Below are positions 1 to 64,000 of a stretch of 64,000 nt of DNA, in pieces. Numbering within the stretch: position 1 is the first letter of the stretch; each line of letters starts with the position of its first letter. The notes beneath the pieces are model-generated. The model made no database searches and had not been told where the DNA came from. It worked only from the letters and a program-made list of their open reading frames with translations. A program made the position numbers and the translations under genes. This stretch comes from a virus: the IMG/VR virus record IMGVR_UViG_3300027644_000004, positions 1 through 64,000 of that record, one strand, 5' to 3'.

Positions 1-8888: not shown

Positions 8889-10478
8889 TTGGCTATTGTA
8901 CAAATTTCGCGAATTACCCAGCGTAAAGGGTTACAGGATGATCTGCCACAACTGGCCGGTGCTGAATTAGGATGGAGTGTTGACGAACGCAGATTGTTCA
9001 TTGGCAATGGCACCCTAGAAGAAGGTGCTCCGGTAGTGGGCAATACAGAAATTCTGACAGAATTTTCTGACATCTTAGTTTTGGTGCAGGACTATATCTA
9101 CAGTGGTCAGGCTGCAACAGGTTATACTGTACAAACAGGTTTCAGTGCCGGAACACCAGTTAAGATATCTTTGCAAAATTGGATGGACCAATTTGCCACA
9201 GTTAAAGATTTTGGTGCAGCCGGTGACGGTATTACAGATGATACCGCAGCTATCAATCGCGCACTTTATCAGCTGTACTGTAGAGAAGTCAATCCGGCAA
9301 TTCGTAGAAGTTTGTTTTTTCCTGCTGGCGTATACCTAGTAACTGGCGCCATAATTGTGCCACCCTATGCCACACTGATTGGCGAAGGCATTAGTAACAG
9401 TATTATTCAAATGGCAGTGGGGTCGTCTGCATCCTATGTGATGCAGACTGGTGACAGTTTGCAACAGACCGGAGTTGACATTGGCACCAATGGAGCAACG
9501 CCTCCAATCAGTATCACTATTGAAAAAATGAGTTTTCAGTCGCCACGGGCAATGAATATTGCGTTGGTCGATCGTGCCGATGAGTGTATTTTTAATCAGG
9601 TCAGTTTTGCCGGACCCTTTACCACAGCCACCATTACAAATCCTTTGACACGAGGCGACACAGCCTGCGTTCGATTTGCCAGCAGCAATGCGCTAGTGAC
9701 ACAGCAGATTAAATTCAACAACTGTAGTTTCAGTGGAACAACATATGCTATGATCACAGACCAGCAGGTACGCGGAGTAGTGACCACCAGCAGCCGCTTT
9801 TCTACTCTGTATCGAGGTGTAGTAGTACAAACCAACCCACTTGGAGTTCAGTACGACGCACAAGGGTTTAGCATCACCAGCTGCGATTTTGACACTATCT
9901 ACGAACAGGGCATTATGTTTGGCGTTGATCGCAACGCCACAGCACAGAATACTTTCGGCGATGTCGGCAATCACTTTGGCGGAATAACACAACCGTTCAC
10001 TGCAATTATTGACTTTGGATCGCCCAACAACATCAGTGTAGGTGATCTGTTCGAACGTACTGATGCCAATGCAGTGTTGTACCCAAGAATTCAGCTCAAT
10101 GGTGCTGCCAGCATTGCATTTACCAACGGTCAGCAGTTGGCAATGGGAACCTATGTACGAAATTCTGGACTGACAGCGGTATTGGCAAATAATGTGCCCA
10201 CAGCCACAGTGGCAGTTACTTACAACGTGAGTAGTATTCGAGCAATCAGCATCAATTACACTGTGACAAGAGGTTCAGCCTATCGCAGTGGCACCATTGT
10301 TGTGGCCACCAATGGTGCCACTAACAATTTAACCTACACTGACGACTACTCCGAAAACACCAGCACCGGAATTGCTCTCACAGTGACGCAGACTGGATCG
10401 GATGTTTTCCTACGCTACATCAGCACCAACACCGGCACAGCCGGATCATTGACCTACAGCATAACACATCTAGCATAA
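8889..10478 (+). CDS. tail/virion protein with pectate-lyase-3-like beta-helix
   Basis: N-terminal LPQLAGAELGW..D.RRLFIG; VKDFGAAGDGITDDTAAI..A..FFPAGVY. GCTAAATA promoter upstream, TTG start after GAGGA. Confidence 0.8.
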   Translation: MAIVQISRITQRKGLQDDLPQLAGAELGWSVDERRLFIGNGTLEEGAPVVGNTEILTEFSDILVLVQDYIYSGQAATGYTVQTGFSAGTPVKISLQNWMDQFATVKDFGAAGDGITDDTAAINRALYQLYCREVNPAIRRSLFFPAGVYLVTGAIIVPPYATLIGEGISNSIIQMAVGSSASYVMQTGDSLQQTGVDIGTNGATPPISITIEKMSFQSPRAMNIALVDRADECIFNQVSFAGPFTTATITNPLTRGDTACVRFASSNALVTQQIKFNNCSFSGTTYAMITDQQVRGVVTTSSRFSTLYRGVVVQTNPLGVQYDAQGFSITSCDFDTIYEQGIMFGVDRNATAQNTFGDVGNHFGGITQPFTAIIDFGSPNNISVGDLFERTDANAVLYPRIQLNGAASIAFTNGQQLAMGTYVRNSGLTAVLANNVPTATVAVTYNVSSIRAISINYTVTRGSAYRSGTIVVATNGATNNLTYTDDYSENTSTGIALTVTQTGSDVFLRYISTNTGTAGSLTYSITHLA

Positions 10479-10479
10479 C

Positions 10480-10908
10480 GTGAAATGGCCGGCAACATTT
10501 GAATCAAGGCTCAGCAGTTGGACACAACTGCGAGAGCAGGCCACTGCATTGCCGCTGGAATCAGCCCTGGAAGCCATCAATACCTGGTGGTTTCTTTCTC
10601 CCTGGACCGGATACTACTTACACTGGGACGACCAGGAAGAATGGCCAGATCCCTGGCAATTGTTGGATGACAATGTGTTCTGCGAGGTTGCTCGCGGGCT
10701 GGGAATCCTGTATACTATAACTTTGTTGGACCGTACAGACATAGATTCGGTTGAGTTAGTGTTGACCGAAGCAGGTCACAATGTAGTCCTAGTAAACAAA
10801 TCAAAATATATACTGAATTGGGACAAATCAACTGTTGTAAATATCAATCCAGCAGTGAAAATAGTAAAAAGATTAACCCAATTACAGGTCAAGAACAAGT
10901 ATAAGTAA
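10480..10908 (+). CDS. transglutaminase-like (BTLCP/C93-like) cysteine-protease-fold protein
   Basis: WPDPWQLL...FCEVA...H.V...ILN pattern. Confidence 0.45.
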   Translation: MKWPATFESRLSSWTQLREQATALPLESALEAINTWWFLSPWTGYYLHWDDQEEWPDPWQLLDDNVFCEVARGLGILYTITLLDRTDIDSVELVLTEAGHNVVLVNKSKYILNWDKSTVVNINPAVKIVKRLTQLQVKNKYK

Positions 10909-10929
10909 CAACAATAACAAGAGAAGCGA

Positions 10930-13251
10930 ATGTCAACAATAACAGTAGTAAAGCGCAGTGGCCGTCGAGAGCCCATGGCCATTGAAAAATGGCAAGCACA
11001 GGTAGCAAAAGTCTGTCAAGGTACAGCAGATGTCAGTCAGAGTATGATAGAGATCAAAGCACAACTGCATTTTTATGATGGCATCTCCACCAGAGAAATC
11101 GACGGCATTACCCTTAGAGCCATAGTAGACCTAATTGACGTTGAATCAAATCCTGGACTGGGACATACCAATTATCAGTATGTGGCTGGCAAACAACGCC
11201 TTAGCATGTTGCGAAAAGATGTGTATGGTTCATACACACCCGACCACCTGTATACCATTGTCAAGCGCAATGTGGCCGCTGGCCTGTACACACCAGAACT
11301 GATGGAATGGTATACTGAAGACGACTGGAATAAAATGAACGACATGCTGGACCATTCCAAGGATGAACAGTATGGTTATGCTGCCATTGAGCAGTTGATT
11401 GAAAAATATCTGGTTAAGAACCGTGCCACAAAGGAAACTTATGAAACTCCACAGATTAGATACATGGTCGCGGCCGCTACTGTATTTCACCGAGAAGAAC
11501 CGAATTCAGCGAGAATGCGATTCATCAAGGAATACTACACAGCAGCCAGCGACGGACTTTTTACACTGGCCACACCGGTGCTGGCAGGGCTTGGTACTCC
11601 TACTAAACAGTTTAGTAGTTGCGTTCTTATTCGCTCGGATGATGATCTGGACAGTATTTTCGCGTCCGGCGAAATGATGGCCAAATATGCCAGCAAACGT
11701 GCAGGCATTGGTTTAGAGATTGGTCGACTGCGACCACTGGGCAGTCCCATCCGTGGTGGTGAGATCATGCACACAGGTATGATACCATTTCTGAAAAAAT
11801 GGTTTGGAGATTTGCGATCATGTTCGCAGGGAGGTATTCGTAATGCAAGTGCTACTGTATTCTATCCTATTTGGCATCATCAGTTTGATGATCTTATTGT
11901 ACTCAAGAACAATCAAGGAACCGAAGAAACCCGAGTCCGTCATATGGATTATGGGGTTGTGCTTAGTGCTTTCTTCTGGAGACGATTTAAAAACAAAGAA
12001 GACATAACATTCTTTGATCCCAATCAAGTTCCAGATCTATACGAAGCGTTTTATCAAAATACAGCACTGTTCGAAGAGCTGTATGTAAAATACGAAAAAC
12101 GTACGGATCTAAGAACCAAAACAATCAGTGCCGAGGAAGTGTTCAAATCGGGCATCTTGAAAGAGCGCACGGATACAGGACGTATCTACCTTGTGTTCAT
12201 TGACAATGTAATGAAGCAAGGCCCGTTTGATCCTGAATATCATACAATCTACCAGAGTAACCTTTGCTGTGAAATACTTTTACCTACTAAGTCCTTTAAA
12301 CGTCTGGATGACGATAGCGGTCGTATCGCACTTTGCACCCTGGGCTCAATCAATTGGGGTGCGTTCCGTAACCCAGAAGATATGCGCCGTGCTTGTCGTA
12401 TACTGCATCGTAGCCTCAACAATATTCTTGACTATCAAGACTTTCTTTCCATCCAGTCTAAACTCTCCAACGACGAAATCAGGCCGCTGGGAATCGGAAT
12501 CACAAATCTTGCCTACTGGCACGCCAAACGAAGCCTCAGGTACGGAGAACGAGACTCCTTGGCTGAAGTCAAGACGTGGATGGAACACCAAGCCTACTAC
12601 CTAACTGAGGCTTCGGTTGAGCTGGCCAAGGAACGTGGCAAGTGCGAAGGTAGTGATCGTACACGTTATGGCCACGGTGTGTTTCCTTGGGAACTACGTG
12701 CCTCGGGTGTTGATGAATTAGCTAACTTTGCTCCAGAACTAGACTGGGAAATTTTACGTGCTAACATGCAAGCATACGGAGTACGTAATGCTACACAGAT
12801 GGCAGTGGCTCCGGTTGAATCTAGTTCAGTGGTGATCGACAGTACCAACGGTATTGAAATGCCCATGAGTTTGATCTCAGTCAAAGAAAGCAAGGCCGGT
12901 TCGTTTGTACAGGTAGTACCAGAGTATGCTAGATTAAAAAACCGGTATCAATTGATGTGGGCACAGAAAGACTGTGACGGCTACTTGAAAACAGCCGCAG
13001 TGATTGCGGCCTATGTGGATCAAAGTATCAGTACAAATACCTTCTACAATCCTGCGCACTTTGAAGGTCGCAAGGTTCCTACCACATTGATTGCTCGCAA
13101 CTTGATGCAGGCACATGCCTGGGGCCTAAAGACCTTTTACTACAGTCTAATCAACAAGGCCGGCAGCAAGCAAGACGCAGAAGAAGCTCCTGCCATGCTG
13201 GAGCCAATTGACTATGACGACGTTGAAGATTGTGAGGCCTGTAAGTTATGA
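10930..13251 (+). CDS. nrdA: ribonucleotide reductase class Ia alpha subunit
   Basis: N-terminal ATP cone (VVKRSG), FSSCV, SNLCCEI, KTFYY, C-terminal CEACKL. Confidence 0.98.
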   Translation: MSTITVVKRSGRREPMAIEKWQAQVAKVCQGTADVSQSMIEIKAQLHFYDGISTREIDGITLRAIVDLIDVESNPGLGHTNYQYVAGKQRLSMLRKDVYGSYTPDHLYTIVKRNVAAGLYTPELMEWYTEDDWNKMNDMLDHSKDEQYGYAAIEQLIEKYLVKNRATKETYETPQIRYMVAAATVFHREEPNSARMRFIKEYYTAASDGLFTLATPVLAGLGTPTKQFSSCVLIRSDDDLDSIFASGEMMAKYASKRAGIGLEIGRLRPLGSPIRGGEIMHTGMIPFLKKWFGDLRSCSQGGIRNASATVFYPIWHHQFDDLIVLKNNQGTEETRVRHMDYGVVLSAFFWRRFKNKEDITFFDPNQVPDLYEAFYQNTALFEELYVKYEKRTDLRTKTISAEEVFKSGILKERTDTGRIYLVFIDNVMKQGPFDPEYHTIYQSNLCCEILLPTKSFKRLDDDSGRIALCTLGSINWGAFRNPEDMRRACRILHRSLNNILDYQDFLSIQSKLSNDEIRPLGIGITNLAYWHAKRSLRYGERDSLAEVKTWMEHQAYYLTEASVELAKERGKCEGSDRTRYGHGVFPWELRASGVDELANFAPELDWEILRANMQAYGVRNATQMAVAPVESSSVVIDSTNGIEMPMSLISVKESKAGSFVQVVPEYARLKNRYQLMWAQKDCDGYLKTAAVIAAYVDQSISTNTFYNPAHFEGRKVPTTLIARNLMQAHAWGLKTFYYSLINKAGSKQDAEEAPAMLEPIDYDDVEDCEACKL

Positions 13252-13439
13252 ACACAGTTGAAAAAGTCTGGGCCAGAGCCACTGGCCATTTGATGGGGCA
13301 GTCTGACAGTGATAGGCCTGATGTGCCTATCCTGACACTGCAAGAAGCCCGGGTTGCTTTGTTTTTAAAAACATTCTGGGTTGCAATACATGTAGTTACA
13401 TGTATTTTTATTATGGCAAACACCATTAGACATTGGTAA
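13248..13439 (+). CDS. small membrane protein
   Basis: Coupled between nrdA and nrdB; C-terminal hydrophobic helix. Confidence 0.6.
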   Translation: MNTVEKVWARATGHLMGQSDSDRPDVPILTLQEARVALFLKTFWVAIHVVTCIFIMANTIRHW

Positions 13440-13442
13440 CAT

Positions 13443-14543
13443 ATGAGCAAACAACAATACAACCTAAACACAAAAACAGATTACTTGAATCGCAAAATGT
13501 TTCTAGACCCAGCCGGTCCGGTAACTATCCAACGCTTTGAAGAAGTTAAGTACAAAAAGATTGCAGACTTTGAAGCCACTGCTCGTGGTTTCTTTTGGCA
13601 ACCAGAAGAAGTCAGTCTCACTAAAGACTCAAACGACTTTAAAGAAGCAAGTGATGCAGTCAAGCATATCTTTACATCAAACTTGTTGCGCCAAACAGCC
13701 CTGGACAGTCTACAAGGTCGCGGCCCGAGTCAGATCTTCATGCCAGTGATCAGCCTGCCAGAACTGGAAGCCTTGGTCTACAACTGGACATTCTTTGAAA
13801 CCAACATACATTCAAAAAGCTACAGCCATATCATTCGCAATATCTACAACGTGCCCAAGGATGTGTTCAATACCATACACGACACTCGAGAAATTGTAGA
13901 CATGGCCAGTTCGGTAGGCAACTACTACGAAGCACTGCACATGATCAACTGCCGCAAACAGATGGGCGAAGTAGTGACAGAAAAGGAACATGTACGTGCA
14001 ATCTACATGGCTCTGCATGCCAGCTATGCGTTGGAAGCATTCCGCTTCATGGTAAGTTTTGCCACCAGCTTGGCCATGGTGGAAAACAAGATTTTCATGG
14101 GCAACGGCAACATCATTAGTTTGATTCTGCAGGATGAACTGTTACACAAGGGCTGGACTGCGTACTTGATCAATCAAGTGGTCAAAGAAGACGCACGTTT
14201 CGCTGCGGCCCGAACAGAATGCGAAGCAGAAGTATATGCTCTATATGCAGATGTAATTCGCGAAGAAAAAGCCTGGGCTGATTATCTGTTCAAGCGCGGC
14301 CCAGTGATTGGATTGAACGCAAACATTCTCAAAGACTTTGTTGATTTCACAGCAGTGGGTGCCCTGAAGGAAATTGGCATCAAGTACCAAGCACCGGCAC
14401 CAAAAACCACACCAATTCCTTGGTTCAACAAACATGTCAACACGTCGAACAAACAAACTGCACTGCAAGAGAACGAGTCGACTAACTATGTTATTGGCAT
14501 CATGAGTGATCAACTTGATTACGATGCACTACCCAATTTATAA
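13443..14543 (+). CDS. nrdB: ribonucleotide reductase class Ia beta subunit
   Basis: FWQPEE, LDSLQGR, ETNIHSKSY (radical Tyr), LEAFRF, DELLH. Confidence 0.97.
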   Translation: MSKQQYNLNTKTDYLNRKMFLDPAGPVTIQRFEEVKYKKIADFEATARGFFWQPEEVSLTKDSNDFKEASDAVKHIFTSNLLRQTALDSLQGRGPSQIFMPVISLPELEALVYNWTFFETNIHSKSYSHIIRNIYNVPKDVFNTIHDTREIVDMASSVGNYYEALHMINCRKQMGEVVTEKEHVRAIYMALHASYALEAFRFMVSFATSLAMVENKIFMGNGNIISLILQDELLHKGWTAYLINQVVKEDARFAAARTECEAEVYALYADVIREEKAWADYLFKRGPVIGLNANILKDFVDFTAVGALKEIGIKYQAPAPKTTPIPWFNKHVNTSNKQTALQENESTNYVIGIMSDQLDYDALPNL

Positions 14544-14552
14544 AGGAAAAAG

Positions 14553-15452
14553 ATGAAAAAGCTGTTAGTTATATTAAGTTTAGTCGCATTGGCGGCTTGC
14601 ACGAAGACCACAAGTGAAGCACCTAAAGCCGGTGCAGTAACACCGGCATTTGTGTTGGATTACACTGCAAATTGTACATCAGGTGGTGCACCAACCATCA
14701 GTGGCAACTCTGTGACATTTGGATCAGGCACCCAATGCCAAGCAGGCAGAATTGTTGCAACACAGAGTTATGCCAACATCACTGAGTTCAGAGCCACGGT
14801 GGATCTGAGCCGGTTGTCCAACAACTATGTCAATGCCAGTATCTACTTGGTACAGAATCCCAACAACCCCTCAACACAACCAATTGGAAACAATTATTGT
14901 GATGCTGGTGGCAACAACAATGCCTGGAACTGTAGAGAACTTGACCTTATGGAAACAAACGGCAACAAACTGTTTCAAACCACACTGCATCTAGGCACCG
15001 GCGGCAGTTCAGCACCACAGCGTTATGAATACGCATACTCCAGCACAGCACTGAACAACACATGCTTCAACAGTGCCAACATGAAGAATGATCCTGCCAA
15101 TGGATTGCACGATGCGACTGGTATTGATATGAGTCAGCCTTTTGATTTGGTCACAACCATCACATATGACACACCCAGAATGACAGTGTCTTATCAGCAA
15201 GGCTCTACCACGGTGGTGGTCTATGACACCAGCAATGGTTCCGGCGCACAAGGCAGCGGCACAGTGGACATGACCGACTTAGTAGCCACAATGAAGAATG
15301 GCTATTGGCCTGTTATCTCATTCTGGCAAGGTTATAGTCCAACTGGTCCTGGATCTGCACCCTGGTGGAATGGCAGTTGTGGCTGGGGTGCGCTGTGCAA
15401 CAACACCAGCTCGTACTGGAGTGTAAGCAACATTCAAGTGACCACAAAGTAA
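14553..15452 (+). CDS. lipoprotein with glycoside hydrolase clan-B (GH7/GH16-like) catalytic motif
   Basis: Lipobox LAAC; YCDA...CRELDLMETN (ExDxxE). Confidence 0.6.
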   Translation: MKKLLVILSLVALAACTKTTSEAPKAGAVTPAFVLDYTANCTSGGAPTISGNSVTFGSGTQCQAGRIVATQSYANITEFRATVDLSRLSNNYVNASIYLVQNPNNPSTQPIGNNYCDAGGNNNAWNCRELDLMETNGNKLFQTTLHLGTGGSSAPQRYEYAYSSTALNNTCFNSANMKNDPANGLHDATGIDMSQPFDLVTTITYDTPRMTVSYQQGSTTVVVYDTSNGSGAQGSGTVDMTDLVATMKNGYWPVISFWQGYSPTGPGSAPWWNGSCGWGALCNNTSSYWSVSNIQVTTK

Positions 15453-15462
15453 AAGGAAACCG

Positions 15463-16548
15463 ATGAAAAAAATCTTATTAACACTGGCATTGACTCTGTG
15501 CAGTCATGTGGTTGCGGCCCAAGATGCACCCACAACATTGTTAAGCTCAGGAACTATAAGTCCGTACCAGGCTCAACGCAATGGTCTATACATGGCTGCA
15601 GATTTTCTTGCGGCAGTTCCGGCCAACACACAATTTAAACTAAGCACACAGCCCTGGATGGATACCACAAACAACACTGTGGTCATTGCAAATATGCCAT
15701 ATGTGAGTGGTACCAAATATGCCAAAGACTATGCCAAAGAAGGCAGTGTGTTTGCCATAACCGAAGATGCCCAGTATCGTTATTTTGTAGGGAACGGATT
15801 ACCAAATACCCCAATGGGCAACTTTCCAGTACAACCCGGCACCCCTGCCTACAAGTATTACAGTGTGGCTCCCGGTGGACATGATTTCAGAACAGGCATT
15901 CCGGGTTCAGACTATTCCAGTGCCGCGGCCATTGGTATCAGTCCTTATGTTTTAAATATTCAACTACCTAAATATCCCAAGGTCAGTGCCAAGCCAAATC
16001 CCATTGCCGCATTGCCAATTGGTGTCACACTCACAGGCACAGTGTGGCATGCTGAGATTGCCAATGCCAGTAATGTGGCATGGTATCCGCCAGCTTCAAT
16101 TTTACCAGTTGACCAATGCTGGGGTCATCCCTATGCTCAACAATATCACCTGCATGGTTATAGCTGGAAGTGTTTCCCAAATCAAGGCACAGAAGGTCAT
16201 TCACCCCTGTTTGGCTATGCCCTGGATGGCTTTGGTATCTATGGCCCCAGAGGGGATGATGGTAAAATGGTCACCAACGCCCAACTGGATGAATGTCATG
16301 GACATACCCACCCAGTGATGTGGGACGGTAAGATGCAGAATATCTATCACTATCACTTGAACCGCGAATTCCCATACGCTGTTGGTTGTTTCAGAGGCGC
16401 AGTCAACTATGAGCAAGCATTAGGGTCAGCTGATTTAAGAGCGCACAACAAACCTCATGGCGCACCGCACAAGCTATATAAGCCACATGACCATAAGAAC
16501 CCCTTGCCACCAAATATTATTATTATTCCAAGGGTACCGTTTCAATAA
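15463..16548 (+). CDS. secreted YHYH-domain protein
   Basis: Signal peptide; DQCWGH..YHLH, GYALDGFGIYG, LDECHGH, YHYH, FPY..GC. Confidence 0.85.
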   Translation: MKKILLTLALTLCSHVVAAQDAPTTLLSSGTISPYQAQRNGLYMAADFLAAVPANTQFKLSTQPWMDTTNNTVVIANMPYVSGTKYAKDYAKEGSVFAITEDAQYRYFVGNGLPNTPMGNFPVQPGTPAYKYYSVAPGGHDFRTGIPGSDYSSAAAIGISPYVLNIQLPKYPKVSAKPNPIAALPIGVTLTGTVWHAEIANASNVAWYPPASILPVDQCWGHPYAQQYHLHGYSWKCFPNQGTEGHSPLFGYALDGFGIYGPRGDDGKMVTNAQLDECHGHTHPVMWDGKMQNIYHYHLNREFPYAVGCFRGAVNYEQALGSADLRAHNKPHGAPHKLYKPHDHKNPLPPNIIIIPRVPFQ

Positions 16549-16569
16549 TTAACAACCGAGGAAACTAAA

Positions 16570-16818
16570 ATGAAAGCAATTGTATGGTCAAAAGACCAGT
16601 GCCCTTACTGTGATCAGGCCAAGGCACTATTAACACACCAGGGTGTCCCATTCGAAGAGAAAAAAATTGGACATGGATACACTCGAGAAGAATTGTTAGA
16701 AGCAGTACCAACAGCCAGAACAGTTCCACAAATTATCATTAATGGAAAATCCATTGGTGGTTTTACAGAATTAAGAAAATACATCGACGAAACCGGATTC
16801 AATGGTACCGGATACTAA
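16570..16818 (+). CDS. grxC: glutaredoxin
   Basis: CPYC, RTVPQI, IGGF. Confidence 0.95.
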   Translation: MKAIVWSKDQCPYCDQAKALLTHQGVPFEEKKIGHGYTREELLEAVPTARTVPQIIINGKSIGGFTELRKYIDETGFNGTGY

Positions 16819-16830
16819 AAGGAAACTAAA

Positions 16831-17121
16831 ATGTTAATTGATAGAGGCGCCGCAGTAGGCGAAGTAGTGACGTTTAAACTAACGTCTGGTGAAGAATTAA
16901 TTGGAAAATTGATTGAAGAAACTGATGCACACTATAAACTGTCACGTCCAATGGTGATTGCCATGGGTGCTCAAGGCCCGGGACTAATGCCTTACTTGTT
17001 CACAGTGAGCCCAGACAAAGATATCAAGTTAGCAAAAGGCACAGTTACAGTGGTAGCGGCCACAGACAAAGCGTTTGCTGACCAATTTATTCAAAGTACC
17101 ACCGGTATTATTGTACGATAA
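16831..17121 (+). CDS. Sm/LSm-fold-like phage protein
   Basis: VTFKLTSGEELIGKL pattern. Confidence 0.5.
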   Translation: MLIDRGAAVGEVVTFKLTSGEELIGKLIEETDAHYKLSRPMVIAMGAQGPGLMPYLFTVSPDKDIKLAKGTVTVVAATDKAFADQFIQSTTGIIVR

Positions 17122-17144
17122 ATACTGCATAACAATGGAACACT

Positions 17145-17426
17145 ATGCCGGCAGCACAAAGACAAGGTGACACAAACTCAGCAGGAGGCGCTGCCACATC
17201 AGGCGTTGCCTCAGTGCGAGTGAACGGAAAGCCTGTTGTGGTCAACGGCACCAGTGTATCTGCCCATGCACCATGGGGTCGCCCACATCCACCGCATGCC
17301 GGGCCAACCACTACTGGTGGTAGCGACACTGTTCGTGCTGGAGGAATTCCTGTCAACAGAACAGGAGATGCCGACACATGCGGCCATGCTCGTGTAGGCG
17401 GTAGTCCTGATGTAAGGGTGGCATAA
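17145..17426 (+). CDS. PAAR-repeat spike-tip protein
   Basis: PAAQRQGD, VRVNGKPV, H...PH, GD..TCGH..GS.DV; GATAAATA promoter upstream. Confidence 0.9.
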   Translation: MPAAQRQGDTNSAGGAATSGVASVRVNGKPVVVNGTSVSAHAPWGRPHPPHAGPTTTGGSDTVRAGGIPVNRTGDADTCGHARVGGSPDVRVA

Positions 17427-19453
17427 TGGCCGCCCTGCTGTCACCACTGCAACTTCAAGCTGCCGCTGGGTTGCTGCAAAACAAAGGCTATCAAGTTAAT
17501 CCTGCCTTAACAGCCGCAGTTAATGAGTACACATCAGTCCCTTTATTTGCTAATTTGATACTGGCAATGAATGCAAACACTTTGCCTGTGAATACACAAC
17601 TTTTGCTCCAATCTTTTGCAGGTAATGTCAGTAACAGTTGTCCGGCACTAGCAGATTCTTTTAACAGTGCATTGACATACCCAGTTACATCGACACAGGC
17701 CAACCCAGGGCTGTCCGGAATCATTACACTGACTGCCAATGCTTACATGGGCAACGGCGACCTCAGCAAGTTTGTGCAGACCTTTACACAAGCAAACAGT
17801 TATTGTTCAATTACAAATACTTTCATTAACAGCGCAGTTAATTCTAACAACTATCTAGGCCCTACATTTACTGGCATGGACAATCTTGTCACAGCCGGAC
17901 TTACCGAAATAAATCGTGCTACCCAGGCCATGGGCGACGACCTCAGCAATGCTGGCCAATACATTGATTTGGCCAATCTTGACAACTACGGCACGCCATT
18001 GGCATTGATACAACAAATATCTCGTCGAGCCGGCACAGTGAGTCCCTTGATTGTGGCACTGACCAATGTAGGCATAGACGAAAACATTGTACTGGGACTC
18101 AGCAATCCAACCGTGGTCGTGACCGACACAGTTCAAAAACTCATGTATCAGGCCTTGCAAAATATCACAGGCAGTGAACTTGCTGGCATTCTGCAAATAC
18201 TAGATGTATGGACCCCCAATATCAATACCCTGGCAGACTTGCTAAACCCTGCTGTGATGTATCCAAACAGTTATCCGTCGTTGACCACGCCCACCGCAGA
18301 TGGCCCACGTGCCATTTATATCACTCCTGAGGCCAATCCTCCTATTGATTACACTGACCTTTTGCCCGAAGACAATCAAAAGCTGTTGGAACAAGAAGCA
18401 GCCAACAGAACAGTAGAACGACCATTGGCCTGCGAAGTTCGACAAAGTGAAAATCCTGCAACTGTCGTTGCTACCAATACTGGTTCTGGCGCATCTTACA
18501 CACCAAACAGTAATCTAGAAGCAACTGTGATAGCTTGCCAAACCGGCACAAGTTACGAAAGAATGAGCATAATGACAGATCCAGGCTTGGCCTTGGTCAA
18601 CAAAGCACTGACCTGTTCGCTGAGTCAAGTTACAAATATTGGTAGAATGAATCTGCCGCAGTTGTCTGCTGCATTTCTTGTAGCCGAAACCAACAAAGAT
18701 TTACCTGCAATTGAAGCCCAAACAACTCCAGTACCGCAAGCAGACTTAGATTACTATGCTAATGATCTAGCCATTGGCACCGGAGAAGACGACACTATAT
18801 TGTTGATTGACATTCTTGGAACAGCCGCTGGAACAAATATCACAGAAAATCTCAGCAACTGTGTTGCCATCATTGACACCATGTATGCCGCCAGCCAGTT
18901 AGGCAACTTGATCACCATATACGATAACATCTATGCAAATACACTGGCATCAGATGTGGCCAATGTTACTACTCTGATTGGAGATGCTCAAGCAGAAATT
19001 GTCAATATCAAGGCCAATATCAATCCAGCTGCCTGCGCAGAACTCAACACATATTTCTCATCAATCAACACACAGTTGACTAGAGAAGCACAGTTACTGA
19101 CTCGAGCGGTAATAGATATTGGCAATGTGCAAGGCAATAATCAAATAGCAGTTATGAGTTTTGCAACCTCACTACCCGGCTATGGACTTGATACCAAGGT
19201 TGGCGGATCCGCACAGTATCTTGAAGAGGTTACTGAAAAAACCATGGTTGGCGATGTTCTTGTCAGAACATCAGCTGCTCAATCCACAGTGGCCACATTG
19301 CGTGAGGGCCGAACCACAACAGCACTCAATGCTGCCGGAGCAGGAACAGCAGCCAACGCTGTAGAATCTACACCAACAACACCACCACCTCAGGCCACTT
19401 TGATACCTTCAATCATAACCGAAGCTCAGGCCCGACAGCAGGTAATTTATTAA
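17426..19453 (+). CDS. large virion structural protein (baseplate/tail-associated, putative)
   Basis: TAATG-coupled to PAAR; Ala/Asn/Thr-rich. Confidence 0.55.
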   Translation: MAALLSPLQLQAAAGLLQNKGYQVNPALTAAVNEYTSVPLFANLILAMNANTLPVNTQLLLQSFAGNVSNSCPALADSFNSALTYPVTSTQANPGLSGIITLTANAYMGNGDLSKFVQTFTQANSYCSITNTFINSAVNSNNYLGPTFTGMDNLVTAGLTEINRATQAMGDDLSNAGQYIDLANLDNYGTPLALIQQISRRAGTVSPLIVALTNVGIDENIVLGLSNPTVVVTDTVQKLMYQALQNITGSELAGILQILDVWTPNINTLADLLNPAVMYPNSYPSLTTPTADGPRAIYITPEANPPIDYTDLLPEDNQKLLEQEAANRTVERPLACEVRQSENPATVVATNTGSGASYTPNSNLEATVIACQTGTSYERMSIMTDPGLALVNKALTCSLSQVTNIGRMNLPQLSAAFLVAETNKDLPAIEAQTTPVPQADLDYYANDLAIGTGEDDTILLIDILGTAAGTNITENLSNCVAIIDTMYAASQLGNLITIYDNIYANTLASDVANVTTLIGDAQAEIVNIKANINPAACAELNTYFSSINTQLTREAQLLTRAVIDIGNVQGNNQIAVMSFATSLPGYGLDTKVGGSAQYLEEVTEKTMVGDVLVRTSAAQSTVATLREGRTTTALNAAGAGTAANAVESTPTTPPPQATLIPSIITEAQARQQVIY

Positions 19454-19557
19454 TAATATCCCTTGAAGCCGTGTTTCTTGTAGTTGGCCTGTCTAGCTTC
19501 GCCAATTTCAATCAGCACTTCCCAGACATATTGTAACAGTTTTTTCATAGTACTCAT
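19450..19557 (-). CDS. 35-aa small protein MSTMKKLLQYVWEVLIEIGEARQANYKKHGFKGYY (not in ORF track)
   Basis: ATGA overlap with upstream small ORF; amphipathic helix; GGAG just upstream of second ATG. Confidence 0.6.
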   Translation of the reverse strand: MSTMKKLLQYVWEVLIEIGEARQANYKKHGFKGYY

Positions 19558-19718
19558 CTCCAATTTCCATTTCTCTCGTACTGGTGTGTCCAGTATTCAA
19601 CATCAGCAATATCTTTTACATTTTTTGAGCTCAAGTACTGATCCAGGCGACTTTGGTAATTTTGCCTAGGAAACATTTCAGCCAGTCTCTCCAATAATTG
19701 TGTCATTAGTTTTGACAT
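19554..19718 (-). CDS. 54-aa DUF3563-like small protein (not in ORF track)
   Basis: MSKLMTQLLERLAEMFPRQNYQSRLDQYLSSKNVKDIADVEYWTHQYERNGNWR; AAGGAG RBS and GGTAAATA late-type promoter on the - strand. Confidence 0.7.
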   Translation of the reverse strand: MSKLMTQLLERLAEMFPRQNYQSRLDQYLSSKNVKDIADVEYWTHQYERNGNWR

Positions 19719-19756
19719 AGATTTTCTCCTTTTGTATCAGTATTTACCATGAGAAG

Positions 19757-19772
19757 ATGTTGCACTGCACAA
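19757..19772. promoter_or_regulatory. PhaR-like box 1 (TGC-N3-GCA)
   Basis: ATGTTGCACTGCACAA, framed by CCATGAG/CTCATGG inverted repeat (19747-19782). Confidence 0.5.
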
Positions 19773-19793
19773 AAACTCATGGTTTCTACTAAG

Positions 19794-19813
19794 ATTAGTA
19801 CTCAAGTACTAAT
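19794..19813. promoter_or_regulatory. palindromic operator-like site, family A copy 1
   Basis: ATTAGTACT-CA-AGTACTAAT. Confidence 0.6.
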
Positions 19814-19822
19814 TTTGACCGG

Positions 19823-19851
19823 TTGACCAATTATTCCCAATTTGCTATAAT
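19823..19851 (+). promoter_or_regulatory. early sigma70-type promoter
   Basis: TTGACC-N17-TATAAT with extended TG. Confidence 0.9.
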
Positions 19852-19857
19852 TAGAGT

Positions 19858-20058
19858 ATGAAAAATGCAACAATACGCCAGCCCGCTCTGCTAAATGAGT
19901 TCGAAGTGATCCAGGTAGCCGACTACATGGAAAAAAATCACCCCACAATACACTACACAATGACACCCGGAAACGAGTGCGTCTGGGTGTACTACGGAAG
20001 TATTAACTTGTATTTTGTGTTTCGAGCCGGAAAAATCGCTGACATCCAAATAGACTAA
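19858..20058 (+). CDS. small early hypothetical protein (leaderless)
   Basis: ATG 6 nt after the -10 box, no SD. Confidence 0.65.
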   Translation: MKNATIRQPALLNEFEVIQVADYMEKNHPTIHYTMTPGNECVWVYYGSINLYFVFRAGKIADIQID

Positions 20059-20063
20059 AACGG

Positions 20064-20092
20064 TTGACCGTTATTTCCCAATTTGCTATAAT
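20064..20092 (+). promoter_or_regulatory. early sigma70-type promoter
   Basis: TTGACC-N17-TATAAT. Confidence 0.9.
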
Positions 20093-20123
20093 AGAAGCAT
20101 AGTAAGTAAAAAGGAGTTCAAAA

Positions 20124-20402
20124 ATGTCATACGTAATCGTAGCCAAAGGCACTGGTCTTATTGTTACAGACGGTCCCAACCGAACCCGTGCATATAAAAC
20201 TTTTGGTGCTGCCAAAGCAACCCGTACACGTCTTTGCCGCAAGGCCGGTTGGAACGAAAGCCAACTGAACATTGTGTCTCGCGACACGTACCGCGCACCT
20301 CGAGTCACTGTCAAGAACTTGATGTCGGGCAAGCCGGTGGAAATTGATGCCGACACTCCTTGGTGTTGCAACCCGGCTAGCGAAACCTACTGGAGCATGT
20401 GA
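20124..20402 (+). CDS. early hypothetical protein
   Basis: AAGGAG RBS; C-terminus VKNLMSG...TPWCCNPASETYWSM. Confidence 0.75.
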   Translation: MSYVIVAKGTGLIVTDGPNRTRAYKTFGAAKATRTRLCRKAGWNESQLNIVSRDTYRAPRVTVKNLMSGKPVEIDADTPWCCNPASETYWSM

Positions 20403-20403
20403 T

Positions 20404-20643
20404 ATGATCACAGCAGACACACTCAAAACTCTTACCACTTTCACTGCACCGGCCCTGCAACGGGCCGTAGGTGAAAAGGCCGAAGGTCAGACCTTTACCA
20501 GTGCCAAGTTCTTGGGCATCACTAACGGCGGCCAGTTCTGCTACACAGTGGTATTTCCGGTCAAGGGCGGCACCGACAGCGGCAAAGTGTTCTTAACCTA
20601 TAACCCTGCTGAGGGTAGGGTTATAGCCGACTGTGACCTGTAA
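20404..20643 (+). CDS. early hypothetical protein
   Basis: ATG right after upstream stop, GGAG upstream. Confidence 0.65.
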   Translation: MITADTLKTLTTFTAPALQRAVGEKAEGQTFTSAKFLGITNGGQFCYTVVFPVKGGTDSGKVFLTYNPAEGRVIADCDL

Positions 20644-20646
20644 AGG

Positions 20647-20675
20647 TTGACCCAAAATTCCCATTTTGCTATAAT
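20647..20675 (+). promoter_or_regulatory. early sigma70-type promoter
   Basis: TTGACC-N17-TATAAT. Confidence 0.9.
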
Positions 20676-20705
20676 ACTTGTATAGAAACTAAAAAGGGTT
20701 CCAAA

Positions 20706-21059
20706 ATGACAGCAATTGCAACAGTGATCACAGAACAGTTGGTACAAGACACAGTCAACGAAGCAGGCATCCAAGCTCGTACAGCGGCCAAGGCATTCTA
20801 CGCCAAACATGGCGATCGTGATGCGTGTGGTTTTGCTTGGGTCAATGTCTACGGTGTGCGCTCAAACTCAAAGTTAGGCAAGTGGTTGCAGGCCGCAGGC
20901 TTCCGTAAGGACTACACAGGCAGTCTACAACTGTGGAACCCCAGTGGTTTCCCGACACAATCAATCAGCATACTGGAAGCAGGCGCAGAAGCCTATGCAG
21001 AGGTTCTGAAGAACAAGCTGGGCCTAGACCGGGTCTATGCTGGAAGCAGATTAGATTGA
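20706..21059 (+). CDS. early hypothetical protein (CGFAWV type)
   Basis: Follows promoter cassette; ACGFAWV...QS...EAGA.AYA..L...SRLD. Confidence 0.75.
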   Translation: MTAIATVITEQLVQDTVNEAGIQARTAAKAFYAKHGDRDACGFAWVNVYGVRSNSKLGKWLQAAGFRKDYTGSLQLWNPSGFPTQSISILEAGAEAYAEVLKNKLGLDRVYAGSRLD

Positions 21060-21088
21060 TTGACCGATAATTCCCAAACTGCTATAAT
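21060..21088 (+). promoter_or_regulatory. early sigma70-type promoter
   Basis: TTGACC-N17-TATAAT. Confidence 0.9.
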
Positions 21089-21119
21089 ACATTCATAGCG
21101 TAACAAAACAGGAGCCGAA

Positions 21120-21392
21120 ATGAACATCAAAGAAATCAACACTGCAATCATGTTTGGTAACTTTACCAACGATGAACTCACCAGCATCACCAATGCGGTG
21201 CAGTATGCTCGCGAACAACTTCGCAAAACTAAAATTCGAGCTTTCAGAGCAGGCGACGCTGTGAAGTTTTACAGTGTCAAACGTGGCTTGGCTGTGACTG
21301 GTACTGTGACCAAAGTGGCCATCAAGTATGTCACGGTCAAAGACGGTGCCATGCTGTGGAAGGTGCCGGCCAACATGTTGGAGGCAGCATGA
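21120..21392 (+). CDS. early hypothetical protein, SH3/KOW-like C-terminus
   Basis: AGGAG RBS; FRAGDAVKF..GTVTKV..WKVP. Confidence 0.7.
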   Translation: MNIKEINTAIMFGNFTNDELTSITNAVQYAREQLRKTKIRAFRAGDAVKFYSVKRGLAVTGTVTKVAIKYVTVKDGAMLWKVPANMLEAA

Positions 21393-21559
21393 ACACCGTT
21401 TATCGTATTCAAATGACCCTGTCTCCTGCAGAGTTGGCTCGTTTTCAAACAGCCTTTGCAGAGATGCAAAGTCAAATGGTAGAACTGGTGCTGAAAGCTG
21501 AACAACGCAACGGCTTCTCTAAGGCCAATGATGTAATCAACCGTATTCGGAGCATGTAA
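21389..21559 (+). CDS. small hypothetical protein
   Basis: GGAGG RBS, ATGA coupling. Confidence 0.6.
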   Translation: MNTVYRIQMTLSPAELARFQTAFAEMQSQMVELVLKAEQRNGFSKANDVINRIRSM

Positions 21560-21724
21560 ATGTCTGCGTCTAGTTTCCGTCATTGGGTGCAAAACAAGTG
21601 GTATGAGCATCAGGCAGAATTAGAAGGTTATGGTCAGCCACTGTCATACAACCTCAGTGAATACTTTGCCAGATACAAATACTGGCTCAAACGTGAATAT
21701 CGTTATCAACAAGGAGCAAAATAA
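21560..21724 (+). CDS. 54-aa aromatic-rich protein (not in ORF track)
   Basis: MSASSFRHWVQNKWYEHQAELEGYGQPLSYNLSEYFARYKYWLKREYRYQQGAK; fills the gap exactly, GGAG RBS. Confidence 0.7.
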   Translation: MSASSFRHWVQNKWYEHQAELEGYGQPLSYNLSEYFARYKYWLKREYRYQQGAK

Positions 21725-22134
21725 TGGGTCTGGACATGTATGCCTATGTGGCAGCTCGTGAAAATCAACAGCGTGATTATTACGCAACATCTGAGTTCAA
21801 TGAAGAAACTAAGGAGTACGGCAGTGCCACTGTGCCCAAGCCGCGTGAGATTGCCTACTGGCGCAAGCATCCTAACCTGCACGGCTGGATGCGCCAGTTG
21901 TGGATCCAAAAAGGGTTCACCGGTGACTTCAATGGCGACGAGCTGGAGCTGACCTGGGATGACATTGAACAACTTGAACAGGCAATCAAGAACAAAGAAC
22001 TGCCGGGCACGTCGGGGTTTTTCTTTGGTAACGATGCTGACGAACACTATTACGAAGACGATCTTCAATTTGTTCGTGCCGCTCGTGCCGAGTTGTTCCT
22101 GGGCCTGCGTGTGTTTTACAACAGTTCATGGTAA
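21724..22134 (+). CDS. conserved phage protein (MGLDMY...YWRKH...GFFFG)
   Basis: AAGGAG RBS; recognisable family motifs. Confidence 0.8.
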   Translation: MGLDMYAYVAARENQQRDYYATSEFNEETKEYGSATVPKPREIAYWRKHPNLHGWMRQLWIQKGFTGDFNGDELELTWDDIEQLEQAIKNKELPGTSGFFFGNDADEHYYEDDLQFVRAARAELFLGLRVFYNSSW

Positions 22135-22139
22135 AAAAT

Positions 22140-22370
22140 ATGAGTAAACGAATTGGACCCATCACACTGGACGGCGATGCAGCCGATCGCATCACTGTGC
22201 TTACATTGAAAGAGCAACGAAGCTATCTCAAGAAAGAACTTTCTGAGTGGAAGAAAAATCCTCGCACAGAAGCCAATCCTGACGGATATTGGTTGCATCC
22301 AGAAGATGTGGGTAATAACGAAATCATGGTTCATCATCTAGATGCTGTGATCAAATACTTTGGCGGATAA
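22140..22370 (+). CDS. hypothetical protein
   Basis: In-line ORF; WLHPEDV motif. Confidence 0.65.
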   Translation: MSKRIGPITLDGDAADRITVLTLKEQRSYLKKELSEWKKNPRTEANPDGYWLHPEDVGNNEIMVHHLDAVIKYFGG

Positions 22371-22373
22371 AAA

Positions 22374-22799
22374 ATGAAAATTGGACTCAGTTACAGTCGG
22401 TGTGTTCTGGACATTGTTGAAGGTCGTGTGGCCATAGAAGATGTGCTAGTATTAATTACTCGTACAGATTTTGACCCACGTGATGACGAACAGTGGGCCG
22501 GTATTTGGGAAGGATACTGTTACGGTGGTATGAGTAATCCTGAGTGGGGTCATTATGACTTTAACAGCAAGGACGATGAAGACAAGTTCCGTAGTGTGAG
22601 CATCATGCTTTACACAGATGGCAAGATGCATCAGCCTCGACAGTTTGGAGCTCGCCCAAGCCGTCGACGCGAAATCTGGTTGGAAACAGTGTTGCCTGAT
22701 TCAGAGCTGGCGACCCGTCCAGCAGTGAAAGATGCATGGGATCATTTTCAAACTCTAGCCGGTCTGACCAATGTCAAGCTAGATCGAGAATACCGATGA
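22374..22799 (+). CDS. hypothetical protein
   Basis: In-line ORF; GKMHQPRQFG motif. Confidence 0.7.
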   Translation: MKIGLSYSRCVLDIVEGRVAIEDVLVLITRTDFDPRDDEQWAGIWEGYCYGGMSNPEWGHYDFNSKDDEDKFRSVSIMLYTDGKMHQPRQFGARPSRRREIWLETVLPDSELATRPAVKDAWDHFQTLAGLTNVKLDREYR

Positions 22800-23260
22800 A
22801 AAAAATCTACTATGAAAAAGTTGGGAGAAGATATGTGCCTGTTGCGGAATATGACAACGACTTTTTGGACAGCTTTACCAAAGGCAATCACTTGGTCATG
22901 TGTTATCCCGGCGGAACTAGCCGCAGGTTTAATATTGATCCTAACTATGCGGCTATGATTGCCGCAGGGCGTGTGGCCGAAGATGCTATCTGTCAAGCCA
23001 TCAGCAAGGCCAGTGAACTACGTCCACAGAAAAATCCTATTACGCCGGGACAAAAGAAAGCCTGGGAAAAGCTGGCCAAAGAGTTTGGTGACGAATTGGC
23101 CACTTTGCAGATCGACAGTGCTCGAGACATTGCCGAAGCTGGGTTGAAAGCCATGCAGGCAGAAGCAGACAAACTGATGCAACATGCCGGTGTGCGCCAG
23201 GCTTATGAGCAGTTCCTATTGGTATGTAGACTAACACAATCTGACTTAGAACGGAAGTAA
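22796..23260 (+). CDS. hypothetical protein
   Basis: ATGA-coupled; YEKVGRRYVPV motif. Confidence 0.7.
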   Translation: MKKIYYEKVGRRYVPVAEYDNDFLDSFTKGNHLVMCYPGGTSRRFNIDPNYAAMIAAGRVAEDAICQAISKASELRPQKNPITPGQKKAWEKLAKEFGDELATLQIDSARDIAEAGLKAMQAEADKLMQHAGVRQAYEQFLLVCRLTQSDLERK

Positions 23261-23264
23261 ATAT

Positions 23265-24638
23265 ATGAATGAAACAAATTTTTCAGACCCAAGGTTTGCG
23301 GGCATAATGGCAGCAGGTTGGATTCGTGACCTAGAAATTTCGGACAGTCGAATACACAAAGAAAAGACTATTGAAAAGGCTTTGGTAGCTTCGCAATTGG
23401 GCAGTGCCGACGCACAGGCTTTCTTGTTCAACTGCTATCAAGCCTACAATCCTTTCTATGTGTTTGGCATCCGACAAGTGCCTGAGACTGAGGGTTTGAC
23501 TGGCCAACCAAATCACTGGCCGGGATTTTGGGCCTTGTTAGAAAGCCTGCGCACTAGAAGCGTCACTGGTAATCGTGCAAGAGAAGCAATTGAAACTTGC
23601 AGTCAAATGTTTGACTCGGACGAATGGAACAATGTATGTCGTCGTGTTATTATTAAAGATTTGCGATGCGGCATATCAGAGAAGACCTTGAACAAAGTGT
23701 TGGGCAAGACTGAATGGAAGATTCCGATCTTTAGTTGTCAGTTAGCACAGGACTCTACAGACCAGCCCAAGAAACTCAAAGGCATCAAACGTCTTGAAGT
23801 TAAACTGGATGGTGTGCGTGTGTTGGCAGTGGTGAATGGATCTGCTTGTACATTGTACAGCCGTAATGGCAAAGAGTTTGAAAACTTTCCGCAGATTGCA
23901 GACTTTATTGAAAAACATCGCAAAGCATTCCAGCGTGATTCTGCCTTTAGTGGACAGTTTGTGTTGGATGGCGAAATTGTGGGCAAGAATTTCCAAGACT
24001 TGATGAAACAAGCACAACGCAAAAAAGATGCCAAAACCGCAGACATGGTTTATCATGTGTTTGATATCTTGCCACTGAGTGAGTTTAGAGATGGCTTCTG
24101 TAATCTACAGCAACACAAACGCATTGACCTGTTGAAACGAGCTCAGGCATCCTTGCCAGAAAATGGTTGTGTGCGCATCATGCCTGGCATAGACGTGGAC
24201 CTGGACACAGCCGAAGGACATGATGTCATGCGCAGGTTTGCCGAAGCCAGTGTAGAAGAAGCCTACGAAGGCATCATGATCAAAAGCATGGATGCACCTT
24301 ACGAGTGCAAGCGCAGTGACTTTTGGATGAAATGGAAACCCACTATCACAGTTGATCTCAATATCGTGGGTTTCGAAGAAGGAACTGGTCGCAATGCGGG
24401 CCGGTTGGGTGCTATAATATGTGAAGGAGTTGACAATGACAGAACTATTCGTGTTAATGTTGGTAGCGGTTTGTCTGATAGCAATCGCGATGAGTATTGG
24501 GCCGCTCGCAATGAGCTTCTTGATCGGGTGGTTGAGGTTGAAGCGGACGCAGTTACTCAAAACCAAGACGGATCATACAGTTTAAGATTTCCACGCTTTG
24601 TGAGATTCCGTGGATTTGATGCCGGAGAGAAATTATGA
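23265..24638 (+). CDS. lig: ATP-dependent DNA ligase (T4 gp30-like)
   Basis: EVKLDGVR (motif I), LDGEI, VFDIL, EGIMIK, WMKWK, OB-fold VGSG...SLRFPRF. Confidence 0.95.
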   Translation: MNETNFSDPRFAGIMAAGWIRDLEISDSRIHKEKTIEKALVASQLGSADAQAFLFNCYQAYNPFYVFGIRQVPETEGLTGQPNHWPGFWALLESLRTRSVTGNRAREAIETCSQMFDSDEWNNVCRRVIIKDLRCGISEKTLNKVLGKTEWKIPIFSCQLAQDSTDQPKKLKGIKRLEVKLDGVRVLAVVNGSACTLYSRNGKEFENFPQIADFIEKHRKAFQRDSAFSGQFVLDGEIVGKNFQDLMKQAQRKKDAKTADMVYHVFDILPLSEFRDGFCNLQQHKRIDLLKRAQASLPENGCVRIMPGIDVDLDTAEGHDVMRRFAEASVEEAYEGIMIKSMDAPYECKRSDFWMKWKPTITVDLNIVGFEEGTGRNAGRLGAIICEGVDNDRTIRVNVGSGLSDSNRDEYWAARNELLDRVVEVEADAVTQNQDGSYSLRFPRFVRFRGFDAGEKL

Positions 24639-26008
24639 AACATTTATTATTGTCACTTGGTGTAATGACTATGGCGCTTTCTGCCTGTGGTGGCGGCGGA
24701 GGCAGCGCATCACCAACTGCCGTTGCTGCCCAAACACAATCTGTGGTGGCTGATCGTGAAATTTTAAATATTGACACGCCTGCTGGATTGAACTACAGCC
24801 CAATGTTTAACACTGCAAAGTTTGATACAGTTGGCGGAAAGTATGTTGTTGTAAGTGGAATTTATCTTGGTACTGGCAACCCCGCATCTGCACCAACACC
24901 AAATCCAGATGCGCCTATTCGCATTTTAAAAATCAACAGCGATGGAACCAGTGCTGACGTGACTGCCAGCATTCTTGGCAACAATACAACCACACCCGGG
25001 AATATTGAAATTGGAGACTTCAACGGTGATGGTATCGACGACATTGTTTCGTTGTTTGTAAAAGACTTCCCTTATATGGATACTTTGGGTAAACCATTCC
25101 GTGGAGATGGAGCAATATTTCTAAGTCGTCCAGGTCAAACACATGCTCGCAATATGCTGGCAGGAAACGGATGGTCTCACCACACAGCAGTGGCAGATAT
25201 CAATAACGACGGCAGCCTAGATATTATCAACAGCGCCGGACAGAAATGGATCAATGATGGCCGCGGGAATTTTGCATTTCACGATCATTCTTATGATGTA
25301 AATACCCGTCCAGGGCTATGGATGAATGGATCGGCTGTCTGTGTTGGCGATTTCAACAACACCGGCAGAAAGCAAGCGGTAATCACAGATCTCATTGTGG
25401 ATCCTACACAGGCGCCAATCGCAGACACTGTGATTTTTGAATTGGACAGTTCGTTAATTCCAGTGGCCAGTCATACATTACCTGTTCCTATCCTAGATAG
25501 AAACACAACTGATCCAACCAAAGAAATCAGTCACGACGTGAGATGTGTTGCAACAGACTTGAACCGTGATGGCAAATTAGACCTACTGGTACTCAGTAGA
25601 CCCAATGCTACTGCAAGGAATGGCAGATGGACCGACGAAGGTGCAGTACAAGTCTTGATCAACCGAGGCAACTGGATCTTTGATGATGTAACCAGTACTG
25701 CAATGGCCAATTATCCTACTAATGTGTCAATCTCATCTACACCAATGTCTATTGATCTAAACGGAGATGGTATCTTGGATCTTTGGTTAGGAAACCCTGA
25801 CTTCTCCTCTGGTAAAGCCAATCAAGCCTGGCTAAACAACGGTGCAGGTATATTTACAAGATCATCGCAAAGCATAATTGATGGACTCGGCGCAAACGGC
25901 CCTATGATGCCAGTGGCTGTGGATAGCGTACACTTGTTTGTTTACTCTAAAATAATTGGCAATCAACTAAAGATCTATGTCACAAATACTAGACACGTAT
26001 TCAATTAA
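24635..26008 (+). CDS. lipoprotein with FG-GAP/VCBS beta-propeller repeats
   Basis: Lipobox LSAC-GGGG; repeats GDFNGDGIDD, ADINNDGSLD, GDFNNTG, DLNRDGKLD, DLNGDGILD. Confidence 0.85.
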   Translation: MKHLLLSLGVMTMALSACGGGGGSASPTAVAAQTQSVVADREILNIDTPAGLNYSPMFNTAKFDTVGGKYVVVSGIYLGTGNPASAPTPNPDAPIRILKINSDGTSADVTASILGNNTTTPGNIEIGDFNGDGIDDIVSLFVKDFPYMDTLGKPFRGDGAIFLSRPGQTHARNMLAGNGWSHHTAVADINNDGSLDIINSAGQKWINDGRGNFAFHDHSYDVNTRPGLWMNGSAVCVGDFNNTGRKQAVITDLIVDPTQAPIADTVIFELDSSLIPVASHTLPVPILDRNTTDPTKEISHDVRCVATDLNRDGKLDLLVLSRPNATARNGRWTDEGAVQVLINRGNWIFDDVTSTAMANYPTNVSISSTPMSIDLNGDGILDLWLGNPDFSSGKANQAWLNNGAGIFTRSSQSIIDGLGANGPMMPVAVDSVHLFVYSKIIGNQLKIYVTNTRHVFN

Positions 26009-26030
26009 TGAAAACATTTTGGAGTTAAAA

Positions 26031-26246
26031 ATGAACGAACGAATTCGAGAACTTGTTAGACAAGCTGGACTAGATGATGCCGACTTTCCTATTGAGAATT
26101 GGGATAATGTTCCCTTAGCAAAGTTCGCCGAGTTGATTGTGAGAGAATGTGACCGTTATGCCCGTAGTGCATGGGAACATGGTCCGTTGTTGGGCAGAGA
26201 TTTGCTTATACACTTTGGTTTTGAAAAATTAACAGATACTGAATAA
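26031..26246 (+). CDS. MNERI...KFAELIVREC family small protein, copy 1
   Basis: GGAG RBS; paralog of 26458. Confidence 0.75.
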   Translation: MNERIRELVRQAGLDDADFPIENWDNVPLAKFAELIVRECDRYARSAWEHGPLLGRDLLIHFGFEKLTDTE

Positions 26247-26260
26247 AGGAGAATTACACC

Positions 26261-26461
26261 ATGCTTAAAGATAGACGACTCTTGCTAGAGCAGGAAATTA
26301 AAAAGGCCCACAGCGAAGCTGCCAACATGTACCTGAGTATTGTGGTCAGCAACCATGCAGAGATTCCCAGTGCTGAGTACCAGGCTCTTAGAGATCGTAT
26401 TACTAATCTGCAGTTTGATCTTAATGTGGTAAATCAATTGATCTACAACGGACACGAATGA
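26261..26461 (+). CDS. small coiled-coil protein
   Basis: AAGGAG RBS. Confidence 0.65.
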   Translation: MLKDRRLLLEQEIKKAHSEAANMYLSIVVSNHAEIPSAEYQALRDRITNLQFDLNVVNQLIYNGHE

Positions 26462-26769
26462 ACGAACGAATTTTTGAACTTGCTGACCAGGCTGGAATTT
26501 ATAAATTAGATATTGGAGATGAAACTGCGTATTGGGTTTTAGAAAAGTTTGCCGAGTTGATTGTTCGGGAATGTTGTTTAGCATTGTGGACAGAAGAATG
26601 TCATTCAAGTGACTTAGCATTTTACGAAGTAAAGCGCAACGCTACAAGGATCAAAGAACATTTTGGTATCGACCCAAAAGAAATCACAGAAGCAATGCTT
26701 GCCCGTTCTATTACATGGATGGAACAACAGTTAGCAAATAAAAACATTTCGGAGTTGAAGAATGATTAG
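26458..26769 (+). CDS. MNERI...KFAELIVREC family small protein, copy 2
   Basis: Shares N-terminal, central and HFG blocks with 26031. Confidence 0.75.
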   Translation: MNERIFELADQAGIYKLDIGDETAYWVLEKFAELIVRECCLALWTEECHSSDLAFYEVKRNATRIKEHFGIDPKEITEAMLARSITWMEQQLANKNISELKND

Positions 26770-26938
26770 ACTTTGGTTAGCATTTGCAGTCCTTGCAGTA
26801 CTGATTCATTTTGGCATTACTGCTTGGAGAAAACTGGAAGGAAAAGAACAATTAGCCTTGACAAAAAGCATAGGGTACAGTATAATTGTTGCACTGCTGG
26901 CATTGATGGCAATGACAGCACTCGTAGTTTTATTTTAG
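26762..26938 (+). CDS. 58-aa two-TM membrane protein (not in ORF track)
   Basis: MIRLWLAFAVLAVLIHFGITAWRKLEGKEQLALTKSIGYSIIVALLALMAMTALVVLF; GGAG RBS. Confidence 0.65.
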   Translation: MIRLWLAFAVLAVLIHFGITAWRKLEGKEQLALTKSIGYSIIVALLALMAMTALVVLF

Positions 26939-26946
26939 GGATTATC

Positions 26947-27165
26947 ATGCCAGTAGTATACAAAGAAGTCGAAGTAGATGTTGAGCTAGACGATTTTGAC
27001 ACCGACGAACTAATTGAAGAATTAGAACGTCGCGGTACCGGTACTATAGAGTATGGTAACGGAACAGAAGTACTGCGGACAATCTACGAAAAGCGTAGAC
27101 TGGCGCAGGATTATCAATCCGAATTGGATCAGCTGATTTGGCTGGGACTGGGTCGATTTATTTAA
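26947..27165 (+). CDS. acidic small protein (EVDVELDDFDTDELIEELERRG)
   Basis: Start moved to internal ATG; promoter TTGACA-N17-TATAAT at 26858-26886. Confidence 0.7.
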   Translation: MPVVYKEVEVDVELDDFDTDELIEELERRGTGTIEYGNGTEVLRTIYEKRRLAQDYQSELDQLIWLGLGRFI

Positions 27166-27176
27166 AGGACATAGAC

Positions 27177-27728
27177 ATGATTACAATGCAACAATTTTTT
27201 GAAGCTGTTGGCTATCGCATCACTGAAGGCGGTAACTACGGTTGGGACTGCTACGGCAACAATTCGCATCAACTCAGCGCATGGAACGGCGTACACGGTG
27301 CAGGTGGCTGGAGTGCCAATATTGTGTTCAGCACCAAGAGCCAAAAGGTCTACGAGGTGGAAGTGTGCGACTACACCAATGATCGTGGATATCGCTTGAT
27401 CAATCCCAAGTACCGGGACAAGCATGCAGCCGAAGCCGATCAACGCGGCGAGTCAGCCAATCAAGCCTGGGACGATGTTGACTACATTGACTTGGACGTT
27501 GAAGAAGATTTCTTGGAAAAACTGGAGGCTATTGTGGCCGGTGAAGACTACGACACCCGTGTGCAAATGCAAGTGGACTTTTCAGACGAAGAGCTGTTGA
27601 AATACATGAAGCTGGCACACGAACAGGACATGACATTCAATGAATTTGTTGAACAAGCACTGCGAGCTGCAATTGAAAAGCACAAGTTGGACCAGTTCAC
27701 AGATGACTATGGTCAAGATCTAGGATAG
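27177..27728 (+). CDS. conserved phage hypothetical protein
   Basis: AAGGA RBS; C-terminal ribbon-helix-helix-like MKLAHEQDMTFNEFVEQAL. Confidence 0.7.
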   Translation: MITMQQFFEAVGYRITEGGNYGWDCYGNNSHQLSAWNGVHGAGGWSANIVFSTKSQKVYEVEVCDYTNDRGYRLINPKYRDKHAAEADQRGESANQAWDDVDYIDLDVEEDFLEKLEAIVAGEDYDTRVQMQVDFSDEELLKYMKLAHEQDMTFNEFVEQALRAAIEKHKLDQFTDDYGQDLG

Positions 27729-27729
27729 T

Positions 27730-28194
27730 ATGGCTGTAATAAAAAGTGTAAGAACTGATTATTATCTAAATTTCATCAAGGACGATCCTGTTCGTCCTCA
27801 CCTGCCGACCTTTTGGCGTGTGGATCCCAATCGCGAAGTGTATGTGCTGGAAGATGACACAACCAATGAAGTACTGGCTGTGATCTGTGCGGCATTCTGT
27901 ACCCAAGTTCCCACAGACGAAGGTGAGTTAGAAAAATTTTCTACTCCTACCAGTCCAGATGAACCCATTGGCGAAGTTGTGGTATTCTACACAGTATGGA
28001 GTTACCGTCCCGGCGCAGGTAGAGATCTTGTGCTAGGTGCTGCTCGACTGATCAAAGATACCATGCCGGTCAAGCGTTTTGTAACACTGAGCCCACAAAC
28101 AGAAATGGCTCGCAAATTCCATCTACGTAACGGAGCAGTGGTGTTGCAAGTCAACACCACTTCGGTCAATTACGAATACACATTCAATGAATGA
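27730..28194 (+). CDS. GNAT-fold protein resembling the malonyl-CoA decarboxylase catalytic domain
   Basis: VFYTVWS..GAG..L....IK....FVTLSP pattern. Confidence 0.5.
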   Translation: MAVIKSVRTDYYLNFIKDDPVRPHLPTFWRVDPNREVYVLEDDTTNEVLAVICAAFCTQVPTDEGELEKFSTPTSPDEPIGEVVVFYTVWSYRPGAGRDLVLGAARLIKDTMPVKRFVTLSPQTEMARKFHLRNGAVVLQVNTTSVNYEYTFNE

Positions 28195-28589
28195 CGGAAG
28201 AAACTGAACAAGAAAAACTCATTCGACACCTTCGCGGTGTAAGACCGGTGGTCATCAACTCCTGTCACGGCGGATTTGGCCTGAGTCACGAGGCCCGTGT
28301 GTTGTATCTGAATCGTTCGCGTGTTGATTACACTGTCGAAGATAGAGAAAGTCGTTTCAGCACCCAACAATTGGGTCCGCATATCTTGGTCGATGGTGAA
28401 TCGTTTATTGATCGCCAAATTCCCCGTGATGATCCAGTATTGGTGTCAGTGGTGAGCGAGCTGGGCGAAAGATCCTGGGGTAGACACGCAAAATTAAAAA
28501 TAGTAGAAATTCCTGCCGCAGTCAAGTGGCAAATCGACGAATACGACGGTCGAGAATGGATTGCTGAAACTCACCGAACATGGAACTAA
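28191..28589 (+). CDS. conserved phage protein (INxCHGGFGLS...RDDP.L...IDEYDG.E)
   Basis: Family motifs; ATGA coupling. Confidence 0.75.
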   Translation: MTEETEQEKLIRHLRGVRPVVINSCHGGFGLSHEARVLYLNRSRVDYTVEDRESRFSTQQLGPHILVDGESFIDRQIPRDDPVLVSVVSELGERSWGRHAKLKIVEIPAAVKWQIDEYDGREWIAETHRTWN

Positions 28590-28608
28590 AACGGATAAAT
28601 ATTACACT

Positions 28609-30195
28609 ATGTTTCTAAGTTTAATTACATTAGCAGTGGCCTTGAGCCTGTCGGTCATTGCGGCCTGGTATTCAATTGCAGGTCTTGCGGCCATATTTGC
28701 CGCCGCTGTGGTGCCTATTATGATAATGGGCGGCATACTGGAACTGGCCAAAGTAGTGGTCACACTGTGGTTGCACGAACATTGGTCACGCTGTCGTTGG
28801 CTAATGAAGTGTTACCTGGTGCCGGCAGTGTTTATGCTGATGGTTATTACTTCCATGGGTATCTTTGGATTTCTTTCAAAAGCACACATGGACCAGGATA
28901 TGGTCACAGGCGATGTGCAGGCCAAGATTGCCATTTACGATGAAAAGATACGAGTTGAAAAGGAAAACATAGATGTTAATCGCAAAGCACTCAAACAGAT
29001 GGATGAGGCAGTGGATCAAGTTATGGGTCGCAGTCAGGACGAAAAGGGCGCAGAAAAAGCCGTTACCATTCGAAGAGCCCAGCAGAAAGAACGTGCTCGC
29101 CTCCTTGCGGACATTGCAGAAGCTCAAAAGAAAATCACAGCACTCAATGAACAACGTGCGCCAATTGCCGCTGAAGTACGCAAAGTAGAAGCCGAAGTCG
29201 GTCCGATCAAATACATAGCCGCATTGATATATGATGACAGTCTCGACACAAATGTACTGGAAAAAGCAGTGCGTTGGGTTATCATTGTGTTGGTCATAGT
29301 GTTTGATCCGTTGGCCATTATGATGTTGCTGGCCGCCACTGAAAGCCTAAGGTGGAACAGAGAAAAACAACAGGTTGCTCCGATACCAGTCACTGAAACG
29401 CCGGCCGCAGGACCAGAACCTGAGCCAGATGATGGGCCACTTAGTGATCAACAAGTTGAACAAATTAAAAAATCTGCTGTAGAATTTGGATTGCCCAATG
29501 GTGAGTTGAATGACAAGGACAATTTGTTCTTGCAAGCTCATGCAATCGACTGTTTCAAATGCGGAACCCAATTGGTACTTGCACCGGGCATTGGTCTTTT
29601 CTGTCCCAACAAAGAGTGTGACACAACAGACAATGTGCCAGCCGCAGAGACTACAGCAACAAGCATTGAATCAGCACAAGACACTGATAAACAAGAGATA
29701 GAGACAGCATTGCCCACGGGTGAACAAGAATTTGTAGCAGTAGATGATGATGAACTAGATGGCATGGATGCAGCAACCAAGGCCGCGGCTCGACGCTGGA
29801 AAGATGCAAATCCTTCTCGCACTTTGAAATCCCAGCGAAGACTATACGATACAGGCCAGATTGATCAATTGCCCTGGATGACTCCAGATTACTACATACA
29901 ACTGGTACCAGATAATTTGGCAGCACACGAAACTCAATCGGGATTTGGGGCAACTTTTCCCAAGGATCCAATCAAAGGCGATACTTATGTTCGTACAGAT
30001 CGTTCGCCAAGTGTGTTGCATAAGTTCAACGGCCACAGCTGGATTGAAGTCAACAAAGACCTAAATACTCGTTATGCGTACAATGAAGCATATATTGATC
30101 ATTTGATTGCTCAAATAGATTCCGGTGCGTATGATCCAGAATTGTTGAGCGAGGCAGAAAGAGATCAAATTGAACGCCGCTTGACTGGAAATTGA
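28609..30195 (+). CDS. membrane protein: TM helices, long coiled coil, CxxC..CPxxxC Zn ribbon
   Basis: Start after GATAAATA (28594); three N-terminal TMs, VFDPLA TM, CFKCG...CPNKEC. Confidence 0.7.
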   Translation: MFLSLITLAVALSLSVIAAWYSIAGLAAIFAAAVVPIMIMGGILELAKVVVTLWLHEHWSRCRWLMKCYLVPAVFMLMVITSMGIFGFLSKAHMDQDMVTGDVQAKIAIYDEKIRVEKENIDVNRKALKQMDEAVDQVMGRSQDEKGAEKAVTIRRAQQKERARLLADIAEAQKKITALNEQRAPIAAEVRKVEAEVGPIKYIAALIYDDSLDTNVLEKAVRWVIIVLVIVFDPLAIMMLLAATESLRWNREKQQVAPIPVTETPAAGPEPEPDDGPLSDQQVEQIKKSAVEFGLPNGELNDKDNLFLQAHAIDCFKCGTQLVLAPGIGLFCPNKECDTTDNVPAAETTATSIESAQDTDKQEIETALPTGEQEFVAVDDDELDGMDAATKAAARRWKDANPSRTLKSQRRLYDTGQIDQLPWMTPDYYIQLVPDNLAAHETQSGFGATFPKDPIKGDTYVRTDRSPSVLHKFNGHSWIEVNKDLNTRYAYNEAYIDHLIAQIDSGAYDPELLSEAERDQIERRLTGN

Positions 30196-30196
30196 T

Positions 30197-31390
30197 ATGA
30201 CAACTAAGCCAACGCCTACACAATGTAATTTTTGCAACAAGCACAAGGATCAAGTTTTTAAACTAATTGTCGGGCACAATGTTGGTATCTGCAACGAGTG
30301 TGTGGACTTTTGTCATGGCCTGTTGATCAAAGAGCAGCCTAAAAAATCCACTGCAGATGCCACAGCAGATCCAAGAGAAATGCACCGATATCTAGACCAA
30401 TACATTGTTGGCCAAGCCGCTGCCAAGATTGTTCTCAGTGTGGCCATTGTGAACCACTACAAACGCATTACCAACACTGATGGCGAAATGCAAAAGGCCA
30501 ATATTTTAATGACCGGTCCCACTGGCACAGGTAAAACTTTAATGGCCCGCACCATAGCTCGATACCTGGATGTTCCGTTCGTGATTGCTGATGCAACTAC
30601 CTTGACCGAAGCCGGGTATGTGGGCGACGATGTTGACAGTGTGATTGCCCGACTGTACCATGCCAGTGGCAACGATGTGGAACGCACACAACGTGGAATT
30701 GTGTTCCTAGACGAAATAGATAAAATTGCTCGTAAAAGCGAAAGTAGTACAGTGACTCGAGATGTGTCAGGCGAAGGCGTACAACAAGCTCTGCTCAAAC
30801 TGATTGAAGGCACAAAATGCAAGGTGCCAAATTCTAACACGAGAAAAACAGCCAGCAGCAGTGAAACAATTGATATTGACACTGCCAACATCTTGTTCAT
30901 AGCTGGTGGCGCATTTGTTGGGCTGGATCAAGTGGTTAAAAAACGAACACAAGGAACCTCTATTGGTTTTGGTGCCGCGTTCAACAAAGAAAAATTATCC
31001 GACGCAGTTACACCTGACGATCTGGTTCGCTATGGTATGATTCCTGAATTTGTTGGGCGATTTCCGTCGTTTATACAGTTGGAAGAACTGACTAAGAACC
31101 AACTGGTGACCATTCTAACCGAAGTAAAGAACAACCTGGTTGAACAATACAAATGGCTGTTTGAGCAAGACGGAGTAGCCCTGGACTTTGATCATGACAG
31201 TTTGGATCTAATTGCCGAACGCACATTTACCACCAAGACCGGCGCTCGTGGCCTACACACCGAACTGGAACGAGTGCTACTGCCGCACATGTACAATTTG
31301 AAAGATTACCAATCACGCAACGTTTTAAAAATTGCCATTGATAAAACACAAGTTGTTAATCCTATCAAACTGGCACAACAAAATTCTTAA
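30197..31390 (+). CDS. clpX: ATP-dependent Clp protease ATPase ClpX
   Basis: C4 Zn finger, GPTGTGKT, TEAGYVGDD, DEIDK, RDVSGEGVQQALL, IGF loop, GARGL. Confidence 0.97.
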   Translation: MTTKPTPTQCNFCNKHKDQVFKLIVGHNVGICNECVDFCHGLLIKEQPKKSTADATADPREMHRYLDQYIVGQAAAKIVLSVAIVNHYKRITNTDGEMQKANILMTGPTGTGKTLMARTIARYLDVPFVIADATTLTEAGYVGDDVDSVIARLYHASGNDVERTQRGIVFLDEIDKIARKSESSTVTRDVSGEGVQQALLKLIEGTKCKVPNSNTRKTASSSETIDIDTANILFIAGGAFVGLDQVVKKRTQGTSIGFGAAFNKEKLSDAVTPDDLVRYGMIPEFVGRFPSFIQLEELTKNQLVTILTEVKNNLVEQYKWLFEQDGVALDFDHDSLDLIAERTFTTKTGARGLHTELERVLLPHMYNLKDYQSRNVLKIAIDKTQVVNPIKLAQQNS

Positions 31391-31450
31391 CAGTTGACAC
31401 AGCGCCCTGCCTGTGTTAAACTATTGTTTAATTCATTACAAGGAAAAACT

Positions 31451-31759
31451 ATGAAACTAACTCCCATTCGCGACCGCATTGTTGTGCGTCTTATTGATGT
31501 GGAAACTACCACTGCCAGTGGTTTGATTATTCCAGATGCTGCTGCTGAAAAACCCAGCCAGGGCGATGTGTTGGCAGTGGGCACAGGGAAGATTGCAGAA
31601 GACGGCACAGTGGTGCCAATGGCAGTCAAGGTTGGTGATCGTATTTTGTTCAGTAAAACTGCTGTGCAAACGGTCAAAGTTGACAAGGAAGAATTCAACA
31701 TGGTGTACGAAAGTGATGTTATGGCAGTTGTAAAAAACCCGTCAGATAACAATGCTTAA
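31451..31759 (+). CDS. groES: co-chaperonin GroES
   Basis: [27 protein letters not shown]; AAGGA RBS. Confidence 0.95.
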
Positions 31760-31767
31760 TAAATACG

Positions 31768-31833
31768 TGTGTGGATGCCGATAGTCGGGTCTACATGGTA
31801 TAGTCAACTTGCTTAATAAGGAGAAAACAAATG
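31768..31833 (+). promoter_or_regulatory. ROSE-like two-hairpin RNA thermometer leader of hsp20
   Basis: Hairpin GGAT(G)CCGA-TAG-TCGGGTCT; SD hairpin CTT(G)CTT-AAT-AAGGAG with the UUGCU motif. Confidence 0.65.
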
Positions 31834-32298
31834 ACTAAAACTTTAACACTTCGCAGTTTCGATATTCCCACACTCAACAAATTTGGTATCGGTTTTGATA
31901 ACATGTTTGATGAACTCATGCGTGTGAGTGCCCAACAAGGCAGCACCAACTACCCACCTTACGATATTGTGCAAATCAACGATGATGAGTACATGATCAG
32001 CGTGGCTGTGGCTGGCTTTGGGCATGATAATCTTTCGGTTACCAAGGACAAAAAGTTCTTGATTATTGAAGGCAAACACAGCCGTGAAAATGTGGAAAAT
32101 GAAGATAGCAGTGCAAAGTACCTGCACAAAGGTATCAGTGAGCGTAGTTTCCGCAGAGAATTCCAATTGGCAGATCACGTGGAAATCAGCAACGCACACC
32201 TTGAACTTGGCATCTTGAGTATTCACTTAAAACGTGAAATACCCGAGGAAGCCAAGCCAAAGGCCATTGCTATCACTTACACATCGGACTTGAAATAA
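31831..32298 (+). CDS. ibpA: small heat-shock protein Hsp20 (IbpA-like)
   Basis: NYPPYDI, AVAGF, YLHKGIS.RSF.R.F.LA, GILSI.L. Confidence 0.95.
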   Translation: MTKTLTLRSFDIPTLNKFGIGFDNMFDELMRVSAQQGSTNYPPYDIVQINDDEYMISVAVAGFGHDNLSVTKDKKFLIIEGKHSRENVENEDSSAKYLHKGISERSFRREFQLADHVEISNAHLELGILSIHLKREIPEEAKPKAIAITYTSDLK

Positions 32299-32346
32299 TG
32301 TAAATACAATGGGGGCCAGTGGCTCCCATTTACCTAAGGATATAAT

Positions 32347-32658
32347 ATGTCATCACAAGATACCAGCACAATAACAAGACCAAAAATAGAATTGAGCGAA
32401 CCACCGTTGTTTAAAATAATCTATTTGAATGACAACAAAACATCTGTGGATTTTGTGATTGAGAGTTTGATTACACATTTTGAATACACAGCAGAAACCG
32501 CTGTGACCATTACAGAAGATATTCACAACACTGGATCTGCTGTGGTTGCAATCTTGCCTTATGAAATTGCTGAACAAAAGGGCATAGAGGTAACATTGGA
32601 TGCTCGCAGTAACAATTATCCCCTGCAGATAAAACTTGAGCCGGAAACAGTAAATTAA
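32347..32658 (+). CDS. clpS: Clp protease adaptor ClpS
   Basis: PP.FKIIYLND..T..DFV, IH..GSAV, EIAE.K, YPL. Confidence 0.9.
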   Translation: MSSQDTSTITRPKIELSEPPLFKIIYLNDNKTSVDFVIESLITHFEYTAETAVTITEDIHNTGSAVVAILPYEIAEQKGIEVTLDARSNNYPLQIKLEPETVN

Positions 32659-33446
32659 AGATCGATCACAATGCGTCGAGGATGATAGGCTGGTATCCAT
32701 TGGCTGGAATCCTCGACTCTTCCTCGGCAATTGTTCACATATCGAATGCGATCAATGTTCTGATCTATTGATCCGTGATAGTGTCCAAAGCACCAGGTTT
32801 TAACTTTGTTTTCTGTGTCGGAGTCCAGGACCATCTGCATGAGTGAATTGCCCATTACATTGAACTTGTAGGTAGAAGTGATGTCAATATCGTGGTCAAC
32901 CAATACCGGGGTTGGCACGGTGTGTGTGACCAACACAATGGATTTAACATCAGGATGAGTTTGAAGTTTTTTAATACTGTTTCTCAAATACGCAACGTCG
33001 TTGTAGGCCATGCTGTGTATGGCTGCTGCCACTGGCTGACCAACATCCATCATGTCGCAGTACCATAGTCTGCACTGTTCGTCACTGATGCTGGGATCAA
33101 AATCAAAAGTCCACCATCCATTGGTGCCAACAAATGCAACACCATCAACAATCACACAGTTGTCTTGTAAAAACACTACATTTTCAATGCCAGCAATGGC
33201 TTCTTCCAGTATGTTGTAACTGTCACTGAGTGAATCTAAACTGAATCTATGCTCGTTGTTGCCGTCTATATAAAATACCGCTCGGTAACACTGTGCCAGA
33301 TGTTCCAAGGTTTCGCGTACAATTTCAACGTCTACGGAAATATCGCCGGCCACAACGCATATTGGGCTAGTGGCCAGGCCGGTCCAATCAAAGGTGTCTT
33401 TGGCACCCAAATGTAGGTCTGAAATTAAATCGAATGTAACTTGCAT
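32655..33446 (-). CDS. calcineurin-like metallophosphoesterase
   Basis: SDLH, AGD, GNNEH, THTVP, FGHYH. Confidence 0.9.
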   Translation of the reverse strand: MQVTFDLISDLHLGAKDTFDWTGLATSPICVVAGDISVDVEIVRETLEHLAQCYRAVFYIDGNNEHRFSLDSLSDSYNILEEAIAGIENVVFLQDNCVIVDGVAFVGTNGWWTFDFDPSISDEQCRLWYCDMMDVGQPVAAAIHSMAYNDVAYLRNSIKKLQTHPDVKSIVLVTHTVPTPVLVDHDIDITSTYKFNVMGNSLMQMVLDSDTENKVKTWCFGHYHGSIDQNIDRIRYVNNCRGRVEDSSQWIPAYHPRRIVIDL

Positions 33447-33472
33447 GATACATATTTAAAAGGAAATGAACC

Positions 33473-33832
33473 GTGAACATTATTATTGACCCAGATCAAA
33501 TTGATCGTTATAGAGAAAACTACACAGTGTTAGAACTGGACACTATTCGTATTGTACCGCTGAACAAGTTGGTCACAGCCTACTGTGTTGTTGATACAAT
33601 ACCCATTGTTGAATTGCCGCTGACGCAAAGCAAAATCAATCTACATGCTAATCTGTTGATCAATTATCGTAAACGAGACTGGAACTATTGCCATCAAGCT
33701 CTGGATCATTTGATTGGCAGCTGGAACAAAGAACTAGACAGTTTCTATGAAGACATTAGATCTCGAATTAATGCATACATGAAAAATGATCCCGGAGATC
33801 ACTGGGACGGCGTGATTGAAAAACACGATTAA
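33473..33832 (+). CDS. protein resembling the C-terminal part of CHASE2-type class III adenylate cyclases
   Basis: ELDTI.I...AY...YRKRDW...Y...RI...P...WDGV; AAGGA RBS. Confidence 0.45.
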   Translation: MNIIIDPDQIDRYRENYTVLELDTIRIVPLNKLVTAYCVVDTIPIVELPLTQSKINLHANLLINYRKRDWNYCHQALDHLIGSWNKELDSFYEDIRSRINAYMKNDPGDHWDGVIEKHD

Positions 33833-35157
33833 TTCAACCTGTGACTTTTTAAATATTGATTGTAGTAAGTTCTTGCTCGAATCAGCATGGCTTGACTGCG
33901 TCGTAGACAATCCGGAACTCTAATTTCTGCCATTCTGTTGCTGAATATTTTTTTGTTTGCTCTTAGTATGTTGTAGTATGCAATTCTCAAGTTGATAAAA
34001 GTTTTGCCAGTATTGGTATCTTCTAATTCGGTCAATCCAGATTTGAGATTGGTTTTTAATTCGTCCAACACCAATCCAAAAAAATCATCACTGAAAAAAT
34101 GTTTTTTATTGTATTGGGTAATTTCTTTAATTTTTGCCCGGTTGGCCTCTTGCTCAGCAGGAGTCCATTGAACAATTTGTTTCATCGCTGCAACAATCAA
34201 ATTCAATCTAGTCACAGGATCTTGTTCAGTATCATAACTTTCGTCGATAACGTCTGAGAACGTTTTAAATCCGTACTCACGCAGATATTGCAAACTCCCC
34301 GGAGTTGATGCCAACATAAAAGGATGTCCACATGCAATAGGCCTCAGTATTTTTTCTGTCAGTTGAATTTTTGTGTCGTCGAACAGTGTTTCCAATACTA
34401 TTTCAATTTTGGTGTTGGCGTAATCTTCCATGCAAAAATCTGCGCTGGACCAGCCTGGAGCATCCGTAGCAGAGTATGTGTCTTGCAACGTATCTGTTTG
34501 TAGATTTGAATTTTTAAACACATGGTCAGTGTAATGGATTCCGGAATCAGGATCAATGGCATTGAACGAAGTTTTGCAATCATCTATTAGATTATTTTTT
34601 TGCAATAAGTCTACAAATTTAATTCTATATTCTCTAGTTCCTGCCCAGGCGCGGTTATAAATCAGAAATTGTGTTTGAGTCGCAGCAGGCTTTATATCAA
34701 TGTGTTTTACATAACGAAACCAGTCTAGTGCAATAACAGCATGTGCCCAATAGTACACAGGAATAAAATGACTGTTTTTGTACATGTAAACATCCTGAGA
34801 ACATTTTTCACTGTGCAATAACAAACATTTGTCGTAGATGTTCCAAGGATCTGTTCTTAGATTGTATTTGTTGGGCAGCACCAGTTCCTGGTTGTAGGAA
34901 TTTTTGTGATAAACATGAGCCTTTGTGTGATTACTTTTTTGATAAAAATTATAATCCAATGGTTCCTGATCATTACAAAAAATTTGAGGCAACAGCACAC
35001 AGTCTGAATCAAGCAATGTTGGCATACTTAAAAGATCAAGATCCTCAATATTTTTTGAACCGTGAGGACTAAATCGATAAATTAATATGGGATTGTTGTG
35101 AACTTGCTCAGCAACATCTTGTATGTAATGATACAATCTATCTAAAGGAATACTCAT
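33829..35157 (-). CDS. glycosyltransferase-like protein (paralog 2)
   Basis: LTEKILRPI..GHPF..SLQYLREYGFKTF..IDESYD. Confidence 0.6.
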   Translation of the reverse strand: MSIPLDRLYHYIQDVAEQVHNNPILIYRFSPHGSKNIEDLDLLSMPTLLDSDCVLLPQIFCNDQEPLDYNFYQKSNHTKAHVYHKNSYNQELVLPNKYNLRTDPWNIYDKCLLLHSEKCSQDVYMYKNSHFIPVYYWAHAVIALDWFRYVKHIDIKPAATQTQFLIYNRAWAGTREYRIKFVDLLQKNNLIDDCKTSFNAIDPDSGIHYTDHVFKNSNLQTDTLQDTYSATDAPGWSSADFCMEDYANTKIEIVLETLFDDTKIQLTEKILRPIACGHPFMLASTPGSLQYLREYGFKTFSDVIDESYDTEQDPVTRLNLIVAAMKQIVQWTPAEQEANRAKIKEITQYNKKHFFSDDFFGLVLDELKTNLKSGLTELEDTNTGKTFINLRIAYYNILRANKKIFSNRMAEIRVPDCLRRSQAMLIRARTYYNQYLKSHRLN

Positions 35158-35160
35158 AAT

Positions 35161-36405
35161 ATGAAAAACATAGGCTTTATTGGCATTGGGAAATTAGGCA
35201 TGGACTGCGCCGAAGTCATGGCAGAAAAATTCACAGTCCGGGGTTACGATATTTACCCAAGAACCAGTGACCTAGTAAAAGTTTGCAGCATCGAAGAAAC
35301 CATAAATGAAAGTGAGTGGATTTTTGTTGCAGTACCTACTCCGCACACAGAAGGTTACGATGGTAGTTTACCATCAAGCCATTTGACACCACGAGATTTT
35401 GGACACGATGCAGTCAAAGACGCTATTACAAACATTAACAAATATGCCACGTCACCCAAAAAAGTAGTGCTGATTTCAACTGTGCTGCCAGGCACCACCC
35501 GCAAGTACTTTGTGCCACTGCTGGACAAAAAGCACCAGTTTTTATACAACCCTTATTTGATTGCCATGGGATCGGTCAAGTGGGACATGGTCAATCCTGA
35601 AATGATCATGATTGGCACCGAAGACGGCAATCCAAACGCATTGGCCGGCGAACTGGTAGAAATTTACAATCAGATCATGCAAAACAATCCACGCTACGAA
35701 ATCGGTACCTGGGACGAGTGCGAAGCAATCAAGATCTTCTACAACACATTTATTTCAGCCAAGGTTGGATTGGCAAACATGATTCAAGACTTTGCCATAA
35801 AGATTGGCAACATCAATGTGGATGTGGTAACTAACGCACTGGCTCGCAGTACCATGCGTATCATGGGTCCAAAATACATGACAGCCGGCATGGGCGATGC
35901 AGGTGCTTGCCATCCGCGTGACAACATTGCCTTGCGCTGGTTGGCACAAGAATATGATCTCGGTTATGACATGTTTGACACCATCATGCATGCTCGCGAA
36001 ATACAAGCAAAAAATCTTGCCAAGTTTTTAGTTGACGAAGCCAAGGCCCGTGGTGTAAGTGTGGTAATTCACGGCAAGGCCTACAAGCCCGATGTGCCCT
36101 ACTGTATTGGATCGTACAGTACCTTGATTGGACACTACGTGAAAGAAGCAGGATTCAATGTTAGCTATCTTGATCCGCTGGCTGACGACCCAACAGAAGT
36201 GGTGTCTGAATTGACCGGTCCTTGTGTGTTATTGCTGGCACATAATAGACAGGTAACGTATGGATATACCGGAAAAGACAATGTAGATAAATTCTATTGC
36301 GACATTCCCAAAGGCACTGTCATTGTTGATCCTTGGCGCACGTTGCCGGAGACCATGCCAGACATTGAAGTAATACATTACGGAAACACAAGAAACAAAA
36401 AATGA
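35161..36405 (+). CDS. ugd: UDP-glucose/GDP-mannose dehydrogenase family
   Basis: GIGKLG, AVPTP, STVLPGT, E.IK..YN, GACHPRD, AYKP. Confidence 0.9.
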   Translation: MKNIGFIGIGKLGMDCAEVMAEKFTVRGYDIYPRTSDLVKVCSIEETINESEWIFVAVPTPHTEGYDGSLPSSHLTPRDFGHDAVKDAITNINKYATSPKKVVLISTVLPGTTRKYFVPLLDKKHQFLYNPYLIAMGSVKWDMVNPEMIMIGTEDGNPNALAGELVEIYNQIMQNNPRYEIGTWDECEAIKIFYNTFISAKVGLANMIQDFAIKIGNINVDVVTNALARSTMRIMGPKYMTAGMGDAGACHPRDNIALRWLAQEYDLGYDMFDTIMHAREIQAKNLAKFLVDEAKARGVSVVIHGKAYKPDVPYCIGSYSTLIGHYVKEAGFNVSYLDPLADDPTEVVSELTGPCVLLLAHNRQVTYGYTGKDNVDKFYCDIPKGTVIVDPWRTLPETMPDIEVIHYGNTRNKK

Positions 36406-36917
36406 TACACAATCCGCGGAAATATCAATTATATAAATTCTGGGACGAAGAGTTTAAAACGCTGGACTATATCAACGAACCTTTCAACGATCCTGCTAGT
36501 GTAGAATTATGGCAAAGCCAAGGATACCAAAGTAAAATTTGTGGCGATCTATGTGACATGCGACATCAACTACCAGGGTGGGCAACAAAGTTTATAGATA
36601 TGTACCGAGCACAAGGATGGCAAGACATTGGATTGGCATTTTATCGCATGCCTACAGGAACAGTGATGCCGGTACATAAAGATTTATACAAACGATACAT
36701 TGAACTGTTTAATTTACAAGGCCGAGAACAGTCAATACATCGTGCTCTGGTACTGCTGGAAGATTGGCGGCCTGGGCACTATCTCGAAGTTGATGGTGTT
36801 CCTTATGTTGACTGGAAAGCCGGCCAAACAGTGGAATGGATCTACGATACACCGCACATGGCAGCCAACATTGGTCTTGAAGACCGATACACCTTGCAAA
36901 TTACAGGCCATTTTTAA
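36402..36917 (+). CDS. 2OG-Fe(II)/cupin oxygenase-like protein
   Basis: MPVHKD (HxD) ... PHMAANIG...RYTLQI. Confidence 0.7.
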   Translation: MIHNPRKYQLYKFWDEEFKTLDYINEPFNDPASVELWQSQGYQSKICGDLCDMRHQLPGWATKFIDMYRAQGWQDIGLAFYRMPTGTVMPVHKDLYKRYIELFNLQGREQSIHRALVLLEDWRPGHYLEVDGVPYVDWKAGQTVEWIYDTPHMAANIGLEDRYTLQITGHF

Positions 36918-36919
36918 AT

Positions 36920-37846
36920 ATGACAATATCAAGCTATAATGAATGGGATCCACTGGAAGAAATAGTGGTTGGTACAGCCACACAGGCCAATTGGCCCACC
37001 AACGATCCAGTGTTTGCTATGGAAAGTGAAAAGACTTCCTGGAAAGAAACTCCTGTGCCGTCCGGTGCAGTACCGCAGTGGATTGTGGACGAAGCCAATG
37101 AAGATCTTGATGAGTTGTCCAACACGCTGACACAGTTGGGCGTGACAGTGCGTCGCCCCGCTGACATGAACTTTCCTGACTTGGGTGGCATGTACAACTA
37201 CTGCCCTAGAGATCGGTTGTTGATAGCAGGATCCACAGTGATTGATCCTGCCATGATGTATCCGTGTAGAGACATGGAAATTGGCGCACTTGACTTTGTG
37301 ATTGATCGTGCTGATCAGGTCCTGACCATGCCCAGAGATCGCGGCATGGTGCTGGATGCTGCCAACATACTGCGACTGGGCAAAGACAAGTACTTGTTTT
37401 TGGAAAGCGCCAGTGGCAATCGTGCTGCCTGGGCCTGGTTGTTGGCCAACATGCCCACATCTACCAGCATGGAAGTGTGTAATTTTTATGCTGGTGTGCA
37501 TATTGATTCTACCATTGTTCCTTTGCGCGAAGGCCTGGTGTTGTTGAATGGTGCCAGAGTAACTCCCGAAACCTGCCCCGCAGTGTTCAAAGACTGGGAG
37601 TGTATATACATCAATGATGTAGTGCCACAAGGGTTTTACAAATACCCCTATGCATCAAAATGGATTGCCATGAACATGTTGGTAGTGAATCCCAACACAG
37701 TGATAGTTGATGCTGCACAGCACGACTTGATCGAACTACTGACAAAAAAGAATTTCACAGTGATACCAAGAACTCTTAGACACAGCAGAACACTGGGTGG
37801 AGGATTTCATTGCGTGACTCTTGACCTACGGAGAAAACATGTCTGA
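36920..37846 (+). CDS. amidinotransferase (glycine/inosamine-phosphate family)
   Basis: NEWDPLEEIVVG, CPRD, DAAN, HIDST, GGGFHCVT. Confidence 0.92.
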   Translation: MTISSYNEWDPLEEIVVGTATQANWPTNDPVFAMESEKTSWKETPVPSGAVPQWIVDEANEDLDELSNTLTQLGVTVRRPADMNFPDLGGMYNYCPRDRLLIAGSTVIDPAMMYPCRDMEIGALDFVIDRADQVLTMPRDRGMVLDAANILRLGKDKYLFLESASGNRAAWAWLLANMPTSTSMEVCNFYAGVHIDSTIVPLREGLVLLNGARVTPETCPAVFKDWECIYINDVVPQGFYKYPYASKWIAMNMLVVNPNTVIVDAAQHDLIELLTKKNFTVIPRTLRHSRTLGGGFHCVTLDLRRKHV

Positions 37847-38900
37847 TTCAAAAATCACAGCCACTGCCATCAGCATTGACACCAGCAGTATTGCACATCT
37901 AGTGGATCAAGCAGTTGAAAACAGTATAACATCTGCAATTGCCACACTGGGAACTGATCCTGCATGGTTAGCAAAAATTGAAAACATGATCAACCAAGCA
38001 GTGGTGCGCCGTACAGTGGCCACAATTGGATCCATTGACATCAATACCATTATTCATCAACGAGTTGATGAAAACATGGAAAAGTTAAAAGTTGAATTAC
38101 TTGCTAATTTTTCCAGCACCGGAATAGACGACAAGGCCACTTCCTGTCAATTGACTATTATGGACGACACCACGGTGATAGAAAATACGTTGACAGCACA
38201 CTCTGCTAGTTTTGTGGAATCGGTGAGTGTTAAAAATTTGTCAGTCACTGGCAGTATCAACACAGATAATCGTAGTTGGCATGCACTGGCAGCCGATATC
38301 GGTGATCGAACACTTGCACAACTAAACCAGTCCTGGCGGGATCTTTTGATTTCGCAAGTGGCAGATGAAATCAAGAAGAACGGCATTACATTTGACAACG
38401 TCAAGATTGATGACCAGCCACTGGTTTCTGGTTCACAATTGGCAAAATCTATCACTCAAAGCAGTTTGCAAAAACTAGGCCGCCTGCAAGATCTTGTGGT
38501 AGTAGGTGAAACCAGTTTGAATGAAACAGTAACGGTGCTCAAGAAAAGACTGGGTGTCAATACCGAACAGCCAGACTCTGCGTTGAATGTCTGGGATGAG
38601 GAAGTTAGTGTGTCAATTGGAAAATACAAAAATCAAGAAGCCTACGTTGGCACAAACCGGAATCAAACACTGAATATTGGTATCAACAAACTGCCACATG
38701 TGACCATTGGAACGGATGGCATAACCAGCATCAGCAAACTGCGTGTAGCACAGTACATGATCGGACACGGAACAATAGTACCCAACTATAGTGGTACCAA
38801 AGGCGATATTGTGTTCAATGCTGATCCCACACCGGGCAGCGCCTTTGCCTGGGTGTGTTTGGGCGGTTTCAAATGGAAAACTCTCAAGGCAGTGGAATGA
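37839..38900 (+). CDS. putative virion/fibre-like protein
   Basis: GGAG RBS; SSLQKLG.L..L.V, LGVNT..P, C-terminal P..G..GDIVFN..P...WVC...W. Confidence 0.55.
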   Translation: MSDSKITATAISIDTSSIAHLVDQAVENSITSAIATLGTDPAWLAKIENMINQAVVRRTVATIGSIDINTIIHQRVDENMEKLKVELLANFSSTGIDDKATSCQLTIMDDTTVIENTLTAHSASFVESVSVKNLSVTGSINTDNRSWHALAADIGDRTLAQLNQSWRDLLISQVADEIKKNGITFDNVKIDDQPLVSGSQLAKSITQSSLQKLGRLQDLVVVGETSLNETVTVLKKRLGVNTEQPDSALNVWDEEVSVSIGKYKNQEAYVGTNRNQTLNIGINKLPHVTIGTDGITSISKLRVAQYMIGHGTIVPNYSGTKGDIVFNADPTPGSAFAWVCLGGFKWKTLKAVE

Positions 38901-39454
38901 AGACCAATTGGGTTGTTGCAGATGCTGCGGTAATTCCACCAGATGTGGAAATCTCTGCGCTCAAAGACATTGCTGCCATCTGGGGCAGCTGGCGTACCTG
39001 GCGTGGCTGCGGTACTGACAATGTAATTTGCAACGAAGTAGGTCCAGCGCGAGATTTGTTAAAACGCCGCATGAATGAAATGTGTAACATGTATGTGCCT
39101 GCTGCAATTTATGCAGAACTAGACCGTCCCCAATTGGTAAAAATTTACCAAGGTCAATTTACATTTGAGATAGACCGCAAAGAAGAATTGATTGCCATGC
39201 AATTGGTAGCTGACCAAAGTGACATAGTACTGCTGTTGGGATTTGACTGGACAGAAAAACCCATCAGCAACGATCGATTGACTGCACACCGAGCATTGAA
39301 TTATCAAAGATTTGTAAAAGATGTAATCAGCAGTAATCCAACGGTGCAGTGGATTTTGGTAGATCATCCTGGAATGGTGCTAAAAGAGCTGGCCCAATTT
39401 GAAAATCTTACCTATAGCAGTTTGGAAGAAGTGATCGAGCTTTTGTCTGGTTGA
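38897..39454 (+). CDS. hypothetical protein (LLGFD motif seen in sialyltransferase-like/DUF115 folds)
   Basis: ATGA-coupled; IVLLLGFD. Confidence 0.45.
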   Translation: MKTNWVVADAAVIPPDVEISALKDIAAIWGSWRTWRGCGTDNVICNEVGPARDLLKRRMNEMCNMYVPAAIYAELDRPQLVKIYQGQFTFEIDRKEELIAMQLVADQSDIVLLLGFDWTEKPISNDRLTAHRALNYQRFVKDVISSNPTVQWILVDHPGMVLKELAQFENLTYSSLEEVIELLSG

Positions 39455-39479
39455 CGATCGGTGTATTTTAGTGTATAAT
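39451..39479 (+). promoter_or_regulatory. sigma70-type promoter
   Basis: TTGACG-N17-TATAAT. Confidence 0.8.
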
Positions 39480-39485
39480 ATACAC

Positions 39486-40511
39486 ATGACTACACAAACA
39501 CGTATTGGCTTCTGTTGCAAATGGCTTAATGACCCGTCCGAATGCGGCGGCATGAAAGTCAATGCTGTGGACCGGGACCTTAACGGGCGTTCAACCACCA
39601 TGCGCTGGCTGCGTGAGCACCCAGCCGAGGCCGAACAACGGCAATGGGATATCATGAATCACAACACTGCGGCAGCGGTCAAAATGATCGAGCGTGTGGC
39701 CACTCTGCCTGCAGGCCGTAGAATGGTCCGACTAGGCAGTGAAATGCTACAGGGCTACACTGAGCCCAGTTGGATTGACTGGTGGCAACAGCCAGACGTA
39801 CAGAGTCATCTAGAACGTATTTTTGCACCCATTGGTGAAACTGCTCGTAGGCTGGACGTGAGATTGAGTTTTCATCCTGGGCAGTTTTGTGTGCTGGCCA
39901 GTGAGAACCCCGGCATCGTAAATAGAAGTATACAGGAGTTTGAATATCATGCAGATATGGTCAGGTGGATGGGATACGGCAAGACTTTTCAGGACTTTAA
40001 AATCAACGTACACATCTCGGGTAAACAAGGCCCCGCCGGCATTCGCTCTGCCCTCCAGCGACTCAGCCCCGAAGCAAGAAACTGCATCACCATCGAAAAT
40101 GACGAAAATGCCTGGGGAATCGACTCAAGCCTTGAACTTGCCCGAGACTGTGCCCTCGTGCTTGATCTACACCACCACTGGATCCGTACAGGAGAGTACA
40201 TTCAATCCTCCGACGATAGAGTTAAAGGCATAATTGATAGCTGGCGCGGAATGAGACCTGCCTTGCACTACAGTGTCAGCAGGGAAGACTATCTGGTAGA
40301 CCATGCCACAGATGTATTGCCAGACATGACTGCATTGTTGGCTCAAGGCTATAAAAAGCAAAAACTGCGAGCACACAGCGACTTCTATTGGAACTCGGCA
40401 GTGACTGACTGGGCACTGACCTTTGCTGAAGATTTCGACATACAGTGCGAGGCCAAAGGTAAAAACCTAGCCAGCCAGGCTGTGTACGAAAGAAAAACAA
40501 GTTATGAATGA
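39486..40511 (+). CDS. uvsE: UV damage endonuclease UvsE/UVDE
   Basis: RIGFCC, RLSFHPGQF..L.S, NVH, IENDE, LDLHHH, HYS, AHSD, EAK.K. Confidence 0.93.
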   Translation: MTTQTRIGFCCKWLNDPSECGGMKVNAVDRDLNGRSTTMRWLREHPAEAEQRQWDIMNHNTAAAVKMIERVATLPAGRRMVRLGSEMLQGYTEPSWIDWWQQPDVQSHLERIFAPIGETARRLDVRLSFHPGQFCVLASENPGIVNRSIQEFEYHADMVRWMGYGKTFQDFKINVHISGKQGPAGIRSALQRLSPEARNCITIENDENAWGIDSSLELARDCALVLDLHHHWIRTGEYIQSSDDRVKGIIDSWRGMRPALHYSVSREDYLVDHATDVLPDMTALLAQGYKKQKLRAHSDFYWNSAVTDWALTFAEDFDIQCEAKGKNLASQAVYERKTSYE

Positions 40512-40791
40512 ACTTTTAAAACCCACATTTGATTGGATACAAGATGACTTTAAGTCTAACAGAATTCGCTTTGCTGTTGAGCTTGTTGCATGGGCTATTA
40601 GTATTGGTTGCAGTATTACTATGGCACTCACAGTCCCCAATCCTCCGCTTCTTGTTCTTTATCCTCTTTGGATCTTTGGCTGTGCTATGTATGCTTGGGC
40701 TAGTTGGACTAGGAAATCTTTTGGCATGCTGGCTAACTATTGTCTGCTGACCACTATTGACAGCATTGGTTTAATACGAATGCTTGCCTAG
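40504..40791 (+). CDS. small three-TM membrane protein
   Basis: Three hydrophobic segments. Confidence 0.7.
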   Translation: MNELLKPTFDWIQDDFKSNRIRFAVELVAWAISIGCSITMALTVPNPPLLVLYPLWIFGCAMYAWASWTRKSFGMLANYCLLTTIDSIGLIRMLA

Positions 40792-40809
40792 TACAAAATA
40801 AATAGCTGT

Positions 40810-41454
40810 ATGAAAACTATTGCACTGTTTGTGCATCAGCCCAAATGTTCTGTGCAAAGTGTCAACGGAATTATTCACGCACTGAGCCCACACTATCGTT
40901 TTAAAATCTTTACCCGCTATGAAGTTGAGCGGGATTTTTTTGACGATGTAGATTGTGTTGCAGTTCCGGGCGGCATAGGCGATGCCAGTAGTTTTGAATA
41001 CTTATTAAGAGATAATGGCACACGTATTCAGGATTTCGTAGCTCAAGGCGGTGCGTACCTGGGCATCTGTATGGGCGCATACTGGGCCGGCAGCAATTAT
41101 TTCGACCTACTAACGGATGTTGATGCAGAGCAGTATATAACAAGACCCGGAACAGACACTCGCAGACCACACGCAAAAAATATCAGTATAACCTGGAACA
41201 ATGAACCAATGAAGATGTTCTGGTACGATGGGTGTGCTTTTGTGGGCAACCAAACAAAGTTTAAAACTGTGGCTCGCTACGTGGGAAATAACGATCCAAT
41301 GGCCATTGTGCAACACCGCATAGGATTAATAGGATGCCACCCTGAAAGCACAGCAAATTGGTACGCACCTTACAGCTGGATGCGCGGGCATTACCATGGT
41401 GGCCAACATCACGCCTTGCTGTTGAATTTTGTTAACGAACTTTTAGCGTGTTGA
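40810..41454 (+). CDS. class I glutamine-amidotransferase-like (BPL_N type) protein
   Basis: VPGG, GGAYLGICMGAY, GCHPE triad. Confidence 0.8.
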   Translation: MKTIALFVHQPKCSVQSVNGIIHALSPHYRFKIFTRYEVERDFFDDVDCVAVPGGIGDASSFEYLLRDNGTRIQDFVAQGGAYLGICMGAYWAGSNYFDLLTDVDAEQYITRPGTDTRRPHAKNISITWNNEPMKMFWYDGCAFVGNQTKFKTVARYVGNNDPMAIVQHRIGLIGCHPESTANWYAPYSWMRGHYHGGQHHALLLNFVNELLAC

Positions 41455-41727
41455 TCTACCAGCAATGCGCTGACGTGCATAGCTTTCTAACTCTGAGTCA
41501 GACGGTGCAAGATTGTCGGCATTGTAAGGACCAAACTCTTTGGCATGTTCGGCACGCCAAAATTCGAGGTCAAGAGCGATTTCTTTAGAATCTGTGTCGC
41601 TGTGTTCTACAGGTGAATCTTTAACTGGTGGGCTATCAATGACCTTGCTTTTCTTTCGGTTCAGAGCAAAAAATGCGACAAGTCCGACTATTACCAGAAT
41701 GATTAAAATATTTTGCGAAAATTCCAT
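41443..41727 (-). CDS. small protein with N-terminal membrane anchor
   Basis: ILIILVIVGLVAFFAL then basic cluster; AGGGG RBS. Confidence 0.6.
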   Translation of the reverse strand: MEFSQNILIILVIVGLVAFFALNRKKSKVIDSPPVKDSPVEHSDTDSKEIALDLEFWRAEHAKEFGPYNADNLAPSDSELESYARQRIAGRSTR

Positions 41728-41759
41728 AGTTAAATCCCCTAATTTTTAACGTAACTTAT

Positions 41760-42077
41760 TTATTTGGTGTCTTTCTTGACACGTGGTTGAGCTGGCGTTT
41801 TCTTAGCAGCTGGCGTTTTTTTGGCCGGCGCTTTCTTAGCAGCTGGTGTTTTTTTGGCAGGAACTACAGACTCTGCTGGTACCAATGGGATTGGTGTAGC
41901 AGCCGCTGGCTCGGGCACTTTGTAGGTTGTGCTTTCTGCAACTGGCGCCAGAGGGGGGAATGGCCATATACCACCATCACTCTTGGAGTCCGGTGCCGGG
42001 GTCGGCGCTTCGACTTTGTACGGTGCTGGCTGCACTGTTGCTGGCTTATTAAAAAATCTTTTCAAAAATTGTAACAT
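41760..42077 (-). CDS. Pro/Ala/Lys-rich protein with PAKK repeats (histone-like tail)
   Basis: AGGAG RBS, TATAAATA promoter; PAKKTPAAKKAPAKKTPAAKKTPA. Confidence 0.7.
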   Translation of the reverse strand: MLQFLKRFFNKPATVQPAPYKVEAPTPAPDSKSDGGIWPFPPLAPVAESTTYKVPEPAAATPIPLVPAESVVPAKKTPAAKKAPAKKTPAAKKTPAQPRVKKDTK

Positions 42078-42098
42078 AAAGTTCTCCTGTGCTGTTAT

Positions 42099-43868
42099 TT
42101 ATATAACTTGTGCGGCTCGACGAGCTTGTGTGTTTGCCCGTGCCTGTTCAAGTGCAGTTAATATTTCTGGTGTGTCAACCCGGCGACTATTGTTGGCAGG
42201 CGTTGGCTTGCTGTTTTGTGCGGCTCGACGAGCTTGTGTGTTTGCCCGTGCCTGTTCAAGTGCATCTGCATCTGATATTTTTGGTATTTCTATTACATTG
42301 AGTAAACTATCACTGTTGTTCTGTATTGGGCTGCTGGGCAGATCAAGATGACGATCCTGTTCTATCTCTTGCATCATTCGATTGTAGCTTGGGCTGCCGG
42401 GCAGCTTTATAGTATGCGTGACTACAAAACTTTCCACAGCAAACTCTGGCAGATCAAGATGACGATCCTGTTCTATCTCTTGCATCATTCGATCGTAACC
42501 ATCACCGTGTGGCATGGGTTGCCATGTGGGATCTGGCTCAGCAGTACCATTTAAAAATGACTGTATAAAGTTGTTAATTGGGCCCAGCATGGCCTTGGGA
42601 TTAGCAATCCGATGATAGTTGTGCTCTAACACCGAGTGTGCTTGATCGTACAGATCTTGAGGGCTGAGATGATTTATCAGTTTAACCAACTGCTCAAACG
42701 CCTGTGTCCAGCGTTTTACGTTGTCGGGTTCTTCGTCGTAGCTTTCGTCTATCCACGGGGAAAATGTTTTGAACCCAATATTTCTAAGTTCCCGCAGACT
42801 GTGCTGTGGACCAAATGTAACAAAAATTCGTCGTCCAAACAGTACCTTGGCAGTTTTTTCTGTAAAAAAATTACACTTGGTAGAATTAGTTTCGGCTACA
42901 ACGCTGAACCAAGAATTTTGATATACACCGTGCGGTATAAAAAAACTTCCATACGGTGGCACGCCCAGCACAGTTTTTCCGTTGCCAACAGGAAAATGTT
43001 CAATTCCTAGGCTATGGGTGGAATGTGCAACCCAACCACCATGTCGGCTGTGTTCTCTTAGTACGACCATTTCTGGAGTGTCGTAACGATCCAATTCAGG
43101 AGTTCGATAATATACATTCTCGTATGATTCGGGCATGGCCGATGAAACATAAGTCTGAGCACTGATGCTGACTAATCCGTGTTCCAACAACTGATTTCGA
43201 CGCAGTAGGTCAAACAACAATTTTCTGTGTCCTTTGGCGCCACCTAACAGTGCTTCAAACTTGTATGGACGATCCTGACCGGGATCGTATTTTACAGGAG
43301 TATTGCTTGCTACAGTCCAGGCACCCCAGGAGTTTAGCGGAACACTCAATGCATTGTAAGGAAACAGGTTGCTGTCGATATCATCTCCGGTCCCGGCCAA
43401 AATAGATATTACTCGTCCTGGGCTAGTTTTAAAATACCCATCGGGATCGTTTAAAAAATCAATCCATTCTGATCCATACGCCATTTCTTCTTGTATGCAG
43501 ATTATTAGATCGGCCCAGCTGTAATCAATTCCTGGCCCTGGTCTAGGATAATACTGATCGGCCGGTAACTTGCAGACTTGCTGACCTGTGTGTTTTCTCA
43601 AGTGATAGTGCGGCTGAAATTGATCCAGTATGATTATTTTTTTCCGGTCGCTGTTTTTAAAAAACTCAACATGTTCCCATTTGGTAAATCTCATCACTGT
43701 ATTGGGATCTGCTGACGTCAGTGTCACGTGCATTGTATTCCATGGCCGATCACAGTGTGTGATATCTGGTAAGAATTTTAATCCTGCATTTTTTCCAATG
43801 GCACAGGTAACATCAAAAAATTTTGGATTCTGTAATCCAAATGCTCGTTGTGGGGTAAAGATAATCAT
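42099..43868 (-). CDS. glycosyltransferase-like protein (paralog 3) with duplicated C-terminal tail
   Basis: FTEKTAK..F..SLRELRNIGFKTF..IDESYD; start moved to ATG after TATAAATA (43873-43880, - strand). Confidence 0.6.
   Translation of the reverse strand: MIIFTPQRAFGLQNPKFFDVTCAIGKNAGLKFLPDITHCDRPWNTMHVTLTSADPNTVMRFTKWEHVEFFKNSDRKKIIILDQFQPHYHLRKHTGQQVCKLPADQYYPRPGPGIDYSWADLIICIQEEMAYGSEWIDFLNDPDGYFKTSPGRVISILAGTGDDIDSNLFPYNALSVPLNSWGAWTVASNTPVKYDPGQDRPYKFEALLGGAKGHRKLLFDLLRRNQLLEHGLVSISAQTYVSSAMPESYENVYYRTPELDRYDTPEMVVLREHSRHGGWVAHSTHSLGIEHFPVGNGKTVLGVPPYGSFFIPHGVYQNSWFSVVAETNSTKCNFFTEKTAKVLFGRRIFVTFGPQHSLRELRNIGFKTFSPWIDESYDEEPDNVKRWTQAFEQLVKLINHLSPQDLYDQAHSVLEHNYHRIANPKAMLGPINNFIQSFLNGTAEPDPTWQPMPHGDGYDRMMQEIEQDRHLDLPEFAVESFVVTHTIKLPGSPSYNRMMQEIEQDRHLDLPSSPIQNNSDSLLNVIEIPKISDADALEQARANTQARRAAQNSKPTPANNSRRVDTPEILTALEQARANTQARRAAQVI
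42108..42264. repeat. 49-bp exact direct repeat, period 108
   Basis: 42108-42156 = 42216-42264 (ALEQARANTQARRAAQ twice). Confidence 0.9.
42337..42493. repeat. 46-bp exact direct repeat, period 111
   Basis: 42337-42382 = 42448-42493 (RMMQEIEQDRHLDLP twice). Confidence 0.9.
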
Positions 43869-43910
43869 GGTATATTTATAGTGACAGCTCACTACAAATA
43901 ATATCAAACG

Positions 43911-43942
43911 ATGTTGCGCCGCAGCATAAATAATGTTACAAT
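43911..43942 (+). promoter_or_regulatory. PhaR-like box 2 overlapping a sigma70 -35 and a late promoter
   Basis: ATGTTGC-GCC-GCAGCAT (43911-43927); TTGCGC-N17-TACAAT; CATAAATA at 43925. Confidence 0.55.
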
Positions 43943-43947
43943 AAGAC

Positions 43948-44007
43948 ACTGGGTGCTGAATAGGTCGGGCCCAGTATCAGACTTGCTTAATTAAGGAGAA
44001 ACACATG
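43948..44007 (+). promoter_or_regulatory. ROSE-like two-hairpin leader of the phasin-like gene
   Basis: ACTGGGT(G)CTGA-ATAGG-TCGGGCCCAGT then CTT(G)CTT-AATT-AAGGAG. Confidence 0.6.
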
Positions 44008-44283
44008 TATACAGCAGACGCAATCATCGACACCGTTCAAACCGGTAAAAAAACTTTTGTCAACACTTTCGTTACTAACAAAACAGCCCGCGACGCCATG
44101 ATTGAATTCATTGACGCCCAAGCTGACTATACCAAAAAAGCTGCCAAAGTTGGTCAAGACACTGTCACTACATTGCTTAGTGAAGGTGTCAAGGCTTACC
44201 AAAATGCCACTAAATTTGACTACACCAAATTTGGCGAAGGCATCATGAAAGCCTACACAGCCCAAAACTTCACCAAAAAGTAA
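44005..44283 (+). CDS. phasin-like amphipathic helical protein
   Basis: 92 aa, all-helical amphipathic, no Cys/Pro/Trp; strong RBS, own terminator, PhaR-like box upstream. Confidence 0.5.
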   Translation: MYTADAIIDTVQTGKKTFVNTFVTNKTARDAMIEFIDAQADYTKKAAKVGQDTVTTLLSEGVKAYQNATKFDYTKFGEGIMKAYTAQNFTKK

Positions 44284-44296
44284 TACGCAAGTATTA
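44281..44296. promoter_or_regulatory. palindromic site, family A copy 2
   Basis: TAATAC-GCAA-GTATTA. Confidence 0.5.
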
Positions 44297-44302
44297 TCTT
44301 AC

Positions 44303-44329
44303 AAAAACCCTGCCCAGTGCAGGGTTTTT
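44303..44329 (+). terminator. rho-independent terminator
   Basis: AAAAACCCTGC-CCAGT-GCAGGGTTTTT. Confidence 0.85.
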
Positions 44330-44330
44330 C

Positions 44331-44359
44331 TTGACTAAATTTTCCCAAACTGCTACAAT
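44331..44359 (+). promoter_or_regulatory. early sigma70-type promoter
   Basis: TTGACT-N17-TACAAT; spacer nearly identical to that at 21060. Confidence 0.85.
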
Positions 44360-44385
44360 ACACACATAAACCGCAAGGAGTTAAA

Positions 44386-44883
44386 ATGTATTGTAATCCC
44401 ACACTGACCGCCGAAGAATTCAAGACCATTCACAACGGCCTCTGCGAACTTCGTAGTGTCTATGAATCCATTCACAGTGTTGTCCGAGAGCCTATTTCTG
44501 ACAAATTGGCCCGTGCAATTCGAGAAATTGAAAAAGGCTTGGCCAGTGCTTATGAAGAAGACAACAAGGATTTTACTCGTAAGAGCAATCACTTCGATGA
44601 TGTCAGTGCTCAACTAGGTATGGACCACAGCAATTGGAGTATTTACGAAGTAGACAATCTCACTGACCGCCATCCTTATGAGGGTGCGGAACGTGTGGTC
44701 TACAAAGATCATTGGGGCAAAAAGGCTTTGAGTTGTAGCATCAATGGCCTGACTTGGTCAGCTCTTTGGATTGCAGCCAATGCCTGTATTCGCGACAGCG
44801 GCGACGATCATCATATTTTTATCGAAAGTTTCCGGCCAGATGCTGAAGATCCCTGTACCCTGATTTTGAGCACTGGCAGCTGA
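44386..44883 (+). CDS. early hypothetical protein
   Basis: AAGGAG RBS; C-terminus SGD.HHIFIE.F...L.TGS. Confidence 0.75.
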   Translation: MYCNPTLTAEEFKTIHNGLCELRSVYESIHSVVREPISDKLARAIREIEKGLASAYEEDNKDFTRKSNHFDDVSAQLGMDHSNWSIYEVDNLTDRHPYEGAERVVYKDHWGKKALSCSINGLTWSALWIAANACIRDSGDDHHIFIESFRPDAEDPCTLILSTGS

Positions 44884-44894
44884 AAAACCATTGG

Positions 44895-44924
44895 TTGACC
44901 AATAATTCATATTTTTGCTACAAT
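44895..44924 (+). promoter_or_regulatory. early sigma70-type promoter
   Basis: TTGACC-N18-TACAAT. Confidence 0.75.
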
Positions 44925-44954
44925 ATACATATCACCATCAAGAAAGGTTTCACT

Positions 44955-45599
44955 ATGAAACAACGTATTTTATCTATTGCAGTTGCCGCCGCACTTGTGA
45001 CCTTGGCCGGTTGTTCAACCACAGCAGTGACCAACACTGACGAACAGATTCGCAATCAGCGACTGTCCACCAAGTTTGTGGGCGAAGGTATCAAGATTGA
45101 AACCAATTGTGCCTGGTACCGACCGTTCAAAAGCGACTGCGAGATTGTTTCTATCGAAGCAGTGGGCACCGCGCCAACCTTTGGCAACACCACCAGCAAT
45201 CGTAAAAACGCCTTGATCCGTGCAGAGATGCAGGCCGGTGCCAATGTTTCGCATTTTATCAAGCAGGACATCACCAGCAATCGGGTAACTACAACCATTG
45301 CCAAGAACGTGGAAAAGGCTCGCGACAAGCTGAACACCAATCATGGCGATCATGAAGTGGTCGAAATGAGTGACAACGAAGCCAAAGGCTCCAATGTAAG
45401 TGTGCGTGAAAACAGCAATGACACCGCAGTGAATCTAACCACCACCATCCGTGCCAACAGTGCGGCCGTACTCCGTGGCTTCAAAGTGACTCGCCAAGAA
45501 GTAACGGGCCCGCAAGAAGTTGCAGTGACCATTCGTTGGGATAAGGACAGTGAGCGTACCGCCCGAATGTTAGAAAGCAAGTTTGGCACCGCTCGCTGA
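44955..45599 (+). CDS. lipoprotein (LPP20-like)
   Basis: Lipobox LAGC; A..RAE..A...L.G pattern. Confidence 0.65.
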   Translation: MKQRILSIAVAAALVTLAGCSTTAVTNTDEQIRNQRLSTKFVGEGIKIETNCAWYRPFKSDCEIVSIEAVGTAPTFGNTTSNRKNALIRAEMQAGANVSHFIKQDITSNRVTTTIAKNVEKARDKLNTNHGDHEVVEMSDNEAKGSNVSVRENSNDTAVNLTTTIRANSAAVLRGFKVTRQEVTGPQEVAVTIRWDKDSERTARMLESKFGTAR

Positions 45600-45601
45600 A
45601 C

Positions 45602-46654
45602 ATGATGAAACGGCTGATTGTAACCGCAGTGGCAGTGATGTGCTTGGCCGCTCCTGCCACTGCCTCAACCCCAGAGCACCTTGGCCTGGCCATCACAATA
45701 GGACAGTGGATAATTAAAAATTCCAAGCGTGTGTACTATGTGCAGGTTGAGGCTAGAGGACGTACACAAGAAGAAGCACGCCGCAATGGATTTGCACTGG
45801 CAGTGGGACAGGCCATTGGCACACTGATACTAGTCGAACGAGAATCTGCCCATCAGGTGCTGACCAAGAATGAAATTGCCAGCTACAGCAGTGGCTACGT
45901 GGACAATTTTAAAATTGTTGACTCTCGAATTGATGCCGGCGACACTTTTGTGACCATGGATGTGTGGGTATCGCACAGTGCCATTGCCACCAGAGTCTTG
46001 GGCAAGTCCGAAACAGCAGGCCGAGTAGAAGGCGGCCGAATTGCCGCACAGTTGCAAACTCTCCAGCAGGAACGCTCTTCTGCAGACCAAGTACTACGCC
46101 TGGTGCTGGCAGATTTTCCACGCAAGGCCTTTGTGGTTGAAATGGACAAAACACGAGTTGTGTACGACCGTAATCGCACTGGACAGCTAGAAGTGGCATT
46201 TTATCTATCCTGGGACAAAAGATACATTGAAAGCATGGCCGAAGCTGTGACTGCCATAAACCAACGCTCAGATTGTGGTGGCCTATTTGGGTGCAGAGAT
46301 GTTGCATCTCGTGTGGATGTGGAACGTGCCGGATTTGGTACTACCACACAGGCCTGGTTCAATGACACAGTGGCCGAACAGATGATTCGTCGGGAAATGA
46401 TCCAGAGCAGACCGGCCATACGTGTGGCCATAGTAGACACCGCAGGAAATGAGCAGTTCAAGCAGTGTTTTTTTGCCAAAGAACTGGACCAACGCGACTA
46501 TTCTGCTTGGTACTATGTAAACGTTGGCCACAACACAACCGCCATCAACGGCAAAGCAGTGAAAAGATTCAATACATTTGTTGACCTTAGTCAGGTTCCG
46601 GTAGCCAATTTAGATCAGGTCACAGTGTCTGTAGTTCGCGCATCCGGTTGTTAA
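45602..46654 (+). CDS. exported protein with FlgT_N/LPP20-like N-domain
   Basis: Signal peptide; G.T.EEA...A..QA.G......YSSGYV. Confidence 0.55.
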   Translation: MMKRLIVTAVAVMCLAAPATASTPEHLGLAITIGQWIIKNSKRVYYVQVEARGRTQEEARRNGFALAVGQAIGTLILVERESAHQVLTKNEIASYSSGYVDNFKIVDSRIDAGDTFVTMDVWVSHSAIATRVLGKSETAGRVEGGRIAAQLQTLQQERSSADQVLRLVLADFPRKAFVVEMDKTRVVYDRNRTGQLEVAFYLSWDKRYIESMAEAVTAINQRSDCGGLFGCRDVASRVDVERAGFGTTTQAWFNDTVAEQMIRREMIQSRPAIRVAIVDTAGNEQFKQCFFAKELDQRDYSAWYYVNVGHNTTAINGKAVKRFNTFVDLSQVPVANLDQVTVSVVRASGC

Positions 46655-46740
46655 TTCATGGCAACACTGTTGCCATAAGTAGTTGCATCACTGGCATTTT
46701 AGCAGTATAATACTTAATAACACTTACATTGGATTAAATC

Positions 46741-47316
46741 ATGGCGGTACAGCAAGATTTTGACACGATAAAAGACCACACACAAGCCCTGGCCGATAAT
46801 GGCATGTATGTCTTTATGGGCGCAGTTGATCACGAAAGCATAAAGCCTGCAATCGAATGGATACTACACGAAAACTTTGTTGCAAAGAAAAAACGCAAAG
46901 AACTCTTGTTGATGATCTGTAGTGAAGGCGGGGACATGGGTGCTGCCTTTGCCTTGATTGACGTGATGCGCAGTTCCAATATCTTTATCAAAACAGTGGG
47001 CCTGGGGCAGATTGCAAGTGCAGGACTATTGATCTTTTTGGCCGGATCGCCAGGACGCAGAACCCTGACACCCAACACCAGTATCATGAGTCATCAGTAT
47101 GCCTGGGGCAATGATGGCAAACATCACGAATTAATGGCCACTCTCAAAGAGTTTGACCTCACGCAAAAACGCATGGTAGCGCATTATATACAGTGTACAG
47201 GATTGAGTGAAGAAGAAATCAAGCTGACTCTATTACCAGCACATGATGTATATCTCAGTGCAGAAGAAGCCCTGAAGCTGGGCATCTGCGACAACATCTC
47301 TGTGTTGAATCGTTAA
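46741..47316 (+). CDS. clpP: divergent ClpP-family protease
   Basis: ICSEGG, GQIASAG (Ser), MSHQ (His), HDVYLSAEEALKLG (Asp). Confidence 0.85.
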   Translation: MAVQQDFDTIKDHTQALADNGMYVFMGAVDHESIKPAIEWILHENFVAKKKRKELLLMICSEGGDMGAAFALIDVMRSSNIFIKTVGLGQIASAGLLIFLAGSPGRRTLTPNTSIMSHQYAWGNDGKHHELMATLKEFDLTQKRMVAHYIQCTGLSEEEIKLTLLPAHDVYLSAEEALKLGICDNISVLNR

Positions 47317-48059
47317 TTTTTCAATCCGGCATTTTTTAATATGCTAGACAATTCAACAGATTCATTAAACTCTTGCTCAATATTAATTGGTTTGCCGCCG
47401 ATTGTGACTTGTATTGTGAAACCTGGACGACTTCGATCAATAAACTTTTGCATATCAGCAACTTGTTTTGCAATTTCTAATTTTAATTTATCTGCTGAGT
47501 ATTTGCGTTTATCAAATGAAATATTTTGTTCTGGATAATCCGGATGCTTTGGATTGATCATTTTAATTGATACTTCGTTGGCATCTCTGTCAGTCTTGCC
47601 TTTTTCCCATTCGGCACTGTGTTGTGCTTGAGATTGGGCCGCAGCCTTGCCTTCTGGAGAATTATTCCAGCGTTCCATATCCTTTTTATATTCAGCATAG
47701 ATATCGTTGGCAACATTAAATCCTTGATCTTCAAGATATCCAGTTATGTTATCTTGAATAAAGTCATCAATGCTCATGTATGCTTCTCTACCAGCTTCCA
47801 TGCCTTTGTTCAAAAATGCTTTTGCTATTTGATCTATGTCAGCGGCGTCGCTGTCATTTTGTGATGTTAGATCTGATTTAACATCAACACCATCAGCACT
47901 AATGTCTGAATGGCCAGCGGCGTATAAATCTGCAAATTTTTGTATTGCTACACCGTAGGCGTATGGACCGTTGCCGTCATTGCCGCCCGGAGCAAATTCG
48001 TTTAACTCTCTTGCAAGATTTCTTTCTGTTTCGGTAACGTAGTCTCTGAAAGTTTTCAT
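47313..48059 (-). CDS. putative capsid-internal protein
   Basis: TATAAATA promoter; N-terminus MKTFRDYVTE resembles T4 IP capsid-targeting sequence MKTYQEFIAE. Confidence 0.55.
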   Translation of the reverse strand: MKTFRDYVTETERNLARELNEFAPGGNDGNGPYAYGVAIQKFADLYAAGHSDISADGVDVKSDLTSQNDSDAADIDQIAKAFLNKGMEAGREAYMSIDDFIQDNITGYLEDQGFNVANDIYAEYKKDMERWNNSPEGKAAAQSQAQHSAEWEKGKTDRDANEVSIKMINPKHPDYPEQNISFDKRKYSADKLKLEIAKQVADMQKFIDRSRPGFTIQVTIGGKPINIEQEFNESVELSSILKNAGLKN

Positions 48060-48074
48060 ATTATTATTTATATT

Positions 48075-49652
48075 TTATCGTTGGCGTGGGCGCCCCAGCG
48101 ATTTTTTATTCCCCAATTGTTTGGGTGTTTCAACTCCGCCGGCTGCCGCAGTGACGTCTGATCGTTGCTGACCAAAGTTGTTGAGTCGGTCAGGATCTGG
48201 TTTATAATCAACAATATCGTTTTCACCAGTTGAGTCTGTGTTGGCAACTTTCTTGGGATCCTTGTTGATGTTGAACACCAACTTGCCACCGGAGCTGGCA
48301 GTTGAACTGTAGCTTTTTTGTGCTTCCAGTGTCACTTCGGTAAACAACTTGCTGGGCCATATTGTGTTGAATCCTTCGATGATAAACTCGTCGCCCTTTT
48401 GCTTGGCTTCAGTATACATCTGCACAAAGGCCGAGTTGTTCAAGATATCAGCTGCCGCTTCTGAAAAATTGGTCTCAGTGTTGATTTTGTTGACCACTGT
48501 GTACGCAATACTGGACACCATGTGATTGAGTGGAACTACTTTACTAGCGTCGGCTGCGGTACGATCTTTGTATAATTTTTTTAAATTTTTACTGATGGGC
48601 ACTGTGTCAATGTCAAAGTTGCTGGCATCATAGTCTTTCAAACTCATGACCTGAGCAATTTCGGCAGGCTTAATGATCTCAAACTGTACAGCTAAATTTA
48701 ATGGACCTGAGTCGTGACTGCCTTTGTTAATAGTTTCCAGTATGTCAATAACGTCGGCGTACTGTTCTCCAAACTGTGTTAGGCCAGCCTTTTCAAGTTC
48801 GCGCACACTGGTCAACAGGTTAACTGAAGATGCCATGGCGCCTTTGGCACCTTTACTGGACAGTTTGATCTGTGAGTTATTAGGATTGACCAATAGGCTG
48901 TCATACAGCTCGCCACTGACGCCTTGGTTGAAACTGACCACACAGTTACTAAAGCCCTGTTGTCCCATGAACGTTGCGGCAGCCTTTGCCGCGTTGCCTT
49001 TGACCGGTAACCCATTGATCAACACAATGGGCTGTAGCATTTCGCAGAAGTAATCACGGAATCCTTTAAAATCCATCTTGCCAGCAGGCACAGCAATGGG
49101 GAAGTTCTTTGCACCGGCAATTATGACCGCGGCCTGATACTCGCTGCTGTTCTGACCAAACTTGTCGCTGATCTGTGCTAGTATTGATGCTGGGGTCTGG
49201 TTCTTGAATTTTGTCAACACATCACTGGGCTTGTAGCCGGCTTTTTCTTTGGAGCCACGAGCGCCAGCTTGACTAAAGTTGCCGGGAATATCCTTGGTCT
49301 GGAAGAACGTGTTCTTTTCACGCACTGACTTGATGTCCTGTGCAAACTTGACCAGGTAGCGTCGACCCACAGCAGTGTCAAATGCCGCAACAGCAAACGC
49401 ACCCATTCTATTGGTAGGTTGGTTGACCATTTCAATTGGATGTTTGACCTGTTTCTGTACCTTGTCAAACACTGCCATCATTTCTTCTGTGCTGTTGTAG
49501 GCACCCACTGTGGGGTAAAAAGTTAAATCTGAGAATGTAATAACATCGTCCGCGGTGTCGCCGCCAACACGGTTAAATGTTTCGCCTGGCGCCCGGGCAC
49601 TTAGTCCACGTGCTTCGGATAGGCTATCTAGTAAATCAAGTAGGTCACGCAT
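48075..49652 (-). CDS. large hypothetical late protein (possible head-packaged, nuclease-like motif)
   Basis: MRDLLDLLDSLSE leader; YDS...IKLSSK resembles PD-(D/E)XK; ends LGRPRQR. Confidence 0.5.
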   Translation of the reverse strand: MRDLLDLLDSLSEARGLSARAPGETFNRVGGDTADDVITFSDLTFYPTVGAYNSTEEMMAVFDKVQKQVKHPIEMVNQPTNRMGAFAVAAFDTAVGRRYLVKFAQDIKSVREKNTFFQTKDIPGNFSQAGARGSKEKAGYKPSDVLTKFKNQTPASILAQISDKFGQNSSEYQAAVIIAGAKNFPIAVPAGKMDFKGFRDYFCEMLQPIVLINGLPVKGNAAKAAATFMGQQGFSNCVVSFNQGVSGELYDSLLVNPNNSQIKLSSKGAKGAMASSVNLLTSVRELEKAGLTQFGEQYADVIDILETINKGSHDSGPLNLAVQFEIIKPAEIAQVMSLKDYDASNFDIDTVPISKNLKKLYKDRTAADASKVVPLNHMVSSIAYTVVNKINTETNFSEAAADILNNSAFVQMYTEAKQKGDEFIIEGFNTIWPSKLFTEVTLEAQKSYSSTASSGGKLVFNINKDPKKVANTDSTGENDIVDYKPDPDRLNNFGQQRSDVTAAAGGVETPKQLGNKKSLGRPRQR

Positions 49653-49778
49653 GGTGTATTCTTTTTCCGTTGTTGTTTACTTATCATAAATCAATATATG
49701 AATGGCAAATTTAACATTGCACACAACAGGTTTACGTGTTATAATTGCAACATCAATTGCATATAACAAGGAAATTTC

Positions 49779-50402
49779 ATGCCCAATTTAGTACCCATTG
49801 TTCTAGAACAAACTGCCAAGGGTGAGCGCAGTTATGACATCTACAGTAGACTGCTTCGCGACCGTGTGATCATGCTGGACACCGAAGTTAGTGAACACAC
49901 AGCCAGTTTAATTGTGGCACAGATGTTGTTTTTGGAAAGTGAAAATCCCGACAAAGACATCAGTTTTTATATCAACAGTCCCGGCGGTGCAGTCACAGCT
50001 GGGTTGGCCATCTACGACACCATGCAGTTTATCAAGTGTGACGTGCAGACCATTGTGATGGGCCAAGCCGCTAGCATGGGTTCGTTATTGGCGCAGGCCG
50101 GCGCACCAGGCAAACGAATGGTGCTGCCAGAAGCACGTACAATGATTCACCGAGTGAGTTCAGGCACTCCGGGCACACGTGGATCAGTTCATGTGCAGGA
50201 TCTACAGTTTGAAGATAGCAAACGCATGTTTGAAGAAAGTGTGCGCATCAACCAACGCTTGACCGAACTGTATGTTAAACACAACACCGCCGGTAAGACC
50301 TATGAAGAACTGTACGAAACTATGAAGTTTGATACCTTCTTGAGTGCCCAACAAGCAGTTGACTTTGGTCTTGCTGACCGGATTATTGCAAAAAGACAGT
50401 GA
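49779..50402 (+). CDS. clpP: Clp protease proteolytic subunit
   Basis: [36 protein letters not shown]. Confidence 0.97.
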
Positions 50403-51700
50403 TGTCCTTGGAAAAGAATTTTTGTTCAAGTCCGTGGTTCCATATGAGAATCACCAACTCGGGCACCTATGAAGCCTGCAGGTGGATGTCCAAACACAGC
50501 AAGTCTCAAGTTAATTTTAACAACAGCATACAGACCACATCTCCGTTGACGTATTTTCAAAAAGGCATGTCCGAGTTAAGAACATCCTTGTTGGAAGGCC
50601 ATGCTCCTGACATGTGCAATGACTGTTATACCATGGAGCAATACAACAAAATCAGCGGCCGACAACGGCAGTTGCTAAAGGTTGGAGTTCAGGAGCAACA
50701 CTTTGAAAAAAGTCTAGCCAGTTCTACGTTGAAATCAGATTTTGATTACAGCAATCTCAATCAAGGCCATACCACCCGGCATGCAACTGACTGGCAAATT
50801 GATCTGGGAAATTATTGCAACGGAGCATGTGTTTTTTGCAGTCCCACAAGTAGCAGTAGATTAGCTGCCGAATTCCAAAAACTTGGCCTGATTGACCAAG
50901 CGCCGCCGCCGTCCTGGTGCGATGATCCCAACTTGGTTGAGCAATTTGTACATGCATTGACCAATAGCACCAATCTGCAATACCTGCATTTCATTGGCGG
51001 CGAAACGTTGATCACGCCAGGATTTAAAAAAATATTGACTGCTCTGGTCAATGCAGACTTGGCCAAAGCGATCACCATTGGATTCACCACCAATCTCACA
51101 GTTTGGGCAGACGACGTTGTTGAATTATTAAAACAATTTGGTCAAATAAATTTGGGTATGAGTGTAGAAACTCTGACTCCGGTCAATGACTATGTGCGCT
51201 ATCCCAGCCAGCGTGACCAAACACAAGAATTGTTGGATCGTTGGGTAGCTTTGGGCAGACAACAAGATTGGTTGATACAACTCAGAATCACTCCCACTTG
51301 TTTAACTGTGCATGAACTGCACTCAGTTTATGACTATGCCTGGCAAAATAACATTGCTGTGGAAAGTTGCAATTTTCTTAGCAATCCTGAATTTTTTCGT
51401 ATTGGTGTCTTGCCACCGGAATATAGAAACCGTGTAATAGAGACTCTTGACAATTGGATTCAAAGTCATTGCACTGTTGCTACACAACAAATTATCAACA
51501 CACGAGATCCAAATGTTGCTCAAAGTCAAATTTTACAAGACGCAGAAAGCTATTTGAATTATTTAAAATCTGTCGCAGACGAAAGTCATAGATTGTGCGA
51601 CCTTGTTGATTATTTAAAACGTTTGGAATCAAATCGCGGCAACAGCATTTTGACTTATCTACCCCAATATGAACACCTATTCCAATCTGCAGGATATTGA
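50399..51700 (+). CDS. radical SAM protein with N-terminal Twitch/SPASM-like Cys cluster
   Basis: FCSSPW..C..CNDC; CNGACVFC; GGE; TTN. Confidence 0.88.
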
Positions 51701-52094
51701 TTCTCGTTTGCAGTTGCATATTGAGCTGGAGCCTGTGGGAACTCCGGATGTCACTGTGTCTGTCAATGGTTTTGCAAATCATTATCCCAAACTAGCCAAC
51801 AACATTGCATTGGATTACCGTGTTGGGTTGCTTGATCTGTTTTCGATCGACATTGAATTACGCAACAAACACTATACCACTGAATATGAAACTGCTGTTG
51901 TGATTTGTAAATTATCCATAGACAACATTGAGTTGGTCCCCAAGTATGATTGTCTAGCCGAATATCATAACGATCACAACAATAATAATCCCACCAACTA
52001 CCTGGGATTCAATGGCAGGTGGACGTTGACATTCGACCGTCCTTTTTACCATTGGCTACACCAACATTCTGGTCATGGTTGGCTAATCATTTGA
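51669..52094 (+). CDS. hypothetical protein
   Basis: Overlaps radical SAM end; YLGFNG.W...P.Y.WL motif. Confidence 0.65.
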   Translation: MNTYSNLQDIDSRLQLHIELEPVGTPDVTVSVNGFANHYPKLANNIALDYRVGLLDLFSIDIELRNKHYTTEYETAVVICKLSIDNIELVPKYDCLAEYHNDHNNNNPTNYLGFNGRWTLTFDRPFYHWLHQHSGHGWLII

Positions 52095-52131
52095 CCATTA
52101 AATTGTTTCAGTGTAAAATACCCAGTTAATA

Positions 52132-52164
52132 ATCGATAATATTATCGATAATATTATCGATAAT
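52132..52164. repeat. AT-rich 12-bp tandem palindrome
   Basis: ATCGATAATATT x2.75; 52132-52161 is a perfect 30-bp palindrome. Confidence 0.9.
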
Positions 52165-52168
52165 CCCC

Positions 52169-52190
52169 AGGTAATACTCAAGTATTACCT
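52169..52190. promoter_or_regulatory. palindromic site, family A copy 3
   Basis: AGGTAATACT-CA-AGTATTACCT. Confidence 0.6.
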
Positions 52191-52196
52191 TTTTTT

Positions 52197-52214
52197 TGTG
52201 GCTTTTTTGCCACA
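52197..52214. promoter_or_regulatory. palindromic site, family B (TGTKGC-N6-GCMACA)
   Basis: TGTGGC-TTTTTT-GCCACA; related copies at 52588 and 53321. Confidence 0.55.
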
Positions 52215-52223
52215 AAATACAAG

Positions 52224-52252
52224 TTGACCCGAAATTCCTATTTTGCTATAAT
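52224..52252 (+). promoter_or_regulatory. early sigma70-type promoter
   Basis: TTGACC-N17-TATAAT. Confidence 0.9.
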
Positions 52253-52258
52253 ACTTGT

Positions 52259-52597
52259 ATGGAACTTAAAAAGCAATCACGTAAAAAGCGCACAGACCGC
52301 ACTCACATCATTTACATGATTGAGTCGGATGCAGACTTCTACATTGGTGTCACTGCCAAGACAATGGGCACTGTGAAGAAGAGTGTTTTGGTTCGTTGCA
52401 ACAAACACCTGTACCGCATGCGCACAGAAGACAAGAGCTGGATGTTGTATGAGACCATGCGTGAGCGTGGTACTGACTCATTCACTGTTCGTGTCATGGC
52501 TGTGGTTCGTGGCAAAGCAGAAGCACATACGTTTGAACGCGATTTGATCCGTACAATGAAGCCCAACCTTAACACAGACATTCGTGGTGTTGCGTAA
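52259..52597 (+). CDS. GIY-YIG nuclease-like protein (leaderless)
   Basis: HIIY...FYIGVT...R..KH...E..LI....P.LN. Confidence 0.75.
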   Translation: MELKKQSRKKRTDRTHIIYMIESDADFYIGVTAKTMGTVKKSVLVRCNKHLYRMRTEDKSWMLYETMRERGTDSFTVRVMAVVRGKAEAHTFERDLIRTMKPNLNTDIRGVA

Positions 52598-52615
52598 ACG
52601 CCACAGAAAGAACAT

Positions 52616-52756
52616 ATGAAACAAGTCGTTATTTCTGTAATTTTACTGAGTTTTGTCACAGTGGCATCTGCTCAAAAACCGCGTTGTTTAAAATGGACTT
52701 GGTACAACACCGGCGGCGTGCAAAAAACTGTATGCCTGCTCTGGGAAAAACGCTAA
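52616..52756 (+). CDS. 46-aa secreted peptide with one Cys pair (not in ORF track)
   Basis: MKQVVISVILLSFVTVASA|QKPRCLKWTWYNTGGVQKTVCLLWEKR; fills the intergenic gap. Confidence 0.65.
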   Translation: MKQVVISVILLSFVTVASAQKPRCLKWTWYNTGGVQKTVCLLWEKR

Positions 52757-52761
52757 AACGG

Positions 52762-52790
52762 TTGACCCGAAATTGCCATTTTGCTATAAT
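52762..52790 (+). promoter_or_regulatory. early sigma70-type promoter
   Basis: TTGACC-N17-TATAAT. Confidence 0.9.
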
Positions 52791-52820
52791 ACTTGTATAG
52801 AAACTAAAAAGGAGCCCCAA

Positions 52821-53099
52821 ATGAAAGCACTGAAAACCTACATCGACAACAAGAACAAATACCAAGCCCTGTTCCGTGGCCAGCGCACCGAAGCTCTGTA
52901 CGAAGTGCAGACTGCCGCAGGTCGCAAGCGTGTGGCAGAAACAATTGACTGTGCCCTTAGCCCCGAGAATCTTTCATGCGATGGCGAACTGCCTCGTGCA
53001 GAAGTGAACCGTCGCTATCGTGAACTCACAGCGGCCGCAAAGGATCTGATCCGATTGGACCCTAGCATGGCTCAGTACATGTACGAATTCTCGGAGTAA
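52821..53099 (+). CDS. early hypothetical protein (LSPENLSCDGE type)
   Basis: AAGGAG RBS. Confidence 0.75.
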   Translation: MKALKTYIDNKNKYQALFRGQRTEALYEVQTAAGRKRVAETIDCALSPENLSCDGELPRAEVNRRYRELTAAAKDLIRLDPSMAQYMYEFSE

Positions 53100-53103
53100 G
53101 AAC

Positions 53104-53328
53104 ATGCATCAAAACGTACAAAAACTCATCAACGATTATCAGACAATTCTGGACCGAGATCCCTTGGATCAGATGGAAGACACTCAGAGCATTCTTGCTA
53201 GATTTGCACAAGACTTGGCCACAGAACTGGGCGAGATTGTTGTTGCAGATCCGGTCAAGGACGGCGTTCGCATGTACTTTGACGAAAAGATTGCTCGCTA
53301 TGTAATCAAGCAAAGCGTTGGGTTGTAA
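53104..53328 (+). CDS. small hypothetical protein
   Basis: GGAG RBS. Confidence 0.65.
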   Translation: MHQNVQKLINDYQTILDRDPLDQMEDTQSILARFAQDLATELGEIVVADPVKDGVRMYFDEKIARYVIKQSVGL

Positions 53329-53347
53329 AAACGCAACACAGTTTTGG

Positions 53348-53376
53348 TTGACCAATAATTGCCAATTTGCTATAAT
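53348..53376 (+). promoter_or_regulatory. early sigma70-type promoter
   Basis: TTGACC-N17-TATAAT. Confidence 0.9.
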
Positions 53377-53406
53377 AGAAGTATAGTAAGAAACAAGGAG
53401 CCACAA

Positions 53407-53772
53407 ATGGAACAGTTTAAAAGTTGGGAAGAGTTGAGCGAGCTTGAGCAGGCACAGGCCACCTTTTGGGACATGTACAAGGATGCCCACAACTTCCGCC
53501 CACGTCACATTGACACCAGCACTTGGACCTTGGCTGACTTTGATCGCGAGTTCACAGAACTGGGCCGAATCATGGAAGACAACCATGTGGCTGAGAAGAT
53601 TGCCCAAGACGCGGCTGTAGAAATATTTGAACGCCGCATGGCAGAGATGATCAGCTTAGGTGCCAAGGACCTGGAGATGGCCATGCGTTGGATTCACGAA
53701 GCCGAAGAGACTCATGGTGACAACGACTACTTGGCCTGGACCCTGGGCTTGCCCTACAGATATTTTGCCTAA
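53407..53772 (+). CDS. early hypothetical protein (DMYKDAHNFRPR type)
   Basis: AAGGAG RBS. Confidence 0.75.
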   Translation: MEQFKSWEELSELEQAQATFWDMYKDAHNFRPRHIDTSTWTLADFDREFTELGRIMEDNHVAEKIAQDAAVEIFERRMAEMISLGAKDLEMAMRWIHEAEETHGDNDYLAWTLGLPYRYFA

Positions 53773-53784
53773 TCGGAGACAGAT

Positions 53785-54021
53785 ATGAATACAGGTTACA
53801 AGGTAGAGTACAACGGTTGTGAATACGAAGTTGAACATGGCGATGCATTTGATCGCGGTTCAGCCGACAGCTATTATGGCCGCAGTCGCAGGCCACACCG
53901 GGGTGGTGTAGGTGGTGACTCGGGTCCTTTAAAGTTAGACCTCACCCCGCAAGAGATTGCAGACTACATGGCCGGTTACGACTGGAACGAAGCTAACGGT
54001 GATAAGAAAGATTGGAATTAA
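53785..54021 (+). CDS. small hypothetical protein (HG.AFDRGSADSYY.R...PH)
   Basis: GGAG RBS. Confidence 0.7.
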   Translation: MNTGYKVEYNGCEYEVEHGDAFDRGSADSYYGRSRRPHRGGVGGDSGPLKLDLTPQEIADYMAGYDWNEANGDKKDWN

Positions 54022-54022
54022 T

Positions 54023-54199
54023 ATGAGTGCAATGAGTAATTTATCTTTGGAAATTTCTGACATGTTGGAAGCCGGCTACTTGCCTGTGACCATTGCTAGG
54101 ATGCTGGAAGTGCCGATCAACTGGGTTTACGAAACTGCCGAAGCAGAAGCACAAGACCCCGCTGACGAACTCAGCCCTTTTCAAACCATTAACTCCTGA
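54023..54199 (+). CDS. small HTH-like protein
   Basis: MLEAG..P..IA.ML.VP..WV. Confidence 0.6.
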   Translation: MSAMSNLSLEISDMLEAGYLPVTIARMLEVPINWVYETAEAEAQDPADELSPFQTINS

Positions 54200-54209
54200 G
54201 GAAATTGCA

Positions 54210-54341
54210 ATGACTAAACTGCAATATGTTATTGTCAGCCTGGTATTGATCACTGTCACAGGCTGTGGCACGGTAGGTGGCGCTGTGAGTGGTGCAGGTC
54301 AAGACTTGTCCAAAGCTGGCGAGTGGATACGTACACGATGA
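54210..54341 (+). CDS. entericidin EcnA/B-like small lipoprotein
   Basis: GAGG RBS; lipobox VTGC then GTVGGAVSGAGQDLSKAGEWI. Confidence 0.7.
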   Translation: MTKLQYVIVSLVLITVTGCGTVGGAVSGAGQDLSKAGEWIRTR

Positions 54342-54682
54342 AAGTTCTGCAGGAAACCACTGACTGGGGCAATACTACAAGCCCCAACCATGTGTACTTT
54401 TTAAACGACAGCCGCGACAAGATGTTTGCCTACGTCCAGCACGGTTCGGTTCGAGTCAAACAGTTTACTAGACCAATCAGTTTTTACACACGTGGACGCC
54501 AGTTTCGAGAAGTGCCAAATACCTGGGGATACGAGCCGGGCCGGGTAGCAGAGCCCGAAGGCCGTACATGGAAGGTAACAGGATCAAAGGGCGCAGAATA
54601 CACTGTGACTGAACTGAATGGTCAAGTCACGTGCTCGTGCCCAGGGTTTAAATTTCGTGGTGCGTGTCGACACGTGACTTGA
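54338..54682 (+). CDS. SWIM zinc-finger protein
   Basis: GSKG..Y.V....CSCPGFKFRGACRH. Confidence 0.75.
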   Translation: MKVLQETTDWGNTTSPNHVYFLNDSRDKMFAYVQHGSVRVKQFTRPISFYTRGRQFREVPNTWGYEPGRVAEPEGRTWKVTGSKGAEYTVTELNGQVTCSCPGFKFRGACRHVT

Positions 54683-54701
54683 CCATTGCAATCATAAGAT
54701 G

Positions 54702-57281
54702 CTATTGTAATTTTATGGTAAAACCGGTTCCACTTATGGTTAGACCGGTTCCACTGATGGTAAATGATCCCAATGGCCCAGTGATGTTGTTATATATTAT
54801 TCTACGGGTGCCACCCATCAAGCTGTTTAGATCAGTCCAATCCGAACTTGTTGCAGTGGCAGGATCCGGTCCTTGGTAAAAAGTACTGTCCGATTGCACT
54901 GTTAAACTTTGCAGCCAGGTTCTTACATTTTGCCAAGTCCAAGATCTGTTGGTCTCTAACGCTGTGGCTATCAATCCTGTTGCAGTGGGACAAGCTGAAC
55001 TGGTCCCACCAAATCCAACGTCATAAAATGTTGTTGTGTTATCGCCTATATTGGCATTCACTCCAATCTGTATATCAATCTGATTGGCGGCATTTTCATA
55101 AAACGTAGCTTCCCACACCATGTTAGGATCGCCCAACGTTCCACTGGTACGGTTGGTGCCTTCCCATCGCACTCGATAAGTTCTGTTTGGGGCAGATCCT
55201 ACTACGCCGTAATAAATTCTCTGTGCTGAATTATCTCTGGCGCTGATCATTATTTTTGGCAGTGCAGGATTAGACGGATCCAAATCGCCATATGCCTCAG
55301 ATCCTCCGCCAAATGTTAAGTAACTGTTGGTTCCTACATAAACTGAGTTATAGCTAGTGCCATTATAGGTGACATTGAAAGGTAGAGACAAAGTCCAGTA
55401 ACCATCGTCGTTGTTTCCTTGAGTGGGACTAGTTGATGCTGTTAGTCCGGCTCCGCCAAACAACGAACTGGCAATGCTGATCACGGTTGCAGTTCCTGTA
55501 CTGGTAGTTATTCGATTTCCTGTGTCAGGCATCACACTAAATGTTCCAGTGGTTGACAATAACGCAGAAGCAGAACAAATTCCGCTGAATCCAATATCAA
55601 CTGGCCCATCGCTATACGTGTCATATCGAGGATATAGAGTCCCGTATACGGTACTTGTACCTAAATTCGGGCTTAACGTTTGATCACCCGGAGCATAGCA
55701 ATCAATTTGATCGCCCATGTCGCTATAATTGACTTTTTGTTCTAGGCCGCCATAGCCGCCTAGAAAACCGTCATCCAGTGCGCCAATGTTGATAGCAGGA
55801 TATACAATATTGCCACCGTCGGAGTATTTTCCTATCTGTTGAGGGAAACCTCTACGACTGGTGGTGTTGTAACAGGTTGATCCAAATTCATTGTGGCCTG
55901 TCTGAGACAATGGCACCGGCGGCTGGTCATAAAGAGAGCTGGACCAATAGTTGTTAAAATTGGGGTGAGAGGAACCTACCTGTTGCTGATTGCTGTTGCC
56001 TGCAGCCACAACAAAGATAACTCCACTGGCTATCAGTTCATCACCGGCCTCAGTTAAGGTGTTAGGAATCATTTCGCCTTTGAAGCGGCCGGCGTCGCCA
56101 GCACTGCCAAGACTTGCCATAAACGCAGGTTTGACGTCGTACGGCACTGCACCAGAGCCTGAAGTACCTTGCCTAAAATAATAATATCCGGAGTCACCTT
56201 GTGCAGCACGCCAGCCGAAACTGTTGCTGGAGATGGTGGGATCTCGTGTGCCATACAACGGATTGATAGGTTTGTTGAGATGAAATATTTTCATCACATC
56301 AAAATACAAGTCAACATTCAACCCAAATCCATTGTTTCCGTAAGCATCAATGAACCATTTATTAGCGTTGTAGGCCCAGCCAAGTGTTCTACCGTATGCT
56401 TGCCCACAGCAGGGTGTACCATGTTGGCCATCGACACTGACACTTACATCTGTTCCATTGCAGTTGCCTCTGTTGTAGCTGACCGGAACTGCTACTGTGC
56501 CTGCGGTACTAAACTGGCTGCTACGGGCAGAAGCATTTCCCCACCACTGTTTGGCCACGCTTTCTATCGGAACAGTGGTTCCATCCCAGCGTGTGGTTAA
56601 TCTAGCACCGGGATTGGCATTGAACCAGTCAGGGTCTATGTAATAGGGTCCTTCTAAAACCACATCCAGCAACATGCAAGTACCATTGCCAGGCAGTTTG
56701 TTACCACCTACAAAATCATTTGGCAGTGCTATAGCGCCTGAGGGATTGCTTTGGAATTCCACGTGGCCAAACCAACAACCGTCATCGCCAACAATGACAT
56801 CTATGTTTTTGCCTGTGTTGGTGTTGGGGATTGCACTGTTTAAAGGAGTATTAGCAAATTGGTCATCCCAAGGATCATCATACTGAGCGCATCGATATAA
56901 CTGGTAGCCAGCACGATTTATTTCAGCACTGGTTGGACTGGATGTAGGAACATCGCTGAGAGTTCTATAATTTTTTACTGTGGCGTTGTATCTATAAGGA
57001 TTGCAATGCAGTTCATCTGGCTGTGGAGGATACAAGTCTGGATATTGCGATTTATCTAAGTCTACAAATTTGACATCCGGATGCCCACTGATTTGTTTGG
57101 CTTCTTCGTCGGTCATTAGATACACAGCTCTAGTTGCACTGTGTTCTTTTAAATCTGTACACTCTATAGGTCTTGTGGGAATGTTGTCGTCAAGGCTGCC
57201 ATCTTGGGTCAGCACACTGTGTACATGGTCCCAGGCTGCTGGAGTGGCTACGCCAACTGTGTAATATTTTTGTTCACTCAT
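54702..57281 (-). CDS. subtilisin-like (S8) serine protease with inserted beta-domain
   Basis: VGDDG (Asp), HGTPC (His), AAGN (oxyanion Asn), GGTSSACP (Ser); N-terminal prodomain-like region. Confidence 0.85.
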   Translation of the reverse strand: MSEQKYYTVGVATPAAWDHVHSVLTQDGSLDDNIPTRPIECTDLKEHSATRAVYLMTDEEAKQISGHPDVKFVDLDKSQYPDLYPPQPDELHCNPYRYNATVKNYRTLSDVPTSSPTSAEINRAGYQLYRCAQYDDPWDDQFANTPLNSAIPNTNTGKNIDVIVGDDGCWFGHVEFQSNPSGAIALPNDFVGGNKLPGNGTCMLLDVVLEGPYYIDPDWFNANPGARLTTRWDGTTVPIESVAKQWWGNASARSSQFSTAGTVAVPVSYNRGNCNGTDVSVSVDGQHGTPCCGQAYGRTLGWAYNANKWFIDAYGNNGFGLNVDLYFDVMKIFHLNKPINPLYGTRDPTISSNSFGWRAAQGDSGYYYFRQGTSGSGAVPYDVKPAFMASLGSAGDAGRFKGEMIPNTLTEAGDELIASGVIFVVAAGNSNQQQVGSSHPNFNNYWSSSLYDQPPVPLSQTGHNEFGSTCYNTTSRRGFPQQIGKYSDGGNIVYPAINIGALDDGFLGGYGGLEQKVNYSDMGDQIDCYAPGDQTLSPNLGTSTVYGTLYPRYDTYSDGPVDIGFSGICSASALLSTTGTFSVMPDTGNRITTSTGTATVISIASSLFGGAGLTASTSPTQGNNDDGYWTLSLPFNVTYNGTSYNSVYVGTNSYLTFGGGSEAYGDLDPSNPALPKIMISARDNSAQRIYYGVVGSAPNRTYRVRWEGTNRTSGTLGDPNMVWEATFYENAANQIDIQIGVNANIGDNTTTFYDVGFGGTSSACPTATGLIATALETNRSWTWQNVRTWLQSLTVQSDSTFYQGPDPATATSSDWTDLNSLMGGTRRIIYNNITGPLGSFTISGTGLTISGTGFTIKLQ

Positions 57282-57318
57282 GGTTAATTACTTATACGTA
57301 TTACAGGCCCTGGGTTGA

Positions 57319-57417
57319 TCAAACTCCAAACCGTCCTTTGAGACCATAGTAGTTCTGCTGTAGCTGTTCCAGGGAGAGTTTGGCGGTATAAAAGAACATG
57401 TTGGCCATTGATCCATT
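57319..57417 (-). pseudogene. relic C-terminus of a LamG/ConA-like fibre-tip domain
   Basis: [32 protein letters not shown], out of frame immediately after the fibre stop. Confidence 0.55.
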
Positions 57418-60379
57418 AACTTATCTGCGCCCAACCGTAACGCACAGTGACATTACCGCCGCTGGTGTTGTTTATGCCAAAGTCAAATCTATTGGTAGTT
57501 GCACTGGGAGACACATTGCTACGGAGTATGGCGTTTGCTGTACCTACGAACTGATTGGGTATGCTGGTAAAGTCAATGGGTGTGCCACCGCCGTTGTAGA
57601 CCCAGGCATACTGAACACCCAACACAGGCACATTGGTATTGGTAACAGTAGCCGTGGCATTCCAAGTCAAGATACCATTGGGGATATTGCAATCCACCCA
57701 CATGCTATATGTACCGCTATTCACAGTGAAACTCTGGGTGCTGGTACCTACGGGCACAGTCCAGGCGCTTTCAAATGTTGTAGCAACATTGGATAATGTT
57801 GCGCCATTACCAACAAAACTGTTGGCTGTTACATTGCCCGTGGCACTGATGTTGCCAGGAGCAGTCAAGTTACCACTTGTGCTAAAGGTCCAGGTTTGGT
57901 CGGTATTGGCTGAATCAGTTATGATACTGAAATTAGCGGCTGAAGTAACGCTGAAGAAATCATTTAGACTTGGTGCCGCACTTGAATCACCGGAGAAGTT
58001 GATGTTGCCAGGAATAGATAAATTACCGGAGGCATCAAAGTCCCAAAGATTAGGACCAGGGCTACTATTGGGCCCTACTGCTATTCTAACATTGCCGGAT
58101 CCTGGCACAGGGTTAGCATATACTGCCGCTATGTTGCTGGTGGCATTTGCAAGATCTTCCACCCAGAGACTTGATAAACCACCGTTGGCTCCAGTAGATA
58201 GTGTGATCAAGTTATGATCACTAGATCCTATAACAGCCGAGTTGCCAAGATCAGCATGATCTGGGATTATAACCAAATTGCCTGTGGGGAATGTTAAATT
58301 ACCACCAGTCTCAAAGGTCCATTGTGCTGAGTTGCCGGTGTCATCATCACTGCCGATCACAACATTGCCGGCGGCTTCTAATTTTACATACTTGATATCG
58401 GAGCCAAAGTATTGATCAAAATAAGCGTTGTTGCCTGTGTCAAGGTGTATGTGTGTGGCAACATCGCCACCACGCACTCGAATATATTGTAAATTGCCCA
58501 CGCTTTCAGTGCCCGGAGCCAGGTACAGGCCACTGCTGCCAACTTGATCACCAGTGCCTACAACAGCTTGGTTGTCAAAGGTCACATTGCCGGTATTGCT
58601 ACTGCCGCCACTAAAGGTCACAGGGGAGCCGTTGGCATAATTGACACTAAATGTGTTAGCCGGCAGGGTCAAGTTGCCAGTTTCATCAAATTTCCAAAGC
58701 TTCACAGTCCCAACATTACCTGAATCAGATTGTGCTTGTAGTATCACCTTGGCAAGATTGTCGCCGGCTCTGTTAACAGCAACAGCCGCATACTGAGATG
58801 CCGCATTAGGATTTACAGTCCACGCTAGTGCCGCAGAACCAGTATTACCTTGTCCTTGAATGCTGAATAACTTTCCACTGTCTGCAATGATTTTAGGATA
58901 CTGAATATTTCCGTTATAATCAATTGATACACCAATAGGCAATGTTAAACTACCATCTGTGCCAAATGTCCAGTCAGACTGAATAAAGTTGTTGTTGGAT
59001 TGGTTGGCTTGTTCATTGTATCGGGTGATAACAAATGTGCCGCCGGTGCCTCCAGACACAGTAATAACATCACCATCAACATATCCTGTGCCCGGATCTA
59101 CTACATCGGCATTTGTTAATTGGTTACTCAATCCATAGCCTATGCCCACAGTCATTCCTGTGCCCGAACCACCAGTGGTTGCCTTCAACGCACTTCCAGT
59201 ATCATATCCACTGCCGCCAGTGAGTATATTACAAATATTAAATTGTCCGCCAGCTGTTAAGGTCAACCCTTCTAGATTGATCAATCTGCCAGTTGTGCCA
59301 AAGGTCCATGTATTACTACCGGCCACAACATTTATGTTGCCACTGTTGTTCAGCGTGGGTGAATTGAGGTTGCCAGCTGTGATGTTGCCCAAGGCACTGA
59401 CCAATCCAGTAGTAGTAATGTTGCCGCCTGCAATGTTGCCAGAGGATGGTTGAACTGTGGCATAGTTTACATATTTTACATTGCCATCATAGGTCATTAT
59501 ACTCATATTACCGTTGGAGGTGATATCTTGTGTAACTATTGCAACTGGACCGGTTGCACCTTGTGGACCGGTTGCTCCGGTTGCTCCATTGGTGCCATTT
59601 GGTCCAGTTGCTCCTTGTGGCCCGGTTGCCCCATCAATGCCATTTGGTCCGGTTGCACCTACGGGTCCGGTTGCTCCATTGGTGCCATTTGGTCCGGTTG
59701 CTCCGGTAGGTCCAGTGGCCCCGTTAATGCCATTTGGTCCGGTTGCTCCTACAGGTCCAGTTGCCCCGGCTGGTGCGCCTGTTAGTCGGCTGCCATCACC
59801 TAGGAAGTACTGGGCTGTGACGTTGCCCACAGCACTGACACCAATATTTGTTGTCCAAACATTGCCGGTGCTGTTGTACAGTAATGTGGCTATATTATCA
59901 CTAGCACCCACTGTGACACCTGATCCGTTGGCAGCACTGGCTGTGGCTGCTGTGTTGGCCAATTGCAAGGTTCTAGCATCGGTCACCAGGTTACCAATCT
60001 GCACAGTGTTGCCGGTCACTGTTAGGTTACCACCCACTGTTAGATCGCCGGCTACAGTGGTACTGTTGGTGACATTTAAGTACTGTGTGTAAACAGTGCT
60101 CCAACGAGCAGAACTACTGCCCAAATTTCTCACATTTGCTCGGTTGGGCACAACATCAACGTTGGCCACCACTCGCCCGGTACCGTTGGGTGCCAGCACC
60201 AAGTTTCCATTGGTATTCTGTGTAAGGATGGTGTTGTTGGCAATCTGGACATTGGAACCTACTGGGCCAGCAGTGTAGATTTCCGTGAAGTTGTTGTTGG
60301 TTTCGGTAAACGCAGTGCGTAACGGGTCACCAGAGCCATCGTTGGCTGCCGCGCCTGTGTTGATAATTTGTTGAGACAT
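57416..60379 (-). CDS. tail fibre/baseplate-attached fibre with collagen-like segment
   Basis: [20 protein letters not shown]...NNNFTEIY (gp9/gp10-like N-terminus); Gly-X-Y repeats; recurring WxF..G.L.P; CATAAATA promoter and AAGGA RBS. Confidence 0.85.
59547..59768 (-). repeat. collagen-like repeat, 45-bp period
   Basis: (GATGPxGATGPNGxN/D) about five units. Confidence 0.9.
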
Positions 60380-60522
60380 TTGGGATCCTTGTTAGCCTTT
60401 TCTATTATTTATGGCAACATTGTCGTTCAAAACCACTTGCAGACAGCGCAACAATAGCATATAATAGATACATGCTGTAGGGTACAGCTAATGTTTATAT
60501 TACTTAAGAAAGGTAACATTTT

Positions 60523-60789
60523 ATGCGTTTTAATACTGAAACCAAAACTTACAAACTGTTCTCTGCTCTTCACTCCGGTGAAACAGTGACTGCCAGCCAA
60601 GCTGCCAAGCGTTTTGGCATCAAAAACATCTCTGCAGATGTTAGCCGTATTCGTCAAGCAGGCTTTGCTGTTTACGCCAACACTCGTGTTGCTGGCAACG
60701 GTGTCAAAGTTACAGAGTACGCAATTGGCAAGCCAAGCCGCAAGTTGATTGCTGCCGGCTACAAGGCCATGGCATTGGGTCTCGCCTAA
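60523..60789 (+). CDS. winged-helix DNA-binding protein
   Basis: L.SGE..TA.QA..RFGIKN..A.VS.IR..G..VY; AAGG RBS, own terminator. Confidence 0.7.
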   Translation: MRFNTETKTYKLFSALHSGETVTASQAAKRFGIKNISADVSRIRQAGFAVYANTRVAGNGVKVTEYAIGKPSRKLIAAGYKAMALGLA

Positions 60790-60824
60790 TAGACCTCGCT
60801 GGCCTATTCACACAGGCCACATAG

Positions 60825-60854
60825 AAAAAAACCACTCGCCCTGGGTGGTTTTTT
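60825..60854 (+). terminator. rho-independent terminator
   Basis: AAAAAAACCACTCG-CCC-TGGGTGGTTTTTT. Confidence 0.8.
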
Positions 60855-60855
60855 C

Positions 60856-60884
60856 TTGACTTTTTATTTGTGTTACAGTATAAT
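60856..60884 (+). promoter_or_regulatory. sigma70-type promoter
   Basis: TTGACT-N17-TATAAT. Confidence 0.8.
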
Positions 60885-60905
60885 TGTAGGGCAAAGGAGT
60901 AGCCA

Positions 60906-61358
60906 ATGCTATTAAAACTGTTAGACCGTCTGGGCCGCAAGCGCATTGTGATGGACCGGTTCGAAAATGAACCCTATCTGGAACGCTACTATGTGTTCCT
61001 TCGAGAGCGCAAACGATTCCCATTCAACATATTTCTGCACAAATTTTTGAAATCAGATCCAGACGATGTGCATGATCATCCTTGGCCGTTCCTTACTGTG
61101 ATTCTTAAAGGTGGCTACTATGAGTGGACACCGCAGTTCAACAGTGCGGGTCAAAAGGTTGGTGAAATTGCTCGCTGGTGCGGCCCCGGAAGTGTTCGTT
61201 GGGCTAGAGCTGAGCAGTACCACCGAGTAGAACTGGATCCAGAAGTTACTTGTTGGACTTTGTTCATGCCAGGTCCCAAACAGCGAGATTGGGGATTTTT
61301 GGTTCGCAATCAATGGATACAATGGGAAGAATATTTGAAACAAAGGAAGTCGGTATGA
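60906..61358 (+). CDS. cupin-fold protein
   Basis: HDHPW...GGY.E...YHRV..WTLF..G....WGF. Confidence 0.8.
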   Translation: MLLKLLDRLGRKRIVMDRFENEPYLERYYVFLRERKRFPFNIFLHKFLKSDPDDVHDHPWPFLTVILKGGYYEWTPQFNSAGQKVGEIARWCGPGSVRWARAEQYHRVELDPEVTCWTLFMPGPKQRDWGFLVRNQWIQWEEYLKQRKSV

Positions 61359-61684
61359 AATGGTTTAAACGATGGTTTGCTCGCAAAGTTACCGAAGCAA
61401 TAGCATATGATCAGGACGATCACTTTGACACAGTGCCTACACCCAAAATGAGTTCGCGACGCGGCCTACTGAATACAGTATCCCGTTCCAATGACATTGA
61501 TTCCGACGAAGGTCTCAATATCACAGTGCGTTCGGCCATTGGTGGTAGAATTGTAACCTTTCGTCGCTATGACCATCGCAATGATACCAGCCACCACAAG
61601 CTGTACGTGATCCACGATGAATTGGATTTCGACAAGGAACTGGGCAAAATCATCACTTTGGAAACCATGTGCCAACGTGCTTGA
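61355..61684 (+). CDS. hypothetical protein
   Basis: ATGA-coupled; A.GG.IV...YD...LYVI motif. Confidence 0.65.
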   Translation: MKWFKRWFARKVTEAIAYDQDDHFDTVPTPKMSSRRGLLNTVSRSNDIDSDEGLNITVRSAIGGRIVTFRRYDHRNDTSHHKLYVIHDELDFDKELGKIITLETMCQRA

Positions 61685-61709
61685 CATTAAATAACATTTA
61701 CTGTATAAT
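61681..61709 (+). promoter_or_regulatory. perfect-consensus sigma70 promoter for tRNA
   Basis: TTGACA-N17-TATAAT. Confidence 0.88.
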
Positions 61710-61718
61710 AGCTATATC

Positions 61719-61796
<78 letters not shown>

Positions 61797-61815
61797 TTTT
61801 TTATGAGTGCAGAGT

Positions 61816-62160
61816 ATGAATGAGTTGGTTAATTTTCTAGTTACCTTTGTAGCAGTATGGTTCTTGTTGCGATTGATCTTTTCTTTTTTTGCCTGGCAGA
61901 TAAAAAAACAGATTGTCCATATAGCCTACCAAATTGAATCGGAGTTTGTGTTGTTAGACATGGAACAGGACAGCGGGCAGTATTTTTGCTACAACCACAA
62001 GACCAAAAAATTTGTTTGCCAAGGTCGTACTCTTGAAGAAGTCAGTGACAACTTTCGTATTAGATATCCCGACAAGCGTGGATTGATCTTTCAAGAAAAT
62101 GCCACTGAGTTGAGTGAGTTGGGTACTGCACAGAAAGTGCTGTTGGGGGAGACAAAATGA
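61816..62160 (+). CDS. hypothetical protein with N-terminal TM
   Basis: Hydrophobic N-terminus; FVCQG.TLEE. Confidence 0.65.
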   Translation: MNELVNFLVTFVAVWFLLRLIFSFFAWQIKKQIVHIAYQIESEFVLLDMEQDSGQYFCYNHKTKKFVCQGRTLEEVSDNFRIRYPDKRGLIFQENATELSELGTAQKVLLGETK

Positions 62161-62182
62161 AACAAGAGATGGAGGAGATAAA

Positions 62183-62392
62183 ATGAAGTTTGATAATATT
62201 AACCGTGCCAGCGCATGGGTTAAGTACAGCGGTGCCAGCGTGATTGTTGCGGTAAACCCGCTACACTGGCGTTGGCGACCACAGGCTCGCCGTGAACAGA
62301 ATGTGGAGTGGCCTAGCCCTAACGAGCGCACCTATATGGCGGCGTGGTTATTTTTAACTGTGCGAATTTGGATCGACAACGGAGATTGGTAA
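62183..62392 (+). CDS. small Trp-rich protein
   Basis: GGAGG RBS. Confidence 0.65.
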   Translation: MKFDNINRASAWVKYSGASVIVAVNPLHWRWRPQARREQNVEWPSPNERTYMAAWLFLTVRIWIDNGDW

Positions 62393-63108
62393 TGAAAATT
62401 TATATTGGTAAACCCCGCTATCACTGGATCAGTCCCTACACCATGTTGGACTATGTGTTCTTCTGGACCGACTGGTCAAAGTGCAGTCGTGACAAGAGCA
62501 TTGAATCTGCGCTGGATTACAAGCGCAAGTATGTTGAGCATCCTGAATGGGTGGAAAAGTGGAGTACTCGACTTGAGCCCATTAGCCAGGGCATTATGTG
62601 GGTGTTGGATCGTGTGCATCCGAAGATTGACTATGTGAAGATTGACTACTGGGATACCTGGAGCATGGACCATACACTCAGTCCCATCATCCTGCCCATG
62701 CTGAAGCAACTGAAAGAAAAGAAGCACGGCTCGCCATCAGTAGACGACGAAGATGTGCCCGATCATCTTCGCAGTACTTCAGCACCGGCCAAAGAAAACG
62801 AATGGGACACAGACGAGAACTGGATCAAACGTTGGGACTGGGTCATGGGAGAAATGATCTTTGCGTTTGAGTGCAAGGTAGATGATTCATGGGAAGAAGC
62901 ATTCCGCGAAGGCGAAATTGATTGGATCACTGTTCCTGTGGACGTCCACGGCAACGAAGTCGCCAAAGGCGAACACAGGTACTATCAAATGAAAGATGGC
63001 CCTAACCACACTTACAAATGCGACTATGAAGGCATGAAGGTGGTTGAGGCACGTATTCAAAACGGATTCCGCTTGTTTGGCAAATACTACCAGGCCTTGT
63101 GGGACTGA
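62392..63108 (+). CDS. conserved phage protein (WDTWSMD.TL...EMIFAF...GF.LFGKYY..LWD)
   Basis: TAATG coupling, GGAG RBS. Confidence 0.8.
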   Translation: MKIYIGKPRYHWISPYTMLDYVFFWTDWSKCSRDKSIESALDYKRKYVEHPEWVEKWSTRLEPISQGIMWVLDRVHPKIDYVKIDYWDTWSMDHTLSPIILPMLKQLKEKKHGSPSVDDEDVPDHLRSTSAPAKENEWDTDENWIKRWDWVMGEMIFAFECKVDDSWEEAFREGEIDWITVPVDVHGNEVAKGEHRYYQMKDGPNHTYKCDYEGMKVVEARIQNGFRLFGKYYQALWD

Positions 63109-63359
63109 TGAAAGATATAACATCAGGTTACAGTGTATTTTCTCCTGACAGCTGGCTGACTGAATCTGTTCTGCCACTCACCATATCACAGGACAAGTAC
63201 GAAGAATGGAAAAAAACATACACGTTTAGGGCTATACAACATGATACTTCTTACGGCAAAGATTTTTGCAAGTATTTCAAAATAAACAATTTTATATTGA
63301 GGCACACTCTAGCACCAGACAGTGCTGACACATATATAAAAAAGCACTACATTGAATAA
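63108..63359 (+). CDS. hypothetical protein
   Basis: TGATG coupling. Confidence 0.6.
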   Translation: MKDITSGYSVFSPDSWLTESVLPLTISQDKYEEWKKTYTFRAIQHDTSYGKDFCKYFKINNFILRHTLAPDSADTYIKKHYIE

Positions 63360-63371
63360 TTAACCAAACAA

Positions 63372-63620
63372 ATGCCAGCGATTCTCAGCCCGACGCAAAC
63401 TGCCAATTTGGAAAGAACCCCTGACAGTTTCAACTATTCAATTCAGATAACCCGACCCTGGGGCTGTATTGATTCGGTAATTGTATGGGCCCAACAAGCA
63501 CTGGTGGGAGAATGGCGTTGGCAACTGATTCGGGGCAGTTCCGATCAACTGCCCGGGCAATATCTGTTTTATTTTGATTCTGAATCTGATTACCTGGCAT
63601 TTGTAATGAAATGTTCCTAG
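63372..63620 (+). CDS. hypothetical protein
   Basis: In-line ORF; W...Y.FYF..E.D..AF. Confidence 0.6.
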   Translation: MPAILSPTQTANLERTPDSFNYSIQITRPWGCIDSVIVWAQQALVGEWRWQLIRGSSDQLPGQYLFYFDSESDYLAFVMKCS

Positions 63621-63621
63621 G

Positions 63622-63650
63622 TTGACACCAAATAGTGAATTTGCTACAAT
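63622..63650 (+). promoter_or_regulatory. sigma70-type promoter
   Basis: TTGACA-N17-TACAAT. Confidence 0.85.
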
Positions 63651-63656
63651 ACACAC

Positions 63657-63905
63657 ATGAACAAAAATTCAACCACTACCATCACTGGGCTGACTCTGTA
63701 CCAAAAAGATCTACTGGATCACATGTGGTCGTTAAAGACTGAAGAAGAATTTGATTCTTGGTACCACCTGCTGGACGATCATGATCGCCAACAAGCAGAT
63801 CTCATGCAGTGGATGCTGATCTATGCGCATTATGATCGTGTGACTGATCTACGCCCAGCCCGCAAGATCATTAATCAAATCCGCAATCAATCAAAATCAC
63901 AATGA
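63657..63905 (+). CDS. hypothetical protein (leaderless)
   Basis: ATG 6 nt after the -10 box. Confidence 0.65.
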   Translation: MNKNSTTTITGLTLYQKDLLDHMWSLKTEEEFDSWYHLLDDHDRQQADLMQWMLIYAHYDRVTDLRPARKIINQIRNQSKSQ

Positions 63906-64000
63906 ATCATCAATTCGCCATCATGTGGGACTGCCACGGCCTGGAAGCGGTGCAAAAAGTCCCGGATCCGGCTGACAGAACCTTTGCTATACTGGCAAAC
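63902..64000 (+). CDS. 3'-truncated hypothetical protein (MWDCHGLE)
   Basis: ATGA-coupled, open to window end. Confidence 0.55.
   Translation, partial: MNHQFAIMWDCHGLEAVQKVPDPADRTFAILAN

Follow-up and report, generated by a model that had tools for sequence, protein, structure and literature searches.

Does a bacteriophage consult the carbon store of its host before one of its own small genes is expressed, and does the product of this gene act on that store? The question is raised by positions 43911-44329 of a stretch of viral DNA of 64,000 nucleotides (hereafter the window), for which the initial annotation had proposed a phasin-like gene wired to an operator of the host regulator PhaR. The window comprises the first 64 kb of the 92,255-bp IMG/VR record IMGVR_UViG_3300027644_000004, the CheckV completeness of which (27%) implies a full genome size of about 340 kb; among the relatives with the same 92-aa gene are records of 342-349 kb with a rated completeness of 95-99%. 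Besides ribonucleotide reductase, DNA ligase and tail-fibre proteins, the window codes for HSP20, a ClpP-like protease and UvdE, and the nearest isolate matches of an 859-aa window protein are T4-like cyanomyoviruses. From its sequence we take the source virus to be a T4-like jumbo phage of fresh water, as yet uncultured. Phages in GenBank gave neither a DNA match to positions 41000-48000 nor a protein match to the 92-aa protein, and the lineage is not described in the moraphage paper or the metaHi-C preprint. Two MAG contigs binned as Haliscomenobacter and Polynucleobacter, recovered in a genome-contig search, were taken as mis-binned phage DNA and not as host copies. The genus used for comparison, as candidate host genus, is that of a Polynucleobacter-labelled MAG.

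The unit as initially described, consisting of a palindrome, a sigma70 promoter, the motif CATAAATA, a structured leader, the 92-aa open reading frame and a terminator hairpin, is found in the sequence in this order (Table 1). A simple pattern scan does not list the sigma70-type promoter at 43914-43942, because TTGCGC scores too low, and leaves the terminator hairpin unflagged, because the U-run is absorbed into the stem. Upstream of the operator lies a second palindrome, of the type TAGTNN-N4-NNACTA, only three of which are present in the 92-kb record, two of them beside the two PhaR boxes; the copy at 43879-43894 is kept in relatives, also in those that do not have the PhaR box. The best explanation of this arrangement is that the 92-aa gene constitutes a monocistronic accessory gene.

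Table 1. Features of the 92-aa gene unit, the second operator unit and the phage hsp20 gene (positions in the window)
Feature	Position	Strand	Remarks
Second palindrome TAGTGA-CAGC-TCACTA	43879-43894	.	17 nt upstream of the operator box; overlaps TATAAATA of the divergent gene
PhaR/PhbF-type operator palindrome ATGTTGC-GCC-GCAGCAT, core TGC-N3-GCA	43911-43927	.	one arm mismatch; over the -35
Sigma70-type promoter	43914-43942	+	-35 TTGCGC 43914-43919, 17-nt spacer, -10 TACAAT 43937-43942
CATAAATA, T4-type late-promoter-like motif	43925-43932	+	adjoins the box; putative function
Leader hairpin 1, bulged G	43948-43975	+	begins about 6 nt past the -10; ROSE_3 model positions 1-27
Leader hairpin 2, ROSE-type, bulged G	43982-43999	+	anti-SD CUUGCUU opposite SD AAGGAGA; ROSE_3 alignment
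SD AAGGAGA	43993-43999	+	read from the sequence
ORF, 92-aa amphipathic three-helix protein	44005-44283	+	pI 9.1
Intrinsic-terminator-like hairpin, 11-bp stem	44303-44329	+	-15.2 kcal/mol, z = -3.64
Second PhaR-type box	19758-19772	-	minus-strand reading TTGTGC-AGT-GCAACA
54-aa ORF	19554-19718	-	downstream of the second box
37-aa ORF	19450-19563	-	downstream of the second box
Phage hsp20 gene (31831-32298) with ROSE_3-like leader (31769-31836)	31769-32298	+	HSP20 Pfam E = 7e-16

Is the palindrome a regulatory element and, if so, of which regulator? Within the window the string ATGTTGC-N3-GCA occurs exactly twice, at 19757 and 43911, with about 0.1 further copies expected by chance; as two copies alone are only marginal, it is the conservation of the box that leads us to accept it as a real cis element. 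Forty-five related loci were fetched for comparison and gave 35 distinct upstream regions of the 92-aa gene family (G031, locus L066, is left out of every alignment and motif count and enters only a 29/41 tally). TGTTGC-N3-GCAACA is present at 10 or more of its 12 positions in 22 of these 35 regions, and at 11 or more in 17, while only 2.7% of random 160-nt stretches taken from these loci attain 10/12. The box is located 89-109 nt before the ATG in the 22 regions; among the phage relatives the three spacer bases differ freely from one region to the next, and 10-11 nt past the box comes a -10 hexamer, TATAAT or TACAAT. A variant with a 4-nt spacer occurs in four further upstream regions and an ordinary TTGAYT -35 takes the place of the box in about nine, that is in about a quarter of the family. 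Other boxes with at most one mismatch in the genomes G003-G005 are mostly intragenic and chance-like.

The closest known counterparts are the operators of PhaR and PhbF. PhbF of Herbaspirillum seropedicae, which is 83% identical to Ralstonia eutropha PhaR, protects in DNase I footprinting a site with TG[N]TGC[N]3GCAA, binds to eleven pha promoters and acts as a repressor on fusions of phaP1 and phbF (PMC3206438), and for R. eutropha PhaR the palindromic motif YTKNTGCRNYGCANMAR has been derived (PMC12849132). The box at 43911 matches 10 of the 11 specified bases of the former site and deviates from YTKNTGCRNYGCANMAR only at the two outermost positions.

The same motif marks the PHA genes of the candidate host genus. 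In 30 Polynucleobacter-genus phaP loci, 20 boxes (at least 10/12) were counted in 6,150 upstream positions versus 2 in 90,300 other positions, a 147-fold enrichment, with the reverse pattern as control occurring 0 times upstream and twice elsewhere. Several of these sites are the full 17-bp ATGTTGC-N3-GCAACAT followed, as in the phage, by TATAAT or TACAAT, the -10 hexamer being usually 9-10 nt past the box compared with 10-11 nt in the phages. At the level of the order, a box is situated 50-160 nt ahead of the phasin domain in about 20 of 31 Burkholderiales Phasin_2 loci. Two complete Polynucleobacter-genus genomes, G047 and G050, possess 18-19 sites with at most one mismatch, while the control pattern gives 4-6. 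G047 has four perfect sites, three of them ahead of phaP, and G050 a single one, likewise ahead of phaP; sites with one mismatch also precede phaP in both genomes and phaR in one case. The host sites near gidB and parB are intragenic.

PhaR, with its canonical KKYPNRRLYDT N-terminus, is encoded by 28 of 31 genomes of the candidate host genus. The corresponding PHB_acc_N domain is absent from G000 (the present record) and from the three near-complete relatives searched for PHA-related domains (95-99% complete); with no PhaR encoded by the phage, the regulator must come from the host. The scan for boxes and pha genes proposed along with the initial annotation thus recovers two boxes in the window and, in the phage genomes searched, no phaC, phaZ or phasin gene (PhaC_N, PHB_depo_C and Phasin_2 domains, the latter searched in six frames in G000 and G003-G005). 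Taken together, the fit to the published PhaR and PhbF sites, the occurrence of the motif before host phaP and phaR and its position over the -35, as in host phaP promoters, sustain the operator assignment, and the palindrome at 43911-43927 is strongly supported by sequence comparison as a PhaR/PhbF-type operator of Betaproteobacteria. Binding of the box by host PhaR is in our judgement probable. Polynucleobacter or another PhaR-bearing Betaproteobacterium is compatible as host with the operator class, with the GC content (45.5% in the phage and 45.1% in the Polynucleobacter-genus loci) and with a ROSE-like leader on ibpA, none of which proves the host.

The operator is probably not confined to one gene. 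Read on the minus strand, the 15-mer of the second box is identical to the phaP operator in two Polynucleobacter-genus genomes (L115 and L121), and upstream of homologues of the 54-aa protein, a family with 281 relatives in viral contigs, the box is found at 10 or more of 12 positions in 27 of 58 distinct loci and is kept in G004 and G005. No Pfam family was found for the small-ORF proteins of this unit. In most of the 27 loci CATAAATA directly follows the box, succeeded by a conserved CAGTAGAAACC element. CATAAATA fits 7 of 8 positions of the T4-type late promoter, which has TATAAATA at -10 and is used by a gp55-type factor. The late-type motif reported beside the 43911 box stands as a sequence, with a putative promoter function. 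The PhaR-type box therefore appears to control at least two units, adjoining a T4-type late-promoter-like motif in both. The small regulon envisaged at the outset holds in this respect, its second box being conserved ahead of two small minus-strand ORFs; its suggested extension to the PAKK protein does not, as there is no box at the PAKK-tail gene in the window.

What does the operator-bearing gene encode? The 92-aa protein is rich in Thr, Ala and Lys and is predicted by AlphaFold to form helices at residues 4-22, 26-70 and 73-90 (mean pLDDT 86), with hydrophobic moments of 0.35-0.41 over most 18-residue windows, which makes it moderately amphipathic. Homologues fall into 1,414 clusters at 90% identity, all of about 91 aa, the best 120 at 75-94% identity, and at the 50% level 151 family representatives are recovered with E <= 0.001; the nearest language-model atlas clusters are viral. 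The picture that emerges is of a large, apparently metagenome-only family carried by T4-like jumbo phages. With 70-83% identity the gene is among the best-conserved in its neighbourhood, similar to those for the ClpP-like protein and UvdE and far above the other nearby genes. One family representative, P0164, is a fusion of helices 2-3 with an HTH domain of LacI type. The ORF is covered by contigs from four freshwater metatranscriptome runs, among them one of 321 nt that corresponds to 43953-44273 with no differences, and no contig of the RNA libraries lies over 43859-43932 or 44303-44413; such contigs cannot show transcription, ends, strand or level, and nothing is drawn from gaps or depth.

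As a member of the phasin family the protein does not stand up. It has no usable Pfam, NCBIfam or PHROG match and no match to Phasin_2 (PF09361) at E <= 1. Among Pfam families, Phasin_2 is the one weakly matched by the most family members (12 of 50, best E = 8e-4), with a best score of 20 bits, which is below the 24.9-bit cut-off, and with inconsistent registers. The profile and fold comparisons that had been recommended give the same answer: HHalign of 50 family members against 31 Burkholderiales Phasin_2 domains assigns a probability of 0.7%, and Foldseek against the PDB returns nothing at E <= 0.001. HMM cross-searches between the family and Burkholderiales Phasin_2 reach at most 16 bits, HHalign of the family against Polynucleobacter PhaR yields 0.6%, and a sequence-profile search of the PDB with the 92-aa protein retrieves designed helical bundles only. 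By the sub-threshold Pfam scores, the HHalign probability and the HMM cross-scores, no homology to phasins was found.

There are nevertheless leads, albeit weak ones. The nearest Pfam-bearing clusters of the language-model atlas are Phasin_2 (0.87, in 13% of members), PHB_acc (0.85) and PHA_synth_III_E (0.82), scores which, being below 0.9, count as leads only. The Aeromonas hydrophila PhaP structure 5IP0, to our knowledge the only solved phasin, aligns with a Z score of 7.2 and an rmsd of 2.1 A over 70 residues, at rank 16 and tied with many unrelated helical hairpins; the likeness resides in a long amphipathic helical hairpin at a sequence identity of 9%, a common arrangement and not demonstrated kinship. 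As a predicted small amphipathic alpha-helical protein, the product has a trait of the phasin functional class. These weak leads, from sequence and structure models, suggest that the 92-aa protein is phasin-like in character, and we put the chance that it serves as a phasin analogue, forming a coat on PHB granules or other hydrophobic inclusions, somewhat short of even.

A further layer of control may reside in the leader. The 5' UTR (43947-44010) aligns with the whole Rfam model ROSE_3 (RF02523) at 27.7 bits (E = 2.8e-4) and the leader of the phage hsp20 gene at 31.9 bits (E = 2.5e-5). Neither attains the gathering score, which is 43 bits, nor does the leader of any relative; the relatives score lower still, and at five loci no match with E <= 1 was obtained. 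Across 35 sequences hairpin 1 has 86% of its cells paired, and 9 of its 11 pairs have changed on both sides, a level attained in 0 of 500 shuffles, with slid controls far lower. Relatives carry both CUUGCU and CUCGCU, which conform to the ROSE motif U(U/C)GCU. The ROSE-like leader of the initial annotation is thereby upheld in its architecture, by the full-length alignment and the covariation of hairpin 1, at a score below the gathering threshold. In nearest-neighbour folding the SD of the window copy has an unpaired probability of 0.70 at all temperatures from 5 to 45 C, compared with a predicted 0.1-0.3 that rises with temperature in L004, L013 and hsp20, and relatives with CUCGCU are predicted to mask the SD better than the window copy. 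The leader is thus ROSE-like in architecture, thermosensing being putative. A ROSE-like leader is also found on ibpA in two Polynucleobacter-genus genomes; phage Hsp20 is only 35-37% identical to Polynucleobacter IbpA, which gives no sign of recent transfer and no proof of host. With its ROSE link to hsp20, the gene could equally well have a general function in stress or as a chaperone as one that concerns PHB.

We therefore favour, with a probability of roughly 0.5, the reading that the phage carries an accessory gene wired to host PhaR, with a promoter that copies host phaP and a product that is possibly a phasin analogue. As the promoter copies the host phaP operator, the phage probably reads the PHB reserve of the host before making the 92-aa protein. 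Host PhaR would bind the box and block the sigma70 promoter together with the adjoining late CATAAATA, keeping the gene off; in a host that builds PHB granules, PhaR would be titrated to the granule surface and repression lifted. Temperature or the protein-folding state might exert additional control through the ROSE-like leader, which phage hsp20 has as well. The product, most likely a non-homologous phasin analogue, would then coat PHB granules or other hydrophobic surfaces. PhaP limits its own synthesis by returning PhaR to the DNA, and granule coating by the 92-aa protein would likewise push PhaR back onto its operator and limit further synthesis. In this way a phage of very large size might have the carbon store stabilised or made accessible. 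The second unit (ORFs 19450-19718) carries the same operator. A more far-reaching version, in which T4-like freshwater jumbo phages possess a PhaR regulon of at least two units including late-type promoters, a new non-homologous class of phasins that remodels or exploits granules, and control by ROSE-type leaders, is in our view less probable than not.

The main rival accepts the PhaR site as real but as a nutritional sensor only, with the 92-aa protein having no action on PHB and being a stress, proteostasis or host-takeover factor. Produced along with phage Hsp20, it might for example resemble a chaperone or form an oligomerising regulatory module. The missing phasin homology, the leader common to the 92-aa gene and hsp20, the ClpP-like and Hsp20 genes in the region and the lack of PHA enzymes in the phage speak for this alternative, and the LacI-type HTH fusion in P0164 points to a modular, non-granule role. 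Yet every one of the weak family and feature leads is towards PHA-granule proteins, and the host genes that bear the operator are phaP and phaR, so that we consider a pure sensor role rather unlikely, though clearly the strongest of the competing explanations. The two roles may moreover coexist, as phasins are reported to have chaperone-like activity.

If the doubt concerns the regulator rather than the product, the palindrome might be bound by another dimeric protein, encoded by the phage or by the host, and its likeness to PhaR sites might be convergent or reflect mimicry. The second palindrome TAGTNN-N4-NNACTA beside both boxes could serve a phage regulator, some relatives show the 4-nt spacer, and PhaR binding is deduced from the operator sequence; but the match extends over 15-17 bp, with one 15-mer identical to phaP operators of hosts, the box has the same distance to the -10 as in host phaP promoters, near-complete phage genomes have no PhaR-like domain and in hosts the motif marks the PHA regulon, all of which makes a different regulator improbable. 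That the palindrome is a chance-symmetric extended -35 with no regulatory role draws on the weak significance of two copies of the 10-base core in the window, and is already contradicted by the conservation data, as the arms are kept while the spacer varies (22/35 distinct loci versus 2.7% of background windows) and the second unit is conserved; with the 147-fold enrichment upstream of host phaP in addition, it appears very improbable indeed. The host-PhaR-wired accessory gene is accordingly retained as the preferred reading.

How does such a gene relate to known systems? With the PhaR/PhbF-phaP circuit, as represented by phaP1 of Cupriavidus necator H16 and by PhbF of H. seropedicae, the phage locus has in common the operator class (TG-N-TGC-N3-GCAA, a 17-bp palindrome), an operator that overlaps a sigma70 promoter at its -35/-10, a downstream gene for a small protein that is helical and amphipathic, and a second operator-bearing unit. 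Unlike this circuit, it resides on a lytic-type T4-like jumbo phage devoid of phaR, phaC and phaZ, its product is no detectable Phasin_2 homologue, its operator adjoins a T4-type late motif and a ROSE-like leader has been added. Accessory genes of phages are known to be linked to regulators of the host's phosphate, nitrogen or SOS responses; in cyanophages pstS and phoA carry pho boxes for PhoB, and T4-like cyanophages carry NtcA sites. As in these cases, an accessory gene of a T4-like phage is put under a host transcription factor site which tracks host nutrition, but here it is carbon storage that would be sensed, by titration of PhaR to PHB granules, and the control would be repression instead of activation. 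ROSE thermometers (RF02523) of small heat-shock genes resemble the phage leader in having a 5' hairpin and, after it, U(U/C)GCU opposite the SD with a bulged G, whereas the phage leader is located on a non-heat-shock gene, scores below threshold and has weak predicted SD masking. A literature search found no publication on phage phasins or on the use of PhaR by phages. While the wiring of a phage accessory gene to a host nutrient regulator is known, the PhaR-phaP version, directed to carbon storage, would on the present comparisons be what is new.

With respect to ecological relevance, the 92-aa family is very common in lake metagenomes and present in freshwater RNA libraries, and a PHB-dependent switch could affect the release of stored carbon by viral lysis of abundant freshwater Betaproteobacteria. 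The betaproteobacterial PhaR operator might also serve as a host-range marker for uncultured jumbo phages. As it comprises a single operator and a single small protein, and assays for PhaR and PHB are established, the system is cheap and testable. If the proposed wiring is true, a phage would sense both carbon storage and proteostasis in abundant Betaproteobacteria of lakes.

The record carries, beside each of the two predicted PhaR-type operators, a second symmetrical element of the form TAGTNN-N4-NNACTA, a palindrome type that occurs just three times in the whole 92 kb, two of the three copies being separated from the PhaR boxes by 17-24 nt. While the inner bases differ between the copies at 43879 (GA/TC) and 19796 (AC/GT), their complementarity is preserved despite the change. 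The copy at 43879 and the TATAAATA of the divergently oriented gene starting at 43868 overlap, and the element is also retained in relatives without a PhaR box.

Features in the vicinity of the PhaR boxes and elsewhere in the window
Feature	Position	Strand	Details
UvdE UV endonuclease	39471-40511		
104-aa protein	41766-42077	-	C-terminal AKKTPAAKKAPAKK-type tail
TAGTNN-N4-NNACTA palindrome	43879-43894		near PhaR box
TAGTNN-N4-NNACTA palindrome	19796-19811		near PhaR box
sigma70-like promoter, strong	44331-44359		TTGACT, 17-nt spacer, TACAAT, TG ahead of -10
ClpP-family protease	46741-47316		
859-aa protein	54702-57281		
hsp20 gene with leader	31769-32298		Pfam HSP20, E = 7e-16

With respect to gene neighbourhood, the 104-aa protein, the tail of which is similar to those of histone H1, PhaF or PhaM, is encoded immediately adjacent to and divergently from the gene for the 92-aa helical protein at the related loci L024 and L009, while in the window a 589-aa gene without family assignment (42102-43868) lies between the two. 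Immediately 3' of the terminator of the 92-aa gene follows the sigma70-like promoter, which is predicted to drive the 165-aa gene that follows at 44386-44883, a gene without a known family. Among database relatives of the 92-aa protein, P0164 (143 aa) has helices 2-3 of the family linked to an HTH domain of the LacI type (E = 6e-14, residues 7-51), and in P0138 (161 aa) the family domain is duplicated in tandem; each arrangement has one representative, in which a real fusion and an assembly artefact are indistinguishable.

The conservation of the ClpP-family protease and UvdE among relatives is comparable to that of the 92-aa gene, and the 859-aa protein has its best matches among isolates in T4-like cyanomyoviruses such as S-SSM7. 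The phage Hsp20 shares 35-37% identity with IbpA from two Polynucleobacter-genus genomes; its gene has a ROSE_3-like leader (31.9 bits; gathering score 43 bits) preceded by a TAAATA motif, and ibpA in both genomes possesses a similar leader with a sigma32-like promoter ahead of it.

Some relatives (loci L002, L005/L006 and L036) display a variant of the box with a spacer of 4 nt, TGCTGC-GACC-GCACA. At loci L150-L229, in the region preceding homologues of the 54-aa ORF, a TAAATA motif is followed by a conserved CAGTAGAAACC(A/G)(T/C)GAG element, and in the related phage genome G004 (locus L085) GGTTTCTAC repeats are found on both sides of the box. This element and these repeats may represent a hairpin at the 5' end of late transcripts.
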